Origin: an uncultured Poribacteria bacterium
GTDB lineage: Bacteria > Poribacteria > WGA-4E > WGA-3G
Length of the DNA stretch: 64,000 bases
NCBI GenBank assembly: GCA_958296135.2
Contig: CATQHZ020000001.1
Location: forward strand, 1,760,001-1,824,000
Reading direction: 5' to 3'
Program-made: the position numbers and the translations under genes
Shown: piece after piece, positions 1 through 64,000 of the stretch
Numbering within the stretch: position 1 is the first letter of the stretch
Layout of the letters: every line of letters starts with the position of its first letter
The notes under the pieces: generated by a model
Databases searched by the model: none
The model's input: the letters and a program-made list of their open reading frames with translations, nothing else
Told to the model about the DNA's origin: nothing

Positions 1-2
1 AT

Positions 3-791
3 TACGATGCCGGCCGCGCCATGGCAACAACGTGGGCAGATTATATCAACGTCGGCATGGAGCACGGCAGTTTCGACCTGGGCGGGTTGGACAGTTTCAT
101 GCGCGGGCTCGCTGATGGCGGGCCGACGAATAGTGGACACCAAACCCCCGCTGTCATCGTTGAATTGCCGGTAGATGGCATCAGCGCAGACGTAATCCGT
201 GCAAACGGGTGGCAGATGCGGCAACTGCTCGCACGCGGCGTGCATGGACTGCTCCTCTGCCACGCAGAATCGCCAGAGGCGGTGAAGGCGTTTGTCGAAG
301 CGTGCCGTTATCCGTTCCAAACCATCGGTGTCGGCACGCAATTAGATGTCGGCAGGCGCGGCTCTGCTGGACAAGGCTCCGCCGCACCCATCTGGGGCAT
401 ATCCGTTGATAAATACTTGGACAAGGCAGACCCGTGGCCGTTGAATCCCAACGGTGAACTGCTGCTTGGGTTGAAGTTTGAGAACAAGCGTGCCTTGGCG
501 AACGTGGAGATAACGGCGCAGGTGCCAGGCATCGCCTTCGCCGAGTGGGGACCGGGCGATATGAGCATGTCGTTCGGCTATAAAAACCCGCCGAACCCTC
601 GGCCGCAGGAGCTGCAGGATGCTCACGACCGCGTCTTTGCGGCGTGCAAAGCGGCAGGCATCAAGTTCCTTGAAAGCGCGTCGCCGGACACGATCGAGGC
701 GAGCATTGATGAAGGCGTACGAATTTGCGGCTCCGGCGAAGAATGTGCCCGCATCGGCCGCGCGTACGCAGGCAGAACGATGCTTGTTTAG
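3..791 (+). CDS. HpcH/HpaI aldolase/citrate lyase family protein (probably 5'-truncated by the window edge)
   Basis: Frame is open from nt 3; motifs MEHG, GVHGLLLCHAES, GPGDMSMS. Confidence 0.75.
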   Translation, partial: YDAGRAMATTWADYINVGMEHGSFDLGGLDSFMRGLADGGPTNSGHQTPAVIVELPVDGISADVIRANGWQMRQLLARGVHGLLLCHAESPEAVKAFVEACRYPFQTIGVGTQLDVGRRGSAGQGSAAPIWGISVDKYLDKADPWPLNPNGELLLGLKFENKRALANVEITAQVPGIAFAEWGPGDMSMSFGYKNPPNPRPQELQDAHDRVFAACKAAGIKFLESASPDTIEASIDEGVRICGSGEECARIGRAYAGRTMLV

Positions 792-813
792 TAGAGGTAT
801 TTCACAAACCCCG

Positions 814-840
814 GTAGGCGCGCTTTCAAAGCGCGCCTAC
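814..840. repeat. REP-like palindrome family A (GTAGGCGCGSTTTSAAASCGCGCCTAC)
   Basis: Hairpin with GTAG/CTAC ends; further copies at 11605-11631, 12136-12162, 22443-22469, about 47997-48023 and about 52775-52796, all intergenic. Confidence 0.85.
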
Positions 841-857
841 GGTATGAGAGGTGAACT

Positions 858-1592
858 ATGGCATTAACCGAACAAGAAATGTTGGCAGAATTGCGCCAAT
901 TCGACACCCCGTCAATCACGAATGTGGTTGCCACCTATCCCAAAAGCCCCCTCTGCCTCGGACTTTACAACCCGTGGACAGAGAATTGGTATACCGATAC
1001 CTCAATCAGCTGCATGTATCCGGAACTCGGGGCGATCGCGGGGTATGCAGTGACATGCGTTTACGGCTTGCCCGATCCGAACTTTTCGCGGCTATCCTTT
1101 ATGGATGTCATCGATGCATTGGGTGCCTCGCCGCAACCGACGATTCTGGCGTTTCAGCAGAAGTTCCCGCCAGAAATCGCCGACAAAGTCGGATTAGCCG
1201 GTGGTAACATGACGGCGGCGATGAAAGCGGTAGGCTGTTTGGGGGCAATCTCTAACGGACCTTCGCGCGATATTGACGAAATCCGTCCGATGGAGTTTCA
1301 GTATCTGTTGAGCGGCATCACGCCGGGCCACGGCGATATGGCGGTTCACGCTGTCAACGTCCCTGTCACCATAGCGGGGATGGATGTGGCACCGGGCGAA
1401 ATCATCCACATGGATGAGAATGGCGCGTGCAAGTTTCCGGGCGATAAACTGGAGGCAGTGCTGACGAATGTCAAGGCACTGCTGAAGGAAGAAGGCGACC
1501 GGATTGGGCAGTTGTTGTCAGGACCGAGGACAGCGAAGCAGGTGCGTGCAATCTTCAGTGGGCATTCTTATGCCGAAGATGAGGAGGAATAG
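858..1592 (+). CDS. RraA / HMG-aldolase-like family protein
   Basis: DTPSITN, GYAVT, GGNMT, SRDIDE and PGEIIHMDENG pattern; GAGGTG RBS. Confidence 0.75.
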   Translation: MALTEQEMLAELRQFDTPSITNVVATYPKSPLCLGLYNPWTENWYTDTSISCMYPELGAIAGYAVTCVYGLPDPNFSRLSFMDVIDALGASPQPTILAFQQKFPPEIADKVGLAGGNMTAAMKAVGCLGAISNGPSRDIDEIRPMEFQYLLSGITPGHGDMAVHAVNVPVTIAGMDVAPGEIIHMDENGACKFPGDKLEAVLTNVKALLKEEGDRIGQLLSGPRTAKQVRAIFSGHSYAEDEEE

Positions 1593-1659
1593 TCCGAAAC
1601 CGGCCCGCCTTTTCGTAGCGCGAGGGCCTGTCCGTCGCGCGCTTTATACCAGATTCATA

Positions 1660-1722
1660 CTGTAGTTCAAGTTCTCCCGATTTTGACCCGTTTGAGATCC
1701 GACGAACTCATCTTAAACTACA
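1660..1722. repeat. GTAG-ended REP doublet family (CTGTAG..CTCGCC..CTTGACCCG..AACTACAG)
   Basis: CTGTAGTT/AACTACAG ends; related partial copies near 5560-5590, 9751-9781, 15314-15420 and 27089-27120. Confidence 0.6.
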
Positions 1723-1794
1723 GAGGTTGATTGGATTTGACACGGCGGGGGACAGGCCCCCGCCCTCCGTTCCAAAGAGGCCACAGATAGGCAT

Positions 1795-3036
1795 TTATTC
1801 CGATTTACCCGTGCTGCGCCGCGCTTGCCATAACCCCCACAGCAGTGCCGGTATCAGCGGCAATCCCGCCATCCCCCACAGGACGAAACGGATATCCTGA
1901 AACACATCCAGCAGCGCACCGACGATAGCTGTGCCGATACCACCCATCAACGTGAAGAGCGCGAACTCCGTGCCAAAAACGCGTCCCCGAATCTCATTCG
2001 GCACGCTTTGAAGGAGCAACTGCGTTGAAAATACCCACACGATCCCGCCGCCGATGCTCCGGACAAACCCACCGAGAAGCACCATCGGTAAACTTAAAAG
2101 TGGGGCGGCGATAGCCAGGCCAACCGCTCCAATCAGATAGCCGAGGATGATACTGCTGCGGAGTGATTTGTCCCGGTCGCCCGTCCAGTGCCGCGCGAAA
2201 ATGGGGCCGAGCCCGCTGCCAACGCCGTTCACGGCGTACATCCATCCTAAGCTAATCGCGCCGCCGACGCCGATAACAAAGTGCTCTTTGGAAATCGCGA
2301 CTTGGGCTACTTGGAACCCTGCGGATAGCATGAGAGCTATCGCGGCCTTGTGCATCGCGATAAACAGCATATCGGGATGCCGCAGTAGATACCGCAGTGC
2401 TTTGGGCCCGGAACGTGCGCGAGCCCTGTCAGCGTTTGCTCGGCGGCTCGGGAGGTGAATCCCAAGCAGAAATCCCGCTGAAACGAAAAAAGTGAACCCA
2501 TCAATGATAAACGCGGTCTGGATTCCCAAAAGTCCTGTTGTTATGCCGCCGATGGCGGCACCGAGGGCAAGCACCACTGACCAGGTTGAAGCACCGAGGG
2601 CGTTTGCCGTGCCGAGTTCTTGCGGGGACGTTATATCCGGAAGAATAGCACTCCGGGCGGGGCTGAAAAAACCGCTGATTGCAAAGAGAAGCGTTGTGAG
2701 CGTATAGAGCAGCCAGATATCGCTCTCACTGCGCACGAAAAGGAACGTAAAAACGACGAGGGCCCGCGCGATATCTGTAGCGATTAAGAGATACTTTCGG
2801 TTGAACCGGTCGGCACATATTCCGGCAAGGGGTGCCACTGCAAACGGCGCGAGCATCCGAACCGTAAACAGAATACCTACTGCAAGCCCAGAGCCAGTTA
2901 ACTCAGCAATCAGTGCCGCGGAGGCGATGAGATTAAACCAATCTCCTAATAGGCTGACAACCTGCGCAGCCCAGAGCCAGCGAAAGTTTCTATTCCGGCG
3001 GATGAGCGCGCCGTAGCCGACCGGTTTCTTGTTCAT
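1795..3036 (-). CDS. MFS transporter (DHA3/MFS_3-like), tandem copy 2
   Basis: About 12 hydrophobic segments, GxxADRFNRK motif; start MNKKPV overlaps the upstream stop (ATGA). Confidence 0.85.
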   Translation of the reverse strand: MNKKPVGYGALIRRNRNFRWLWAAQVVSLLGDWFNLIASAALIAELTGSGLAVGILFTVRMLAPFAVAPLAGICADRFNRKYLLIATDIARALVVFTFLFVRSESDIWLLYTLTTLLFAISGFFSPARSAILPDITSPQELGTANALGASTWSVVLALGAAIGGITTGLLGIQTAFIIDGFTFFVSAGFLLGIHLPSRRANADRARARSGPKALRYLLRHPDMLFIAMHKAAIALMLSAGFQVAQVAISKEHFVIGVGGAISLGWMYAVNGVGSGLGPIFARHWTGDRDKSLRSSIILGYLIGAVGLAIAAPLLSLPMVLLGGFVRSIGGGIVWVFSTQLLLQSVPNEIRGRVFGTEFALFTLMGGIGTAIVGALLDVFQDIRFVLWGMAGLPLIPALLWGLWQARRSTGKSE

Positions 3037-4298
3037 CGGAGCAATTCTCCTTCCATTTTGTCCGCGCTGCGCCGTGCCTGCCACAACCACCATAGCAACG
3101 CAGGTATCAGCGGCAATCCTGCCATCCCCCACAGGACAAGACGCGCATCCGGAAACACATCCAGCAGCACACCGACGATGGCTGTGCCGATACCCCCCAT
3201 CAACATATAGCATGCGAGTTCTGTCCCGAAGACGCGTCCCCGAATCTCATCCGGCGCGTTTTGGAGGAGCAACTGCGTCGAAAATACCCAGACGGTCGCG
3301 CCGCCCATGCTGCGGACCAGCTCGCCAAGCAGTACCATCGGAAAATTGAAAAGCGGTGCGATGATAGCGACACCCATCGCACCGAGCAGATAGCCGAAGA
3401 TGATGCTGATGCGAAGCGGTTTGTCCCGGTCGCCTGTCCAAAGCCGCGCGAGGATGGGACCGAGGGCACAGCCGATACCGTTCACACAATACATCACGCC
3501 TAAACTGAGAGCACCGCCATCCCCAATGATAAAATAATCCTTGGAAATCTTAACCTGTGCTACCTGAAACCCCGCCGACAGCATGAAGGCGATGGCCGCC
3601 TTGTGCAGCGCAATAAACAGAATGTCAGGGTGCCGGAACAGGTAACGTAACGCTTTCGGTTTGGACGCTGAGAGGCTCCTTTCGGGTTGTGCTGGACGCT
3701 TCGGAAGCCGAAGGCCTAGCAGAAACCCCGCGGAGACGAGAAAGGTGAACCCATCAACGAGAAAGGCGGTGTGGATGCCAAAGAGCCCGGCTGTCACACC
3801 GCCGATAGCGGCACCGAGGGCGAGCATCACCGACCAGGTTATTGCACCGATGGTGTTCGCCGTGCCGAGTTCCTGCGGCGTGGTGATGTCCGGCAGAATC
3901 GCGTTTCGGGCCGGATCGAAGAAGCCGCTCACCGCAAGCAGCAGCGCGGTGAGCGTATAGAGCAGCCAGATATCGCCTGCGTCGCGCACGAAAAGGAGTC
4001 CGAAAACGGTGAGGGCACGCACAATGTCCGTGACGATTAAAATGTGCTTTCGGTTGAACCGGTCGGCGCATATCCCGGCGATAGGTGCCACCGCGAAGGG
4101 CGCGAGCATCCGAAGCATCAGCAGAACACCCACGGCAAAGTTCGAGCCGGTCAACTTACCCATCAGTGCGGCGGCACCTATCATATTAAACCAATCGCCT
4201 AGCATGCTGACGACTTGTCCAAGCCAAAGCCAGCGGAAGTTTCTATTCCGGCGGATGAGCGCGCCATAACCGATAGGTTTCTCGTCCGTTTCCGGCAT
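3033..4298 (-). CDS. MFS transporter (DHA3/MFS_3-like), tandem copy 1
   Basis: GICADRFNRK and GRVFG motifs; co-linear paralog of the downstream gene. Confidence 0.85.
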   Translation of the reverse strand: MPETDEKPIGYGALIRRNRNFRWLWLGQVVSMLGDWFNMIGAAALMGKLTGSNFAVGVLLMLRMLAPFAVAPIAGICADRFNRKHILIVTDIVRALTVFGLLFVRDAGDIWLLYTLTALLLAVSGFFDPARNAILPDITTPQELGTANTIGAITWSVMLALGAAIGGVTAGLFGIHTAFLVDGFTFLVSAGFLLGLRLPKRPAQPERSLSASKPKALRYLFRHPDILFIALHKAAIAFMLSAGFQVAQVKISKDYFIIGDGGALSLGVMYCVNGIGCALGPILARLWTGDRDKPLRISIIFGYLLGAMGVAIIAPLFNFPMVLLGELVRSMGGATVWVFSTQLLLQNAPDEIRGRVFGTELACYMLMGGIGTAIVGVLLDVFPDARLVLWGMAGLPLIPALLWWLWQARRSADKMEGELLR

Positions 4299-5486
4299 CT
4301 ACAGTCCCCACCGTGCGTTAATCGGTTTCTGGTAGACTTCAATATCACCCGCCACGACAGCTTCATAATCAACCGCTTGGCCGCAGGCGTTGGATTCGTA
4401 GATTGCCTCGCAGATTGATTTCGCACGGAGCCCGACGGTGGCATCCAGTTCCGGCGGCCGGTTATTCTCCATCGCGTCCACAAAATCGTAGCACTCAAGC
4501 ACCACGCCATCGGTGAAGTTGTGCGGGAAGAGCCGCTGTTGTTCCGCCTCGGATAGGCTTGCCATATAGTCGGCGATGAGGCTCTCCATGGAGTGCCGGC
4601 TTCCATCTTTGAGAATAACTTCCGCGCCATCGAACGGCCCGTGGAAAATGTCGCCATTATCCAGCAAACAGCCTTCACTGCCGTAGTAGACGACGTGATT
4701 GAAACTATGTCCCACCGCCGCCCACGTGCATGTCCACAGCCCGATAACCCCACTTTTGAAGTTGATAGTCGCCACCCACGTATCCTCTTGCTCATTCTTG
4801 ACAAGTTCGCCGTTTTTGGTGACTTGCAGCTCTTCAAATTGACAGACGCGTCCATACACCGTGCTCGGTTCGCCGAAGAGGAAGCGGAGTGTATCGCAAT
4901 AGTGCGCCCCGGAGTCCATCACCATCCCACCGCCGCCGAGGGACAAATCGAGCCGCCAGTGCCATGCGCTCTGTGGTTCTGGTGCGCGATAACTGGCGTG
5001 CTGCGCGCAGAACGTCCGCATCTCGCCGAGTAGCTGCTTATCGTTCATCAGCCACTCCGCTGTGCGGCGGCTCGGCATCCTACGGATGTTCTCCGCTGTC
5101 GCCGCTATCTTGTTATTCGCCCCCGCCGCGGCAATGATTGCATGGCTGGCCTTCACGGTAACGCCCATCGGTTTCTCTACCATGACATTAACACCGGCGT
5201 TAAGGCATTTTACCGCGTTGATATGATGGTGCGCGTGCGACGTGCAGATGTCCACACCATCCAAATCCGCTTTTGCGAGCATCGCATCGGTATCGCTGAA
5301 CACCGCAGGTTTCTTGCCGGTAACCTCTTTGACCCGGGTTGCGAAAGCCTCTGCCCGCTCCTCAACTTCATCGCACATCGCGACGAGCTCTACTTTCCCA
5401 GGTACCTTTTCATGAATTGTGAGATACGCGTTGAGATGGCCGTTCGCCATCCCACCGCATCCGATAATTGCCACTTGGATTGCCAT
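4299..5486 (-). CDS. Gfo/Idh/MocA family oxidoreductase
   Basis: IIGCGGMA Rossmann motif, EKP, GGG..MDSGAH. Confidence 0.9.
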   Translation of the reverse strand: MAIQVAIIGCGGMANGHLNAYLTIHEKVPGKVELVAMCDEVEERAEAFATRVKEVTGKKPAVFSDTDAMLAKADLDGVDICTSHAHHHINAVKCLNAGVNVMVEKPMGVTVKASHAIIAAAGANNKIAATAENIRRMPSRRTAEWLMNDKQLLGEMRTFCAQHASYRAPEPQSAWHWRLDLSLGGGGMVMDSGAHYCDTLRFLFGEPSTVYGRVCQFEELQVTKNGELVKNEQEDTWVATINFKSGVIGLWTCTWAAVGHSFNHVVYYGSEGCLLDNGDIFHGPFDGAEVILKDGSRHSMESLIADYMASLSEAEQQRLFPHNFTDGVVLECYDFVDAMENNRPPELDATVGLRAKSICEAIYESNACGQAVDYEAVVAGDIEVYQKPINARWGL

Positions 5487-5749
5487 GGAAGTTTCTCCTC
5501 TTTATCTGAGCTAAGGTAGGACTGTGTCACGTTTGAATGTTCTGGTGCTCCGCGTCCACGTAGGTAAAACTCGCCAGCTCTTGACCCGGTTTTCTGCGAA
5601 ATTGCCCCATCTTCCCCAGAATAACCTAAAAATAGAATACCATAGTTCCGTTTTTTTCGCAATTGTGTTTGCGGAAAACACCGGGTGATTGTGTTAAGAG
5701 CGGATGTCTATATCCGCCCTTACAGTTCATTGCTCTAGCGGAAAACAAC

Positions 5750-5779
5750 TTGACACAAAACCGCAATTGATGATATATT
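5750..5779 (+). promoter_or_regulatory. sigma70-type promoter, predicted leaderless transcript
   Basis: TTGACA-18 nt-TATATT with extended TG; ATG lies 7 nt after the -10 box; no SD. Confidence 0.6.
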
Positions 5780-5785
5780 CGTCAC

Positions 5786-6529
5786 ATGATGACTTCACCA
5801 ACGGAGAAAATCGAGATTTCCCAAACGGATGCAATCGTCACCATCACGCTCAACCGGCCGGCGGTGTTGAACGCGATCGACCGGGAGATGTTAGACGGTT
5901 TGGAGACAATCGTCACGCAACTTCACCGCGATGCCTCCGCGCGCGTCGTGGTACTCACCGGGAGCGGCGAACGTTCGTTCTGCGTCGGCGCGGATTTGAA
6001 ACACATCGCCACTTTTGAAGCAGACGATATTCGGCAGTGGGTTATTGATGGAAACCGAATTTTCAGCAGACTCGCGAGTCTTCCAATGCCGGTCATTGCC
6101 GCGATTAACGGCTACGCCATCGGCGGCGGCTTAGAATTGGCGATGACAGCAGACCTGAGGTTTGCATCCGGCGATGCCAGCTTCAGTTTGCCGGAAGTGA
6201 CGCACGGCTGGGTGCCGGGATGGGGCGGCATGCACCGATTGCTCCACCTCATCGGCGAAGCGAAGGCGAAAGCGCTGGTCCTTCTCGGGGAACGGATTGA
6301 TGCAGAGACAGCGTGTCAACTACACCTGGTCAGTAGGGTTATCAACAAAGTGGATTTGATGGACGCGACGCTTTCGGTTGCAGCATCACTCGCGAGCCAA
6401 AGCCGAATTGCTCTGCAAGCGGCGAAAGCGGCACTAACGCGCACTCCTCTACCGGAGAACGGGTTTGAGGTGAGTTATGAGGCATTCGCATCGTCAACCT
6501 GTTTCACCGCTAGGACTTATACCAAATGA
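5786..6529 (+). CDS. Enoyl-CoA hydratase/isomerase
   Basis: LNRP..LNA, FCVGADL, AIGGGLELA, LPEV..G.VPG.GG. Confidence 0.92.
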   Translation: MMTSPTEKIEISQTDAIVTITLNRPAVLNAIDREMLDGLETIVTQLHRDASARVVVLTGSGERSFCVGADLKHIATFEADDIRQWVIDGNRIFSRLASLPMPVIAAINGYAIGGGLELAMTADLRFASGDASFSLPEVTHGWVPGWGGMHRLLHLIGEAKAKALVLLGERIDAETACQLHLVSRVINKVDLMDATLSVAASLASQSRIALQAAKAALTRTPLPENGFEVSYEAFASSTCFTARTYTK

Positions 6530-6538
6530 CGTTGATTT

Positions 6539-6568
6539 GTAAGGGCGAATTTCTATGGTTTCCGCCCT
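6539..6568. repeat. REP-like palindrome family C (GTAAGGGCGGATTTCTAT..TCCGCCCT)
   Basis: Copies at about 5695-5723, 6539-6568, 8215-8243, 27018-27044, 31881-31914 and 50212-50239. Confidence 0.8.
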
Positions 6569-6650
6569 CCTAAAACGCCCGTTCAATACGCGCGCCTAAC
6601 GAAAGGAGCATTCTGCGTAAGTCTTGTGGTTTAAAATCGTAGGTTCTAAA

Positions 6651-8201
6651 ATGGCAGAGAAACCGATTATCACCGCCGATGCGGCGGCACAACTTGTGGA
6701 GAGCAGCGATACCCTCGTCATCGGTGGAAGTGGCGCAGGACACGCAATCCCCGAAACGCTCATCGAGGCACTCGGCAGACGTTTTCGGGCATCCCTCCAA
6801 CCGCGCGATTTGACAGTCGTCCACGTCAGCGGCATGGGCGACCAGGGTGAACGCGGGCTCGGGCACCTTGCCGATGCACGCCTTATCAAGCGCGACATCG
6901 GTGGGCATTGGGGAATGTCGCGCGTGATGACAGCCCTTGCTGTCACAAATCAGATTGAGGCGTATAACCTCCCGCAAGGTGTGTTATCGTGCTTGATGCG
7001 GAGTATCGCTTCTGGCGCGCCGGGTTACATCACGCATGTCGGCTTGCATACCTTCGTCGATCCGCGCCTTGAAGGCGGCAAACTCAACCCCCGCACGACA
7101 GAGGAACTGGTGGAGGTAGTCACCTTGCGAGAGAAGGAATACCTCTTTTATCCCAGTTTTCCGGTGGACATCGCCTTTGTGCGAGGAACAACAGCGGATG
7201 CTGAAGGGAACATCTCCATGGAAGAAGAGGTAGCATATTTCGAGATGCTCTCGGTTGCGCAGGCAGCGAAAAATTCGGGTGGCAAGGTTATCGCGCAAGT
7301 CAAACGGACAGTGCCGAGGCGCGCGCTCGATCCGCGCACGGTAAAAATTCCCGGTATTTTTGTCGACGCGCTAGTCCTCGCGCCTGAACAACAGCAGACT
7401 TACCAGATCGACTATAACCCGGCGTTGTGCGGTGATGCGCGCGATGGCGAACTCAGCATGGGCACTCTCCGTTTTGATGAACGGAAGGTGATTACCAAGC
7501 GCGCCGCGATGGAATTGCGGCCGGATGCCGTTGTCAATCTCGGCTTCGGGATGCCCTTCGGTGTCGGCATGATAGCCGAGGAGAGCGGCATCCGAGACAA
7601 GATTACGTTGAGCATTGAGCAAGGCAGCTTAGGCGGTGTCCCCGCGGGCGGCTTGGATTCCGGGGCGATGTTTTACCCGGTGGCAATCCTCGATCAGCCG
7701 TATCAGTTTGATGCCTATCAGGGCGGCGGAATTGACATTGCTTTTTTGTCGCACGCACAGGTAGATAGACACGGCAATGTCAACGTGAGCAAGTTTGGGA
7801 ATCGCATTCCCGGCTGCGGCGGTTTCATCGATATTTCACAAAATGCGAAGAAGGTGGTTTTCTGTGGCACACTTGCTGTAAAGGCGGAATTAGCAATTCG
7901 TGATGGAAAACTCAACGTGCTTAAGGAAGGCATTGCAAAGTTTGTCAACGACGTGGAGCAGATTACCTTCAGTAGTCGGTATGCGCGAGAGACGGGACAG
8001 GCGGTTTTCTATGTAACGGAGCGCGCCGTGTTTCAACTGACCGGGGCTGGCGTTATCTTGCGAGAAGTCGCGCCGGGGGTGGATATCCAGCGCGATGTTC
8101 TGGATGCGATTGAATTCGCGCCTATCGTTGCGGCTGATGTGGGGAGGATGGATGAAAGGATCTTTGGGGATGTGGCGTTGGCGTTTGAGGATTTTGAATG
8201 A
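6651..8201 (+). CDS. Acyl-CoA:acetate/propionate CoA-transferase (YdiF/Pct-like, fused alpha-beta)
   Basis: AYNLPQG, VGLHTFVDPR, VNLGFG, IEQG (catalytic Glu), GNVNVS, GGFIDISQ. Confidence 0.9.
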   Translation: MAEKPIITADAAAQLVESSDTLVIGGSGAGHAIPETLIEALGRRFRASLQPRDLTVVHVSGMGDQGERGLGHLADARLIKRDIGGHWGMSRVMTALAVTNQIEAYNLPQGVLSCLMRSIASGAPGYITHVGLHTFVDPRLEGGKLNPRTTEELVEVVTLREKEYLFYPSFPVDIAFVRGTTADAEGNISMEEEVAYFEMLSVAQAAKNSGGKVIAQVKRTVPRRALDPRTVKIPGIFVDALVLAPEQQQTYQIDYNPALCGDARDGELSMGTLRFDERKVITKRAAMELRPDAVVNLGFGMPFGVGMIAEESGIRDKITLSIEQGSLGGVPAGGLDSGAMFYPVAILDQPYQFDAYQGGGIDIAFLSHAQVDRHGNVNVSKFGNRIPGCGGFIDISQNAKKVVFCGTLAVKAELAIRDGKLNVLKEGIAKFVNDVEQITFSSRYARETGQAVFYVTERAVFQLTGAGVILREVAPGVDIQRDVLDAIEFAPIVAADVGRMDERIFGDVALAFEDFE

Positions 8202-8323
8202 TTGGGTGGAAAACGGGCGGAAACCATAGAAATCCGCCCTTACAAATGAAAAGGATAGGAGAAGCGCGAGCGGAAACCCTGAAGGTTAACGCTCGCGTCA
8301 ATAGATAGATTCCGGTCCGAGAA

Positions 8324-8701
8324 CTACGGAAACTCAATCCCCTGTTTCCGGCAGATCTTGCGAATCTTGTTAATGGCCCCGCCAATCTGCTTACCATTGC
8401 GTGTCACACCAAATAGATGCTGACTCACGACACGGCGTGAAATGCCGAGGATAGTCCCAATCTCTTCCTGCGTTTTACCAGCGTAGAAATAGAGTTGGAT
8501 GCACTCCGCTTGGCGCCCGGTCAGCTCTTCGGCGATAATTCGGCGGATCTGTTTGAGGACTTTCCGCCCCTTCGCACGCCGCGCCTTCGCCGATTTGCTG
8601 CTACCGGGCGGCTGATACCAAAGAGCGTCTTCGTTCGTCAGCCGATCGAAGTATTCCGGCGGAACCGAAACCTCCCAGAAATCCGGGTTAAATTTAGGCA
8701 T
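8324..8701 (-). CDS. Small sigma70 region-4 HTH protein (no region 2 visible)
   Basis: LTGRQAECIQLYFYAGKTQEEIGTILGISRRVVSQHL is a sigma-4-type HTH; 125 aa. Confidence 0.75.
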   Translation of the reverse strand: MPKFNPDFWEVSVPPEYFDRLTNEDALWYQPPGSSKSAKARRAKGRKVLKQIRRIIAEELTGRQAECIQLYFYAGKTQEEIGTILGISRRVVSQHLFGVTRNGKQIGGAINKIRKICRKQGIEFP

Positions 8702-8759
8702 AGAGAATTCTCCCTCAGCGCGAGGCTGAAGGTGCCTATGCCGTTATGATATGCGTTTA

Positions 8760-8861
8760 TCAATAAGAGGCAGAGGCACCTCGCCTAACACTGAATCTCG
8801 CCTGCCGCGTGCAGGCTTTCCTAGATACGTTCGGGTGAAGTGTCGCTAAGATGGATTGCAT
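8760..8861 (-). CDS. Putative 33-aa leader peptide MQSILATLHPNVSRKACTRQARFSVRRGASASY
   Basis: AAAAGGAGGT SD 7 nt before ATG; lies directly downstream of a sigma70 promoter. Confidence 0.55.
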   Translation of the reverse strand: MQSILATLHPNVSRKACTRQARFSVRRGASASY

Positions 8862-8933
8862 AATAGGTACCTCCTTTTCGTTTTGAACCCGTTCGGGTTA
8901 AAGGTTTATTTCTCGCCAACTTGTAATAGATAA

Positions 8934-8962
8934 ATTCTACCAAAAGCCTGAGAAAAAATCAA
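8934..8962 (-). promoter_or_regulatory. sigma70 promoter for the leader ORF and sigma-like gene
   Basis: TTGATT-17 nt-TAGAAT with extended TG. Confidence 0.65.
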
Positions 8963-9143
8963 GTCGTTAACATCCATAGACATTTTGTCTACGCTGAACT
9001 CGTATCTCTTCAGTTATAGGGCTATAGCGCAGCAGCTTCGGCAAGCCAAGCGGCGCACCGGAAAGATGAGGGCAGAGGGGTTTCAGCCCCCTGCCCCGTC
9101 CGGAAGGGCGCGACACGTAAGCCGCACCACAAGGGCGCGACAC

Positions 9144-9176
9144 TTACGTGTCACACCACCTCTGGTTTGCTAACAT
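9144..9176 (-). CDS. Putative 10-aa micro-ORF MLANQRWCDT within a structured RNA
   Basis: GAAAAGGAGGT SD 7 nt before ATG; stop codon in a GTAA tetraloop; GC hairpin at 9068-9098. Confidence 0.5.
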   Translation of the reverse strand: MLANQRWCDT

Positions 9177-9237
9177 AACAAGCACCTCCTTTTCCGCATA
9201 GCGGTACAGGATACCACGCTCATAAAAATGAGCATGA

Positions 9238-9269
9238 TTCACTTATACACCGTCTTGGATGCACTTTTT
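9238..9269 (-). promoter_or_regulatory. 32-bp element shared with the infA upstream region
   Basis: 27/32 identical to 12025-12056. Confidence 0.6.
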
Positions 9270-9349
9270 GCACCTTTCGCAGAAAAAAACGCAAAAAAAA
9301 CATTTTTTTTACTTATCCGGGCAGTAAGGCGCGTGGTTGAGAACCGTGC

Positions 9350-9544
9350 TTACCGGGTTCGTTCTGCGTCCCTCTTGTTAAATAGGCGAGGTTTTGGCAA
9401 GCCGGCTTCAAAAAGATAGGCAAGCTTGGTAAATACAGCACGCTCGCCTGATGAACTATTAACGAACACGAGGAAAAAGTGACTTTCCGGCGTAAATTCG
9501 TAGTCAAAGATCGAGTTGAGATTGGCATCCAGATAAGTGTGCAT
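9350..9544 (-). CDS. Hypothetical 64-aa protein (MHTYLDANLNSIFDYEF...)
   Basis: GGAGAG 6 nt before ATG; globular-looking composition; co-oriented with neighbours. Confidence 0.35.
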   Translation of the reverse strand: MHTYLDANLNSIFDYEFTPESHFFLVFVNSSSGERAVFTKLAYLFEAGLPKPRLFNKRDAERTR

Positions 9545-9809
9545 AACCATCTCTCCAATTGAGAAGTTGTCATTTCTTCCTCGGTATGAACTTCTGTCTT
9601 TCGGGCTCGTCTAATACCAAATTCAGTCGATTTTTCTGGGGCTGTCATCCCCAGTTTTCCGCTGTCGTTTGGGCTCGCCCTGCTTCGCAGGAAACCCGAA
9701 CGGTGGACATCTCGGCAGCGAGGCTGCAGAGATGACAAAGTTGAGCATGCCGGTCAAGAGCCGGCGCATCTCCCCCTACAGAGACGATACGAATCAAGTT
9801 AATTTCATA

Positions 9810-10640
9810 TTACAGCCCCAATTCTATCAATTCATGGAGAGGCGCGGTGAGACGCGGCGGAGGCGCACCCAGGTCGGGCGCAACACCGCTCTCCCATTCA
9901 CCCCGGTCGAGCCCCATCGTATAGTGTGGCTCAGTCTCATCTGTGTAACTGAGGTACCGGAGCCCCGTATTCTCAAAACAAGTGAGCGCGGCATCGTTAT
10001 CTGACGGCACCTGTAGCGTGATGCGCGTCGCATCCAAGTCCTCAAACGCAAGACGGACTGCCTCGCGCATCACATCAGTGCCGTAGCCGCGGCCGCGGTA
10101 ATCCGGCCGAATCACAACGAGCACCACAACAGCAGCATCTCCCTCACAGCGGAGCAGAAGAAACCCGATAAGGACTTTTGTCCGTCGGATCTGAATTGAG
10201 AAGGCGTGGGTATGTGGCACAGTTAGCCAATGGTGCCAGTCTGCTGCAAGGGTTTCAAACGGCACGCGCGCTGGATATAGGATTTCCCGGAGTCCCGGAC
10301 GATTAATCCAGTTCCAAATTCGGCGGAGTTCGTTTTTCTCAGTGGGAGAGAGACGGATGCCGCCGCCTCGGCGGCGTTCTAATTCTCGCAATTCGCTGTG
10401 CAGGCTTTCCAATTGCGCGGCATGCATGCCGATTTGCGCGCCAGCGGCGCGGACTTTCCGTTGATTCGGCCGCTCCATGTATCGCGCTTTCTTCACCTGA
10501 TTTTGAAAGTAGACCAGCTTCTGCTCGCTTTTCTCAATGATCTGGTGCATGTTCTGAATTGCTTCATCCCACTTCTTCACCTCAGCGTCTTCGTCGCCGC
10601 TCTTTTCGGGGCCCGCGTTTTCTCTCTGAGGTTCGTTCAT
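9810..10640 (-). CDS. GNAT N-acetyltransferase with N-terminal coiled coil
   Basis: IRPDYRGRGYG acetyl-CoA motif, N..AL..FE..G; AAGGAGG SD before MNEPQ. Confidence 0.8.
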   Translation of the reverse strand: MNEPQRENAGPEKSGDEDAEVKKWDEAIQNMHQIIEKSEQKLVYFQNQVKKARYMERPNQRKVRAAGAQIGMHAAQLESLHSELRELERRRGGGIRLSPTEKNELRRIWNWINRPGLREILYPARVPFETLAADWHHWLTVPHTHAFSIQIRRTKVLIGFLLLRCEGDAAVVVLVVIRPDYRGRGYGTDVMREAVRLAFEDLDATRITLQVPSDNDAALTCFENTGLRYLSYTDETEPHYTMGLDRGEWESGVAPDLGAPPPRLTAPLHELIELGL

Positions 10641-11571
10641 ATCTTCCCTCCTTAAATCCGGAGATGCGGAGATAACTCTCATATCGCATCGGTGCGATGT
10701 CGCCAACTTCAACGGCACGTTTGACTGCACACGCGGGTTCATGCCGGTGCGTGCACGCTGCGAACTTGCACTCTGGGATATACGGCCGCATCTCCGGGAA
10801 ATGGATATCCACTCCCTGTTCCTCGTCAATCTCCAGCAAGCCGAGGGTGCGGATGCCCGGCGTATCCGCGACGAACCCGCCGAATTCCAGCGGCAGCAGC
10901 ATGACTTCTGTCGTCGTATGCCGCCCTTTGTGGATGCGTTCGTCCACCTCGCCGATGCGCAGGTGGAGGCCCGGTTGCAGCGCATTGAGCAGCGAGGATT
11001 TGCCCACTCCCGATGAACCGACAATCGCCGAGATTTTATGCTGCATCACGGCGCGCAACTTTTCAATGCCGAAACCTGTCACGGTACTGGTATAAACCAC
11101 CGTATAGCCTAATTCTTCATATAATTTGAGTTCTCGCTGCACATTCTCCAACTTCGCCAAATCAAGTTTGTTAATACAGATGACCGGCTCTACTCCCGAT
11201 GCCTCCGCGGTGACGAGAAACCGGTCGAGCATCCGCAGTTTCAGCGTCGGATGCCGCGCCGCGAAGATAATGAGCAGCATTTCAAGGTTGGCGACAATCA
11301 CTTGCCGCCGCCCATCCATGCGCGTCCTGCCAAATTGCGTCTCGCGCGGGAGACACGCCTCAATGTAACCACCATCCGAGGTAGATGCAGCAACGGAAAT
11401 ACGCACCCGGTCGCCTACCGCGACGAGTTCAACGAACGGCATCTCTTTCGTTTCAGCGAGCCGCCGCTTTTCCGCTTCAATGAGGTGGTAGCGCAAGGTG
11501 CAAGTATAACACCGCTTGCCAACCTGCACTTCGTACGCGCTACCCCGCGCTTTGATGACAACGCCTTCCAT
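10582..11571 (-). CDS. rsgA: Ribosome small subunit-dependent GTPase A
   Basis: Circularly permuted NKLD / GSSGVGKSS / GRHTTT / DTPG; zinc motif CKFAACTHRHEPAC. Confidence 0.95.
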   Translation of the reverse strand: MEGVVIKARGSAYEVQVGKRCYTCTLRYHLIEAEKRRLAETKEMPFVELVAVGDRVRISVAASTSDGGYIEACLPRETQFGRTRMDGRRQVIVANLEMLLIIFAARHPTLKLRMLDRFLVTAEASGVEPVICINKLDLAKLENVQRELKLYEELGYTVVYTSTVTGFGIEKLRAVMQHKISAIVGSSGVGKSSLLNALQPGLHLRIGEVDERIHKGRHTTTEVMLLPLEFGGFVADTPGIRTLGLLEIDEEQGVDIHFPEMRPYIPECKFAACTHRHEPACAVKRAVEVGDIAPMRYESYLRISGFKEGRYERTSERKRGPRKERRRRR

Positions 11572-11729
11572 AGCCTTTCGTCCTAGAATTGCCGCTCAGG
11601 GCTCATAGGCGCGCTTTCAAAGCGCGCCTACCTCATGTTATCAGGCCCTCGCGATGCCAGGCAGCACGCGGGGGACAGCCCCCCGCCCTACGTGACAAGG
11701 GCCCGTAACCTCAGGTTATCGGAGAGCCG

Positions 11730-11984
11730 CTACGCGCCCGGGTTCCGCCAGATGATACGCCCACGCGTCAGGTCATACGGCGATAACTCCACCGTCACCT
11801 GGTCTCCGGGGAGAACCCAGATTTTGTGCTGCACCAGCTTGCCAGCCAGATACGCCACAGCCTTATATTCGTTTTCCAACTTCACACGAAACAGGTTCCC
11901 CGGCAGCGATTCAAGAACCTCTCCAGGGACCCGGATGGCCGTATTTTTCACGGCCTGCTTGCGGGTTACATTTCTATTCTTCAT
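11730..11984 (-). CDS. infA: Translation initiation factor IF-1 (divergent, orphan paralog)
   Basis: GEVLESLPGNLFRVKLEN...PGDQVTVELSPYDLTRGRI; no ribosomal protein operon next to it. Confidence 0.85.
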   Translation of the reverse strand: MKNRNVTRKQAVKNTAIRVPGEVLESLPGNLFRVKLENEYKAVAYLAGKLVQHKIWVLPGDQVTVELSPYDLTRGRIIWRNPGA

Positions 11985-12024
11985 TGTTTCGGTTCCTTTC
12001 GTAATCACACGGGTTTTTAATCTC

Positions 12025-12056
12025 TTCACTTTAACACCTACTTGGATGCATTTTTT
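12025..12056 (-). promoter_or_regulatory. 32-bp element upstream of infA (second copy)
   Basis: AAAAAATGCATCCAAGTAGGTGTTAAAGTGAA; matches 9238-9269. Confidence 0.6.
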
Positions 12057-12258
12057 AACGTAACTTTCAATAAAAACGTTGACCTCTGTTTGCAAAACTG
12101 TTAAAATAAATTAGATTTTACGCGGACTAACTCCGGTAGGCGCGGTTTGAAACAGCACCTACCGGGAGAGAATTAAGGCGTTCGCGTAAGGCCCGATAAA
12201 TAAGCATTCAGAAAAATATAAGGGCGGCACCTCAGGCTGTCCGCAACGATGGAGGAAA

Positions 12259-13068
12259 ATGTCAATGTCTCAAGCCTTACCGCTTACCGCCTACACCGAA
12301 TTGGCACAGCAGGTTACGGCGATGGAAGAGGACGGCTACGCTTACCTGCCAAAGGTTATTGATGACGAGCAACTAGCGGAACTCCGCGATGCTATGGATC
12401 GGCTCACCGCTATCCCCGAAAGTTTCGACCGGCACAGCGTTTCACAGAACGGCGAAGGGTTTCTTAACAAACATATCAACAACGCCTTTAATCGCGACCC
12501 GGTTTTCCTGCAATACCTTGATATGTCACCTGTCATTGAGTTAGCAGAGGCAGTCCACGGCGACGATTGCCACGTCATCGGGATGACCGCGTGGATGACG
12601 GGCCCCGGCCGCCCAGACCAGGGTTTGCACACAGATTGGCTGCCCATCCCGCTTCCGGTAGACGTTTTGGCGGATAAACGCGTGAAGGTGCCAATTTTCA
12701 TCACCACCGCGCACTACTATCTCGATGAGCTCTATGAAGAACTGGGTCCGACGAAGTTCGTCCCGGGCAGCCACCTTTCAGGCAGAAGACCGGATGGCGA
12801 GACAGAGTGGAAGGGTGCACAGGAGAAAAGCATCCTCTGCAATGCCGGCGACGTAGTGATTTTCCGCAGCGAAGTCTGGCACAGAGGCACCGCCAATCAC
12901 AGCAACCAGACCCGGTATTTGTTGCAGGTGCATTACGCGAATCGGATGATAACCCAGAAATTCCCGCCGTATCTGAACCGGTTTCAGTTCGATGAAGCCA
13001 TTCTGGACCAGGCAAACGAACGCCAACAGCGGTTGATGGGCAACCATCGTCCGGGGGCTTACGATTAA
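12259..13068 (+). CDS. Phytanoyl-CoA dioxygenase (PhyH) family protein
   Basis: EDGY, LHTD, VPGSH, GDVVIF..EVWHRG..N. Confidence 0.9.
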   Translation: MSMSQALPLTAYTELAQQVTAMEEDGYAYLPKVIDDEQLAELRDAMDRLTAIPESFDRHSVSQNGEGFLNKHINNAFNRDPVFLQYLDMSPVIELAEAVHGDDCHVIGMTAWMTGPGRPDQGLHTDWLPIPLPVDVLADKRVKVPIFITTAHYYLDELYEELGPTKFVPGSHLSGRRPDGETEWKGAQEKSILCNAGDVVIFRSEVWHRGTANHSNQTRYLLQVHYANRMITQKFPPYLNRFQFDEAILDQANERQQRLMGNHRPGAYD

Positions 13069-13187
13069 GCATCGCTCAGTACCGTAGCGCGAGGGAAAAC
13101 CTATCCCTCGCGATGCTCCGGTGATGGCGGGGGACAGGCCCCGCCCTACGGGCTAAGGGCCGTTATCGCCTATCTACACGAACATCT

Positions 13188-14120
13188 ATGAAAAAAACGG
13201 CACAACTTTACATCAGAAGCGAGGAGCCAACCGGCAAAATCATCGTCCTCTCGCTGGTTCTCGCTGTCCTTTGGGGTGGGAATTCGCTCTCAATCAAAAT
13301 CAGTCTACAAGATTTGCCGCCCCTAGGACTTGCATTCCTGCGCTTTGGATTAGGGTTAATCGCCGTTGGCGGCTGGGCATTTTACCGTGGCATCTCCCTG
13401 AGGCCGCGCCGCGGTGAATTGCCCAAACTGCTCGTGCTCGCGGCCATTTTTTTGATGCAGGTTGTCGCGCTGAACGTCGGCACGCACTTCACGACTGCCT
13501 CGCGCTCAACGATTTTCATCAACGCGTATCCGTTTTTCACTGCACTGTTTGCGCACCTCTGGATACCGAGTGAACGGCTCACTGTGCCAAAAACGCTCGG
13601 CATTTTGGTGGCGTTCATCGGTGTTGTCGCCACGGTTGCACCGAGCTTGCAAGAAGGGTTCACGGCAACGGAAGGCGCGCTCGCAAGAACCGCTTTAATC
13701 GGCGACTTGGTGGTGCTTATCAGCGGCGGGTTTTTGGGGCTCCGCGTTGTCGTTACCAAACGGATGATTCAGTCCATTCATCCGTATCGACTGCTCGTTT
13801 GGATGTTGATGCTGGGGTTACCGTGCTTTTTAACGCTGAGTTTGCTGTTAGAGCGCGGCGAAACTTTCCAATGGACTACGCCGGGGGTTGCCGCGCTCTT
13901 CTATCAAGGATGGGTTATCGCCGGTGCCTGCTACCTCGCGTGGACGACGATTTTGGAACGCTACAGCGCGAGCAAACTCGTCGTGCTCTTTTTCGCCACG
14001 CCATTGGCAGGTGTGTTATTGAGCCATCTGCTGATGGGTGATGAATTGACGTTGAGTCTGTTAGTCGGCTCGGTGTTGGTAGCGGGAGGGATTTATCTCG
14101 TGAATATCCGACGGCGTTGA
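13188..14120 (+). CDS. EamA/DMT family transporter
   Basis: About 10 TM segments, LWG, LRF, duplicated EamA pattern. Confidence 0.9.
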   Translation: MKKTAQLYIRSEEPTGKIIVLSLVLAVLWGGNSLSIKISLQDLPPLGLAFLRFGLGLIAVGGWAFYRGISLRPRRGELPKLLVLAAIFLMQVVALNVGTHFTTASRSTIFINAYPFFTALFAHLWIPSERLTVPKTLGILVAFIGVVATVAPSLQEGFTATEGALARTALIGDLVVLISGGFLGLRVVVTKRMIQSIHPYRLLVWMLMLGLPCFLTLSLLLERGETFQWTTPGVAALFYQGWVIAGACYLAWTTILERYSASKLVVLFFATPLAGVLLSHLLMGDELTLSLLVGSVLVAGGIYLVNIRRR

Positions 14121-14210
14121 CGCGCCGAGAACAGCCCGGCGCGGGACAGGCCCTCGCGAGCACTCGCGTACCCCCAGCAGCACAACGAAATGAAAACGCC
14201 TAAGCCGCAA

Positions 14211-15260
14211 TTATTGTTCCAGATAATTCTCATTAATATAGCGCGCGATCTGCTCAATTTCCGGCTCTTCTAAATAAAGCCCGTGCTCTATCATTCGCGT
14301 AATCACCTCGGTTGTTTCCTCTTCAGAGCGCGGTGGGTAATCCTCAACATCGGTAATCGGATGGCACTGCGAGCACTTGTCCTCAAACAACACCTTCGCC
14401 GCTGCCGCATCGTAGGTATCGGGAGTCTCCTCGGTTGCCATCACGAGTGCAGCGGTTTGCACGGCAGCCTTCGCTTCATCTGCCTGCATCTGTTGCTGCC
14501 GCTGCTGCTTCACCGAGGTCTGGATATCCGGCGTAATAGCGATGAGATAGGCTGATACGCTCCACTCCTCTTCACGGTGAATTGGTTCCCCGATAACCGG
14601 TTTCATCGCCATGCGGTTGACAAGGCGCACCCAGTCCGGCGGCGTGCGCGGCTTCGCCAGAATCGTGCGCAAATCGTGACAGACGACGCATTTGCGCTGC
14701 AAGACTTTCTGCCCATCCTGTAACTTCCGCTTTGAAGCGAGCTCATCAAGCGGTGTATCAGGCGGTAACCCGGCGGTTTCAAGCAATTGGCGCGTGCGCG
14801 CGATGCCCTCCTCACTAAACGCGCCTGTCTGTGTCCGCAACGCGGCCTCCCGGAAGGTAAACGGCACTGATAACCCGATCAGGAGATAAGTGCAGAGTAA
14901 CAGTGCCGTGCCGAGGTAAGGCATCGACTCCTCAAAGTGCCGGAAGAACCGCAGGATAGCGATTTTGACGAGGATCAGCACGCCAATCGTAATGCCGAGC
15001 ATCAGATGTGCGACGGTGCGCGGCGGCAACTCCACTTGGTAATTCCACAGCCGCGGCACCATGTGCCACATCATAAAAACATAGAGTAGCGCATACGCAT
15101 AACCAATGAGCCGATGCAGGAGCATCAGCGATGGCGGTGCCTCACTGGTGCGCGTCGCTTTGTCAAACGGGTAGCCCCACAACTTGAACATCAAAAAAAC
15201 GGACGCATTGGCAAGCCCCAGAAAAACGAGCCCCAACAGCGCGCTGAGTGAAGTAGACAT
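14211..15260 (-). CDS. Membrane protein (4 TM) with two c-type heme motifs
   Basis: CVVCH and CSQCH; N-terminal TM helices with LHR..GY and AH His residues. Confidence 0.75.
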   Translation of the reverse strand: MSTSLSALLGLVFLGLANASVFLMFKLWGYPFDKATRTSEAPPSLMLLHRLIGYAYALLYVFMMWHMVPRLWNYQVELPPRTVAHLMLGITIGVLILVKIAILRFFRHFEESMPYLGTALLLCTYLLIGLSVPFTFREAALRTQTGAFSEEGIARTRQLLETAGLPPDTPLDELASKRKLQDGQKVLQRKCVVCHDLRTILAKPRTPPDWVRLVNRMAMKPVIGEPIHREEEWSVSAYLIAITPDIQTSVKQQRQQQMQADEAKAAVQTAALVMATEETPDTYDAAAAKVLFEDKCSQCHPITDVEDYPPRSEEETTEVITRMIEHGLYLEEPEIEQIARYINENYLEQ

Positions 15261-15438
15261 ATTGAATTCTCCTTCCTTAACTTATACCTAATTCATTTGA
15301 TTCGGCTCACATCTGTAGGAAAACCAGATCGCCCGAGTTTGACCAGGGTGATTCAGTTTTCCCCTGCTGTAGTTCGGGCTCGTTTGGCACGGGTGCCTGA
15401 GCTTCAGACGAGCCCGAACTCCTCAGGTTCATTGGGTG

Positions 15439-16236
15439 TTATTCTAAAAACGGCCGGTTTAAGCGGGAATGATACGGCGGTTCCATGACAGCCCGCTGAC
15501 GTTCGTTCGCCCACTCCGGCACTGGAGATGCGGGCACATACGCCATATTGCCCGCGGTGTAGCGCGTCAAAATGGAGCGGCGCGGATGCGCTGCTGTCCA
15601 CGGCAGCGTCCCGTGCGTCACCGCCTCCGTGAAAATCACGACATCCCCCGCGTTGCACACAACCTGCCGGATATGCTCCTGGTGCTTCTGATACAGGCGC
15701 ATCTCTTGCGGACAACGGTAGTTGCTCTTATGGCTGCCGGGGATAACGATGAGCCCCCCGGCCCCGGGCGGCACCTCGGTCAACTGAAACGTCACCACTG
15801 TCAAGCCGTTGTGCATCCGTCCGTCCCGAAAGATGTAATACTGATTCGGATCGAAGCCGGGCCCGGAGGAACCGTGGAAAATGAAGCCCTCCGCGCCTTT
15901 GGCCATTGAAATCAGGAACATCTGATGATCCATGCGGAAACCCTTGCCCAATATCACGTTGAGATAGGGGACAAGCGTCGGATGCGCCAGCATGTGCCGG
16001 AACGGATCGCACCACGGTGCCTCCCAGCCGAGCATTCCGCCCAATTCGCCGCGCCCTTCTGTGCCACTCAACTCCGGTGAACCGCCATCAAGCGTTTGCT
16101 CAGGAGGACGAATTCGGCCTTGGTGGCTGTGCCTATCGATAGCTTCGTTAGCGAGTGCCACCTCTTCCGGCGTTAGCACATCTTTAATCACAAGGTAGCC
16201 GTTCAAGTCAAAGAGATATTTTTCATCGGCGTTCAT
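15439..16236 (-). CDS. PhyH family Fe/2OG dioxygenase with atypical H-G-S motif
   Basis: FDLNGY, IPGSHK, GDVVIF, THG; FHGS where HxD is expected. Confidence 0.85.
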   Translation of the reverse strand: MNADEKYLFDLNGYLVIKDVLTPEEVALANEAIDRHSHQGRIRPPEQTLDGGSPELSGTEGRGELGGMLGWEAPWCDPFRHMLAHPTLVPYLNVILGKGFRMDHQMFLISMAKGAEGFIFHGSSGPGFDPNQYYIFRDGRMHNGLTVVTFQLTEVPPGAGGLIVIPGSHKSNYRCPQEMRLYQKHQEHIRQVVCNAGDVVIFTEAVTHGTLPWTAAHPRRSILTRYTAGNMAYVPASPVPEWANERQRAVMEPPYHSRLNRPFLE

Positions 16237-16299
16237 CTTTGGTTCTCCTTATGGCTTTCATTGCCACGTCGGGCGCGGGCTTGTGCCTCGCCTTGAGCT

Positions 16300-16374
16300 C
16301 GCGGGGGACAGTGGACATCTCTGCAGCCTCGCCGCAGAGATGACAAAGTTTCGGCGTAACGGCCCCCGCGCTAC
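16300..16374 (-). repeat. REP family B with a 50-bp palindromic cassette in its loop
   Basis: GTAGCGCGGGGGCC|50 bp|TGTCCCCCGCG; same architecture at 40000-40071. Confidence 0.85.
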
Positions 16375-16408
16375 GGGCACCGTCGCGTCTTTTCAAATTC
16401 ATTAGGTA

Positions 16409-17536
16409 TTACACCGCATAGGCAACCGAACCGTCTTCTCGCAACGGCGTTGTGCCGGTGTTCATCGGTTGATAGGGGGTCTCCGCAATCAGACTATCGT
16501 CCAATTCAATGCCCAAACCCGGTGCCTCTGGAATGGGGATATAGCCGCCTTCGCGCTGATAGGCCACTTTGAAGACAGCGAAGTCCGAAGATTCGTCTGC
16601 CTTAGTGTATTCCTGCGTGATGAAATTCGGGATGCTGGTATCCAAGTGTAGCGAAGCCGCCGTGATGAGCGGACCGAGGAAGTTATGCGTAACCACCGCG
16701 CTGTGATACGCTTCCGCAATCGCCGCAATCTTCTTGCAGTGTGTTAAACCGCCGGCTAATCCGACATCGGGCCGGACATACTGCGGTCCGCCAGCCTCTA
16801 GCAATTCACGGAATTCCCAGATAGTTGTAAACCGCTCACCGTTGCCGACGGGGCTCGTCATCCGTTTCGCGAGCTCCGCCTGCGTCTTGATAGTATCGAT
16901 TTGAATCGGGTCTTCAACGAAATAGAGGTTAAACGGAGCGAGTGCCGATTCCAATACGATGCTGTTCATCGGTGTGAGTTTCCGATGCACCTCAATGATG
17001 AGATCCAGATCTGGGCCGCCGCCTTCGCGCGCCGCGGCAACCAGGTCGCGAGCAGTTTTGACGAGTCTATCCACCGCCATATCCTGAAAACCGCCGACGA
17101 GCGGGTCGAACTTCAGTGCCGTGAAACCTTCTTCAACAGCCGCCTTCGCGGCTTCAAACATCGTCTCCGGCGTATTCCCGCCGCCAAGCAGATGCAAGCG
17201 GATTTTATCACGGCAGTTGCCGCCCAATAATTCCCAAATCGGCACGCCGAAGTGCTTGCCCTTGATGTCCCACAACGCGATATCCACCGCACTGATAGCG
17301 CCGCTGAGCACAGTGCCGCGGAACGGCCCCATCCGATAGAGATACTGCCAGTGGTGTTCAATCCGCAACGGATTCTGCCCGATGAGATATTTCTCAAAGG
17401 TGTTGACGATTTTTTCAACCGCCTCCGGGTAGCCCCAGCACGCGGTCTGCCCCACGCCGCTGATGCCGGTATCCGTATGGATGCGTAGCACATAACCGTT
17501 TCCCATCAGAAACGAATCAATTTTGTCAATTTTCAT
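16409..17536 (-). CDS. Mandelate racemase/enolase family, galactonate dehydratase-like
   Basis: SAVDIALWDIKGK, KFD, EVH, FVEDP, GER, HN, PEAPGLG. Confidence 0.85.
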   Translation of the reverse strand: MKIDKIDSFLMGNGYVLRIHTDTGISGVGQTACWGYPEAVEKIVNTFEKYLIGQNPLRIEHHWQYLYRMGPFRGTVLSGAISAVDIALWDIKGKHFGVPIWELLGGNCRDKIRLHLLGGGNTPETMFEAAKAAVEEGFTALKFDPLVGGFQDMAVDRLVKTARDLVAAAREGGGPDLDLIIEVHRKLTPMNSIVLESALAPFNLYFVEDPIQIDTIKTQAELAKRMTSPVGNGERFTTIWEFRELLEAGGPQYVRPDVGLAGGLTHCKKIAAIAEAYHSAVVTHNFLGPLITAASLHLDTSIPNFITQEYTKADESSDFAVFKVAYQREGGYIPIPEAPGLGIELDDSLIAETPYQPMNTGTTPLREDGSVAYAV

Positions 17537-17619
17537 GTCGTCCTCCTTTCGAGAATCCTATCACAAGCGCGCAAAATTTGCAAGAAAAATGTGTGAAACG
17601 AGGAACGCCGCCCCCACCC

Positions 17620-18495
17620 GTAGCGCGAGGGCCCGGCGATCGCGAATCGCCGAGGGTTTCCCTCGCGATCTCTCGACGACACGAAAAACGCCACTGTTAC
17701 CGTAGCGCGAGGGCCCGGCGATCACGAATCGCCGAGGGTTTCCCCCGCGATCTCTCGACCTACGCGAAAACCGTCCGGCCCCTGGGCTTCGGCTGTTTTT
17801 TGATGCGATCGAGCACGGCGAGGCACAGGACCTCGCCCTACGGGCCACGGGGCCGCTTTGCTTCCGCTCAACGACACGAAAAACGCCACTGTTACCGTAG
17901 CGCGAGGGCCCGGCGATCGCGAATCGCCGAGGGTTCCCCTCGCGATCTCTCGACCTACGCGAAAACCGTCCGCAGCTCAGAGGCCCCGGACGGTTTTTCT
18001 TTAGACCGATGCCTGGCGAGGCACAGGCCCTCGCCCTACGGGCCGCGGGGCCGATTCGCTTCCGCTCATCGACACGAAAAACGCCCGCAACCCTGAGGCC
18101 GCGAACGCTTTCTGATGCGCTCGGTGCACGGCGAGGGACAGGCCCTCGCCCTACGGTTTGAGCGGCATTTTTAGTCCCCGTAGCGCGAGGGCCTGTCCCT
18201 CGCGAGCACTCAACGACACGAAAAACGCCACTGTTACCGTAGCGCGAGGGCCCGGCGATCGCGAATCGCCGAGGGTTTCCCTCGCGATCTCTCGACCTAC
18301 GCGAAAACCGTCCGCAGCTCAGAGGCCCCGGACGGTTTTTCTTTAGACCGATGCCTGGCGAGGCACAGGACCTCGCCCTACGGGCTGCGGGGCCGCTTTG
18401 CTTCCGCTCAACGAAACGGAAAACGCCCGCAGCCCCGAGCCCGCGAACGCTTTCTGATGCGATCGAGCACGGCGAGGGACAGGCCCTCGCCCTAC
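17620..18495. repeat. BIME/REPIN-like mosaic of about 10 GTAG REPs
   Basis: GTAG starts at 17620, 17702, 17897, 18180, 18239; inverse CTAC ends at 17841, 18039, 18154, 18381, 18495; internal 342-bp duplication. Confidence 0.9.
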
Positions 18496-18513
18496 GGTAA
18501 CAGTGGCGTTTTC

Positions 18514-21003
18514 CTACTTCCGAATCAGCATCTTTTTCGTTGCGATGAAATCTCCGGCCTGCAGCGTGTAGAAATACACGCCGCTTGCAACCGGTTCTCC
18601 TTGCGCATTGCGGCCATCCCAATACGCGGCGCGGGACTTGCCCGAATATACGCCCGCCGGAACTTGGCCCAACTCCAAGGTGCGTACCAGTTTCCCATCC
18701 GATGCGTGAATCCTGACGGTGACTTCTGCAGCCTGTGCCAATGCATACGGTATCCACGTTTCCGGGTTAAACGGATTCGGATAGTTGGCAAGCAGCGCGG
18801 TTTGTTTCGGGGTCAAGCGTGCAAGGAGCTGCTGCAGCACGGCGATGCCGCGTTGATACGCAGGGTTTGCGCTGTCCAGCCGTTGCGCCTGCGCGAGCCA
18901 CTGTTGCACTTCAGCAGCAGTGAACCCCTCAAGGCCTTCTGGATGTCGGGAAGGCGCACCGGCCGCGTCTACTATCGCCGCTGCAATCAACAATAAATCT
19001 GCAGCATCAACCACGCCATCGCCGTTTACATCCGCACTATTTTGGCCTGTCTCCCCGAGTCGCAATGCGGCCTGACTCAGATCTCCAAAGTCGACCACGC
19101 CATCGCCGTTGATATCTGCGGCGATGTGTTCCTGTGTGGGTGCAGACGGTGCAATGTCCCAGAGGAGCACGGTGCCATCCAGACTCGCACTTGCGAGTGT
19201 GGTGCCATCTGGGCTGAACGCAACGCTCAAGACATCGTACGTATGTCCGGTGAGTGTTTGGCGTGTGTCGCCGGTGGCGACATCCCACAGCCGGATGGTT
19301 CTGTCCCGACTCGCACTTGCGAGTGTGGTGCCATCGGGGCTGAACGCAACGCTAGTGACACCGTCCGTATGTCCGGTGAGTGTGTTTAGTGTGTTGCCGG
19401 TGGCCACATCCCACAGCCGGACGGTGGTGTCCCCACTCCCACTTGCGAGTGTGTTTCCATCCGGGCTGAACGCAACGCTAGTGACACCGTCCGTATGGCC
19501 GCCGAGTGTGTTTAGTGTGTCGCCGGTGACCACATCCCACAGCCGGACGGTGGTGTCCCCACTCCCACTTGCGAGTGTGTTTCCATCCGGGCTGAACGCA
19601 ACGCTAATGACATGGGACGTATGTCCGGTGAGTGTGTTTAGTGTGTCGCCGGTGACCACATCCCACAGCCGGAGGGTTCTGTCCGAACTCGCACTTGCGA
19701 GTGTGTTTCCATCCGGGCTGAACGCAACGCTAGTGACATAGTCCGTATGGCCGGTGAGTGTTTGGCGTGTGTCGCCGGTGGCCACATCCCACAGACGAAT
19801 GGTGTCCCAACTGTCACTTGCGAGTGTGGTGCCATCGGGGCTGAACGCAACGCTAGAGCCCCCGACGGTGAGAGTTTGGCGTATGTCGCCGGTGGCCACA
19901 TCCCACAGCCGGACGGTGGAGTCCCCACTACTACGTGCGAGCGTGGTGCCATCAGGGCTGAACGCAACGCTAGTGACACCGCCCGTATGTCCGGTGAGTG
20001 TGTTTAGTGTGTCGCCGGTGACCACATCCCACAGACGGATGGTGCTGTCCCAACGCCCACCACTTGCGAGTGTGTTTCCATCGGGGCTGAACGCAACGCT
20101 CCAGATAGTGTCCGTATGTCCGGTGAGTGTGTTTAGTGTGTCGCCGGTGGCCACATCCCACAGCCGGACGGTGGTGTCCCCACTCCCACTTGCGAGTGTG
20201 TTTCCATCCGGGCTGAACGCAACGCTCAAGACAGCGTCCGTAAGGACGGTGAGTGTGTTTAGTGTATCGCCGGTGGCGACATCCCACAGACGGATGGTTT
20301 TGTCATTCCAACCCCCACCACTTGCGAGTGTGTTTCCATCCGGGCTGAACGCAACGCTATTGACACCGCCCGTATGGCCGGTGAGAGTATGGCGTGTGTC
20401 GCCGGTGGCGACATCCCACAGACGGATGGTTTTGTCATTCCAACCCCCACCACTTGCGAGTGTGTTTCCATCCGGGCTGAACGCAACGCTCTCGACAACG
20501 TGCGTATGTCCGGTGAGTGTGTTTAGTGTGTCGCCGGTGACCACATCCCACAGCCGGACGGTGGTGTCATGACTGCCACTTGCGAGTGTGTTTCCATCCG
20601 GGCTGAACGCAACGCTATAGACAGCACTGGTATGTCCGGTGAGTGTGTTTAGTGTGTCGCCGGTGGCCACATCCCACACACGGACGGTTCTGTCCCCACT
20701 CCCACTTGCGAGTGTGTTTCCATCGGGGCTGAACGCAACGCTAGAGACACCGCCCGTATGCCCGGTGAGCAGTGCCACTTCTTGGTAGGTTGCGGTATCG
20801 TAGAGCCAAATCCCGATGGAACTTGCAACCGCAAGCAGGGTGCCATCGGGAGAATACGCAATCTCGGTGATGTTGCCTTTGCCGAGGCGTAAGGTGGCCC
20901 CTTCGGGTAATCCCAACCGCTGGTAATCTTGGGCGGTGGCGGGTGTCAGTGCCATCGTGGCGGTTAATAGCAGGGTTAAGGTTAAAAGCGTTAATGTTTT
21001 CAT
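18514..21003 (-). CDS. Secreted WD40 protein (14 repeats) with dockerin-like EF-hands and a C-terminal FlgD-Ig/T9SS-type sorting domain
   Basis: Signal peptide; 14 x (S/A)FSPDG-type repeats; ADINGDGVVD / ADVNGDGVVD; NYPNPFNP...WDGRN...SGVYFY...KKMLIRK. Confidence 0.9.
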   Translation of the reverse strand: MKTLTLLTLTLLLTATMALTPATAQDYQRLGLPEGATLRLGKGNITEIAYSPDGTLLAVASSIGIWLYDTATYQEVALLTGHTGGVSSVAFSPDGNTLASGSGDRTVRVWDVATGDTLNTLTGHTSAVYSVAFSPDGNTLASGSHDTTVRLWDVVTGDTLNTLTGHTHVVESVAFSPDGNTLASGGGWNDKTIRLWDVATGDTRHTLTGHTGGVNSVAFSPDGNTLASGGGWNDKTIRLWDVATGDTLNTLTVLTDAVLSVAFSPDGNTLASGSGDTTVRLWDVATGDTLNTLTGHTDTIWSVAFSPDGNTLASGGRWDSTIRLWDVVTGDTLNTLTGHTGGVTSVAFSPDGTTLARSSGDSTVRLWDVATGDIRQTLTVGGSSVAFSPDGTTLASDSWDTIRLWDVATGDTRQTLTGHTDYVTSVAFSPDGNTLASASSDRTLRLWDVVTGDTLNTLTGHTSHVISVAFSPDGNTLASGSGDTTVRLWDVVTGDTLNTLGGHTDGVTSVAFSPDGNTLASGSGDTTVRLWDVATGNTLNTLTGHTDGVTSVAFSPDGTTLASASRDRTIRLWDVATGDTRQTLTGHTYDVLSVAFSPDGTTLASASLDGTVLLWDIAPSAPTQEHIAADINGDGVVDFGDLSQAALRLGETGQNSADVNGDGVVDAADLLLIAAAIVDAAGAPSRHPEGLEGFTAAEVQQWLAQAQRLDSANPAYQRGIAVLQQLLARLTPKQTALLANYPNPFNPETWIPYALAQAAEVTVRIHASDGKLVRTLELGQVPAGVYSGKSRAAYWDGRNAQGEPVASGVYFYTLQAGDFIATKKMLIRK

Positions 21004-21021
21004 TGGATTTCTCCTTTTGGG

Positions 21022-21186
21022 TATCGGGACAAGATGTCCCGCCTACTGTCGAGACCAGAGGTCTCTCCTACTGAAGTATCGGGACCAGAGGGCCCTCCTA
21101 CTGAGTTGTGGACAGGCACGGTGCCGGTCCATCTCTTTGTCTGTCTCGGTTTGCGGCAAATCGCGATTGGGAGATCGCGCCTACCA
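21022..21186. repeat. Tandem short GTAG(G)-ended hairpin repeats
   Basis: gggacaagatgtcccgcctac / gagaccagaggtctctcctac / gggaccagagggccctcctac / gcgattgggagatcgcgcctac. Confidence 0.7.
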
Positions 21187-21291
21187 TCATGTTTATATGT
21201 ACTATGCATGAAAATGCAAATGTTGTCAAGATTTTTACGGATGGATAGAGACATCTGTCCTTACAAGGTGCATCAGAGAAAAATTAACCCC

Positions 21292-21320
21292 TTGACACAA
21301 AATCGTAAACGTGCTATAAT
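21292..21320 (+). promoter_or_regulatory. Consensus sigma70 promoter
   Basis: TTGACA-17 nt-TATAAT with extended TG. Confidence 0.85.
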
Positions 21321-21354
21321 TCTGCATATCCTGAATAAGGAGAGGAGGCGCGTT

Positions 21355-22392
21355 ATGGAAACCCCCACATATCGCACGGCAATTGTTGGCGGCAGGCGCG
21401 GTGTCCACCATGCACGATGCTACGCCGGTATTGAAAACATGCAGGTGACTGCCATCTGCGAGATTGATGAAGAACGGCTGAAAACCGCTGTCGCCGAACT
21501 GAACGTCAACGGGTATACCGACTACGCCGAGATGTTGAAGATAGAACAGCCCGACATTGTCCACGCCGTGACAGAACCGACGGTGCCGCGGCACATCTGG
21601 GTGGAGCCCGCTGCTGCGGCAGGCGTTAAAGCGTTGGTGATTGAAAAACCGCTCGCGCTGCGTCCGAAGGAAGCGGATGCGCTCGCCGCCGCGCACGAAA
21701 GGACAGGATTGAAGATTATCGTCAACCATCAACGCCGGTATCTCCCTTTCGCCGAGAAGTTGCTGGAATTTTTCGCCGAAGACAGCCTCGGCGACATGCA
21801 CTTCATTCGCGCATGCACGGAAGGCGACATCACCGATATGGATACGCATTTGATGGATGTCGTGCTTTTCGCCCTTCAGGACATTCCTATCACGCATGTA
21901 TGGGGGAGCGTTGAGGGAGCAGAAACTTATCACATTCCGAATCGGAATTGCCCGGTGAATCTGAACGCTATCTATACCTTTGAAAACGGCACGCGCGTCT
22001 TTTTTGAATCGGCGCGCAAAGCGTTCGGCACCGTCGATTTTCCCGGCAGCAATCCGAGATGTAACCTCGATTTTTGGGGAACGAAGGGACGCATGTGGTG
22101 GCGCGAAAACGGTTCCTGGGGGTATCATCTCGATGGCATGGCGCATCCGTTCGTTGAGAAGACGCACTTCGGCGAAGACGACAAATTTGGACAGAAGGCA
22201 TTTACGCAAGCCATCGCTATATGGCTCGATGACGAGAATCAGCCGCACCGCAACAGGCTAGAATTCGCATTGCTCGGATTCGAGCTTATCATGGCGGCGT
22301 ATCGTTCCGCCCTCATTGGAGAACGCATCGCCTGGCCCCCGAAACTCTCCGATGCGGAATGGGTGGCACTCAGAAATCGGATAATCGGATAA
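21355..22392 (+). CDS. Gfo/Idh/MocA family oxidoreductase
   Basis: EKPLA, NHQRRY, DMDTH; GGAGG SD before METPT. Confidence 0.85.
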   Translation: METPTYRTAIVGGRRGVHHARCYAGIENMQVTAICEIDEERLKTAVAELNVNGYTDYAEMLKIEQPDIVHAVTEPTVPRHIWVEPAAAAGVKALVIEKPLALRPKEADALAAAHERTGLKIIVNHQRRYLPFAEKLLEFFAEDSLGDMHFIRACTEGDITDMDTHLMDVVLFALQDIPITHVWGSVEGAETYHIPNRNCPVNLNAIYTFENGTRVFFESARKAFGTVDFPGSNPRCNLDFWGTKGRMWWRENGSWGYHLDGMAHPFVEKTHFGEDDKFGQKAFTQAIAIWLDDENQPHRNRLEFALLGFELIMAAYRSALIGERIAWPPKLSDAEWVALRNRIIG

Positions 22393-22490
22393 TTTGATTT
22401 TTGCGAGGGACAGGTTTTCCCTCGCGCTACGATTGGGTGCTGGTAGGCGCGGTTTCAAACCGCGCCTACCGAACAAAATAGGAGACAAAT

Positions 22491-23297
22491 ATGCTCAACC
22501 AAGCAAAAGTGGAAGCATTCCGCGAGAAAGGCTTTCTACTCGGAAGTCGCGTGTTAAGTGACGAGCAAGTCGATGAATTGCGAGCAGAATTATCGCGCGT
22601 GATTGACGACTACGAGAAAACGGATATCCCGCAGCCGGTGCGCATCGCGAACCTCGGCGGGAAGGCAGAGAGCCCCGTCTGGCAAATCGTCAATATCTGG
22701 GAGGCGAGCCCAGCCTACCATCAACTCATCTACAACCCGCGCATCGTCGAAGAAATTGGGCAATTGACTGCGGCAACCGAACTGCGCGTTTGGCACGACC
22801 AGGTGCAATATAAACCGCCGGAAGTCGGCGGCGTTAACATGTGGCATCAGGATTCGCCGTACTGGCCGATTCTCACGCCGAAAACGAGTCAGGTGACTGC
22901 CTGGGTCGCGCTGGACGATGTCGATGAAAGCAACGGGTGCATGCGCATGGTGCCTGGCTCCTATCACTGGGGGAACCAGATTCCCTTTCTGCATAGCGTC
23001 AAAGACATTGACACTATGCCGGAACGCTTTGAGGCGCACGCGTTGGACGTGGAACTTTGCCCGGTGCCGAAAGGACATGTCCATTATCACCACTCGTTGA
23101 CGTGGCACGGTTCTCACGACAACACGAGCGGCAGTCCGCGGCGTGCTATCGCGGTGCATTACATGACGAACGAAACCCTCTACGATGAGAGCGGCAATCA
23201 CGTCATGAAGCCCTTTGTCACCGTCAAAAACGGCGATAAATTGGCAGGAGACCATTTTCCGCTCGTTATGGATACAGGGGTGCCGATTGGCGCGTAA
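22491..23297 (+). CDS. PhyH family dioxygenase
   Basis: WHQD, WVALDD, NGC..VPGS, WHGS..N, RRA. Confidence 0.9.
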   Translation: MLNQAKVEAFREKGFLLGSRVLSDEQVDELRAELSRVIDDYEKTDIPQPVRIANLGGKAESPVWQIVNIWEASPAYHQLIYNPRIVEEIGQLTAATELRVWHDQVQYKPPEVGGVNMWHQDSPYWPILTPKTSQVTAWVALDDVDESNGCMRMVPGSYHWGNQIPFLHSVKDIDTMPERFEAHALDVELCPVPKGHVHYHHSLTWHGSHDNTSGSPRRAIAVHYMTNETLYDESGNHVMKPFVTVKNGDKLAGDHFPLVMDTGVPIGA

Positions 23298-23512
23298 AGG
23301 AATTCTGTCTTTAGCAGTGTGTTTGATAACGGAACGAGATGCAAGGAGATTTACCGCCATACATCTGTCATTGACGTTGTCAACGACACCGTTTTTGAAG
23401 AATCAAGAAGGCAGCAACTAGGAACGACGTGGCAGTTCTACGTAGTGTGACGTTGCTGCGTCAAGAACCTTGAACGAACGCTTTGCGCCACTACAAAAAT
23501 AGGAGGAAAAAC

Positions 23513-25147
23513 ATGAAAGTTGTTGACGCAGTTGCGAAAGTCCTGAAAGCGGAAGGCGTAGAATACCTCTTCGCTTATCCCGTGAACCCGATAATTGAAG
23601 CGGCGGCGAAATTAGACATCCGGCCCATCATCGTCCGGCAGGAACGCATCGGACTGCACATGGCAGACGCGATGAGCCGAATGACTTCTGGACAGCAGAT
23701 CGGCGTGTTCTGCATGCAGAGCGGCCCCGGCTCCGAAAATGCGTTCGGCGGCGTTGCGCAGGCATACGGCGACTCCGCACCGATTGTCGTGCTACCGATG
23801 GGCTACTCGCGTGGGTTGACTCAGATTCAACCGAACTTCAATGCCGCTTTGAACTATCGGCATGTCACGAAATCTTGTGAGCAAGTGATGTTGCCTGAGG
23901 CGGTGCCAGAAGCACTGCGGCGCGCTTTCACACAAGCACGGAACGGGAGGCCGCGGCCCGCGCTCGTTGAATTTCCATCGGATTTGTTCGGCGAGGAAAT
24001 CCCTGACTCGTTTGATCCGACTCCGGTGCCAACAGCGCGCTACGGCCCTGATAGTGCATCACTTGCGGCGGCGGCAGACGCACTGCTGGCAGCCGAATGC
24101 CCTGTCATTTACGCAGGGCAAGGTGTCCATTACGCGCAGGCGTGGGATTCGCTGAAGGAATTGGCGGAACTTCTCGCTGCGCCAGTAACGACAAGCCTCG
24201 GCGGGAAAAGTGCTTTTCCGGAAAATCATCCGTTAGCACTCGGCTCCGGCGGGCGGGCTATTCCAAAGCCCGTGCATGACTACCTCCAAAAATCAGACTT
24301 GATTCTGGGCATCGGCTGCAGCTTCACCCGCACCGGTTTCGGAGTCAGGATACCGGCAGGGAAACGCGTTATCCACGCGACGTTGGACCCGGCGGATATC
24401 AACAAAGATGTCCCCGTTGAAATTGCCCTCGTCGGCGATGCGGGTTTAATTTTAGCGGGGTTAGTCGCAGCGGTTCGCGAACGTTCTGGCGGCGCATCGG
24501 AAGCCCGCACCGCGGCGGTAACGGAAGATATTAAGGCGATTAAGACGGAATGGCTGGAAAAGTGGATGCCTAAACTCTCCTCCGATGTTGTGCCGATGAC
24601 ACCGTATCGTGTTATTTGGGACATGATGCGCACCGTGGATGTCGCCAACACGATTATCACGCACGATGCGGGGAGCCCCCGCGATCAGTTGTCGCCGTTC
24701 TGGCAGTCCATCACGCCGCTCTCCTACATTGGTTGGGGGAAGACGACGCAGCTCGGTTACGGGCTCGGCCTCGCGATGGGCGCGAAACTGGCTAAGCCGG
24801 ATAAACTCTGTATCAACGTCTGGGGCGATGCCGCCATCGGGTTTACCGGCATGGACTTCGAGACGGCCGTGCGCGAACGCATCCCGATTTTGTCCGTGCT
24901 TTTCAACAATTTCTCAATGGCTATTGAGATTCCGATTATGCCGGTGTCTACCGAAAAGTATCGCTGCACCGACATCTCTGGCAATTATGCGGACATGGCG
25001 AAGGCGTTCGGTGGCTACGGCGAGCGCGTGGAAACGCCGGACCAGATTGTGCCGGCTCTCCAGCGCGGCATCCAGAAGACGCAAGAAGGCGTTCCCGCGC
25101 TGTTAGAATTTATCACGGCGAAGGAAATCCAAATTTCTACGTTCTGA
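23513..25147 (+). CDS. Thiamine pyrophosphate-requiring enzyme (acetolactate synthase-like)
   Basis: RQER...HMAD, SGPG, GDAA...NN TPP motif; AGGAGG SD. Confidence 0.9.
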   Translation: MKVVDAVAKVLKAEGVEYLFAYPVNPIIEAAAKLDIRPIIVRQERIGLHMADAMSRMTSGQQIGVFCMQSGPGSENAFGGVAQAYGDSAPIVVLPMGYSRGLTQIQPNFNAALNYRHVTKSCEQVMLPEAVPEALRRAFTQARNGRPRPALVEFPSDLFGEEIPDSFDPTPVPTARYGPDSASLAAAADALLAAECPVIYAGQGVHYAQAWDSLKELAELLAAPVTTSLGGKSAFPENHPLALGSGGRAIPKPVHDYLQKSDLILGIGCSFTRTGFGVRIPAGKRVIHATLDPADINKDVPVEIALVGDAGLILAGLVAAVRERSGGASEARTAAVTEDIKAIKTEWLEKWMPKLSSDVVPMTPYRVIWDMMRTVDVANTIITHDAGSPRDQLSPFWQSITPLSYIGWGKTTQLGYGLGLAMGAKLAKPDKLCINVWGDAAIGFTGMDFETAVRERIPILSVLFNNFSMAIEIPIMPVSTEKYRCTDISGNYADMAKAFGGYGERVETPDQIVPALQRGIQKTQEGVPALLEFITAKEIQISTF

Positions 25148-25328
25148 TGAGGTGTTGGGCTTAAAAACATAAGCGGTTAATTCGGACCGGCGGGCGGATC
25201 TGAACGACAGGTGCAACGCGCGCGGAGACGCTGCACGCCGCCCGTGAAATCGTCCGATTTAATGCGAGCCCAACCTATTGTATTGGCGGGCTCTCCCGAG
25301 CCCGCATTCACATATAGGAGGATACACG

Positions 25329-26096
25329 ATGAAATCCGCTATTACGATTTTCCTCATAGCCGCCTTGAGTATTGCCAACGTATGGGCACTCAACGATGAC
25401 AAGGCACTGATGCTCTATTTCACGTTTGACGAAGGGGCCGGTGCCACGGCAGCCGATGTCAGCGGCAATAATCTTGAAGGCACTCTTGAAGGCGCGACCT
25501 GGTCAAAAGATGGAAAGATCGGCGGCTGCGTCTACCTTGAAGACTCTGAAACGTTTGTCGAAGTGGCGGCGGTTCCCGAGTTAGACATCACCGATGAACT
25601 GACGATTCAGGCGTGGTTTTTCCCGGAAGAATCGCAGGGAGATTCCAATCTGATGGGCCGTAGAAGCGCGGCGAACGTCGGCGGTTATTGTCTCCAATGG
25701 AGCGCGCAGTTTACCGGTGCCCCGCAGATCGAGACGTGGATTAACATCGGTGGATGGCAAGGTTCGCGAAACAAGCAGACTATCAAGCCGGCATTAGAGG
25801 AATGGCATCACGTCGCCTCTACCTACGATGGCGACATGATTCGCCAGTATATTGATGGCAAGTTGGATGTCGAATTCAAGCCGCCGAACGGTAAGATTAA
25901 CAGCATCGAGGTAGTCTTTCGTATTGGCAAGGCGCAGACAGGGCTTCCCGGCATGGTAGGTTCTGTCGATGAAGTCGCTATCTACAACCGCGCCCTCACC
26001 GCTGAGGAGATTAATCAAGATCTGAACAACGGCGTTTACTTTGCCGTATCCCCCGGCGGCAAGTTGGCGACGACGTGGGGCGATTTGAAACGGTAG
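25329..26096 (+). CDS. Secreted LamG-like jellyroll protein
   Basis: Signal peptide, YFTFDEG, WHHVASTYDG, YIDG, DEVAIYNRAL; C-terminus KLATTWGDLKR. Confidence 0.9.
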   Translation: MKSAITIFLIAALSIANVWALNDDKALMLYFTFDEGAGATAADVSGNNLEGTLEGATWSKDGKIGGCVYLEDSETFVEVAAVPELDITDELTIQAWFFPEESQGDSNLMGRRSAANVGGYCLQWSAQFTGAPQIETWINIGGWQGSRNKQTIKPALEEWHHVASTYDGDMIRQYIDGKLDVEFKPPNGKINSIEVVFRIGKAQTGLPGMVGSVDEVAIYNRALTAEEINQDLNNGVYFAVSPGGKLATTWGDLKR

Positions 26097-26171
26097 AGAG
26101 AGCGGCGGATGTTGATTCCGCCGGTTCTCCAAACTCATTGACAGTATCCCTGTCCCAAAAGGAGAACACGC

Positions 26172-26963
26172 ATGAAAACCTATCTTATGCGAATGCTCAT
26201 CGTTTCCGTGATGAGTTTATCGATCTGCCAGATCGGTTTCGCAGCAGGTGGAAAAGGCAACGTCAAGCAACTTAAGGAGCAGCTGTACATCTGGCACTTT
26301 GACGAAGGGAAAGGGAAAGAGACGCGGGACGCGACCGCGGGGTTAGTCGGCGAATTCAACGGCGATGTGGAGTGGGCTGAAGGCATATCGGGGAACGCTG
26401 TGCAGATCGCGGGTTCCGTCGGCAAAGCCGCTTTCGTAGAAGTGCCTCACTCTGATGAGGTGGACATTGACGAAGCCATCACAATGATGGCGTGGATTTA
26501 CCCGGACGAACTCCCCGCGGGCGGCCAGGAAAACAAGTTCACTATCTTTTACAAGAACACCTATTACCTCCAGATCGAACCGGGAGAAGGGCAGCTCGCC
26601 TACTACTTTTACGACACCACTGCCCCCGGTTACCACATTTCTGACGGTAAAGTGAAAGCCGAAGCGTGGACGCACGTCGCATTGGTATGGGATGGGACTG
26701 AGGCGCAGTTCTATATCAACGGTGAGTCCGCTGGGAAGCCTATTGCACAGAAGGGGCCCGGCCGGAGCATGCCGGACAAAACTTTGCGATTTGGCGGTGA
26801 GAATAATGGATGTTGTCCCCGTTTTTTTCAGGGCCGCCTTGATGAGATAAGGCTCGCCAACTATCCGCTTGCTGCGGCGGATATCCGGAAGAGCATCGAT
26901 GAGACGCTCGCCGTTTCCGCGCGCGGCAAACTTGCGACGACGTGGGGTGATTTGAAACGGTAG
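26172..26963 (+). CDS. Secreted LamG-like jellyroll protein
   Basis: Signal peptide, WHFDEG, WTHVALVWDG, YING, F.GRLDEIR; C-terminus KLATTWGDLKR. Confidence 0.9.
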   Translation: MKTYLMRMLIVSVMSLSICQIGFAAGGKGNVKQLKEQLYIWHFDEGKGKETRDATAGLVGEFNGDVEWAEGISGNAVQIAGSVGKAAFVEVPHSDEVDIDEAITMMAWIYPDELPAGGQENKFTIFYKNTYYLQIEPGEGQLAYYFYDTTAPGYHISDGKVKAEAWTHVALVWDGTEAQFYINGESAGKPIAQKGPGRSMPDKTLRFGGENNGCCPRFFQGRLDEIRLANYPLAAADIRKSIDETLAVSARGKLATTWGDLKR

Positions 26964-27201
26964 GCAGGGCGCGTACGTGTGGTTTCAGCCTTTGAAACGC
27001 GCGCTCGCCTTGCACCTGTAAGGGCGGATTTCTATATCCGCCCTCCCCGCGCCTGCAATACCAAATGAGGTTGATTCGTCTTGCTAATGTAGGTGGAGAC
27101 TCGCCAGCGCTTGACCTGGGCGGAAAAGGTAGACTTCATGAAACAGATGATGCCTACCCCTGTGCCCTCCTTTAGGGGTATAATGTTTATAGGAGAAAAC
27201 A

Positions 27202-28398
27202 GTGCGAGAAATGACAAACACCAGACCCCCGAATATGCAAATCGTGGCGCAGAATTTCGGTCCGATTGAAAAGGCGGAGATACCCCTTCGGCCGTTAACC
27301 ATCTTTGTCGGTGAGAGTAACACCGGCAAGACGTATCTCTCTACGCTCATCTTTGCGCTACACCGCGCTTGTGAGTTACAGCAGAAGGCAGCAGAAAAGT
27401 ACCGTGACGTTTTTAGGGAGGAACTCAAACGGTGCTTTGGGGTTGCATCCTTGTCAGAACTGATACGCTTCACTGGCAACTCTTGTGATGAGATGAAAAT
27501 CGCGCTGCGGTGCTGTGCAGACACTCGAACAGATTGGGGGTTTCACCTCCATGCCTCCGAAGGCGGTATCACAATTGATGGCGATGCTTTCGCCGCTGCA
27601 CACCGGCTTTGTGCAGCGGCGGAACATGGACAGAACCGGGCGTATTACTTGCCAGCGGGCCGGCGCGGTATCATGCAGACGCACGCAGCGATTGTCGGAT
27701 CCCACAACGGGGCATCCCAGAAACAAATCCTGCCATCGGGAACTACGGGACTCTTAACGGACTTCCTCCAGCCGCTCGTCGGGTATCAGGAACGGAATGG
27801 GGCGGCGGACGAGATGCCTCGTATCGCCGAAGCATTAGAAACTGAGGTGCTGCGAGGTGCAATAGAAAGGAAACGTCCAATTCCAGAGGGGTATCCGGAA
27901 TTTCATTATCGGCCTCAGCAGGAGGCGCGGGCGATTCGGCTCAGTGAAGCCTCTTCGATGGTGTCGGAACTTGCGCCGCTCGTGCTGTTCCTGCGGCATG
28001 CTGTGCGTCCGGGAGATCTGCTCATCATTGAAGAGCCGGAGGCACACCTGCATCCCGCCGCTCAGGATAAATTAGCCTACACGTTTGCGCGATTAATCCG
28101 CGCAGGCGTGCGCGTGATGGTGACAACACACAGCGACTGGTTCCTCCAGCGGCTCGGAATCCTAATTCGCGAAGGCGAAGTGATGAAACTTGGAAAGAGC
28201 ATCACGGAACCGGTGAATTGGCTGGTGAAGGAAGAGGTTGGCACCTGGTGGTTCCGCCGCAATGAGCCAGTGGTGGAAATCCCGTTCAATCGTGCTAACG
28301 GGATAGAGCCGCAGGATTACTACGATGTTGCTGATGAACTCTATAACGGGGCCGCTGGACTTCAATACCTGCTTCAGGAAGAGGAAACAACTCGGTGA
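27202..28398 (+). CDS. ABC-like AAA ATPase (AAA_15/AAA_21-like)
   Basis: NFGPI, Walker A GESNTGKT, SSMV, Walker B IIEEPEAHLHP, TTHSD; TATAAT and AGGAG upstream. Confidence 0.85.
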   Translation: MREMTNTRPPNMQIVAQNFGPIEKAEIPLRPLTIFVGESNTGKTYLSTLIFALHRACELQQKAAEKYRDVFREELKRCFGVASLSELIRFTGNSCDEMKIALRCCADTRTDWGFHLHASEGGITIDGDAFAAAHRLCAAAEHGQNRAYYLPAGRRGIMQTHAAIVGSHNGASQKQILPSGTTGLLTDFLQPLVGYQERNGAADEMPRIAEALETEVLRGAIERKRPIPEGYPEFHYRPQQEARAIRLSEASSMVSELAPLVLFLRHAVRPGDLLIIEEPEAHLHPAAQDKLAYTFARLIRAGVRVMVTTHSDWFLQRLGILIREGEVMKLGKSITEPVNWLVKEEVGTWWFRRNEPVVEIPFNRANGIEPQDYYDVADELYNGAAGLQYLLQEEETTR

Positions 28399-28892
28399 AG
28401 ATGAGTGAGGTTCTTAACGAAATCCAGAAGCGGGTTGGCGAAGAAAGTCTTATTAGTTCGTGTAGCGGCGGCGGATGTCGGGTGGACATGACAGATATCC
28501 CGCGCGAACGAGTGGTGGTAGATGTTGACATGGCATTCCAAGTACATCAAAAAACAGGAAAACGATGCGACAGGATGCTTTTTCACGGCAACCCTGCAGA
28601 AGATAGACTCGTTGCAGTTTTGATAGAACTCAAGAGCGGCACCTTCAAAGCAACTAATGTGTCTGAACAACTGCAAGGAAGTGCACATTTCGCGGCTACT
28701 TTAATCCCACGAAATATTAAAACTGTCTGCATCCCGCTAGTGTTCTACGGAGATAGAGTTCACAGAGCACAAAGCGGAAAACTACAAGAGGCTGCCGTCC
28801 GGTTCCGTAACCGAAGAATTCCTATTACACGGAGCAAATGTGGGGTATCCAAGAACTTAGCAAATGTGCTGTCCGGATTAGGGCATCTTTGA
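28395..28892 (+). CDS. Putative PD-(D/E)xK nuclease-like protein coupled to the ATPase
   Basis: RCD...LIELKSG...EQL pattern; GTGA overlap with the ATPase stop. Confidence 0.55.
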   Translation: MKMSEVLNEIQKRVGEESLISSCSGGGCRVDMTDIPRERVVVDVDMAFQVHQKTGKRCDRMLFHGNPAEDRLVAVLIELKSGTFKATNVSEQLQGSAHFAATLIPRNIKTVCIPLVFYGDRVHRAQSGKLQEAAVRFRNRRIPITRSKCGVSKNLANVLSGLGHL

Positions 28893-28933
28893 GGGAGACC
28901 GGCACGGCGCGGAACAGACCTTCGCCCAACAAT

Positions 28934-29587
28934 TCAGCGAAGTGCCGACACAACCTCCCTCAGCGCAGCTTCCTCCTGCGCAAGGGTTTTGAGCTCCGGA
29001 TTCAACTCCACAGCGCGTGTGAGCGAAGCCACCGCTTTCGGCACATTATCCTCTAGTGCATACGCGCACGCGAGATTGTAGTGGAGCAACGCAACTCCCG
29101 GGAACATCTCAAGCGCGCGCTGGCACGTCTGACGCGCATCAGCAGGGAGATTCTGCTGGAGATACGCTGTCGTCAAATTGACGTAGCCTTCCGCAATATC
29201 CGGGGCCATTTCAATTACCGTTTTGAAACTCGCCACGGCGTGCGCATGTTGCCCCGCCTGCAGATACGCCTGCCCAAGGTTGTTGTGTGCAGACGGCTCT
29301 TTCGTGAAGAACAGCGTGCGCTTTTTATTCGCAATCGCTTTCTGATACACTTCGATCGCCTGCGCCGCATCGCCGTCGCGCATTAAGAAAACTGCCTTCC
29401 GATAGTCGTCGTTGAACTGCGTCTGGTGATGCCACACCCACAGAAATAACAGTGTTGCGGCAAGGCAAAAGGACATCACAACGATTCTGAAGGTTTTATT
29501 CGTCGGAGTGAGCTCCTGTTCGTGATTTTCTGAGGCACCCTCTGCTGGCGGAGCATGCTCCTGAGACTGATTTTTTTTTGAGGACAT
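28934..29587 (-). CDS. Membrane-anchored TPR protein
   Basis: One TM helix; AHNNLG.AY, GYVNL, LHYNLACAYA repeats. Confidence 0.8.
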   Translation of the reverse strand: MSSKKNQSQEHAPPAEGASENHEQELTPTNKTFRIVVMSFCLAATLLFLWVWHHQTQFNDDYRKAVFLMRDGDAAQAIEVYQKAIANKKRTLFFTKEPSAHNNLGQAYLQAGQHAHAVASFKTVIEMAPDIAEGYVNLTTAYLQQNLPADARQTCQRALEMFPGVALLHYNLACAYALEDNVPKAVASLTRAVELNPELKTLAQEEAALREVVSALR

Positions 29588-29592
29588 AATAG

Positions 29593-30651
29593 ATGAAAAC
29601 TTACGGTTTTGGTATTATCGGCTGCGGCATGATTGCCGATTTTCATTCCGCCGCTATCTCTGAACTAGAATACGGAAAACTCGTCGCTGTCAGTTCCCGA
29701 AACACCGACAACGCAAAACGGCTTACTGACAGATACAACGTCGACAGTTACGCCGATTACACCGAGATGCTCAAACGCGATGACCTGGACATTGTCTGCG
29801 TTTGCACGCCGAGTGGTGCGCATCTTGAACCCGCTGTCGCCGCCGCGGCAGCAGGCAAACACGTTATCGTTGAAAAACCGCTGGAAATTACCTTGCAACG
29901 GTGCGATGAAATCATCAACGCCTGTGATGCAGCCGGCGTTCGGCTCTGCGCCATCTTCAATTCCCGTTTCACCGAAAGCACGCAGCTCGTCAAATCGACG
30001 ATTGAGAGCGGCCGGTTCGGCAAACTCACCTTGGGCGATGCCTACATCAAGTGGTATCGTTCGCAAGACTACTACGACAGCGGCGGCTGGCGCGGCACTT
30101 GGAATCTTGATGGCGGTGGCGCGCTCATGAACCAATCCATCCACGCCATCGATCTGCTCCAATATTTCATGGGCCCCGTCAAAGCGGTGCAGGCGTTTAC
30201 CGATACACTGGCACACGAACGCATAGAAGTTGAAGATGCCGCTGTCGCCGCGCTGCGGTTTGAAAACGGCGCACTCGGTGTCATTGAAGGCACAACCGCC
30301 GCCTATCCCGGCCTGCTCAAGAAGACCGAAATATCGGGCACACACGGCACTGTCATCTTAGAGGAAGAGGACATCGTCAAATGGGAATTTGACCCGGAGC
30401 TTCCTGAAGACGCGGAGATTCGGCAGAACTTCGCACAGAAAACCGATACCGGCGGCGGTGCATCCGACCCGCGTGCTATCAACCATGCCAACCACCGCCG
30501 ACAGATGGAAAACCTGATCCGCGGCCTTGAAACCGACGCGTCGCATCTCGTTGATGGCCGCGAAGGACGCAAGGCAGTCGAGATTATCCTCGCTATCTAT
30601 CAGTCTAGCCGGGAGGGACGAATCGTTGAATTGCCGCTTTGTTGTTCCTAG
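29593..30651 (+). CDS. Gfo/Idh/MocA family oxidoreductase
   Basis: IIGCGMIA, GKHVIVEKP, GGGALMNQSIH. Confidence 0.92.
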   Translation: MKTYGFGIIGCGMIADFHSAAISELEYGKLVAVSSRNTDNAKRLTDRYNVDSYADYTEMLKRDDLDIVCVCTPSGAHLEPAVAAAAAGKHVIVEKPLEITLQRCDEIINACDAAGVRLCAIFNSRFTESTQLVKSTIESGRFGKLTLGDAYIKWYRSQDYYDSGGWRGTWNLDGGGALMNQSIHAIDLLQYFMGPVKAVQAFTDTLAHERIEVEDAAVAALRFENGALGVIEGTTAAYPGLLKKTEISGTHGTVILEEEDIVKWEFDPELPEDAEIRQNFAQKTDTGGGASDPRAINHANHRRQMENLIRGLETDASHLVDGREGRKAVEIILAIYQSSREGRIVELPLCCS

Positions 30652-30850
30652 CGGTTGTTCAATTGCCTCCTCGCCGAGGACTGTGACTTATCAGGCCCAC
30701 TTGAAAACGGAGTGCGGGGGCCTGTCCCCCGCCATGCTGGGTATGACAATAGGCTTTCTTTTTTTCTTGTTTCACCAGACATGCAGAAAAAACAACATCT
30801 TTTCGGCCTGATAAGTCAACGTCACCGCCCCAGAAAATGTCAACCGCGCT

Positions 30851-31825
30851 TTACGCCAAGGCGAAAAAATCGAACACTATTTTAATCGCCTCGTCCTTTT
30901 TGTTCAGGGACATCTCAAAGCCGCGCTGCGCCTCAGTAAACGGCAGATGGTGCGTAATAATCGGCGAGACATCAAAGCGGCCCTGCGCAATCATATCCAT
31001 CGCCAAAGGGAAATCGTTCGGCGCATCGGGGCCGACGGAACCGATGAAGCGGATATTTTTCCTGAAGAAATCGGCGAAATGGAAATCGTAAACCTCGTCA
31101 TCCGGCACACCGAATGCGAGGAGCGTGCCATCCCTTTTGAGTAGTTGCAGGCACTGGTTGATAGTCTCTGTCTGATGCCCGACTACCTCAATAACCAGGT
31201 CTGCCATTTTCCCATCGGTAATCTCCGCCACCGCCGCGCCCGGGTCTTCGGTGGCGGCGTTGATCGTGTGCGTAGCACGCATTTGCTTCGATACCTCAAG
31301 CCGGAAATCAACCAGATCCGTGGTAATCACCGTCCGCGCGCCGAGGTTGCTCAGCATGTGCGTGAAGAGGAGTCCCATCGGCCCCTGCCCGATAACCACC
31401 GTATCCAGATTGAGCAGATTGCCCAACTTCCGGCATGCCCACACGACGGTTCCAAGCGGTTGCGCCATTAAGATGCAGTCTTTCCGGTCAAAGTCCACCA
31501 ACGGTAGCATGACGCTTTCGTTGGACAGAAAGTATTCGGAGAGCCCACCGATGTAGCGCGGGAGCGCGAGCACCTCATCGCCGGGCTTGAACTTTTCCGA
31601 TTTGCTGTCGGTGACAACGCCGATTGCCTCGTGAATGGAAAGCCCCGGCTGAAACGGGTAATTCTCCTGCGGAGACTCCTGCACGAACGATGGCATATCA
31701 CTGCCACAGATGGCACTATGCCGGGTCTGAATCATCACCGTGCCATCCGGATAATCCGCCAAATCGGGTTTTTCGATGTCAATAATCTCAATGTGACGTG
31801 GTGCAACAATTTGCCCAGCTTTCAT
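30851..31825 (-). CDS. Zinc-binding (MDR) dehydrogenase
   Basis: ICGSD, HEA.G, GQGPMG, IITH. Confidence 0.88.
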   Translation of the reverse strand: MKAGQIVAPRHIEIIDIEKPDLADYPDGTVMIQTRHSAICGSDMPSFVQESPQENYPFQPGLSIHEAIGVVTDSKSEKFKPGDEVLALPRYIGGLSEYFLSNESVMLPLVDFDRKDCILMAQPLGTVVWACRKLGNLLNLDTVVIGQGPMGLLFTHMLSNLGARTVITTDLVDFRLEVSKQMRATHTINAATEDPGAAVAEITDGKMADLVIEVVGHQTETINQCLQLLKRDGTLLAFGVPDDEVYDFHFADFFRKNIRFIGSVGPDAPNDFPLAMDMIAQGRFDVSPIITHHLPFTEAQRGFEMSLNKKDEAIKIVFDFFALA

Positions 31826-31986
31826 AAAATCTCCTATTTTTGTAGGATTGACGCAGCCCTAACCCCGTAGGTATGGACGCGGGCGGAAACCATAGCATAG
31901 AAATCTGCCCTTACTACAGTCACAGCACTTGCGTGATTTCCAAAAAGTGCCCGATTTCAGACTGAAACTTCATTGAATCTTTTCTC

Positions 31987-33060
31987 TTACAATCGCGGGA
32001 TGGCATCCAAAACTGGTTGATGTAGTTTCCCGTTTGTTGCGACGATGCCGCGATTGTCAACCATCCGTCTGCCGGTAAGGAAATTCAGCGGTGCGCCGTT
32101 TGCATCTGTCACCGTGCCGCCTGCCTCCTCAACGATGATGAGCCCGGCGGCGTGGTCCCAGATGCATTCGCGGTAATCCGGCGATGCTGGATTCGGGAGG
32201 CGTAGGTAGACAGACGCTTCGCCACGCGCAACGATACCGTATTTCGCTTGACTGTCCATTTGCACCGGCGGCGCGGTGAGGCCGAGCCGAGTCGCGATCT
32301 TCGCATGTGCATCGCTGTCGCCGTGTGAGGATTCAAAACTCTCTGCCAAACGGGGTGCCTCTGTTGAAACGCGCGCCTCTCCTAAAAAGGTGCCGGTAAG
32401 CGAATACATTTCCGTTCCTTCACCACGGACAGCGACAAAAAGACATCCTTTTGTTGTTCGCGAGGCGGTGTTTGGCTGCGTTTTTGGATGGCCGGTTGAC
32501 TTATTTTGGAAGGCCGGTGCAACACGAGGGACAGGCTCTTGCGCTACAGTTATTGGCTCGTCCAATCGATGCGGCAGATTTGGGCACGCGAGCACACCAA
32601 GCGTTACTTCGCCGTCGACAATCCGCGCCAACGCAATCGCATACTGATCTCGGCGGAGGAAGCCTTTGGTGCCATCAATCGGGTCGAGCGTCCAAAAGGT
32701 GTTCCCAACCGAACCGGTGCCTCTGTCAATCCATTCACAGACGTTTTCAGCCGAAGCGGCTGCGTCAAAATGGTTAACGTAAGCGGCGACACGTTTCAAA
32801 AGCGGCGGGTTTGACTTGAGCGATGCCGCATCCTCTTCCGCCACGATAACGGATGCCGGGAACGCATCGCCGATAGCCTTGCATATTAGTGCTTGCGAAC
32901 CGAAGTCTGCCACGGTGACAGGACTTCGATCGGTTTTTTGGATGGCATCTGTCGGCACCAAATCGGCTTGAACGTTTTGACACAACCTTGCCGCTTTTAG
33001 GACTGCGGCCATCGCAATTTTTTTGTTGTTCCTAGCAGTGGTTTGACATTGTCTTGGCAT
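31987..33060 (-). CDS. 3'(2'),5'-bisphosphate nucleotidase (HAL2/SAL1-type, inositol monophosphatase superfamily)
   Basis: SPVTVADFGSQA, AEED, LDPIDGTKGF, DSQAKY, IWDHAAG; GAGGAG SD. Confidence 0.9.
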   Translation of the reverse strand: MPRQCQTTARNNKKIAMAAVLKAARLCQNVQADLVPTDAIQKTDRSPVTVADFGSQALICKAIGDAFPASVIVAEEDAASLKSNPPLLKRVAAYVNHFDAAASAENVCEWIDRGTGSVGNTFWTLDPIDGTKGFLRRDQYAIALARIVDGEVTLGVLACPNLPHRLDEPITVAQEPVPRVAPAFQNKSTGHPKTQPNTASRTTKGCLFVAVRGEGTEMYSLTGTFLGEARVSTEAPRLAESFESSHGDSDAHAKIATRLGLTAPPVQMDSQAKYGIVARGEASVYLRLPNPASPDYRECIWDHAAGLIIVEEAGGTVTDANGAPLNFLTGRRMVDNRGIVATNGKLHQPVLDAIPRL

Positions 33061-33351
33061 TGTGTCTCCTCTTAGTAGGCCGTTTTGACGTTATCAAGTT
33101 TTGCAGCTCCGAGCCAAATGTCTATAACGGTTGCAGTCCTACCGCGAAGCACGGCGAGGGACAGGTTTCCCGCGCCCTACGGAACTGGTGGCCGAGTGTT
33201 ATTTACGATACCTGATTTCGCGAAGTTTGTCAAGTATTTTTTTGTCATTCGCGAGGCGTTGTTCAGCTTCGTCGGGGTTGACAATGATGACTTTGCAGGG
33301 CTTGCGCGGCGCGGGAAACCCTTGGCGATTCGCGCTCGCCGGCCCCTTGCC

Positions 33352-36300
33352 CTACGGACCAAGGGGCGATACGACAGACAACGCCTCGATTTCGGCGACA
33401 ATCCGAAGCGTTTCTGCCACCGAGACCAGGATGTGTTGATATTCCCGAATCTCCGTATGACTTAAGGCCGTGCCGCGCCGCTCCTTCAGCCACTTTTCAC
33501 AGACCTGATACGCACCGATTTCAAATTCCCAGACATCCACCGACACCTTGGCGAAGTGTTGCGTCTGATTCACCCAAATCTTGCCATCGCGGTAGCCATA
33601 CTTCGCGACAACCGCATCGCCTTCTCCCTCAAAACGGTATTGGGGTGTCATCGCGATTAGGAGGGTGCTCCTACCGAGATGCAGTTCAATCAAGGCACAC
33701 CCGAGCTCTGCCAATTTTCGGAATAAAGGGACATCGTCTATCAACGGAATGCGCGGGAAGTCGTATTTCAGAAAAGCGTAATAACGTTCGCGATAGGCGG
33801 GGCTATGCAAAATGGCATAGAGATAACCGAGGATGTCCTCTGCGGAAATTCCCGCCGGAAGTTCAAACGGCTCCGTCTGCAAAAGTCCCAGTTTCTCGGA
33901 AAGTGCCTTGAGAAAAGTTGGTTTGAGATTTACGGAACGTTCCGTTGATAACTCCAACTCCGCTGGATTTGGATAGAGATACAGCGGGAAGACGTGTCCC
34001 GATTCGCTCGCCCTATTTGAGATATGGCAATTTTCAGTCAGACAGTCGGTTACCAAGACATGCTGCCAAGCCGGGCTCGTGACAATGCGCGTGGTAGAAA
34101 GCGCGATATTGTCACCGGCGCGTAGGTGGCGCATCACCGCTCGGCGCGGACTCGAATGGAAGCCGCGGGACTTTCCTGTGTAGTAGGTCCAACGGACATC
34201 AAACGGACGGTAGCGCATACGGGTGACATGCTGTTCTACATCGGGATGGGCGCGGACATCAGCTTGGGCAGCAGCAACTGCCCAGTCACTTGTATCACGC
34301 GACAATCGGTACCTCTCCCTTACTTCGGTGTCAGAAAGGTTCACAAAATCGTTTACCGTGGCTCGGAGTTCCGCCTCAGTGCGATGGAGCGTCACTTTAT
34401 CACGGCCCGTGCAAATCCCCGTTGACTTCACTTGGAAGATATCGGGGAGTGCCCATCCTTGTTCATATTCCTCGCGGCGTTCTGTCTCTTGCGGTACGAA
34501 AAGGTAGAGCGGTGCCGTCGGCTGGAGTTCGCGCCATGCAGTCGTTTGGACATCCCTCTCCGCGAGCATTTGATATTTCTCTTCACGGGTACCCCATAGG
34601 TCTGCGTAATGGAGAGTAGCCGGGGCGGCGTTATCGGTTTCCTTGACACACAACAGAATAGTAATACCCTGCTGGATGTTAAACACACTTTCGTCTTTTT
34701 TCCCGACAGGAACCGCCTCTGCTTTTCGGGTGCTTCCGTGCAAGTTAAGCAAGTAAATTTCACTAAAACTGTTGAGCAAACTCTGCCGCATGCCACGGAA
34801 AATGGTGCCTTCCAGGAAACTGTTGTTGACGATATAGCCGATAACACCCTGGCCGCTCTTGTCAATCCGCCATTGTGCCCACCGAATGAACTTGACATAA
34901 TCCGCCTGAAGGGGTTGGAAATTTTCGCGTCCCATCGGCTTTCCATCTACCCGTTTGTAGTCCTCGATGAGTCTCCCGATGAAGGTGAGTTTGCCTCGCT
35001 CATCGCGGCTCGGCGTGGCAGAATTGCGAGGATAGGGAGGGTTCCCGATGACAGCCAGAATCGGGGCATCCCGTTTCACGGAAACTGCGGCGTTCGCCTC
35101 ATCGGAGATGAAGCCAGCAAATGCGAACCGCTCCTTTTCTTCGGGCTCCGCCAGCGTGTTGGTGAGGTAGATGCTGAGGCGTTCGCCATCTCGCTGTGTC
35201 CAGCCATTCGCCTGCAGAAAGAGACTCAGTTTGAAATGCGCAATAGTGTAGGGGGCCACCAAGATTTCAAACCCAGCAAGCCGTTGGACGAGGCTATCTT
35301 GAACATACTGCTGCCAGACACCGCCGCCATACGTCTCGGTGACGTGTTGCCGGATGTGGTTGATAACCGCTAAGAGGAAGCCGCCGGTGCCAGTTGCTGC
35401 ATCTAAAATGAGCGCGTCGTCATCGGCGAGGCCGTCAGGTTTACGCAGTTTCGTTTTGAGCAGTACATCAACAGAACGGACAATATAGGCAATAGCTTGC
35501 GGCGGTGTGTAATAGACACCCCTATCCATGCGGCGTTGCGCATCATACTCCGCGAGAAAGAGCTCGTAGAAATGGACAACCGGGTCTTCGATGTGGGTGC
35601 GGACATCAAAGGCAGTATGGAGCATCTCTGTAGAGACATTTCGCATAAGGTTGGCGATGTCGTCCAAGAGCCACGTGAGGTTGTTATCCACATTCGGGGA
35701 CGCTACCTGATAAAAGAGATTCCTAAGAAAAGGGTTGGAACGTGGTAGCGCGTCATAAGCGGTGATGCGTGAGAAGTTTGTCGCATTCGGGAGCGTGCAT
35801 CGCGCGGCAAAAAGCCCATAGGCCAGCGTCTGTGCATACATATCGGCAAAGTCTTCGGCTGTCAACGTAGAGAGAAGCAGTTTCTGGAATGCAGTAAACA
35901 TCTGCAAGATATCGTTCTGCTCATCGTGTAGCGTCGTCGCGATTTGGGTTTGGAGTTCTCGTGTGCGGCGCGCGAGGTATCTAGCAAGCACCTCCGGCGT
36001 TGCAAGCGGCATCGGACGCGCACTCAGGAAGCGTTCCAGCAGGTTTTCTAACGCCGCCGCGTCAGAAGAAAAAGCCGTTGCGCGCAAAGTGCTATCGGTA
36101 TACAACCGAAATTCAACAAAATTGGTGAGGACGAAGTTGTCAAGGTTGTCAATAAACCGCTGATTCTGGGTTTTGGCGTGCCCTGTGAGCGCGGCCAAGT
36201 CGGTGCCGTATGCTTCAGCCTCAACATAGCCGATAGGAAACAGCCCCTCCTTTGCGGCGAAATCTGGCCGCCCGATAGCAAGCGCAGCGCGCGGCTCATG

Positions 36301-36453
36301 CGTGAAGGTAATGTGCGGATGTGATGCTGCCGTCGCTGCGTCAAGGAACGCCTTCAGTGGTGCATGCAGCGAGAGTTCCGCTGTTGCCATCGGGCTAGTT
36401 CTGGCCGCATCAATGTCCTGCACATAGTCGTTAAGCAGCGTTTGGAATGTCAT
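33352..36453 (-). CDS. Single-chain restriction-modification enzyme (N6-MTase with type ISP/IIL-like specificity domain, no helicase)
   Basis: PD..GYVEAE, GVYYTP, DAATGTG, NPPY, YRPFD, DFPRIP, YQVCEKWLK. Confidence 0.85.
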   Translation of the reverse strand: MTFQTLLNDYVQDIDAARTSPMATAELSLHAPLKAFLDAATAASHPHITFTHEPRAALAIGRPDFAAKEGLFPIGYVEAEAYGTDLAALTGHAKTQNQRFIDNLDNFVLTNFVEFRLYTDSTLRATAFSSDAAALENLLERFLSARPMPLATPEVLARYLARRTRELQTQIATTLHDEQNDILQMFTAFQKLLLSTLTAEDFADMYAQTLAYGLFAARCTLPNATNFSRITAYDALPRSNPFLRNLFYQVASPNVDNNLTWLLDDIANLMRNVSTEMLHTAFDVRTHIEDPVVHFYELFLAEYDAQRRMDRGVYYTPPQAIAYIVRSVDVLLKTKLRKPDGLADDDALILDAATGTGGFLLAVINHIRQHVTETYGGGVWQQYVQDSLVQRLAGFEILVAPYTIAHFKLSLFLQANGWTQRDGERLSIYLTNTLAEPEEKERFAFAGFISDEANAAVSVKRDAPILAVIGNPPYPRNSATPSRDERGKLTFIGRLIEDYKRVDGKPMGRENFQPLQADYVKFIRWAQWRIDKSGQGVIGYIVNNSFLEGTIFRGMRQSLLNSFSEIYLLNLHGSTRKAEAVPVGKKDESVFNIQQGITILLCVKETDNAAPATLHYADLWGTREEKYQMLAERDVQTTAWRELQPTAPLYLFVPQETERREEYEQGWALPDIFQVKSTGICTGRDKVTLHRTEAELRATVNDFVNLSDTEVRERYRLSRDTSDWAVAAAQADVRAHPDVEQHVTRMRYRPFDVRWTYYTGKSRGFHSSPRRAVMRHLRAGDNIALSTTRIVTSPAWQHVLVTDCLTENCHISNRASESGHVFPLYLYPNPAELELSTERSVNLKPTFLKALSEKLGLLQTEPFELPAGISAEDILGYLYAILHSPAYRERYYAFLKYDFPRIPLIDDVPLFRKLAELGCALIELHLGRSTLLIAMTPQYRFEGEGDAVVAKYGYRDGKIWVNQTQHFAKVSVDVWEFEIGAYQVCEKWLKERRGTALSHTEIREYQHILVSVAETLRIVAEIEALSVVSPLGP

Positions 36454-36557
36454 TGTCCGAGTCCTGAAGAGATGCCCACTGCGTAGCGCGAGGGACAGGC
36501 CCGCGCGAACCCTCGACAACAAAAAACCGCCGCGAGGAGGGGGCCGAAACCCAAAAA

Positions 36558-37220
36558 TCAAAAAAGCGTTAACTGCGGCGGTTCATCTGTCTCGCGAACC
36601 TCGCGCGTCGATTGCAAACACGCACTGCAACGTCGCTGTGCCTCGGCGATGTCATCGATGAGGATGTGTCGCGTGGCAGTGAAAGTTTCTCCCTCTTGGC
36701 GGAGGACGTAGGCCGGGTTAAACGTCGCCATCGCGAACGGCGCGTATCGCGTATCCTTAAACCAGATACCGCGTTCCTCCGTAATGCGGAATTGCCGATG
36801 AATCAGCGTTTTTGCCGCGGGGCTGCCCATGCACAAAATCACGGAAGGTTGGATGAGGCTCAGTTCCACATCCAGCCATTTAGCACACGCCTTGATTTCT
36901 AATGCTTTCGGCGGCCGGTTTTTTAGCACGCCATCTCTGATGCCAGCCGCCCGACATTTGATGATGTTCGTCAGCCAGATATTCCCGCGCGTCAAACCGT
37001 TCGCAGCGAGCACTTCATCCAACAGTTCCCCGGCAGGCCCTGAAAACGGAAACGTCGTCTGATTATCGGCAGCGGAGGGGCCTTCAGCGACGATAGCTAA
37101 TTTCGCTTCGACATCTCCGCTGCCGAAGACGACGTTGGCGCGGGTTTCTGACAAACCGCAATCGGTGCAAACGCTTGCACGCGCTTTGATGCCCTGCATT
37201 TGTGTGTGAATTGTGCTCAT
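36558..37220 (-). CDS. Family-4-like (Fe-S) uracil-DNA glycosylase variant
   Basis: CxxC, TNxxKCR, NRPP...C; motif A AEGPS, motif B NPAY; C-terminus QLTLF. Confidence 0.8.
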   Translation of the reverse strand: MSTIHTQMQGIKARASVCTDCGLSETRANVVFGSGDVEAKLAIVAEGPSAADNQTTFPFSGPAGELLDEVLAANGLTRGNIWLTNIIKCRAAGIRDGVLKNRPPKALEIKACAKWLDVELSLIQPSVILCMGSPAAKTLIHRQFRITEERGIWFKDTRYAPFAMATFNPAYVLRQEGETFTATRHILIDDIAEAQRRCSACLQSTREVRETDEPPQLTLF

Positions 37221-37230
37221 CATCTCACCG

Positions 37231-39981
37231 CTACAAAGAGGACACTCTGCTTATACCCGAGGTCTTCGCAAACTGGATGTGGGCATGGATGAGCGTCTTC
37301 GTCGGACCGAAGGTTACCTGACAGATAGGTTTGTCCCAGCGATAGTGATACTCACTCCCGTAAGCGGATACTCCTGTCGGCAAGTAATTCTCCGGAACGT
37401 GAATGAAGCAGGTGCCTTCCGTTTGTCTGAGAGGCTTGCACACGAGCAGGTAACTTTGGTTTTGCCTGTCCCATCCGGCGGATAGAATCTCAACGCTTCC
37501 CTGCGTCCAGTGCATATCTGTGGCAAGTAGTTGCGGCACGTTCTGTTCTTCCCGCAAACAGAGCAGTTTCACCGAGCGCGGCGGGATGTTCAGCAATGTG
37601 ACGTTTTCAGACACGGTGCCAAGGTATTGGCGCATCCAAAAATCGTGGACGAGGTAGTCCTTAGATTTCGGAAGCCCAAGCGCGTCTAATTCAAAGTCAA
37701 CATCGTCCTCGTGGTCTGCCCAATTAAACACTGCGGCCAGGTGCCACGTTTCAGCCACATCTCGCGGCGAACTGCAAGGTTTGACAACGTCAAGAAGGCC
37801 TGGCAGCGAGATGTCCCAGCTTCGGTTATCCACCCCGAACGCATCGCGACATACAGAGAGACTCCAAATTCGGGGGAACGGTTCGTCGTAGAGCCCTATG
37901 GGTTTCGCCGCCGCGCCGGTAAGAGGGAAGAGTTTCGCCAAGAGTTCTGCCCGGTACGGTTTCAGCGTCGCGAGGGAATCGGAACAAAAGACTGCCCCGC
38001 CGCTGATGGCAGCGGCTGTCATCTCAACGATTGCCTCGTTGACAGGACGCGGCTCGTCAACCGCGAGTTCGCCGAAAACGTGATTCCACAACGTATTATG
38101 CTCACTCTGGTGGATGGCGTATCGGCTCATTCGGTGCTTCGTGCCGTTTGGGTGATGCCAGGGGCGGCTTTCATTTGCAGCGTCAGCCCCAGCAACCTGT
38201 CCGGCAAGCGGTGAATTGAGCGCGAAACTACCGATGCAGGGAGCAGCAATCACATTGTATCCAGCGAGAAGCACCTCTGTGGTAGGACTCGCGTCGGCTA
38301 CGGCTTCTTTGAGCACCTGAACGGCTAACCGATAAAGTTGCACTGAGGTAAGCGTGTTATCATACCATGTCACATTGTGCGGCGAAGACAGCACCGTGGT
38401 ATACGCGGAAAAGTCTGCCTGAATGAGTTCACATCCCCATTCGGCAACTATCCGTTGGACCTGCAGGCGAACATGAGCTTGCGCATCGGGATGTGAAACG
38501 TCCAACAAGGCGACTTTGGCGTTTCCACTCCCCGGCAGCAGCACCGCCGTAGGCGCGTTTCGGGAGCGCGCATCCGAACCCCGATTAGGGCGATTGTGCT
38601 GCCTGCCAGCACCTCCCCTCTTGTTCCCTCCGGTCGGGCGAAAAAACCTTTTTCCATCAGGTTCCAGCACTTGTAAGCAGCAGTCAGGATATCTCTGTAG
38701 CAACTCCGAGTCCAGCGCGGCGCAAAACGGATTTATTCGGATAGCCGCTTTGAACCCTTTCGCGTGAATGTGATTCACAATTTTTTGCATGTACGCGGGG
38801 CGTTCGGCGTGCATCTCTGGTGCAGAGACGGTTGCCTTACTGTTACGCCGAAACGCTGTCATCTCTGCCGGTTTTCCTGCAGAGATGTCCACTGTGCCAT
38901 CCTTGACGTTGTCAATGACTACGCTTGCGCTGTCAGCATCGGAATCAGCATTCGTTTCCGTAGCATCAATCTGGATGTATTCGATGCCGCCGGGGCAGTG
39001 TGGATGAAAGAGCGGGCTTTCCGCTAGCCGGTCTGCCTGCTCCAAGATGACATTCGCATTCGGCGAAGTGTTTTCAGCACTCGCGTCCACCAAATCAAGA
39101 AGATGCCACGCTCCGACAACCTGCCGAGTCGTTTGCGCGCCGTTCTGCGCCGCCACCAACTCGGTATAGTCGCGATACGCTGCTGCAGCCCTGTCAGTGA
39201 AATTGAGATAGACAGCATCTGAAGTCACCTCTTCACCTGCCTGACACGGATGCTGTTCGCACCGGTGATAGAGGGACCAGCGGTTAATCCCCGGCGACTC
39301 TTTTCCTACCACTTGATGGCCGACTTGAACCTGCGGCCACCATTTTTCAGTTGTTAGAAAGCCGAATACGAGTGCTCTTTGACTGTCTGTATCGTGAAGG
39401 ATACCACTCTGACACGGATGACTCGCCTCGGTTTCGCTGAGCCGAAACCCGTCGTAGAGTTTGCGACACCCGCCGGGAAATGTGGGCGGCGTGTTCGTGA
39501 AAAGATGATACGCCGAAGGTTTCCCACCGAGTTGCACTGCGCCGCGATTAGTTGAGATGCCGAGCAGCGTGACGCTGTCTAGTTCAATAGGGACAGGTTC
39601 TAGGTTTTCAACACCTACCCTCAACACGATATAAGGCGCATCGGGAAAGCAGTTGAGATACGTGTTGAGCCGGATGCCCTTTTCGGTGGCTTCGTAAGAA
39701 AACCGGATCTGGCGCGCGTCTTGAACGGCAGACCGACCGCGGGGGACAAGTCCTCGCGCTACGGTAGGGAGCGGTTCCGTGAAAAATTCGCGAGTGCCAG
39801 CGTCCTCCGTTGACACCGTGCTTCCATCGTGGAGTGTTATTTGTGTGCAGCCGTTCTTGATAATTGTCTGGCCGGTTCCATCAATGTAATCCCATGTCCC
39901 TTTTGCGAGATTGAACTTAATCTGAAATTTTTCGTGGTTTATCACGGCGAGGTTCCCCTGCCGTGAGACAGCTATTTCCAT
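37231..39981 (-). CDS. GH36/GH27-like alpha-galactosidase-fold protein (catalytic motifs degenerate)
   Basis: YIQID, IHAKGFKAAI.INPF, LDVSHP, ELIQADF, AVFNW, DFW..YLG. Confidence 0.6.
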   Translation of the reverse strand: MEIAVSRQGNLAVINHEKFQIKFNLAKGTWDYIDGTGQTIIKNGCTQITLHDGSTVSTEDAGTREFFTEPLPTVARGLVPRGRSAVQDARQIRFSYEATEKGIRLNTYLNCFPDAPYIVLRVGVENLEPVPIELDSVTLLGISTNRGAVQLGGKPSAYHLFTNTPPTFPGGCRKLYDGFRLSETEASHPCQSGILHDTDSQRALVFGFLTTEKWWPQVQVGHQVVGKESPGINRWSLYHRCEQHPCQAGEEVTSDAVYLNFTDRAAAAYRDYTELVAAQNGAQTTRQVVGAWHLLDLVDASAENTSPNANVILEQADRLAESPLFHPHCPGGIEYIQIDATETNADSDADSASVVIDNVKDGTVDISAGKPAEMTAFRRNSKATVSAPEMHAERPAYMQKIVNHIHAKGFKAAIRINPFCAALDSELLQRYPDCCLQVLEPDGKRFFRPTGGNKRGGAGRQHNRPNRGSDARSRNAPTAVLLPGSGNAKVALLDVSHPDAQAHVRLQVQRIVAEWGCELIQADFSAYTTVLSSPHNVTWYDNTLTSVQLYRLAVQVLKEAVADASPTTEVLLAGYNVIAAPCIGSFALNSPLAGQVAGADAANESRPWHHPNGTKHRMSRYAIHQSEHNTLWNHVFGELAVDEPRPVNEAIVEMTAAAISGGAVFCSDSLATLKPYRAELLAKLFPLTGAAAKPIGLYDEPFPRIWSLSVCRDAFGVDNRSWDISLPGLLDVVKPCSSPRDVAETWHLAAVFNWADHEDDVDFELDALGLPKSKDYLVHDFWMRQYLGTVSENVTLLNIPPRSVKLLCLREEQNVPQLLATDMHWTQGSVEILSAGWDRQNQSYLLVCKPLRQTEGTCFIHVPENYLPTGVSAYGSEYHYRWDKPICQVTFGPTKTLIHAHIQFAKTSGISRVSSL

Positions 39982-40167
39982 ATTTTTGTTGTTCCTAGTG
40001 TAGCGCGGGGGATGTTACGCCGAAACGCTGTCCTCGCTGCAGCCGCGCTGCAGCGGTGCCCACTGTCCCCCACAAGCCCTATGGCGGCTCTACCCGACGC
40101 AGGCCGTCTTGACGTTGTCAAGCCTTACGTGCTTTTGCCGCTTTCGCGTTTTGCACTGTGCGCGATT

Positions 40168-40890
40168 TTAAACCGCCCAGCAATGAATGAGTGTCGTCGG
40201 TTCGTCCCCTGTGTGGTGCAGGGTGAAGGTATCCTTCGGACTGAGGAAAATCACGTCGTGTGAGCAGAGTATCCGATTTTCCGTTTCCGTTTGGACTTCC
40301 GCGCTTCCGTTCGTTAGCACATAAACCGCCTCGGTTTCTAGCGGTTCGTGCGTAAACTCCTCGCCTGTGCAAAGTTGGATCCAGTCAAGTGAAAGATGCA
40401 CAGAACCTTTTTGCGGCGAGACGACACTTCGCCATTCCGCGGATTTGCCGAATACGGGGCCGCTTCGGGCCATGTTAATTACCTGCACGTCACTCCGATG
40501 TCCTTGCTGCGGCGTGGGAATTTCATTCGGCGTATCCCGTTCACCGCGGTAGAGGGCCATGTCCGGCGGAGCCTGGAAACTGATCAGGCGCGCCATATTC
40601 TCGGTGGTGTTCACAGTGCCATGGATTTCCCCGGCAGGCACAAAAATGACATCGCCCGCGGTAATTGGCGTGTAGACATTGCCCTGGCGGATTGCACCGC
40701 TACCCTCTAAGACGACAATAGCGTCCTCGGAGGCATCGTGATAGTGCTGCGTAAACTCTTGGCCGGGCGCGTGAAATCCATGGTTAAGCGTTAACTGTGT
40801 AGAGCCCATGTCGGGATGCACAACTCGCCAGTTTTTGCCCTTGCCCATCTGAAAGGGTGTTCCGGATTGGAGATTCAGAATTTGCATCAT
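40168..40890 (-). CDS. Bicupin protein
   Basis: HYH..SED...LEGSG, GDVIFVPAGEIH; second degenerate cupin domain. Confidence 0.8.
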   Translation of the reverse strand: MMQILNLQSGTPFQMGKGKNWRVVHPDMGSTQLTLNHGFHAPGQEFTQHYHDASEDAIVVLEGSGAIRQGNVYTPITAGDVIFVPAGEIHGTVNTTENMARLISFQAPPDMALYRGERDTPNEIPTPQQGHRSDVQVINMARSGPVFGKSAEWRSVVSPQKGSVHLSLDWIQLCTGEEFTHEPLETEAVYVLTNGSAEVQTETENRILCSHDVIFLSPKDTFTLHHTGDEPTTLIHCWAV

Positions 40891-40896
40891 CTATTC

Positions 40897-41463
40897 CTAT
40901 TCTGAGTGGCACGTCTGATAAAATGATAAAACGGTATCGCCGTAGGATTCTTGTCGCCTCTGTGTCAACTCTCCGATTGTCACCGGCAGATATGTCTGCT
41001 TTGAATGTTCAACGAGCAGCGTGCCGGTGTCACAGAGCAGGCGCGCCTCCGCAAGCAACGTTAGGCAGTCAATATAAAGCCCAGCACGATACGGCGGATC
41101 GAAGTAGATTACGTCAAACTGGGTGCGTCGTTGAAGATGTGAAATGCCCTTTGCAATCGGACAACGAAGCAGGCGCACTTGTCGATGCCTGCGCGTCACG
41201 TCGCACCCCGCAAGGTTACGTTCAATGATGTGGATGCACCGCGGCTCGCGTTCCACAAACGTGACGTGTTTCGCGCCGCGGCTCAATGCCTCGATGCCGA
41301 TGCTGCCTGTGCCTGCGCACAAGTCGAGAAAATTCGCGTCAACAACCTGTTCCCGGAGAATGCTAAACACCGATTCTTTGACTCTGTCTGTCGTTGGCCG
41401 CACGGTATTTCCCTTAGGCGCAGTCAAGCGTCTGCCTCTGAATTTACCGGCGATAACCCGCAT
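40897..41463 (-). CDS. rsmD: 16S rRNA m2G966 methyltransferase
   Basis: MRVIAGKFRGRRL, RPTTDRVKES.F, DLCAGTG.IGIEALSRGA, DPPY. Confidence 0.93.
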   Translation of the reverse strand: MRVIAGKFRGRRLTAPKGNTVRPTTDRVKESVFSILREQVVDANFLDLCAGTGSIGIEALSRGAKHVTFVEREPRCIHIIERNLAGCDVTRRHRQVRLLRCPIAKGISHLQRRTQFDVIYFDPPYRAGLYIDCLTLLAEARLLCDTGTLLVEHSKQTYLPVTIGELTQRRQESYGDTVLSFYQTCHSE

Positions 41464-41601
41464 CTTTTTGTTGTTCCTCGCGGTGGTTTGACGTTATCCT
41501 GTAGCAGGCCGTCTTGTTGTCAAGGCTGCCATGGCGGGGGACAGGCCCCCGCCCTACGGTGTGGGGCCGGCACGGCAGAGGACAAATCCCCTGTACGGTG
41601 A

Positions 41602-42909
41602 CTACGACGTAAACAGTTCTTCAATAACGTTGCCATCGTTGACAACGCGAATTGGGCGGCCAGAGCGTGAGTAGTTCTCTTCATGCGCGTCAATTCTAAG
41701 GGCGAAGCAAAGCGATGCAAACAAATCCGGCACGCCTATCGGATCTGTCAGCACCTTAACGCCATCAGCATCAGTGCTGCCGATAACCTGTCCGCCACGG
41801 ACTCCACCGCCTGCGATAACGGCAGACCAGCCGTTTGTATGATGGTCCCGGCCCTCATTCCTATTAATGCTCGGTGTCCTGCCGAATTCCCCAAGCCATA
41901 ACACGATAGTCTGGTCCAGCAGTTCACGTTCTTCCAAGTCTTTCAGGAGCATCGCAAACGCAGGATCGACGACGTTGAGGAGTTCTTCTGTGCGCTCAAA
42001 GTTGTTTTCGTGCGTATCCCATCCATCAAGGCTGACTTCAACGAAGCTCACCCCGGCTTCGACGAGCCTGCGCGCCATCAAGCAGCCTTGTCCAAACTTG
42101 TTCATACCGTAAGCCTCGCGGATAGCGAGCGGCTCCTCGGAAAGGTGGAACGCTTGTATATCCGGAGAGTTGATGAGCCGGTCTGCCTTTTTGTAAACCG
42201 CTTCATGTGCCTCCGTGCTGCGTCCGGTGCGTTTGGCGATGAAATCCTTCTCAATGGCGTTCAGCATCTTGAGCCGTTCGCGGAAGCGGTGCGTGTCCAT
42301 CTGTGCCGGATACAAAAGGTCTTCCACTGGCCTCATCGGGTCATTCACGACAAACGGGTCATGCGTCGCGCCCAAGAAACCGCCAGAATAAGTCGGCGAA
42401 TTGATATTAACACAATTCGGGAGGCTAGCAGCGTTATTCTCCAAGTAATAGGATGTCAGCGAACCGAGCGGCGGATGCTTCACCGCGCCGCCGGGGGCGT
42501 AACCGGTATGCAGCAAATAGCGTGCCCGTTCATGGTTTCCCTCACGGGACACCATGGAGCGAATGATAGCGAGATGGTGCGCCTGTTCTGCAACAAGCGG
42601 AAGATGCTCGGAGACCTGGGTGCCTTTCACACTCGTCGGAATCGCGGCGAACGGGCCGCCGTTTTTGCTACTCGGCTTCGGGTCGAACGTATCCAGTTGA
42701 CTGGCCCCACCGCTCATAAAGAGGACAATGCAGTGTTTTGCATGCGGCACAATCTCTTCAAGTTGTGCCAAACCTGGGGTGCCGAAGTGTTGCATCGCCA
42801 CGAGGCCAAGAATACCGCTCACGCCGCTCTTGAAAAACCCGCGCCGTGAAATCTCGGTATGCCACAATTCCGGTGTGTCGTATTCGGGAACCCACAGATA
42901 TGATTTCAT
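41602..42909 (-). CDS. DUF1501 domain protein with twin-arginine-like N-terminus
   Basis: SRRGFF, GGASQLDTFDPKP, LMARRLVEAGV, WDTH, GEFGRTP, GRDH. Confidence 0.85.
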   Translation of the reverse strand: MKSYLWVPEYDTPELWHTEISRRGFFKSGVSGILGLVAMQHFGTPGLAQLEEIVPHAKHCIVLFMSGGASQLDTFDPKPSSKNGGPFAAIPTSVKGTQVSEHLPLVAEQAHHLAIIRSMVSREGNHERARYLLHTGYAPGGAVKHPPLGSLTSYYLENNAASLPNCVNINSPTYSGGFLGATHDPFVVNDPMRPVEDLLYPAQMDTHRFRERLKMLNAIEKDFIAKRTGRSTEAHEAVYKKADRLINSPDIQAFHLSEEPLAIREAYGMNKFGQGCLMARRLVEAGVSFVEVSLDGWDTHENNFERTEELLNVVDPAFAMLLKDLEERELLDQTIVLWLGEFGRTPSINRNEGRDHHTNGWSAVIAGGGVRGGQVIGSTDADGVKVLTDPIGVPDLFASLCFALRIDAHEENYSRSGRPIRVVNDGNVIEELFTS

Positions 42910-43041
42910 GTTCTTCCTCCTTTGGTTCGCCCGATAGCCATTAAGAATCTAACGGACCTTTATCGGAATGGGTTCTTTTCATACTGATAATTATGTTATC
43001 ATATTTACGGTTTAAAATCAAGAAAATTTTGAGGAGAGACA

Positions 43042-43581
43042 ATGCAGAGAGACAAGGTGCTCTACCATTTCAGCGAAGAATCAGACATCCGCTCTTTTGA
43101 ACCGAGGTTTGCAACCCCCGAATTAGGCAAGGTGGTATGGGCAGTCTCCGATGCAGGTATGTATACATACCTCTTGCCGCGCGACTGCCCACGCGTCACC
43201 TTTCGCGCCGACAATAACACTACGCAAGAAGATATTCATCGCTTTTTCGGGCACAGCAGCGCGCAATACGTCGTGGTGATAGAAAGCGGCTGGCTCGCAA
43301 AAGTGCAAGCAACTACTCTCTATCGTTACCATATCCCTTGCGATATGTTCCGCCGCTATCGTGAGGATTCAATTTCGCAATACTACGTCTCACATCAGCC
43401 CGTTACGCCGTTATGCGTTGAACCCATCGAAGACTTGGTTAAAGCCTTAATAGACTTTGGGGTTGAATTGCGTATCATGCCCTCTCTGTGGCCGCTTTAT
43501 GACGCGGTGGTGAATTCAACACTGGCGTTTTCCATCATCCGCATGCGGCACGCACTCGCTCGCGATATTACAATGCTGTAG
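43042..43581 (+). CDS. Conserved hypothetical protein (DUF6886-like)
   Basis: LYHFSEE..I..FEPR, YLLPRDCPRV, FSIIRMR pattern recalled from memory; GAGGAG SD. Confidence 0.5.
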   Translation: MQRDKVLYHFSEESDIRSFEPRFATPELGKVVWAVSDAGMYTYLLPRDCPRVTFRADNNTTQEDIHRFFGHSSAQYVVVIESGWLAKVQATTLYRYHIPCDMFRRYREDSISQYYVSHQPVTPLCVEPIEDLVKALIDFGVELRIMPSLWPLYDAVVNSTLAFSIIRMRHALARDITML

Positions 43582-43682
43582 GCATGCCCGTGCTTTCGCG
43601 GGGCGACACACGCACGTTTGCTGTAGGCGTGCCCGTGACGGCCCTCGCCCTACGGTAAAGTGGCAGCTAAGCGGCGATGTTC

Positions 43683-45569
43683 TCATCGATGAAACCGCCG
43701 TTCTAATTCATCGCGCCCCATCTCGACGATGATGGGCCGTGAATGCGGACAATTGAAGGGAAGTTTCGCCTCCGATAACTCACGGACGAGATTCAGCATC
43801 TCCTTCGTGTCCAACGCATCTCCCGCTTTCACCGCGGATTTGCAAGCGAGAGTTATCAGTGCCTTGTCTAGTGCTTCCGGTAACTGCACTTCGCTAGGCG
43901 GTTCTTCAGGGAGTCCATCAAGCAAATCGGTGACGGCCTGCGCGGCGGCTCGAGTCGGTAATGGCGATGGAATCGCGCGGATTAGAATCGTGTTCCCGCC
44001 GAAGTCCTCCAGATCGAAGCCGAGTTTCTTGAAGATGTCGCCGTGCATCTTGAAGGTTGCAATTTGCTGCGGCGTGCTCTCTAATGTCACCGGGAGCAGC
44101 AGCCCCTGCACCGGAATGCCATCTTCTTTCAGTTGATGGACGAACCGTTCATAAAGTACCCGCTCCGCTGCGACATGCTGGTCGATGAAGAAAACCTTAT
44201 CCTTCGCTTCAGCGACGATATAGGTTTTGAAGAGGTTCGTCTTCAATTCAACGCCATCAAAATCGAGCAGTGTGAGCCGTGCTCCCCCGGGAATCGGCTG
44301 TTGCGGCGGCTGCACATTTTTTGTTGTGCCTAGCGGTTGTTCAGTTGCATCTGGGGGGTTGACATTGTCTTCACGAGCTGCAGTGACATCGTCAATGCTT
44401 GCGGTGCTGTCGTTCTGCACTCCAGCACCACTAGGTTTATTTGGATGGCCGCCCGTCCATGTAGGCGAAGGGCGTTGGCGCGGCGGCATTCGTCTTCCGG
44501 GGCGCGCTCCTGCAATATTGCGGACACCCCTGCCGTCTTCATCAGCGTTCTCAATGGGCGTTTCGATTTTCGGAATATACTTCGCTTTCTGGATAGCACT
44601 GCGAATGATTCGGACGATGCCGCTGTAAACCATCCGTTCGTTCCGGAACCGCACCTCAATTTTGGCGGGGTGAACGTTAACATCGACGGTATTCGGTTCC
44701 ATCGTGAGAAAAAGTAGCGCGACAGGTTGTCTATCTTTCGCCACCATCGCGCCGAGTGCTTCGGTGATAGCCGCGTTGATAATGCGGCTGCGGATCGGCC
44801 GCTGGTTCAGAAAGGAGAGTTGATAATCCCGATTCGGCTTCGTAAACTCCGGCTTTCCGAGGAGGCAGTACAGCTGCAAATCGGGCAGTTCCTCCTCAAA
44901 TTCAATGAGATTCTCCGCGAATTCTTTGCCGTAGATGAGCCGCGCGCGCGCCAGATACGTATCGCACGCACGGACATCCAAGATAGAACGGCCGTTGTGC
45001 GTCAGCGAAAATTGGATATTCGGGTGTGCAAGCGCAGCCCATGTCACCTGATTTGTGATATGGTTTACCTCTGTCGTGTCGCTTTTGAGAAACTTGAGGC
45101 GCGCGGGGACATTGTAAAAAAGATTGTTGATTGACATGTGCGTGCCAGGAGAACAGCCACTCTCTTGGACAGAGCGGAAGACACCGCCGTCAACGTTAAC
45201 CTTTGTCCCCTCCATTGCATCGGCTGCGCGGGTGAGTAGTTCAAACTGCGAGACAGAGGCGATACTTGCCAATGCTTCACCGCGAAACCCGAAAGTCTGG
45301 ATATTCTCGAGGTCTTCAATACGGTTCACTTTACTGGTAGCGTGGCGTTCCAAGGCGAGGAGCGCGTCCTCCCGTGCCATGCCGATGCCGTTATCGGAAA
45401 CACGGATAAGCCGTTTCCCGCCGGCCCGAATTTCGACGCGGATGTTGGTGCTTCCGGCATCGACAGCGTTCTCAACGAGTTCTTTGACTACCGATGCAGG
45501 CCGTTCTACAACTTCACCTGCAGCGATTTTATTTGCTACATCAGCGGAGAGTATTTTGATTTTTGGCAT
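43683..45569 (-). CDS. mutL: DNA mismatch repair endonuclease MutL
   Basis: IAAGEVVERPASVVKELVEN, GFRGEAL, DVNVHP.K, DQHxxxERxxYE, ACK, CPHSRP. Confidence 0.97.
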   Translation of the reverse strand: MPKIKILSADVANKIAAGEVVERPASVVKELVENAVDAGSTNIRVEIRAGGKRLIRVSDNGIGMAREDALLALERHATSKVNRIEDLENIQTFGFRGEALASIASVSQFELLTRAADAMEGTKVNVDGGVFRSVQESGCSPGTHMSINNLFYNVPARLKFLKSDTTEVNHITNQVTWAALAHPNIQFSLTHNGRSILDVRACDTYLARARLIYGKEFAENLIEFEEELPDLQLYCLLGKPEFTKPNRDYQLSFLNQRPIRSRIINAAITEALGAMVAKDRQPVALLFLTMEPNTVDVNVHPAKIEVRFRNERMVYSGIVRIIRSAIQKAKYIPKIETPIENADEDGRGVRNIAGARPGRRMPPRQRPSPTWTGGHPNKPSGAGVQNDSTASIDDVTAAREDNVNPPDATEQPLGTTKNVQPPQQPIPGGARLTLLDFDGVELKTNLFKTYIVAEAKDKVFFIDQHVAAERVLYERFVHQLKEDGIPVQGLLLPVTLESTPQQIATFKMHGDIFKKLGFDLEDFGGNTILIRAIPSPLPTRAAAQAVTDLLDGLPEEPPSEVQLPEALDKALITLACKSAVKAGDALDTKEMLNLVRELSEAKLPFNCPHSRPIIVEMGRDELERRFHR

Positions 45570-45714
45570 TTTTTGTTGTTCCTAGCGGTTATTTCGGCTG
45601 CCCTTGGCAGATGCTGTAGTGCGGGGGCCTGTCCCCGCGAGCACTATAGGACTTTGGATGATGGCGCGGGACAGGTTTTCCCTCGCCTTATGAACATGAA
45701 AGATTATCGTGCTC

Positions 45715-47784
45715 CTACCCGTTTTCATACAGATAACAGTGGCACGAATGCGCTTGGGTAAAATGCGTTACGCCGGGATATTTGTCCTTACAATGAGGCA
45801 TCACCTCCGGACAACGCGGATGGAAATGGCACCCCGCTGGCCGATTAATCGGCGATGGCACATCACCTTCCAATCGAATCTTTTCTACACCGCTCGCTGC
45901 ATCCATTTTGGGGACAGCCGAGAGGAGGGCGCGCGTATAGGGATGCTTAGGCGAATCAAAAATCTCCTCAGTAGTCCCGCGTTCTACAACGCGTCCGAGA
46001 TACATCACCGCCACCTCATCCGCAAGGTATTCTACGACGGAGAGGTTATGCGTAATGAGCAGGTAAGTAAGTCCTAGTTCACTTTGCAAGCCTTTGAGCA
46101 GATTCAGGATTTGCGCTTGCACCGATACGTCCAACGCGCTCGTTGCCTCGTCACAGACGATGAACTCCGGAGCGACAGCGAGGCATCGCGCGATGCAGAT
46201 GCGCTGCCGCTGGCCGCCGGAGAATTCATGCGGATAGCGTGTTACCATATCCGGCGATAGCCCCACCCGTTGCATCAACTCGGCGATGTGCTGGCGGCGT
46301 TCCGTCGCAGATTCCCCGATGTTGTGCGCCTGCATCCCCTCCTGAATAATATCCCCCACGGTCATCCTCGGATTTAACGAAGAATAAGGGTCTTGGAAGA
46401 TAATCTGCATCCGTTTCCGATATGGATGCAATTGCTGCCGCGTCGCCGTGGTGATGTCAACGCCATCGTAGAGGATGTCGCCTGTGACAGGGACACCTAA
46501 CCGGAGAATCGCCTTGCCGAAGGAAGTCTTCCCAGAGCCGGACTCCCCGACGAGTGCCAACGTCTTGCCGCGCGGAATAGCCAGATCGACATTGTCAACG
46601 GCATAAACATACCCGGCGGTGCGTTTGAAAATCCCTTTCAAAATTGGGTAATGAACGCAAATGTTCTTTAATTGTAGAGCCAGGTCTGGTTTCTCATCCG
46701 CGCGATTTGGGGCGACGTTCGCGTTTTCCACAGTTAACGCTTGGGGCGATTGCTCAATCGTATCCGCTCCCAGGTCTGCGGGAGCATAAAATGGCGGCGC
46801 AGCATTGTAGAGGTGACAAGCGATGCTATGCTGTGCCTCTTCGGGAGACGCGCGTTCGCTTGCGAAAATCGGCGCGATGCTCGCGCAGCCCTCCATAACC
46901 TTCGGACACCGCTCGGCGAACCGACAGCCTTCCCCATATGCCGTTGCTTTCGGGACGCGCCCGGTAATTGTCTGCAATTCGGAACCCCGTTTATGGCGCG
47001 CCGGCGTGGATGCTAGGAGTTTAACGGTATAGGGATGCTTCGGTGTTTTATAGAGCTGCTCCCACGTGCCCATTTCAACGATTTTCCCGGCATACATAAC
47101 AGCAACCCGGTCCGCTATATTTGCGACGACTGCCAAGTCGTGCGTAATCAACAGCACCGCCATCTGGAATTCTTGTTGGAGCCGCTGGATGAGCGCCAGA
47201 ATTTGTGCTTGGATAGTCACATCCAGCGCGGTCGTTGGTTCATCAGCGATAAGAAGAGTCGGCTGACAGGAGAGTGCCATCGCAATCATGACACGCTGTT
47301 TCATCCCGCCGGACATCTGGTGTGGATATTCATCGTAGCGCGCCGCAGGCTCCGGAATCCCCACCCGGTCTAACATTTCAATCGCCGCGTGTCGAGCGGC
47401 GGTGCCGCGGAGGTTCTGATGCAGGCGAATCGCTTCCGAAATCTGATTGCCCACCGTGAAAACGGGGTTGAGACTCGTCATCGGTTCTTGGAAGACCATG
47501 GCGATATCGTTGCCTTGAATCTTCCGTTTCTCGATGGCGGAAAGCCGCGTGATGTCCACGCCTCTGTAATAGATAGCCCCACCGGCGATAAACCCAGTCG
47601 GCTGCGGCACAAGTTGGATAAGCGATAGCGCGGTGACGCTTTTCCCGCAGCCTGACTCGCCGACTAGCGCGAAGATTTCGTTCTGCTGGAGCTCAAAAGA
47701 GATGCCATCTACAGCACGTGCCACCCCTTCGGGCGTGCGAAAATAAGTTCTGAGGTCTTGGACACTGAGCAATGTTTCGTTCAT
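45715..47784 (-). CDS. Peptide ABC transporter ATP-binding protein (fused OppD-OppF)
   Basis: Two Walker A motifs ([16 protein letters not shown]), YPH..SGG..QR, C-terminal C.F..RC motifs. Confidence 0.93.
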
Positions 47785-47790
47785 AAAACT

Positions 47791-47820
47791 AGTATAGCAT
47801 GTACGTTATAGAAAAATCAA
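47791..47820 (-). promoter_or_regulatory. sigma70 promoter, predicted leaderless transcript
   Basis: TTGATT-18 nt-TATACT with extended TG; ATG 7 nt downstream; no SD. Confidence 0.6.
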
Positions 47821-47908
47821 GGCAAAGTTTTGTCTGTCCGAGCAGTTACCCCATTGTCGCCTGATTTGTCGGATGTCCGCTGCGATAGCAAGTTGTAAAA
47901 AATAACGG

Positions 47909-47937
47909 TTGACAAAAACGCGTTTTTCTGCTAATTT
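47909..47937 (+). promoter_or_regulatory. sigma70 promoter with a palindrome in the spacer
   Basis: TTGACA-17 nt-TAATTT with extended TG; AAAACGCGTTTT in the spacer. Confidence 0.5.
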
Positions 47938-48062
47938 AACAGTAAACTCGATTCCTTATTAGCAGGACGGACGCAAATTCCGAAAACGCCCGTTCGGTAG
48001 GCGCGATTAAAAAGCGCGCCTCCGGAGTTTGTTCTGCGTAAGTCCTATTAGGAGAGATTCTC

Positions 48063-49100
48063 ATGTATAAAAGCGCGATGTTAGGGTGCGGTGGGCGTGC
48101 CCGAGCGCATGCAGCTGCATATCGCTTCGTCAACGGCGGGAAACTCGCCGCTATTTGTGATATGAACACCGAGTTACTCAACAAATTCGGGGACGATTTC
48201 GGCATATCGGCGCGCTACACCGACTTAGACGAGATGTTGGAGAAGGAGAAACCGGATGTCCTTCATATCGTCACCGCACCGGTGCTACGCGGTAGCAATG
48301 AGCGCATCCGTTACCCGCTGATGAAACAGGCATCCGACCACGGGGTGCCAGCCGCCATCGTGGAAAAGCCGATTGCCGTGGAAAGCGAGGACTGGAAACA
48401 GATCGCCGCCCTCGCTGACAACACCGCCACGAAGTTCGTTGTTAACACGCAACTTAACTTCCACCCGCAAAACTTGGAGTTGAAACGCGATGTGGCAGAA
48501 GGCAGAATTGGTGACATCAAATTCATCGAGGCAGGCGCGCGTAGCACTCCTGTTGATCAGGCACCGCATGTGTTACAACTCGTATCATCTTATATTGACA
48601 ACTCGCGGCCGGTGCGGGTGCTCGGGCAGATTTCTGGGGCGGGGCCTTTAGATTCAACACAGCCCTCGCCGCAACACGCCGCCGCGCGCGTGCAGTATGA
48701 GAACGGACTGCACGTATCTGTTGCCTTTGGCGCGGATATCGCGCCACGGGCATCCGACAGTGACAGTACTGTCGCACATAAACGGGTTTTCGTCGTTGGG
48801 ACGAAAGGCTTCGTGCATTGGCGGTTCAGTAGCTGGGAGCGCGCCACGCAGGAAGGCGGCTATGAAGGCGGCCCACTCAACTATGGTGAACAAGATGTTG
48901 TCGCCCAAGGCAACCTCACTGAGGCTGTCTTCAACTGGCTCGATGATGAGAACAACGTGCATCCGACGCATCTCAAGCAGTCTCTCGCAGAATTCAACCT
49001 GCTGCTAGGGATTTATTACAGCGGCATCACCCACGAAATCATTGAGCTGCCGTTCGACCCGCCCGATGGGTTAATCGATTTACTCAGACAAGCGTTGTAA
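48063..49100 (+). CDS. Gfo/Idh/MocA oxidoreductase, tandem copy 1
   Basis: LGCGGRA, EKPIA, DQAPH. Confidence 0.88.
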   Translation: MYKSAMLGCGGRARAHAAAYRFVNGGKLAAICDMNTELLNKFGDDFGISARYTDLDEMLEKEKPDVLHIVTAPVLRGSNERIRYPLMKQASDHGVPAAIVEKPIAVESEDWKQIAALADNTATKFVVNTQLNFHPQNLELKRDVAEGRIGDIKFIEAGARSTPVDQAPHVLQLVSSYIDNSRPVRVLGQISGAGPLDSTQPSPQHAAARVQYENGLHVSVAFGADIAPRASDSDSTVAHKRVFVVGTKGFVHWRFSSWERATQEGGYEGGPLNYGEQDVVAQGNLTEAVFNWLDDENNVHPTHLKQSLAEFNLLLGIYYSGITHEIIELPFDPPDGLIDLLRQAL

Positions 49101-49130
49101 TTCCATTCTACTACAGAGGAGAAATTTTTC

Positions 49131-50168
49131 ATGTATAAAAGCGCGATGTTAGGGTGCGGTGGGCGTGCCCGAGCACATGCAGCTGCATATCGCTTCGTCA
49201 ATGGCGGGAAACTCGCCGCTATTTGTGATATGAACACCGAGTTACTCAACAAATTCGGGGACGATTTCGGCATATCGGCGCGCTACACCGACTTAGACGA
49301 GATGTTGGAGAAGGAGAAACCGGATGTCCTTCATATCGTCACCGCACCGGTGCTACGCGGTAGCAATGAGCGCATCCGTTACCCGCTGATGAAACAGGCA
49401 TCCGACCACGGGGTGCCAGCCGCCATCGTGGAAAAGCCGATTGCCGTGGAAAGCGAGGACTGGAAACAGATCGCCGCCCTCGCTGACAACACCTCTACGA
49501 AGTTCGTTGTTAACACGCAACTTAACTTCCACCCGCAAAACTTGGAGTTGAAACGCGATGTGGCAGAAGGCAGAATTGGTGACATTAAGTTCATTGATGC
49601 CAGCGCGCGTAGCACTCCTGTCGACCAGGGCCCGCATGTGTTGCAACTCGTCTCGTCCTACATTGACAACTCGCGGCCGGTGCGGGTGCTCGGGCAGATT
49701 TCTGGGCGCGAGCAGTTAGACTCAGCGCAGCCCTCGCCGCAATACGCCGCCGCGCGCGTGCAGTATGAGAACGGCCTGCATGTCTCCGTTGCATTCGGCA
49801 CAGCTATCGCCCCGACTGCATCCGAAGATCCGGTGGTTTACTTCCACAAACGGGTTTTCGTCGTCGGGACGAAGGGCTTCGTGCATTGGCGGTTCAGTAG
49901 CTGGGAGCGCGCCACGCAGGAAGGCGGCTATGAAGGCGGCCCACTCAACTATGGCGAACAAGATGTCGTCGCCCAAGGCAACCTCACCGAGGCTGTCTTC
50001 AACTGGCTCGATGATGAGAACAACGTGCACCCGACGCATCTCAAGCAGTCTCTCGCAGAATTCAACCTGCTGTTAGGGATTTACTACAGTGGCATCACGA
50101 ACGAGGTAATTGATTTGCCATTCGATCCGCCCGATGGGCTGATGGATTCACTTCGGGCACAGTTGTAA
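49131..50168 (+). CDS. Gfo/Idh/MocA oxidoreductase, tandem copy 2
   Basis: Same 345-aa length and near-identical; DQGPH. Confidence 0.88.
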   Translation: MYKSAMLGCGGRARAHAAAYRFVNGGKLAAICDMNTELLNKFGDDFGISARYTDLDEMLEKEKPDVLHIVTAPVLRGSNERIRYPLMKQASDHGVPAAIVEKPIAVESEDWKQIAALADNTSTKFVVNTQLNFHPQNLELKRDVAEGRIGDIKFIDASARSTPVDQGPHVLQLVSSYIDNSRPVRVLGQISGREQLDSAQPSPQYAAARVQYENGLHVSVAFGTAIAPTASEDPVVYFHKRVFVVGTKGFVHWRFSSWERATQEGGYEGGPLNYGEQDVVAQGNLTEAVFNWLDDENNVHPTHLKQSLAEFNLLLGIYYSGITNEVIDLPFDPPDGLMDSLRAQL

Positions 50169-50344
50169 GTGAAGTTTCACAAATGAATGGGGTGATTTTT
50201 AAGAGGCAAGGGTAAGGGCGGATGTCTCTCCGCCCTTACCCTCGTCCAAAACCACCTATTGATTTGTTTGAGCTTCATAAACAATCCGCCTTATGTTGTT
50301 TAGAATTGCGAGTTCCGGCAACCGGAGCGAGGAGAATCCGAATA

Positions 50345-50614
50345 ATGAACGCATATCAGTCATTTTCAAAATTTACGTTATTCGTCTTCGTTTTCCTCTT
50401 TTTCGGCATTCTCCCGCGCAATATCAACGGGGAACTCGTTGGCTATATCGGCAGCCGGAACGGACAAAACCATTTTGCCGGGGTTGTTGACGAGGTAGCG
50501 TTTTGGAATGAGGCAATTCCTGTGGAAGCATCGATGAACCCGCAGCCGGTCAAAGGACGCGACAAACTCGCGACAACCTGGGCTACCCTTAAGCGCAATG
50601 GATATTCAGACTGA
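50345..50614 (+). pseudogene. Internally deleted LamG gene remnant
   Basis: Signal peptide joined directly to F.GVVDEVAFWN...KLATTWATLKR; only 89 aa. Confidence 0.65.
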
Positions 50615-51449
50615 AAAATTCGAGAAACAAGGCTATCTTGTCGTGAAATCAGCACTGCACGAGGCAGCACTCGCGCCGTTAATCGCCGTTATCTCCAACG
50701 TGGTTGATACGCGTGCGCAAGAACTCCGCAACGCTGGCACCCTCTCAAACCTTCATGAGGCCCTGCCTTTTGAACACCGATGGCATGCTGTTCTTCACGA
50801 CTGCGGTAGGGAAAATGAGGTATTTGGATGGCATACGCTCGTTTTTAGCGAGGCACTCTTTAACCTGATAACGCACCCGAACGTGCTGGATGTCGTGGAA
50901 ATGCTGATTGGAAGCGACATCCAATTCAACGGCGATTTTTGGGTGCGCCCTAAACTGCCGAACGAAAAATTGACAACGCTGCCTTGGCATCAGGACAGCG
51001 CGTATATGCCTAAAACTGAAAAGGATACGCATCTCACCGTGTGGCTGCCCTTGGGAGATGTGACAGCGGAAAATGGCGCGATGCAATTCTTGACGGGAAG
51101 TCATAAGCGTGGGTTGCAAGCCTATCATCGCGTTGAAGGCGAAACGTTCGCCGTGCCGGTCCGCCCGCCTACTTCACACGCGGACGACATTGAGACCTTG
51201 GAGATGCAAAAGGGAGATCTGCTCATTTTTGACAATCTGGTGTTCCATCGTTCCTTACTAAACCGCAGCGATATTATCCGCTGGTCTGCAGATTTTCGGT
51301 TCAGTCGGGCAGGCACATCCCTAGATGGGCTCTGGCACGAAGCAATTGCCTGTCTTGTTCGTGCCTATGACAGCCAGCAGTGTCCAACTTCGTGGGCGGC
51401 ATGGCAAGCACAATGGGAAGCAAGTCCGCATAAAGGCAGATTCGTTTAG
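50598..51449 (+). CDS. PhyH family dioxygenase
   Basis: FEKQGY, WHQD, WLPL.D, GSH, FHRS..N, RWS.D.R. Confidence 0.9.
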   Translation: MDIQTEKFEKQGYLVVKSALHEAALAPLIAVISNVVDTRAQELRNAGTLSNLHEALPFEHRWHAVLHDCGRENEVFGWHTLVFSEALFNLITHPNVLDVVEMLIGSDIQFNGDFWVRPKLPNEKLTTLPWHQDSAYMPKTEKDTHLTVWLPLGDVTAENGAMQFLTGSHKRGLQAYHRVEGETFAVPVRPPTSHADDIETLEMQKGDLLIFDNLVFHRSLLNRSDIIRWSADFRFSRAGTSLDGLWHEAIACLVRAYDSQQCPTSWAAWQAQWEASPHKGRFV

Positions 51450-51474
51450 ACACACCGATTGAAGGAGAATAAAA

Positions 51475-52290
51475 ATGCGAGTGCTAATTATGTCGGATAT
51501 GGAAGGGGTTAGCGGCATTGTCGTGTGGGAACAGGTGAACGGCGGTGCCGCGATGTTTGAAGAAGGCCGGCACCTCTACACAGAAGAAATCAACGCCGCT
51601 GTGCGCGGTGCAAAAGCCGCCGGGGCGACAGAAATTGTCGTCGTCGATTGCCACGGTGCTGGGCAGGGCTGGACTTTTAATTCGCTCATCCCGGACAGGA
51701 TTCATCCCGATTGCGAGTGGGTAGCGCACCACGGGTGGGGACGTTACGACGAGATGTGGGAAAAAGGATGCGATGCATGTTTGCTCATCGGCATGCACGC
51801 CCGCAACGGAACACCCGACGGTGTCCTGTGCCACACTATCTCCACTGTCAAATACAGAAACCTCTGGTTTAACGATGCACTTGTCGGTGAAACGGGTGTG
51901 AACGCCGCGCTCAACGGGCACTATGGTGTCCCTGTCGTTCTCGTCACAGGCGATGAGGCAGTCTGCCGAGAAGCGAAGACGCTCCTCGGCGATTCCCTGC
52001 CAACTGTCGCTGTCAAAAGAGGACTCAGCCGGTATAGCGCGCGGCAACTCCCTCCCATCCGCGCTCGCGAACGGATTGAGGCAGCAGCCAAAAGCGCGCT
52101 CACCGGACGCATCGCAACGCAACCCTACGTGCCCGAAAAGCCAACGACAATCCGAATTGAACTCGACAGCGTTGATAAACTCGCCGATTTCAAAGGGCGG
52201 CAGGGGATTGAAATCACCGGGCCGCTCGCCGTTGAAAGCCGCGCGAAAGATTGGTTAACCGCGTGGAACCAATTCTGGCCCTACGCTTAG
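51475..52290 (+). CDS. M55 D-aminopeptidase (DppA-like)
   Basis: DMEG.SG, VDCHG, GMHA, HT, VTGD. Confidence 0.9.
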   Translation: MRVLIMSDMEGVSGIVVWEQVNGGAAMFEEGRHLYTEEINAAVRGAKAAGATEIVVVDCHGAGQGWTFNSLIPDRIHPDCEWVAHHGWGRYDEMWEKGCDACLLIGMHARNGTPDGVLCHTISTVKYRNLWFNDALVGETGVNAALNGHYGVPVVLVTGDEAVCREAKTLLGDSLPTVAVKRGLSRYSARQLPPIRARERIEAAAKSALTGRIATQPYVPEKPTTIRIELDSVDKLADFKGRQGIEITGPLAVESRAKDWLTAWNQFWPYA

Positions 52291-52326
52291 ATGCATCGCG
52301 ATTTCCGCGCGAAGGCGCACAGAATT

Positions 52327-52749
52327 TTAGGCATCCTCAAGAACGCTGAGCGGATCTCCCGAAGCGTCTTTTCGCTCCAAGATTTCAACCTCGTAACCGT
52401 CCGGGTCGGTGATGAACGCCATCTTCATGCCGCCGGACGTGAATTGCGCGCGCCATTCATCCGGCCAGATTTCAAGTCCGGCCCCCTCTAAACCGTCGCA
52501 AAACGCAACGATGTCCGGAACGCCGATTGCGAAATGCATCAGGTCTTCCTGAACGTTAAGTTCAAAATCCGGCGAGTAAGTGAGCTCCAACGTGTGCGCG
52601 TTCCCCGGCAGTTCCAGGTGCACGATCTGGTTGCCTGCCGGGGATTTATCGCTACGGCTGAGAACTTTGAATCCCAAATGGTTGCAATACCAATCGATTG
52701 AACCATCTAGATCGCTGACGCGAACCCGTGTGTGTAAAAAAATAGCCAT
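52327..52749 (-). CDS. VOC/glyoxalase (lactoylglutathione lyase-like)
   Basis: LHTRVRV.DL, LELTY, HFAIGV, FITDPDGYEVE. Confidence 0.88.
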   Translation of the reverse strand: MAIFLHTRVRVSDLDGSIDWYCNHLGFKVLSRSDKSPAGNQIVHLELPGNAHTLELTYSPDFELNVQEDLMHFAIGVPDIVAFCDGLEGAGLEIWPDEWRAQFTSGGMKMAFITDPDGYEVEILERKDASGDPLSVLEDA

Positions 52750-52859
52750 GTTCTTCTCCTTATTTTTCGGCTGACGCGCTTTGGAGGCGCGCCTACCGGC
52801 ACTTGATTAATAATGAAGACATGTTGACATACTCCGTGAATTTTGGCAAGACTATTATC

Positions 52860-52888
52860 TTGACACATTCTGCAGAACATCGTATAAT
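52860..52888 (+). promoter_or_regulatory. Consensus sigma70 promoter
   Basis: TTGACA-17 nt-TATAAT. Confidence 0.85.
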
Positions 52889-52925
52889 TCTGAAACGAGC
52901 CATTCTCCTCAGGAAGGAAACCGTC

Positions 52926-55900
52926 ATGAAACAAGCCGAGAATACTATCACGAGCCGTCTCGTGAGTCAACTCAATCGCATGGCAAATTGGACATTGCGC
53001 CAACAGCAAAAACCGCTCGCCGGCAACCAAAAACAGCCCGACGTGATGCTGACCCGGGCCGGACATGAACCCGTCGCCATTGAGGCAAAATGGGAAGACA
53101 ATCCCAAAGACGGCACCGAGCAAGTCCGCGGGTATCTCGGACAGCCCCTGAAACCCGAATACGCCACCATCGGCGAAACTCTCCGCGCGGCCATGGTTGT
53201 CCGTTATCCTACCTTCCTGCAGACTGTCGAGGATAGCGACATTGAGCGCGCCTTGTGCGAGACAGACGCACTGGAATATCTACTCATCGGGCAGCGCCAC
53301 GGCGAACCTTATCAATTCCCACGCGCCGGGTTTGCCAGCGGCACCCTCGCCGATATCGCGAATGCCCTCCACGTCGGCGCAGTGCCAAGCGAACGCATCG
53401 ATGCCGCCGCCCAGCAGATGGAACGCGACATCCATATCGCCGCCGAATGGCTCCTCGCGGCCCTGCCCGCAAAGCCTGCCATCGGCACCAACCTCCACCA
53501 CATCTTGGAGCAGGAACCCGGCGAGCAAACCGCACGGATGGCCTGCCTCATTCTCACCGACGCGTTCGTCTTCCAAAATGCTGTCGCCGGGCAGACAGGG
53601 CTGGAAGCAGTCCGTCCCCTCGCCTACTATAGAACCGAACCCCTGACGTGGACGGCCGTGGTAAAAGATTGGGAGACTATCCTGGCCCTCAACTACCAGC
53701 CGATTTTCAGAGATGCCCAACGGATGGTGAAAGCGGCGTTCATTTACGACGAGGCGATGTCGAACCGCGTGCTGAAAAAGTTGTGGGAGGCCGCCTGCAC
53801 CCTCGTCGCGTCGCACCTGCCGCAACTCCATGAATTAACCGGCGAAGTCTTCCAGAAACTCATCATTGACAGGCGATACGTCAAGGCAAACTATACGCTG
53901 CCGACAAGTGCAGCCCTGTTGTCGGCGTTAGTTTGTCCGAGCCTCCCCGAAGATGGCAGTCTGCCGAAGGTGGCAGACTATGCGTGTGGCACCGGTGCGC
54001 TGCTGAACGGCGTTTACAAACGCGTGCAACGCCTCTACGAACAGCAGACTGGGCTCGGTAGTGTGGAGATTCATCAGCAGATGCTGGAAAATCACCTCGC
54101 TGGCACAGACATCTACTCGCACTGCACGCATCTGACGTTCGCGGCGATGGCGAGTGCCCACCCCGAAATCACCCTGGGTGCGACGCGCGTCATCACTGCA
54201 CCTTACGGACAACAGCCCGATGGCACCTACAAAACCGGCTCGTTAGACTTGTTAGACAGCCAACTGCTGTTCGCGCCGATGGAAGCGGCAGGAGAACAAG
54301 TTACTGGTGATGACACTGCCACGGCGGAGTTGAAGCGCGAATTTCCCGATGGCGAGATGGATATCGTCATTATGAATCCGCCGTTTGCACGCCCTGGTGC
54401 AGATAGTTCCACCCGGGCGAGTAAAACCACTTTCAAGAGCTATGAGCATTCCGATGCTGTTAAAGATGAGATGCAAGAGGCGTTAGCACAAAAGGAGATT
54501 CGCGTAGCAAATGGGATTAACGGGCTCGGTTCATATTTCGTCGATATGGCAGACCGGAAATTGAAAGAGGGGGGTGTGATGGGTTTCATCCTCCTGTCAA
54601 CGATTTTAACGGGCGCGAGCATGAACAAGGTTAGGCGTATGCTGGCGGAGGAATATCACGACGTGCTAGTGTCAACCATCGCGGGTGCGAGTGGCCATGA
54701 CAGCGCGTTTTCTGCGGATACGAGCATGGCAGAATGCATCATCGTAGCGACGAAAGGGGTAGGCGCGAACACGGGGCGCGCGAAATTTGTCTGTCTCTCC
54801 GAGCGTCCCAATAGTCTGCTGTCGGCACAGACGTTAGCAGAAAGCATTCGTCGTCAACCTGTCACACGGAGGTTGGAAGACGCGCCGCACGGCAGCGATG
54901 ACTTGATGGTTGGGGATGTCTGTATGGGACAAATTTTAGATTGTCCCATTGACGAAAACGAGTGGGGAGTTTCGCGTGTAGCCTCAATGTCGCTAGTGCA
55001 GACAGCCTATCACATCCGGCGAGGGCAGCTGCACCTACCACAGATGCTAGATGGAAACGACATTCCCGTGTGCCAACTAGGCGAGGTTGCAGAAGTGGGA
55101 TATAGCCATCGCGATATCAAAGACAAAGGCAAGCGTGGGGCGTTTGAGTTGCGCGAGCGCGCATCGGGCACACAAGACGGCTACGATGCGTTGTGGGAGG
55201 TAAATGCCCCCCTGCAGCGGGCGATGGTGACTGAGCCGGATTACAAAGCCAAAATCAAACCCGATAATCTTGACAAAGCGCGGCGAATTCTGGAACGCAG
55301 CACTCGCACGCATTATCACGTCAATTTGCGTTATAACGCGAATTCGGCGATTGCTTCATGGACAGAGCATCCAAGTATCGGTATCACTTCGCTGAAGAAC
55401 GTGAACTTGGGAGATGTCCGATACGAAGCCGCGTGGACACTCTGGTGCAATTCTACATTAGGCTTGCTGTGTCACTGGATGCATTGCGGAAAGCAGCAAC
55501 CGGGGCGCAGTAGAATGGATCTTACAAGCCTCGCGGGACTTCATACTGTGGACGTACGGGAACTCACCGACGAGCAGTTGCAAGCGGCGGATGCGGTGTT
55601 CGCTGACTTGAAATCCTATCGGATGCTGCCCTACAACGAGTGCCACCGCGATGCATGGCGGCATGTGTTGGATGCACGGTTGTTGGCTGAGGTGTTAGGC
55701 ATCACCGACCCGGGTGTCCACGAGGCGATGCAGACGCTGCGCGAGTTGCTCTCCGCTGAGCCGAGCATCCGCGGCACCAAGAAATCCACGTGTGATTTAG
55801 CCAAGGAACGTAAAAAGCACCGCCTCCCCGGCACCGATGCGTCAGACAACAGCGCGCTAGCCTCGGCACAGCAGCAGTTGGCAGCACGCGGTATTCCCTT

Positions 55901-56006
55901 ACCTGTCATCAAGGCCGCACCGGTGCAGGCGAAGAAGGCGAACCCTACCGAGCCGTTGCTTCCGCCGAATGTTGTGCCGTTCACACCGAGCCGGGCGCGT
56001 CTCTAG
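52926..56006 (+). CDS. Type IIG restriction-modification enzyme (nuclease + amino-MTase + target-recognition domain)
   Basis: QPD...IEAK, NYT, DYACGTG, MNPPF; AAGGAA SD before MKQAE. Confidence 0.82.
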   Translation: MKQAENTITSRLVSQLNRMANWTLRQQQKPLAGNQKQPDVMLTRAGHEPVAIEAKWEDNPKDGTEQVRGYLGQPLKPEYATIGETLRAAMVVRYPTFLQTVEDSDIERALCETDALEYLLIGQRHGEPYQFPRAGFASGTLADIANALHVGAVPSERIDAAAQQMERDIHIAAEWLLAALPAKPAIGTNLHHILEQEPGEQTARMACLILTDAFVFQNAVAGQTGLEAVRPLAYYRTEPLTWTAVVKDWETILALNYQPIFRDAQRMVKAAFIYDEAMSNRVLKKLWEAACTLVASHLPQLHELTGEVFQKLIIDRRYVKANYTLPTSAALLSALVCPSLPEDGSLPKVADYACGTGALLNGVYKRVQRLYEQQTGLGSVEIHQQMLENHLAGTDIYSHCTHLTFAAMASAHPEITLGATRVITAPYGQQPDGTYKTGSLDLLDSQLLFAPMEAAGEQVTGDDTATAELKREFPDGEMDIVIMNPPFARPGADSSTRASKTTFKSYEHSDAVKDEMQEALAQKEIRVANGINGLGSYFVDMADRKLKEGGVMGFILLSTILTGASMNKVRRMLAEEYHDVLVSTIAGASGHDSAFSADTSMAECIIVATKGVGANTGRAKFVCLSERPNSLLSAQTLAESIRRQPVTRRLEDAPHGSDDLMVGDVCMGQILDCPIDENEWGVSRVASMSLVQTAYHIRRGQLHLPQMLDGNDIPVCQLGEVAEVGYSHRDIKDKGKRGAFELRERASGTQDGYDALWEVNAPLQRAMVTEPDYKAKIKPDNLDKARRILERSTRTHYHVNLRYNANSAIASWTEHPSIGITSLKNVNLGDVRYEAAWTLWCNSTLGLLCHWMHCGKQQPGRSRMDLTSLAGLHTVDVRELTDEQLQAADAVFADLKSYRMLPYNECHRDAWRHVLDARLLAEVLGITDPGVHEAMQTLRELLSAEPSIRGTKKSTCDLAKERKKHRLPGTDASDNSALASAQQQLAARGIPLPVIKAAPVQAKKANPTEPLLPPNVVPFTPSRARL

Positions 56007-56151
56007 GCGGGCCGCGCGAGGGCGCACAACCGGGCTGTCCTGCGCGAGGCTGCGTATAATTTTGTCAGATTCAAAACTACGTTCACTTAAGGATTTCCCC
56101 GACGAAGAACTCGTCGGCTACACCCGCGCAAAACATTAACGGAAACGAAAA

Positions 56152-57519
56152 ATGAGAAAAACCGATAAACCCAACGTCCTCTTTATCATGGCGGACCAGC
56201 ACCGATACGACTATCTTGAATCGGCTGAGGACGCACCCGCAGCACTCCATACCCCCAATCTACGGCGACTCGCGGAACGGGGAACCCATTTCCCAAACTG
56301 CACTACGAACGCCCCGGTTTGCGCACCCGCACGCATCGCTTTGGCTACCGGACTACAACCTTCGCGCGTCGGCGCACTGGATAACGGATGCTTCCTCCCG
56401 GCCACCGTGCCTACCTATTACCAAAGACTTCGCGATAACGGATACCGCGTCGGATGTGTCGGTAAACTTGACTTGGCAAAACCGGACGGTTACAACGGCC
56501 GCTACGGCGACAGACCGCGGGCTTACAGCTGGGGTTTCACACACCCCGAAGAATGTGAAGGCAAAATGCATGCCGGCAGCTCGCCAACGCCCATCGGCCC
56601 CTATACCCATTATCTGGAGGAAAAAGGCCTGCTGCAGGCGTTTCACGAAGATTATCGGAAACGGAGTTCTCGCGGATGGATCAAAGGCGGTTCCTACGAC
56701 TCTGTTCTTCCAACGGAGGATTTTGCGGATACCTACATCGGCAGACGCGCGACAGAGTTCATTCAGCATATCCCGGAGGACTTCCCGTGGCACTTGTTCG
56801 TCAGTTTCGTCGGCCCGCACGATCCGTTCGATCCGCCTACGGAATACGCCGATAAGTATCGCGACGCAGCCATGCCGCCGCCCATTGCGGGTGCCCTGAA
56901 CGGAAAACCAGAGTGGGTGAGGAAGCGCGTCGTTGATATGACACCGGAGGAAATTGCAGTCACGCGACAGCAATACTGCGCCGCGACCGAGTTGATTGAC
57001 GCGCAAATCGGTGCGATGCTGACTGCGCTGGAACAACGCGGCATGCTTGAAAACACCTATATCCTCTACACCAGCGACCACGGTGAAATGCTCGGCGACC
57101 ACGGGCTTTACACGAAAAGCGTGGCGTATGAGGCATCGCTGCGGGTGCCACTGCTCGCCGCGGGACCTGGCATAGAAGCCGGCCGCACTTCGCATGCATT
57201 GGTTGAACTCATCGATCTGAACCCGACGATTTGCGAAGTGGCAGGCGTGCCGGTGCTAGAGAACATTGATGCGCGTTCTATTGCATCGGTGTTGCGCGGT
57301 GAGACCGGCATGCATCGCACAGAAACCGTCAGCGCGCTCCGAAACTTCCGGTGTATCCGTACTGCCACCCATAAACTGATTGAAACCTACAACGATGTCA
57401 CGGAACTCTATGATTTATCAGCCGATCCGATGGAGTTGCATAACATCGCTCAGACAGAACGCAAATTGGTAGGGCAGCTGCGAGCGCGGTTGGGGCAGCG
57501 TTTCCGAACAGAGTTATGA
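56152..57519 (+). CDS. Sulfatase (formylglycine type)
   Basis: PNVLFIMADQ, CAPAR..L.TG, PHDP, TSDHG, ELYDL..DP.E..N. Confidence 0.93.
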   Translation: MRKTDKPNVLFIMADQHRYDYLESAEDAPAALHTPNLRRLAERGTHFPNCTTNAPVCAPARIALATGLQPSRVGALDNGCFLPATVPTYYQRLRDNGYRVGCVGKLDLAKPDGYNGRYGDRPRAYSWGFTHPEECEGKMHAGSSPTPIGPYTHYLEEKGLLQAFHEDYRKRSSRGWIKGGSYDSVLPTEDFADTYIGRRATEFIQHIPEDFPWHLFVSFVGPHDPFDPPTEYADKYRDAAMPPPIAGALNGKPEWVRKRVVDMTPEEIAVTRQQYCAATELIDAQIGAMLTALEQRGMLENTYILYTSDHGEMLGDHGLYTKSVAYEASLRVPLLAAGPGIEAGRTSHALVELIDLNPTICEVAGVPVLENIDARSIASVLRGETGMHRTETVSALRNFRCIRTATHKLIETYNDVTELYDLSADPMELHNIAQTERKLVGQLRARLGQRFRTEL

Positions 57520-57576
57520 ACGCGCCTATAGACATTCAGGTGCTAACTAACAGCCCTTGAATCGGAGTTATTTCTT

Positions 57577-58800
57577 TTGAGATTTGACGCAAATCGGGCG
57601 TATCAGCATGTCAGGCAAATCGCATTTCCGCGCCTCGTTGGAAGCGTGGGTGAGACGAAGGCGCGAGAATATATCGTCCAGCACTTCAGGGACTTGGGCC
57701 TGCATGTCGTGCGAGAGCCCTTCCATTTCACAACATTCCCTGCGGAAGTGCTACCCCGTATCCTCTGTGCTATTTTCACCCTGGTAGTGTTCATCGTGCC
57801 GTGGCTCGGCGAACGGTTTCCGGTGCTGGCGTGCCTCCTCTGTTTGGGGAGCCTCGCCGTGGCGATGGTATTCACGCAGTGGCAACAATGGCTAGAAACG
57901 CTATATGATGTTGGCAAAAAGCATCGTTCAGAAAATGTTATCGCCAGGGATGACGTGCCTCAGACAGAGGGGACAACTACCCTACTTTTCGTGGCACATT
58001 ACGACTCCAAATCGCAGGTACTACCGATTGCAGTGCGAGCGGTAGCCTACGGTATCGCAATTGCCGGGCTCATCTGCCTCTCTAGTCTAACGCTTGCGAA
58101 GGTACTCTTCCACCTTTGGTTACCCGCTAGGTTTTTGTGGGGCATCGCGGGAACTACCGTTTTCGGGTTGTTGCTGTTACAGTTCAATGTCACGCAAAAC
58201 CGTTCGCCGGGTGGTTTTGATAACGCTTCGGGCATCGGCGTTCTCTTGGAGTTAGCCCGGTCCTGTAAGGAAGGATTTCCAGATGCCTCCATCCCTAAAA
58301 TGCCTCAAAAACCTCGCTGCATCTTTCTCGCCACCGGTGCAGAAGAATACGGGTTATGCGGTGCCCTGCGTTATATCCAACGGCATGCTGATGCCTACGA
58401 ACGCAGCTTAACCTACGTCATTAACCTTGATGGACTTGGGGTGGGTAATTCGGTGAACGCTATCATACGCTATGGAATTCCGCCGGTTCGCACAGCACAG
58501 AAACTCGCTGAGGCCCTTCGCGCATCAGGCAAGGGGCTCGGTATCAAGGTTACGGAACGCTACTCTCCTATCGGTATAGGATTTGACAGTATACCCATCG
58601 CGAGTCGTGGATTTGAAGCAGTCACGCTCACGTCGGGAGATGTTAGCAAGGTTGCGTTAAAAGTTCATTCCAAACACGACCGGGGCGAACTACTCGACGT
58701 GGAAAGTTTACAATGCGTAGGTGAATTAATTGTCAATTTCATTGAACACACCCGCAAAACCAACGAATCCGCAAGTAGTCAAACCACGATTGCAGCGTGA
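57577..58800 (+). CDS. Membrane-embedded M28 family peptidase
   Basis: AHYDSK, DNASG, GAEEYGL.G, NLD, VHS..D, plus four TM segments. Confidence 0.85.
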   Translation: MRFDANRAYQHVRQIAFPRLVGSVGETKAREYIVQHFRDLGLHVVREPFHFTTFPAEVLPRILCAIFTLVVFIVPWLGERFPVLACLLCLGSLAVAMVFTQWQQWLETLYDVGKKHRSENVIARDDVPQTEGTTTLLFVAHYDSKSQVLPIAVRAVAYGIAIAGLICLSSLTLAKVLFHLWLPARFLWGIAGTTVFGLLLLQFNVTQNRSPGGFDNASGIGVLLELARSCKEGFPDASIPKMPQKPRCIFLATGAEEYGLCGALRYIQRHADAYERSLTYVINLDGLGVGNSVNAIIRYGIPPVRTAQKLAEALRASGKGLGIKVTERYSPIGIGFDSIPIASRGFEAVTLTSGDVSKVALKVHSKHDRGELLDVESLQCVGELIVNFIEHTRKTNESASSQTTIAA

Positions 58801-58807
58801 TTCATCG

Positions 58808-59479
58808 GTGCTTGTTACTGGGATTATTCTTGCAGGCGGGAGAAGCCGGCGGATGGGGCAGAATAAGGCGTTGCTGCAGCTCGGGTCTGAAACGCTCATC
58901 GAGCATGTTATCCATCGTCTGATAGGCGTTACGGATGAACGGCTGCTTATCACCAATAGTCCCGAAGAATATGTGCACCTGAATCTCCCGATGCACGGCG
59001 ATATTCTTCCGAATGCAGGCGCGTTAGGGGGCATTCACGCAGGTTTAACGTATGCCTCGCATGAGACAGTATTATGCGTTGCATGCGATAGTCCTTTCTT
59101 ACAACCTGCGCTCCTCACTTATCTGATTTCCGCGATGGAAACGGAGGATGCTGTCGTTCCTTACACCGAAACCCAAGAACCGAACGTAGGGAGGGTGCCT
59201 GTCCTACACCCTGCCACCCTAGCCGCAAACACCACCTCGCGAACAACCAAAAAATTCCAGACGTTGTGCGCAGTCTACTCCAAACGCTGTCTGCCAGTCA
59301 TAGAGCAAATGCTGGCAGACTCGGAGTTGCGCGTGCATGAACTCTATCGGCGTATCCGATGCCGGGAAGTTCCTCCGGCGATATGGCAAACGTTTGATGC
59401 AGAAGGCGTGTCATTTTTCAATGTGAACACACCGGCAGATTTTGAACGCGCCAAGAGGGAACAGGATTTTAGGATTTAG
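58808..59479 (+). CDS. mobA: Molybdenum cofactor guanylyltransferase
   Basis: ILAGGRSRRMGQNKA, GALGGI, ACDSP, FFNVNTP.D. Confidence 0.9.
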   Translation: MLVTGIILAGGRSRRMGQNKALLQLGSETLIEHVIHRLIGVTDERLLITNSPEEYVHLNLPMHGDILPNAGALGGIHAGLTYASHETVLCVACDSPFLQPALLTYLISAMETEDAVVPYTETQEPNVGRVPVLHPATLAANTTSRTTKKFQTLCAVYSKRCLPVIEQMLADSELRVHELYRRIRCREVPPAIWQTFDAEGVSFFNVNTPADFERAKREQDFRI

Positions 59480-59592
59480 CAGGGTCGCGTTTGATGTATC
59501 TGTTCAGGATGCACCTGGGGGGTGGTTTTTCTGCAAGATGCCTCATGTCGCCATTCCGTTCTCTTCTCTGATGCAGCCGCCCGAAAAAAGTT

Positions 59593-59621
59593 TTGACATT
59601 TGCCGCGAATTATGCTATAAT
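59593..59621 (+). promoter_or_regulatory. Consensus sigma70 promoter
   Basis: TTGACA-17 nt-TATAAT with extended TG. Confidence 0.85.
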
Positions 59622-59667
59622 TTTTACCGGTTGCAACGTTTTTGAGATTCACGGAGTTAGGAGGAAC

Positions 59668-60186
59668 ATGCAAGGATTCGTTAACCGCCTTCGACATTGG
59701 GATACACTCCTGTTCCATCGGATTTTTGGATGGAACGGACGCAGATACCTTGACACGGTTATGTTCAGCGTATCGCGCAGTGCTGATGGGCATCTCTATA
59801 TTCTTATCGCGGGATACCTGCTGCTGTTTGAAAGCACGCTTTTCGTCACAGCCGCTGTGGCGTTCGCGTTGGAGCGTTCACTTTATTGGACGCTGAAGCG
59901 CGCCTTCAAACGGCAACGCCCCTGCAACCAACTTGAAGATGTCCAATTCTTGGTGGCACCGCCGGACCTATTCAGTTTTCCATCGGGACATACGGCGGCG
60001 GCGTTTGCGATGATGACGTTGCTAATGCAGCTTTTCCCGGCATACCGGCTGCCGATGCAGCTGTGGGCGACGACGGTGGGGTTCTCGCGCGTCTACCTCG
60101 GGAACCACTATCCTACGGATGTTATCGCAGGCGCGATGCTGGGCAGTCTGTGTGCGAAAATCGGTATCGCTTTTGTGTGGCTTTAA
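59668..60186 (+). CDS. PAP2 family phosphatase
   Basis: K...RQRP, SFPSGH, SRVYLGNHYPTD; AGGAGG SD. Confidence 0.9.
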   Translation: MQGFVNRLRHWDTLLFHRIFGWNGRRYLDTVMFSVSRSADGHLYILIAGYLLLFESTLFVTAAVAFALERSLYWTLKRAFKRQRPCNQLEDVQFLVAPPDLFSFPSGHTAAAFAMMTLLMQLFPAYRLPMQLWATTVGFSRVYLGNHYPTDVIAGAMLGSLCAKIGIAFVWL

Positions 60187-62576
60187 CGTTTCTGGGACTC
60201 TATCCATTTCACGGAAAAGTGGAGCAGGTTTTCGATGAACCTGGCGTTGGCTGCTACGTCGTCTTCGGTTTGATTTTTGAGGCTGGTGACGATGTATAAC
60301 CCGTGCTGAAAGGGGAGTAGCAGCAAGGGGGAGGCTCCGTCGACATGGCTTTTTGCGAGGGATGTCCATTTACCGAGCGGATCCAACCACATATCATCAA
60401 GGCGAAGGGCTGCGCTGTCCCCATCGGCGGGGGTAACAGTCACCGCGTTCGGCACCGCGTTCGGCGCGTGGAAAATGCCTGCGCGTTTGCCGCGGGCCGT
60501 CGGTATGAGCTCGGACGTTTCGTCGCATTCAATCCCTGTCAGGGGCTCGGGAATCCAGCCGGTGCCGCGTCGCTGTTTGTAGTTGGCTTTCACGTCCTGC
60601 CCAGAGACGATGACAACGCCGCCTTGGCCGACAAAGTGCTTAATCCGATGTTCGGTGTCAATGTTGAGACGGTAGCCGGCTTTGTAGATTTCGCCGTAAC
60701 CTATCCACAAAATATGGGTTTTGGCGAGCCTGTCTGTGCGTAAATCTTGCACGGCGGTGTAAAGGAGATGATGCTGGCGTATGTATTCAAAGCGTTCCAG
60801 GACAGGGAACTCGGCCGTGGTGACGTTGCCGGTGAGTGCCATGACTTTGAGGGGCAAGGGTGTCGTGTATCTGTGCGACTGAGGGATGAAGCGAAGAGTA
60901 GGGAATGCATGGCGGATGAAGCGCAGCACGGCGGGGAAGCGGCCGTTCCCGTTCGGGGTGGGCCTGGGGTAAACAATGGGTGCCAGGAGGGTTTGCTGCC
61001 ACGGGCCTCTGCGATGTAACTGTTGAAGGAAGGTAGCGTATGTGGCTACTCGTGCGCGGGCAAAGGGAGACAGCCGCGGTTGGATGGAGAGTCCGGGACG
61101 CAGGGAGGACTCACTGCGAGAAAACGCTGTCTCAACATCCCACCGTCTGCCGTAACTGGCATCGATAGTCTTCAGATCGATGCGTTCTTCGTTGACGTTG
61201 GTGACATATCCGTGAACGACGTTCATCCCATGAATGGGTTTTCCGGCTTTGTCGGTAATGGCGATGTCTTCGGTATCGCGCTGAGCCAAGATGGCATCGG
61301 TGAGTCCGGTTAAACTGAACAATTCCGGTTGATATTTCTCGGCACTTTCGACAATGGTGCAGGTGCTGCGCGGGAACACGATATCGGCATGACGAAAGGA
61401 ACGAAAGCGGAACCCGATTTTTTTGTAGTCTTTGGGAGTCAGCGGGACGCGCGTGGCGACTTTTTCAAATGGCTCCAGCCGACGATTCGCCGATGGAGGC
61501 AGACGAAGCCGCTGCACACTGAAGGCGTGGATGTGATATTTAAATTCATAATTCTTCTCCCATTTCGGTGCATCCTCCTGAAGGGTGATGCGTCCGAGTT
61601 GGATGGAATAGGGGGTGTTGTTCTCAAATATCACCTCGTAACCTTCCGCATCGTTTCCTTCCATGCGGCAGCGGAGCCCTCTGTCATCGCGGTAATTCAC
61701 CTGTTCCACCTTGTGCGCATGCTTGTGCAGATAGCCCCATTCGTCCTTGTAACCGTTGTTATCTTTATCTTTGACATCCATGAGGGCGATGTGTTTCTCG
61801 TTGTAATCTTTGAGGATGGCGGTGTATTCGCCAGCGTGGGTTCGGACTTTGACGCGGGTGCCGATGAGGCGTTCAATGAGGCGTTCATAACTCTCCTGCT
61901 CCAAGTACGCGGCTGATTCGTCGCCGAGGCTGTCAAGTCGCTTATCGATGCCTTCCACCTCTTGTTGTTGGAGCACTTGATTATAGCGTCCCATGCGCGG
62001 GGTAACGCTCTGACGGATGCTCGTCCAAGCCATGCTGATTGCGTCTTCCACAGCCCCTCTGAGCGCGATGAAGGTATTTCGGATTTTCCGTCCTATCCGA
62101 TAAATGAGGGGTGGATGATAGACGCGTTCGAGCTCCCAAACCCGTTCGCGCAGTTCGCGTTCATTCATCGCGTCGTGGTAGCGGATGTATGCAACGATAC
62201 CCTGGTCGCGTTCTGCATTGGAAAAGATATAGCTGGGGGCGTGCCCGCGCTGGCGGGATTCTTCGGAGACGATTTCAAGCCCGGTGAATTCAAGTCGCAT
62301 GGTGCCGCGGTACCGTCGTCCATCTTTCATCTCAAAAACGACGTATTTGTCCAGCAGCTTCTTGAGCAGCGTATCCTTCTTAAAGAGTTTGATGAGATAC
62401 CCGATGCTGGCGACAAGAAACACAATGAGGATGGACACAAGGTAGAGTTGCGAGTTTGCCCAGAGACTTTTCCCTTGTTTCACCGCTTCTTCAACGACGT
62501 TTGAATCCTGGCCCATCGCGTTGGGAAGGAGGATAAAGAGTAGCGTCCATAGAGAAATGAGATATTTTCGTCGCAT
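60183..62576 (-). CDS. Membrane-anchored hypothetical protein with Sm-like segments and a C-terminal GATase1/ThuA-like domain
   Basis: Signal peptide plus TM; LKKLLDKYVVFEMKDGRRYRG; LIERLIGTRVKV; IKHFVGQGGVVIVSGQD. Confidence 0.55.
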   Translation of the reverse strand: MRRKYLISLWTLLFILLPNAMGQDSNVVEEAVKQGKSLWANSQLYLVSILIVFLVASIGYLIKLFKKDTLLKKLLDKYVVFEMKDGRRYRGTMRLEFTGLEIVSEESRQRGHAPSYIFSNAERDQGIVAYIRYHDAMNERELRERVWELERVYHPPLIYRIGRKIRNTFIALRGAVEDAISMAWTSIRQSVTPRMGRYNQVLQQQEVEGIDKRLDSLGDESAAYLEQESYERLIERLIGTRVKVRTHAGEYTAILKDYNEKHIALMDVKDKDNNGYKDEWGYLHKHAHKVEQVNYRDDRGLRCRMEGNDAEGYEVIFENNTPYSIQLGRITLQEDAPKWEKNYEFKYHIHAFSVQRLRLPPSANRRLEPFEKVATRVPLTPKDYKKIGFRFRSFRHADIVFPRSTCTIVESAEKYQPELFSLTGLTDAILAQRDTEDIAITDKAGKPIHGMNVVHGYVTNVNEERIDLKTIDASYGRRWDVETAFSRSESSLRPGLSIQPRLSPFARARVATYATFLQQLHRRGPWQQTLLAPIVYPRPTPNGNGRFPAVLRFIRHAFPTLRFIPQSHRYTTPLPLKVMALTGNVTTAEFPVLERFEYIRQHHLLYTAVQDLRTDRLAKTHILWIGYGEIYKAGYRLNIDTEHRIKHFVGQGGVVIVSGQDVKANYKQRRGTGWIPEPLTGIECDETSELIPTARGKRAGIFHAPNAVPNAVTVTPADGDSAALRLDDMWLDPLGKWTSLAKSHVDGASPLLLLPFQHGLYIVTSLKNQTEDDVAANARFIENLLHFSVKWIESQKR

Positions 62577-62588
62577 GGGAAACCTCTC

Positions 62589-63449
62589 CTACTGAATTTG
62601 CACGCCGTTTTCGGCGGCAATCTGCCGCACGTTCGCCGCGGCGAGCGGAATTTTTTCCACAGGTAGATGTTCTATCAACCCGTAGCCGTCCGGATACATC
62701 GCGTCAAACCGTTTTAGGGCGACACCGAGTTCAAGTTCGCCTTCACCGGGGACTTCTTCGTCCAGATGGAGGACAAGTCCGTTTTGAACGCGGATGTCCT
62801 TGATGTGTGCCATCGGCGCGACCGGTCCCATGACATCGAAAATGTGGTTGAGTCGCGCTGCGCTGTCATAAACCTGCCGCAATGTCTGGAAATGGTTGAC
62901 AAAATCCATGACGATACGGAGCCGCGCCGAACCGACGCGTTCCACCACATCCCGGCAGGTCTCGGGCGAATCCATGATGGAGACGGCGTGTGTCTCCATA
63001 ACGAGCGTTAATTCGTGGCGTTCGGCTTGTTCGGCTATCGGTTTCAGCGTCTCAATGAGCCGCGTCATCGATTCAGACAAATAGTTGTCGCGATGCGATG
63101 TCCATGCGCCATCAGGGTTGAGACTGCCGGGCCGGAACAGATAGTGCTGCGCGCCGAGGGCTGCCGCGGTTGGCATGCCGCGCACGACGCTGGTAACAGC
63201 GGCTTCGCGAATGGCCGCGTCCGGATGAAAGAGGCACTCATCGTAAGTGATACCGAATTGAACTAGAGCGAGCTGAGCCGCTGCAAACAATTCAACACAT
63301 CGCGACACAGCATCCGGCGAAACGTTCGGGATGTCCGTGCTGCGGAAGTGGAAACTCGCGCCTGTAAAATCCAGCGCGTTGATTTGTGATAGTTCTTCAG
63401 CGGTAACGGTGCGAAAATCACTGCACATACCAACAACACCGAGTCTCAT
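62589..63449 (-). CDS. Sugar phosphate isomerase/epimerase (AP endonuclease 2 TIM barrel)
   Basis: METH, MDFVN, HIKD, PGEG, LIEH. Confidence 0.85.
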   Translation of the reverse strand: MRLGVVGMCSDFRTVTAEELSQINALDFTGASFHFRSTDIPNVSPDAVSRCVELFAAAQLALVQFGITYDECLFHPDAAIREAAVTSVVRGMPTAAALGAQHYLFRPGSLNPDGAWTSHRDNYLSESMTRLIETLKPIAEQAERHELTLVMETHAVSIMDSPETCRDVVERVGSARLRIVMDFVNHFQTLRQVYDSAARLNHIFDVMGPVAPMAHIKDIRVQNGLVLHLDEEVPGEGELELGVALKRFDAMYPDGYGLIEHLPVEKIPLAAANVRQIAAENGVQIQ

Positions 63450-63479
63450 AGGGTTTTCCTCCGTAATCGGGCCAATTCA

Positions 63480-64000
63480 CTATGCCTCTAACAACTGCTT
63501 GGCTACCTTCAAGTCCGGTGTATCCAACCCTTCGGTGAACCAGTCAACTATGGGCTTGAGGCGCAAGTGGATTTCGGTGGCGGGTTTCCCTTGTGCCTGA
63601 TACAATTGGCTTAAACTGATGGCCGCTCGCAATTCCCAGTATTTCGCGCCTTGTGCGCGGGCAACAGTCAAGGCTTTCTCAAAGGATGCCGCTGCCTCAG
63701 CGGATTTTTCGTCGTTTGCACTGCGGTGTTCATGCTCTTCTGGGGTTTCAAGTCCAGCGTTTGGGTTATGACGCTTTGCGCGATACAAAGTGCCTTTGCG
63801 CCTGTAGAGTTCGGCCAAGTAGGCACGTTCGCCTGTCTTCTTGACAACGTCTATCGCGGAATCAAGCGTCTGCAGTGCCACGTCAGGATGTCTGTCGCGA
63901 TGATAGGCATCAGCAAGTAGCGCAAGGAAGAAGGGCATGAGCACTTCAGCACGCATCGTCTTCCATTTCTCAATGCCTTTCTGTATCATGGCTATTCCTT
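63480..64000 (-). CDS. C-terminal TPR region of a probable adenylate cyclase/ATPase (STAND-like) protein, 5'-truncated
   Basis: AELYRRKG, ARAQGAKYWELRAAISL, WFTEGLDTPDL..AK.LL. Confidence 0.7.
   Translation of the reverse strand, partial: GIAMIQKGIEKWKTMRAEVLMPFFLALLADAYHRDRHPDVALQTLDSAIDVVKKTGERAYLAELYRRKGTLYRAKRHNPNAGLETPEEHEHRSANDEKSAEAAASFEKALTVARAQGAKYWELRAAISLSQLYQAQGKPATEIHLRLKPIVDWFTEGLDTPDLKVAKQLLEA

Follow-up and report, generated by a model that had tools for sequence, protein, structure and literature searches.

What connects an IF-1 paralog, an RsgA, a GNAT acetyltransferase and a sigma-like protein of 125 residues, each encoded on the minus strand between positions 8324 and 12056 of the window (the whole 64,000-nt stretch analysed here)? 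A sequence-only reading had taken these genes, packed into 3.7 kb, for a ribosome-sensing circuit, and profile searches verified all four gene assignments (Table 1). The stretch comes from genome G000 (5,187,939 bases, 5.19 Mb), which belongs to Poribacteria, as that reading had guessed. The main comparison covered 41 Poribacteria genomes, 25 from family f1 and 16 from other families; a wider set comprised 80 further sigma-4 loci, and helix and uORF counts use 79 loci and 10-codon ORF counts 66 copies. The answer that we favour, at slightly better than even confidence, is a Poribacteria-specific transcription module in which the protein that carries sigma region 4 would bind a shared promoter box and autoregulate a small, lineage-flexible regulon.

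Table 1. Features of the locus, in window coordinates
Feature	Position	Strand	Remarks
125-aa protein, sigma-70 region 4 only (sigma-4)	8324..8701	-	Sigma70_r4 3.3e-12, 46.1 bits vs 24.1
Sigma-4 leader helices	8699..8781	-	inverted repeat I12
Invariant start context TCTATGCC	within 8699..8781	-	sigma-4 start
Anti-SD/SD hairpin CCTC...GAGG	SD 8716-8710	-	sigma-4 leader
Arm B GGCATAGGCACC	8742-8731	-	sigma-4 leader
Arm A GGTGCCTCTGCC	8780-8769	-	sigma-4 leader
uORF, 33 codons, strong SD GAAAAGGAGGTACCTATTATG	8760..8861	-	ends within conserved helix
Structured RNA, ~175 nt	9062..9236	-	headed by box copy 1
10-codon ORF (MLANQRWCDT)	9176..9144	-	inside ~175-nt RNA
Predicted promoter box, copy 1 AAAAAGTGCATCCAAGACGGTGTATAAGTGAA	9238..9269	-	heads structured RNA; 48.0 bits
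GNAT acetyltransferase	9810..10640	-	Acetyltransf_1 1.4e-12, Acetyltransf_3 1.7e-10
rsgA2 (extra paralog of 30S-maturation GTPase RsgA)	10582..11571	-	PF03193 1.2e-55
REP-like palindrome	11606..11632	.	between infA2 and rsgA2
infA2 (IF-1 paralog, 84 aa)	11730..11984	-	Pfam eIF-1a 8e-22
Predicted promoter box, copy 2 AAAAAATGCATCCAAGTAGGTGTTAAAGTGAA	12025..12056	-	~40-70 nt before infA2 ATG; 39.9 bits

The IF-1 and RsgA of this locus are both extra paralogs. infA2 scores 92.9 bits with the NCBIfam infA profile (cut-off 61.15) and has an N terminus extended by ~12 residues; a canonical second IF-1 gene lies at C1:3.22 Mb. Two IF-1 copies are found in 25/25 f1 genomes and one in 15/16 genomes of other families. 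rsgA2 reaches 236 bits with TIGR00157 (cut-off 100), the other RsgA copy of G000 being at C1:397033; extra rsgA copies are restricted to genera in which rsgA adjoins infA2, and genus g5 has a third copy. The GNAT reading frame shares 59 nt with that of rsgA2, and the N-terminal ~90 residues of its product form a coiled-coil-like segment. Assignment of this enzyme to the RimJ/RimL type is not supported: it stays at 36.8 bits with the rimI profile, under the cut-off of 86.4, and generic GNAT families alone pass. GNAT relatives are syntenic in g3, g4 and g5 (53-58% identity; 78% in the congener G002). In genus g2 neither rsgA2 nor GNAT is present here, and the order of the cluster is inherited inside a single family. 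In most relatives the infA2-rsgA2 gap is just 20-50 nt. The REP-like palindrome that occupies it here has 363 genome copies at ≤5 mismatches and is a genome-wide repeat, outside the circuit.

The 125-aa protein was correctly recognized from the start as sigma-like with region 4 only: Pfam profiles found no region 2 in it. A conserved N-terminal FNPDFWE motif is followed by a long helix, the helix-turn-helix (HTH) and a C-terminal beta-hairpin and helix. Its AF2 model has a pLDDT of 74.5, with 83-94 per 10-residue block over residues 51-120 and low confidence for the N-terminal 40 residues, and its top Foldseek matches are sigma -35-binding domains. YlxM/UPF0122 and GerE/LuxR-type HTH proteins match it weakly, below their cut-offs (GerE 21.1 versus 23.5; YlxM 13.4 versus 22.7 and 17.9 versus 80). 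The gene is present in single copy in 31/41 genomes at 57-87% identity; no fused longer form was found, nor any region-2-like partner adjoining it. The recognition helix, GISRRVVSQH, shows little or no variation, and the core of the box is likewise nearly invariant.

That box is the 32-nt element claimed earlier to recur before infA. Its copies at 9238-9269 and 12025-12056 agree at 27/32 positions and are the only two in the genome when both strands of all 5,187,939 bases are scanned at ≤8 mismatches; with a 34-column weight matrix they are the top sites of G000 (48.0 and 39.9 bits), the runner-up reaching 18.4. The consensus is AAAGTGCATCC(R)A-N4-TGTGn followed by a -10-like hexamer, without a -35 element, and the g10 box, TGTGTTATAAT, is a perfect extended -10 (TGTGnTATAAT). 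The -10 and start-site assignments are readings from the sequence; the covarying pairs of the RNA 5' hairpin start just downstream of the start site predicted in this way. GTGCAT is followed, 17 nt further on, by a conserved GTGAA; at 11-12 bp, the conserved block is long to be read by a single HTH. The divergent neighbour gene has a normal promoter, TTGACC-17-TAAAAT; ordinary -35 elements are thus used by this organism, and the box promoters do without one.

Box-carrying genomes have 1-7 such promoters each, and in a strict pattern scan of the 41 genomes the reversed-pattern control gave 3 matches in total. Every box shares the strand of the gene or RNA that it precedes. At 19/21 loci one is found 370-780 nt before the sigma-4 gene; among these is the locus of G005, where the -10 half of the box is deleted. 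At least one same-strand box is found upstream in 70 of the 80 further loci and none on the opposite strand or downstream; at the other 10 it was not found in the available upstream sequence, which for one locus was 88 nt only. More than one box precedes the gene in 20/80 loci, the extra copies mostly at ~-300, directly before the uORF. Upstream of infA2, 16/25 f1 genomes have a box of at least 25 bits and 20/25 one of at least 15 bits, the promoters of the remaining 5/25 falling under 15 bits. Boxes also precede rsgA3 in 7/7 g5 genomes (31.5-38.8 bits, ~100 nt 5' of the ATG) and, in G004, G005 and G023, RNA copies at a distance from the sigma-4 gene. In other families they precede ABC-2 permease, WD40, CBM9/DUF5916, Reg_prop and unknown proteins, and the notion of a purely translational regulon is not supported. 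The 32-nt element recurs in three families, at loci that are not linked and in front of genes that share no homology, and is by prediction a conserved, highly specific promoter box.

The element is conserved in related genomes, and it is so together with the sigma-4 gene: a strong sigma-4 ortholog is encoded in all 31 box genomes and in no others, and the other 10/41 lack both. Two of these 10 belong to the genus of G000; since G000 and both of them have 20 region-2 genes each, no full sigma factor was, by count, lost with the box. Core mutations mark the infA2 box of G002 and G001 (GTGTATCC and GTGTATTC), two genomes devoid of the sigma-4 gene, and the RNA of G002 is deleted to an 83-nt terminator remnant; these changes look like decay after the regulator was lost and speak for the favoured reading. 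Some of the co-occurrence is expected from the outset, given that a box precedes the sigma-4 gene itself, and because the genomes are relatives it represents only ~3-4 independent gains or losses. Within f1 the RNA is distributed among genomes just as the sigma-4 gene is. The box could depend on the RNA instead, or on some factor not yet seen.

The ~175-nt sequence headed by the first box is a new covarying RNA, without a match in Rfam. It comprises a 5' hairpin, an anti-SD/SD helix, the 10-codon ORF, a nested ~27-bp hairpin and an intrinsic terminator (9097-9062). Alternative structures had been suggested here; the RNA is indeed strongly structured (MFE -100.6 kcal/mol, z -7.3), but one long, nested hairpin prevails, and within 8 kcal/mol no alternative with two hairpins was found. 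Compensatory change affects 8/52 pairs in the alifold analysis and, in the alignment of model R1, in which 99.2% of cells are paired, 11/44 pairs compared with 3.5 ± 1.1 in shuffles. R1 is single-copy in 23/25 f1 genomes and present at 61/80 sigma-4 loci; in G004, G005 and G023 the RNA stands on its own, well away from the sigma-4 gene. All 66 copies of the 10-codon ORF retain SD, ATG and length, with the stop inside the long hairpin; regulatory codons form no run in it, and changes to the peptide are mostly non-synonymous. In constrained folds the terminator is intact with a ribosome at the ORF start or at its stop, and no antiterminator was seen. The ribosome-binding stretches that head this ORF (9176-9144) and the 33-codon ORF (8861-8760) are as alike as first noticed, 18/21 positions being identical between 9174-9194 and 8859-8879; AAAAGGAGGT occurs 13 times in the genome, four times with an ATG 6-8 nt on, and two of these four are at this locus. 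The apparent 1.1-kb gap does hold the two leader ORFs, but its 5' half (~9300-9810) is private to G000 and consists partly of dispersed repeats.

Both micro-ORFs proved to be conserved as ORFs in relatives. Besides the 10-codon ORF (66/66), 76/79 loci have an SD and a uORF that is 23-39 codons long and stops 43-74 nt short of the sigma-4 ATG. Because the uORF uses two reading frames across loci, constraint falls on the ORF and the RNA and not on the peptide, in which no stalling motif was identified. Arms A and B and the start context are near-invariant in 76-78 of 79 loci, and in g10 the usual arms are replaced by a compensatory pair, GGTACC/GGTACC. In the alifold consensus, part of the uORF is base-paired to the start region (pair 48/140: GC 21, GU 19, AU 2), and P(unpaired) of the sigma-4 SD is 0.14 in the window sequence. 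Since the uORF crosses helices that pair with, or lie beside, the SD and start codon, ribosome traffic on it should alter access to the sigma-4 start.

In the window, the box thus heads two units, the infA2-rsgA2-GNAT operon and one that leads from the RNA through the second uORF to the sigma-4 gene. The sigma-4-only protein is the best candidate reader of the box: it would contact the AAAGTGCATCC half at ~-34 to -23, the usual -35 place, and the housekeeping holoenzyme would use the extended -10. From such reading would follow control of its own promoter and of a small regulon, more likely as an activator that replaces the missing -35 contact than as a repressor. Synthesis of the regulator would in addition be gated post-transcriptionally, via the uORF and leader helices. 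In family f1 the output would include alternative factors for translation initiation and 30S maturation, and elsewhere the box would drive unrelated genes. The shared box agrees with the original proposal that the regulator drives the IF-1 paralog and a small RNA or peptide, whereas retention of infA2 in two congeneric genomes without the regulator does not. We count this retention against our main reading, together with the weak infA2 boxes (5/25), the box-less loci (10/80) and the long conserved block.

Another factor, one of ~19 full sigmas or an unrelated transcription factor, might read the box instead, with the sigma-4 protein as a regulon member, for example an RNA polymerase decoy or a regulator acting elsewhere. 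We regard this as possible but doubtful. G000 has 19 region-2 matches above cut-off, infA2 persists where the sigma-4 gene is missing, and the GTGAA 17 nt past GTGCAT could serve as the -10 of a dedicated sigma; that assignment, however, turns the highly conserved TGTGT into a spacer, leaves the covarying base of the RNA 5' hairpin untranscribed and sits badly with the perfect TGTGnTATAAT inside the g10 box. The 10 genomes without the sigma-4 gene are also box-less, moreover, with the region-2 count of the congeners unchanged. A split sigma of the SigO-RsoA or Tn916 Sig7-Sig8 type, in which the sigma-4 protein is the region-4 half and a distant region-2-like partner reads the downstream half of the box, seems still less probable. 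Such systems combine a stand-alone region-4 subunit with positive autoregulation; the entire 32-nt box is conserved, beyond its upstream half; and some relatives have region-2 frames of 110-157 aa. Yet no partner gene lies beside the sigma-4 gene at any locus, its neighbours being the 23-39-codon uORF and the RNA, the smallest G000 open frame with above-cut-off region 2 has 185 aa, and the ~10 nt from GTGCATCC to the -10-like hexamer is too short for sigma-4/sigma-2 unless the weaker GTGAAT is the -10.

The sequence-only reading had leader-peptide translation control the regulator. As a ribosome-sensing transcription attenuator, the micro-ORF RNA would decide read-through into the sigma-4 gene, and the fully kept SD, ATG and length of its ORF (66/66), the stop within the long hairpin, the terminator after it and the position upstream of the sigma-4 gene at 61/80 loci are all in keeping with this. 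Read-through may even be needed in G000, because no second box lies between RNA and gene. The terminator nevertheless folds regardless of a ribosome on the micro-ORF, without an antiterminator, so a classic leader-peptide attenuator is not supported; the RNA is also a stand-alone unit in three genomes, 20/80 loci have extra sigma-4 boxes, mostly ~-300 before the uORF, and the peptide, free of a regulatory codon run, changes mostly non-synonymously. We judge attenuation unlikely, if a touch less so than a split sigma. Mere coincidence, with genes neighbouring by descent and the shared 32 nt a meaningless local duplication, is very improbable. Gene order is inherited within one family, g2 lacks rsgA2 and GNAT, and duplication could account for the two RBS units; arguing against coincidence are a box found in three families at unlinked loci, always coding-strand and 5' of non-homologous genes or the RNA, and its absence elsewhere in the genome.

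The module that we favour has partial counterparts among known systems. In erm-type translational attenuation and in translational coupling by uORFs, a leader ORF controls a downstream start site. The Poribacteria uORF is likewise a short, strong-SD ORF; it crosses a helix, the other strands of which coincide with or flank the sigma-4 SD and start codon. It differs in that the peptide varies and is read in two frames, and the upstream 10-codon RNA has no antiterminator. In phage T4, the MotA box sits near -30. Phage T4 middle promoters (MotA/AsiA sigma appropriation; PMC6755090) have a good -10 and an activator box in the -35 place, as proposed here; the comparison is one of promoter layout. 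MotA does not resemble sigma region 4 and depends on AsiA for the remodelling of that region in the host sigma, whereas the Poribacteria candidate reader itself has the sigma-4 fold. Split sigmas share a small, stand-alone region 4-like protein: Bacillus subtilis SigO-RsoA has sigma-2 and sigma-4 on two polypeptides (PMC7826278), and in Tn916 Sig7-Sig8 (Orf7-Orf8) the small sigma-4-like protein acts at its own gene's promoter in positive feedback (preprint 10.64898/2026.10.01.756105). The Poribacteria locus differs in having no adjacent region-2-like partner gene, a promoter of extended -10 plus upstream box in place of -35/-10 at sigma spacing, a chromosomal, single-copy gene vertically inherited in one phylum, and a conserved N-terminal FNPDFWE segment in the protein. 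Uncharacterised 'sigma factor-like helix-turn-helix DNA-binding proteins' from Myxococcota, Hydrogenedentota, Bacillota and phages (109-146 aa; language-model feature scores 0.95-0.97) resemble the 125-aa protein in size class and Pfam region-4 domains, the comparison being by names, Pfam families and taxa alone. A unique box common to the sigma-4 gene, a structured RNA and spare IF-1 and RsgA copies thus suggests an undescribed gene switch in sponge-symbiont Poribacteria.

The genes between that for the IF-1 paralog (infA2) and that for the protein consisting of sigma-70 region 4 only (the sigma-4 gene), like every other feature of this interval, lie on the minus strand. They are flanked upstream of infA2 by a divergent PhyH-like gene, whose promoter (TTGACC-17-TAAAAT) is of the ordinary kind, and downstream of the sigma-4 gene by a convergent CoA-transferase-like gene on the plus strand. 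The names of homologous proteins and of 80 related loci assign the organism to Candidatus Poribacteria. The infA2 product passes the IF-1 equivalog model, and is a putative initiation factor; it shares 49% identity with the canonical copy of the same genome, which scores 119.7 bits against TIGR00008. Two IF-1 genes are found in 25 of 25 genomes of the window's family (f1) and a single one in 15 of 16 genomes of other families; infA2 is a family-level duplication. The rsgA gene of the locus (rsgA2), whose product exceeds the RsgA equivalog cut-off, is a paralog too, with a second copy at C1:397033. Extra rsgA copies are restricted to genera where rsgA follows infA2: genus g5 has mostly three copies, and genus g2, without rsgA at the locus, has one. 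The overlap of rsgA2 with the GNAT gene spans 59 nt (10582-10640), and the GNAT start is preceded by a good AGGAGG; the RsgA2 C-terminus, a basic tail (...RKRGPRKERRRRR), is encoded across that start. A RimJ/RimL type for the GNAT finds no support, as the protein stays below the rimI models (TIGR01575, 36.8 versus 86.4 bits; PRK09491, 17.4 versus 173) and only generic GNAT Pfam families pass.

Features of the locus, in window coordinates (bit scores are set against the cut-off where one is given)
Feature	Position	Strand	Description
Promoter box, infA2 copy	12025-12056		32 nt
infA2	11984-11730	minus	IF-1 paralog; Pfam eIF-1a 8e-22; NCBIfam infA (TIGR00008) 92.9 bits vs cut-off 61.15
rsgA2	11571-10582	minus	PF03193 1.2e-55, 188.5 bits vs 30; TIGR00157 236 bits vs 100
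GNAT gene	10640-9810	minus	Acetyltransf_1 48.3 bits, Acetyltransf_3 42.2 bits
Gap, GNAT gene to sigma-4 gene			1.1 kb
Promoter box, RNA copy	9238-9269		32 nt
Structured RNA		minus	~175 nt; 5' to 3' from the box: 5' hairpin; UCCU:AGGA helix sequestering the Shine-Dalgarno (SD) sequence; 10-codon ORF; nested hairpin; terminator
Micro-ORF	9176-9144	minus	10 codons
uORF	8861-8760	minus	33 codons
Arm A			GGTGCCTCTG; inside uORF; nearly invariant
Arm B			GGCATAGG; nearly invariant
Sigma-4 start context			TATCTATG(C/T)C; nearly invariant
Sigma-4 gene	8701-8324	minus	125 aa; sole domain sigma-70 region 4, PF04545 46.1 bits vs 24.1

A tRNA and tmRNA scan of the whole window returned nothing, and, searched at E up to 1, none of 4227 Rfam families matched either strand of 7500-13000. 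In its 5' half (~9300-9810) the gap is without conservation in relatives and holds dispersed repeats; the ORFs at 9313-9738 (66 and 141 aa) were judged spurious because they are unconserved in relatives and overlap these repeats. The segment is a genome-specific insertion that separates the GNAT gene from the promoter of the RNA: a 43-45-nt dispersed repeat at 9698-9742 has many dozens of copies genome-wide, and a 200-nt stretch at about 9612-9815 is 83.5% identical to C1:1983094-1983292. Palindromes of ~27 nt (TAGGCGCGCTTTCAAAGCGCGCCTA-like) lie either side of infA2, at 11606-11632 and 12137-12163; these hairpins are members of a REP-like family, of which the genome has 363 copies when up to 5 mismatches are allowed, and are outside the circuit. 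A further contig of the genome, C2 (144 kb), has 36.8% G+C versus 54.4% in the main contig; it could be foreign to the bin, or extrachromosomal.

The two copies of the box, a recurrence first noted in the sequence-only reading, are identical at 27 of 32 positions, and the 5.19-Mb genome is without any further site within 8 mismatches. Scored with a weight matrix, they reach 48.0 and 39.9 bits, against 18.4 for the runner-up; in this genome the box precedes only infA2 and the unit of RNA and sigma-4 gene. The box was compared with its candidate reader across 41 genomes of the order, using the strict pattern AARTGCATCCRANNNNKTRT. A strong single-copy sigma-4 ortholog (57-87% identity) is present in 31 of them, with weak matches (~1e-4) in two more. 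The pattern occurs 1-7 times in exactly the 31 sigma-4-positive genomes and is absent from all 10 others, two of which are of the window's genus; the reversed-pattern control gave 3 matches in total. As the genomes are relatives, this distribution may reflect some 3-4 independent events of gain or loss, and the co-occurrence is partly built in because the sigma-4 gene itself has a box. Upstream boxes of >25 bits, in the orientation of the gene, occur at 70 of 80 further sigma-4 loci (one in 50, two in 17 and three in 3), clustering near -545 and -300; no locus has one downstream or on the opposite strand. From the boxes at these 70 loci we infer that the protein may use the promoter in front of its own gene, which would be autoregulation. 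In both same-genus genomes that lack the sigma-4 gene the core of the infA2 box is mutated, including a natural change from GTGCATCC to GTGTATCC in a regulator-less genome of that genus; in one of the two, G002, an 83-nt remnant of the terminator is all that is left of the RNA and the sigma-4 gene.

The downstream half of the box comprises TGTG-n followed by a -10-like hexamer, with TGTGTTATAAT as the version in genus g10. In an extended -10 register, AAAAGTGCATCC falls at about -34 to -23, with a CAAAAG-like sequence at -35, and the predicted start coincides with the base of the 5' hairpin of the RNA. Of the pairs in this hairpin, the covarying ones (columns 8/28 and 9/27) fall just within the predicted transcript and the invariant outer ones overlap the promoter. 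An alternative register, with GTGCAT as -35 and GTGAAT as -10, is disfavoured because it would strand TGTGT as a conserved spacer and place the covarying bases outside the RNA. A sigma-54 reading, judged by eye, was dropped, with the upstream half unconserved between families and a spacing misfit. We therefore read the boxes, from their sequence, as probable extended -10 promoters with a factor box in place of the -35 element.

For the sigma-4 protein, PF08281 also exceeds its cut-off (28.5 versus 25.7 bits), and a Pfam scan gives region-4-type families only, none of region 2. The NCBIfam sigma70-ECF superfamily model stays at 36.4 bits, below its cut-off of 42.9, and aligns over positions 110-154 only; GerE (21.1 versus 23.5), UPF0122 (13.4 versus 22.7) and NCBIfam YlxM (17.9 versus 80) are likewise below cut-off. 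Sequence profiles match FliA/SigF/WhiG-type region 4 and YlxM, and Foldseek matches are to the -35-binding domains of SigL, SigE and SigC, at weak E-values of 0.035-0.4, with the top ones, SigL and SigE, at 0.035-0.2. The AlphaFold2 model (pLDDT 74.5 overall, 83-94 per 10-residue block over residues 51-120, low over 1-40) has a long helix at 35-59, three helix-turn-helix helices, a beta-hairpin at 99-106 and a final helix. Profile and predicted fold alike indicate sigma region 4. Across 28 diverse members there is little or no variation in the recognition helix GISRRVVSQH or in the N-terminal FNPDFWE motif. A search for longer, fused relatives found one 230-aa protein, again region 4 only, which is weak evidence. 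Similar sigma-4-only proteins of 109-146 aa are known from further phyla and from phages. In three relatives (G004, G005 and G009), short open frames (110-157 aa) match sigma region 2 and could be truncated genes or stand-alone region-2 proteins.

On these comparisons we consider it somewhat probable that the reader of the box is the sigma-4-only protein, in control of its own gene and of a small regulon, which in family f1 would include the IF-1 and RsgA paralogs and the micro-ORF RNA. That some other factor reads the box is rather unlikely, given that the box keeps to the genomes with the sigma-4 gene. Region-2 genes number 20 in the window's genome and 20 in each of the same-genus box-less genomes, so that, by count only, box loss is unexplained by loss of a full sigma factor. 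A split sigma factor with an unseen partner is another alternative, and the nearest known systems are the split factors Sig7-Sig8 and SigO-RsoA, with sigma appropriation by T4 as a further one. A small region-2-like partner adjoining the region-4 subunit, as in the split factors, is missing here: the flanks of the sigma-4 gene are a 23-39-codon uORF and the RNA upstream and the convergent gene downstream, and the window's genome has no short frame matching Pfam region 2, the smallest above cut-off being 185 aa. We regard a split sigma, whose partner could lie elsewhere or be unlike Pfam region 2, as unlikely.

If the sigma-4 protein does read the box, its targets differ between lineages. Of the 25 f1 genomes, 16 have an infA2 box of 25 bits or more and 20 one of 15 bits or more; in 5 it is weak or missing. 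In 7 of 7 g5 genomes examined, the gene for a third RsgA (~403 aa) is preceded by a box of 31.5-38.8 bits, ~100 nt ahead of the start codon; these proteins (L109-L115) carry an N-terminal extension of ~105 residues (MAMSVYAGTTL...DYSAFDWRER...). Boxes of other families, and those at further sites, lie upstream of genes for ABC-2 permease, CBM9/DUF5916, WD40, Reg_prop and PcfJ-like proteins, as well as a recurrent pair of proteins without a Pfam match (loci L073, L078, L080, L082, L083, L087, L088, L094 and L099). The members of this pair are ~270 aa (...QCSTSVQVEAHWDPIADSTFNLH...) and ~236 aa (LRAGPLSNSEVI..LNEKFVNTWVLLRELPEL...), and up to three tandem copies occur in one genome (L080). Judged by these targets, the regulon is small and lineage-flexible, and its translation flavour is peculiar to family f1. 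A purely translational regulon is unsupported, since the IF-1 and RsgA paralogs of f1 give way to unrelated targets elsewhere.

The RNA behind the box at 9238-9269 is a new structured RNA family. Its minimum free energy is -100.6 kcal/mol versus -66.7 +/- 4.7 for shuffles (z -7.3), and its nested hairpin has ~27 bp with two copies of GGUGUGACAC/GUGUYRCRCC. An alifold analysis of 15 RNA sequences found compensatory change in 8 of 52 pairs. In 64 distinct sequences, aligned by fitting to the model and hence biased in favour of structure, 99.2% of cells are paired (44-63% in slid controls) and 11 of 44 pairs show compensatory change, versus 3.5 +/- 1.1 in shuffles. The terminator helix has such change in 6 of 11 pairs, and a T-run follows. 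With model R1 of this RNA, 23 of 25 f1 genomes yield a single copy, the misses being the two same-genus genomes; 2 of 5 g10 genomes yield weak matches, and families f3 and f4 none; the RNA is present at 61 of the 80 further sigma-4 loci. It is a unit of its own, because it is also found away from the sigma-4 gene: after the GNAT gene in G004, where the sigma-4 gene is 715 kb away, and as an intact copy elsewhere in G005. In G017 and G023 it follows infA2. In genus g8 (L034-L036), a small predicted membrane protein of ~95 aa fills the slot between the box and the uORF and sigma-4 gene, replacing the RNA.

The two ribosome-binding stretches that head the 10-codon ORF and the uORF are, as originally reported, identical at 18 of 21 positions; the genome has 13 copies of AAAAGGAGGT, of which 4 precede an ATG by 6-8 nt, and 2 of these 4 are here. 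The micro-ORF is found in 66 of 66 RNA copies with invariant ATG and SD, and its few substitutions are mostly non-synonymous (MLANQRRCDT, -CGT, MLSNQ..., W/R at position 7). A leader ORF with its SD followed by an intrinsic terminator is the layout of a leader-peptide attenuator, a reading compatible with control of the box by the sigma-4 protein. No antiterminator fold was found, however, and constrained minimum-free-energy folds, which are thermodynamic models only, keep the terminator whether a ribosome covers the start or the end of the ORF. We accordingly reject a classic attenuator, for want of an antiterminator, and think a leader-peptide attenuator for the RNA improbable. The tandem hairpins suggested earlier as alternative structures are also predicted to be uncompetitive, the nested hairpin being >5 kcal/mol better than any two-hairpin fold.

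Downstream of the RNA, a second SD and a uORF of 23-39 codons, ending 43-74 nt before the sigma-4 ATG, are present in 76 of 79 loci. The uORF uses two reading frames (...RRWCLCP... or ...GDGAS...), and therefore the ORF and its RNA are kept, not the peptide. In an alifold analysis of 42 leader sequences, arm A pairs with arm B, for which g10 has a compensatory GGTACC/GGTACC pair. Another helix joins GGCGAUG, within the uORF, to the start region (pair 48/140: GC 21, GU 19, AU 2), and a small CCUC/GAGG hairpin covers the sigma-4 SD, whose probability of being unpaired in the window is 0.14. Pairing of the B arm with the start codon, as in constrained folds, was set aside, since it has conserved complementarity without covariation and alifold prefers the uORF segment with the start region. 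If these predicted helices form, ribosomes on the uORF must disturb them, which may either open or close the sigma-4 start.

Overall, the observations of the sequence-only reading stand, and its interpretation as a ribosome-sensing circuit is supported in part. A more far-reaching reading would be a host-encoded sigma appropriation: a stand-alone sigma-4 protein would replace housekeeping region 4 at -35-less extended -10 promoters and activate a micro-ORF RNA of dual function together with alternative 30S factors (IF-1b, RsgA2/RsgA3 and a GNAT). Ribosome traffic on the two micro-ORFs upstream would set how much of the protein is made, in a feedback loop sensing and retuning translation initiation. 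We offer this as speculation that is more probably wrong than right by a wide measure. Literature searches on Poribacteria sigma factors, on infA/IF1 paralogs and on RsgA, covering titles and abstracts, returned nothing on this system. A search of sequencing runs listed four, from one study, in which this DNA occurs as contigs, and no RNA run. To our knowledge, small region-4-only proteins, common in genome annotations, have almost never been assigned a site or regulon; for the sigma-4 protein, the comparative data point to a site as well as a regulon. IF-1 and RsgA both act on the 30S subunit, and the presence of their paralogs among the targets suggests that 30S maturation or translation initiation might be remodelled under particular conditions. 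With a candidate regulator, box, target promoters and RNA defined at base resolution, and all of its parts small, the circuit is testable in the Poribacteria, an uncultured phylum of sponge symbionts.
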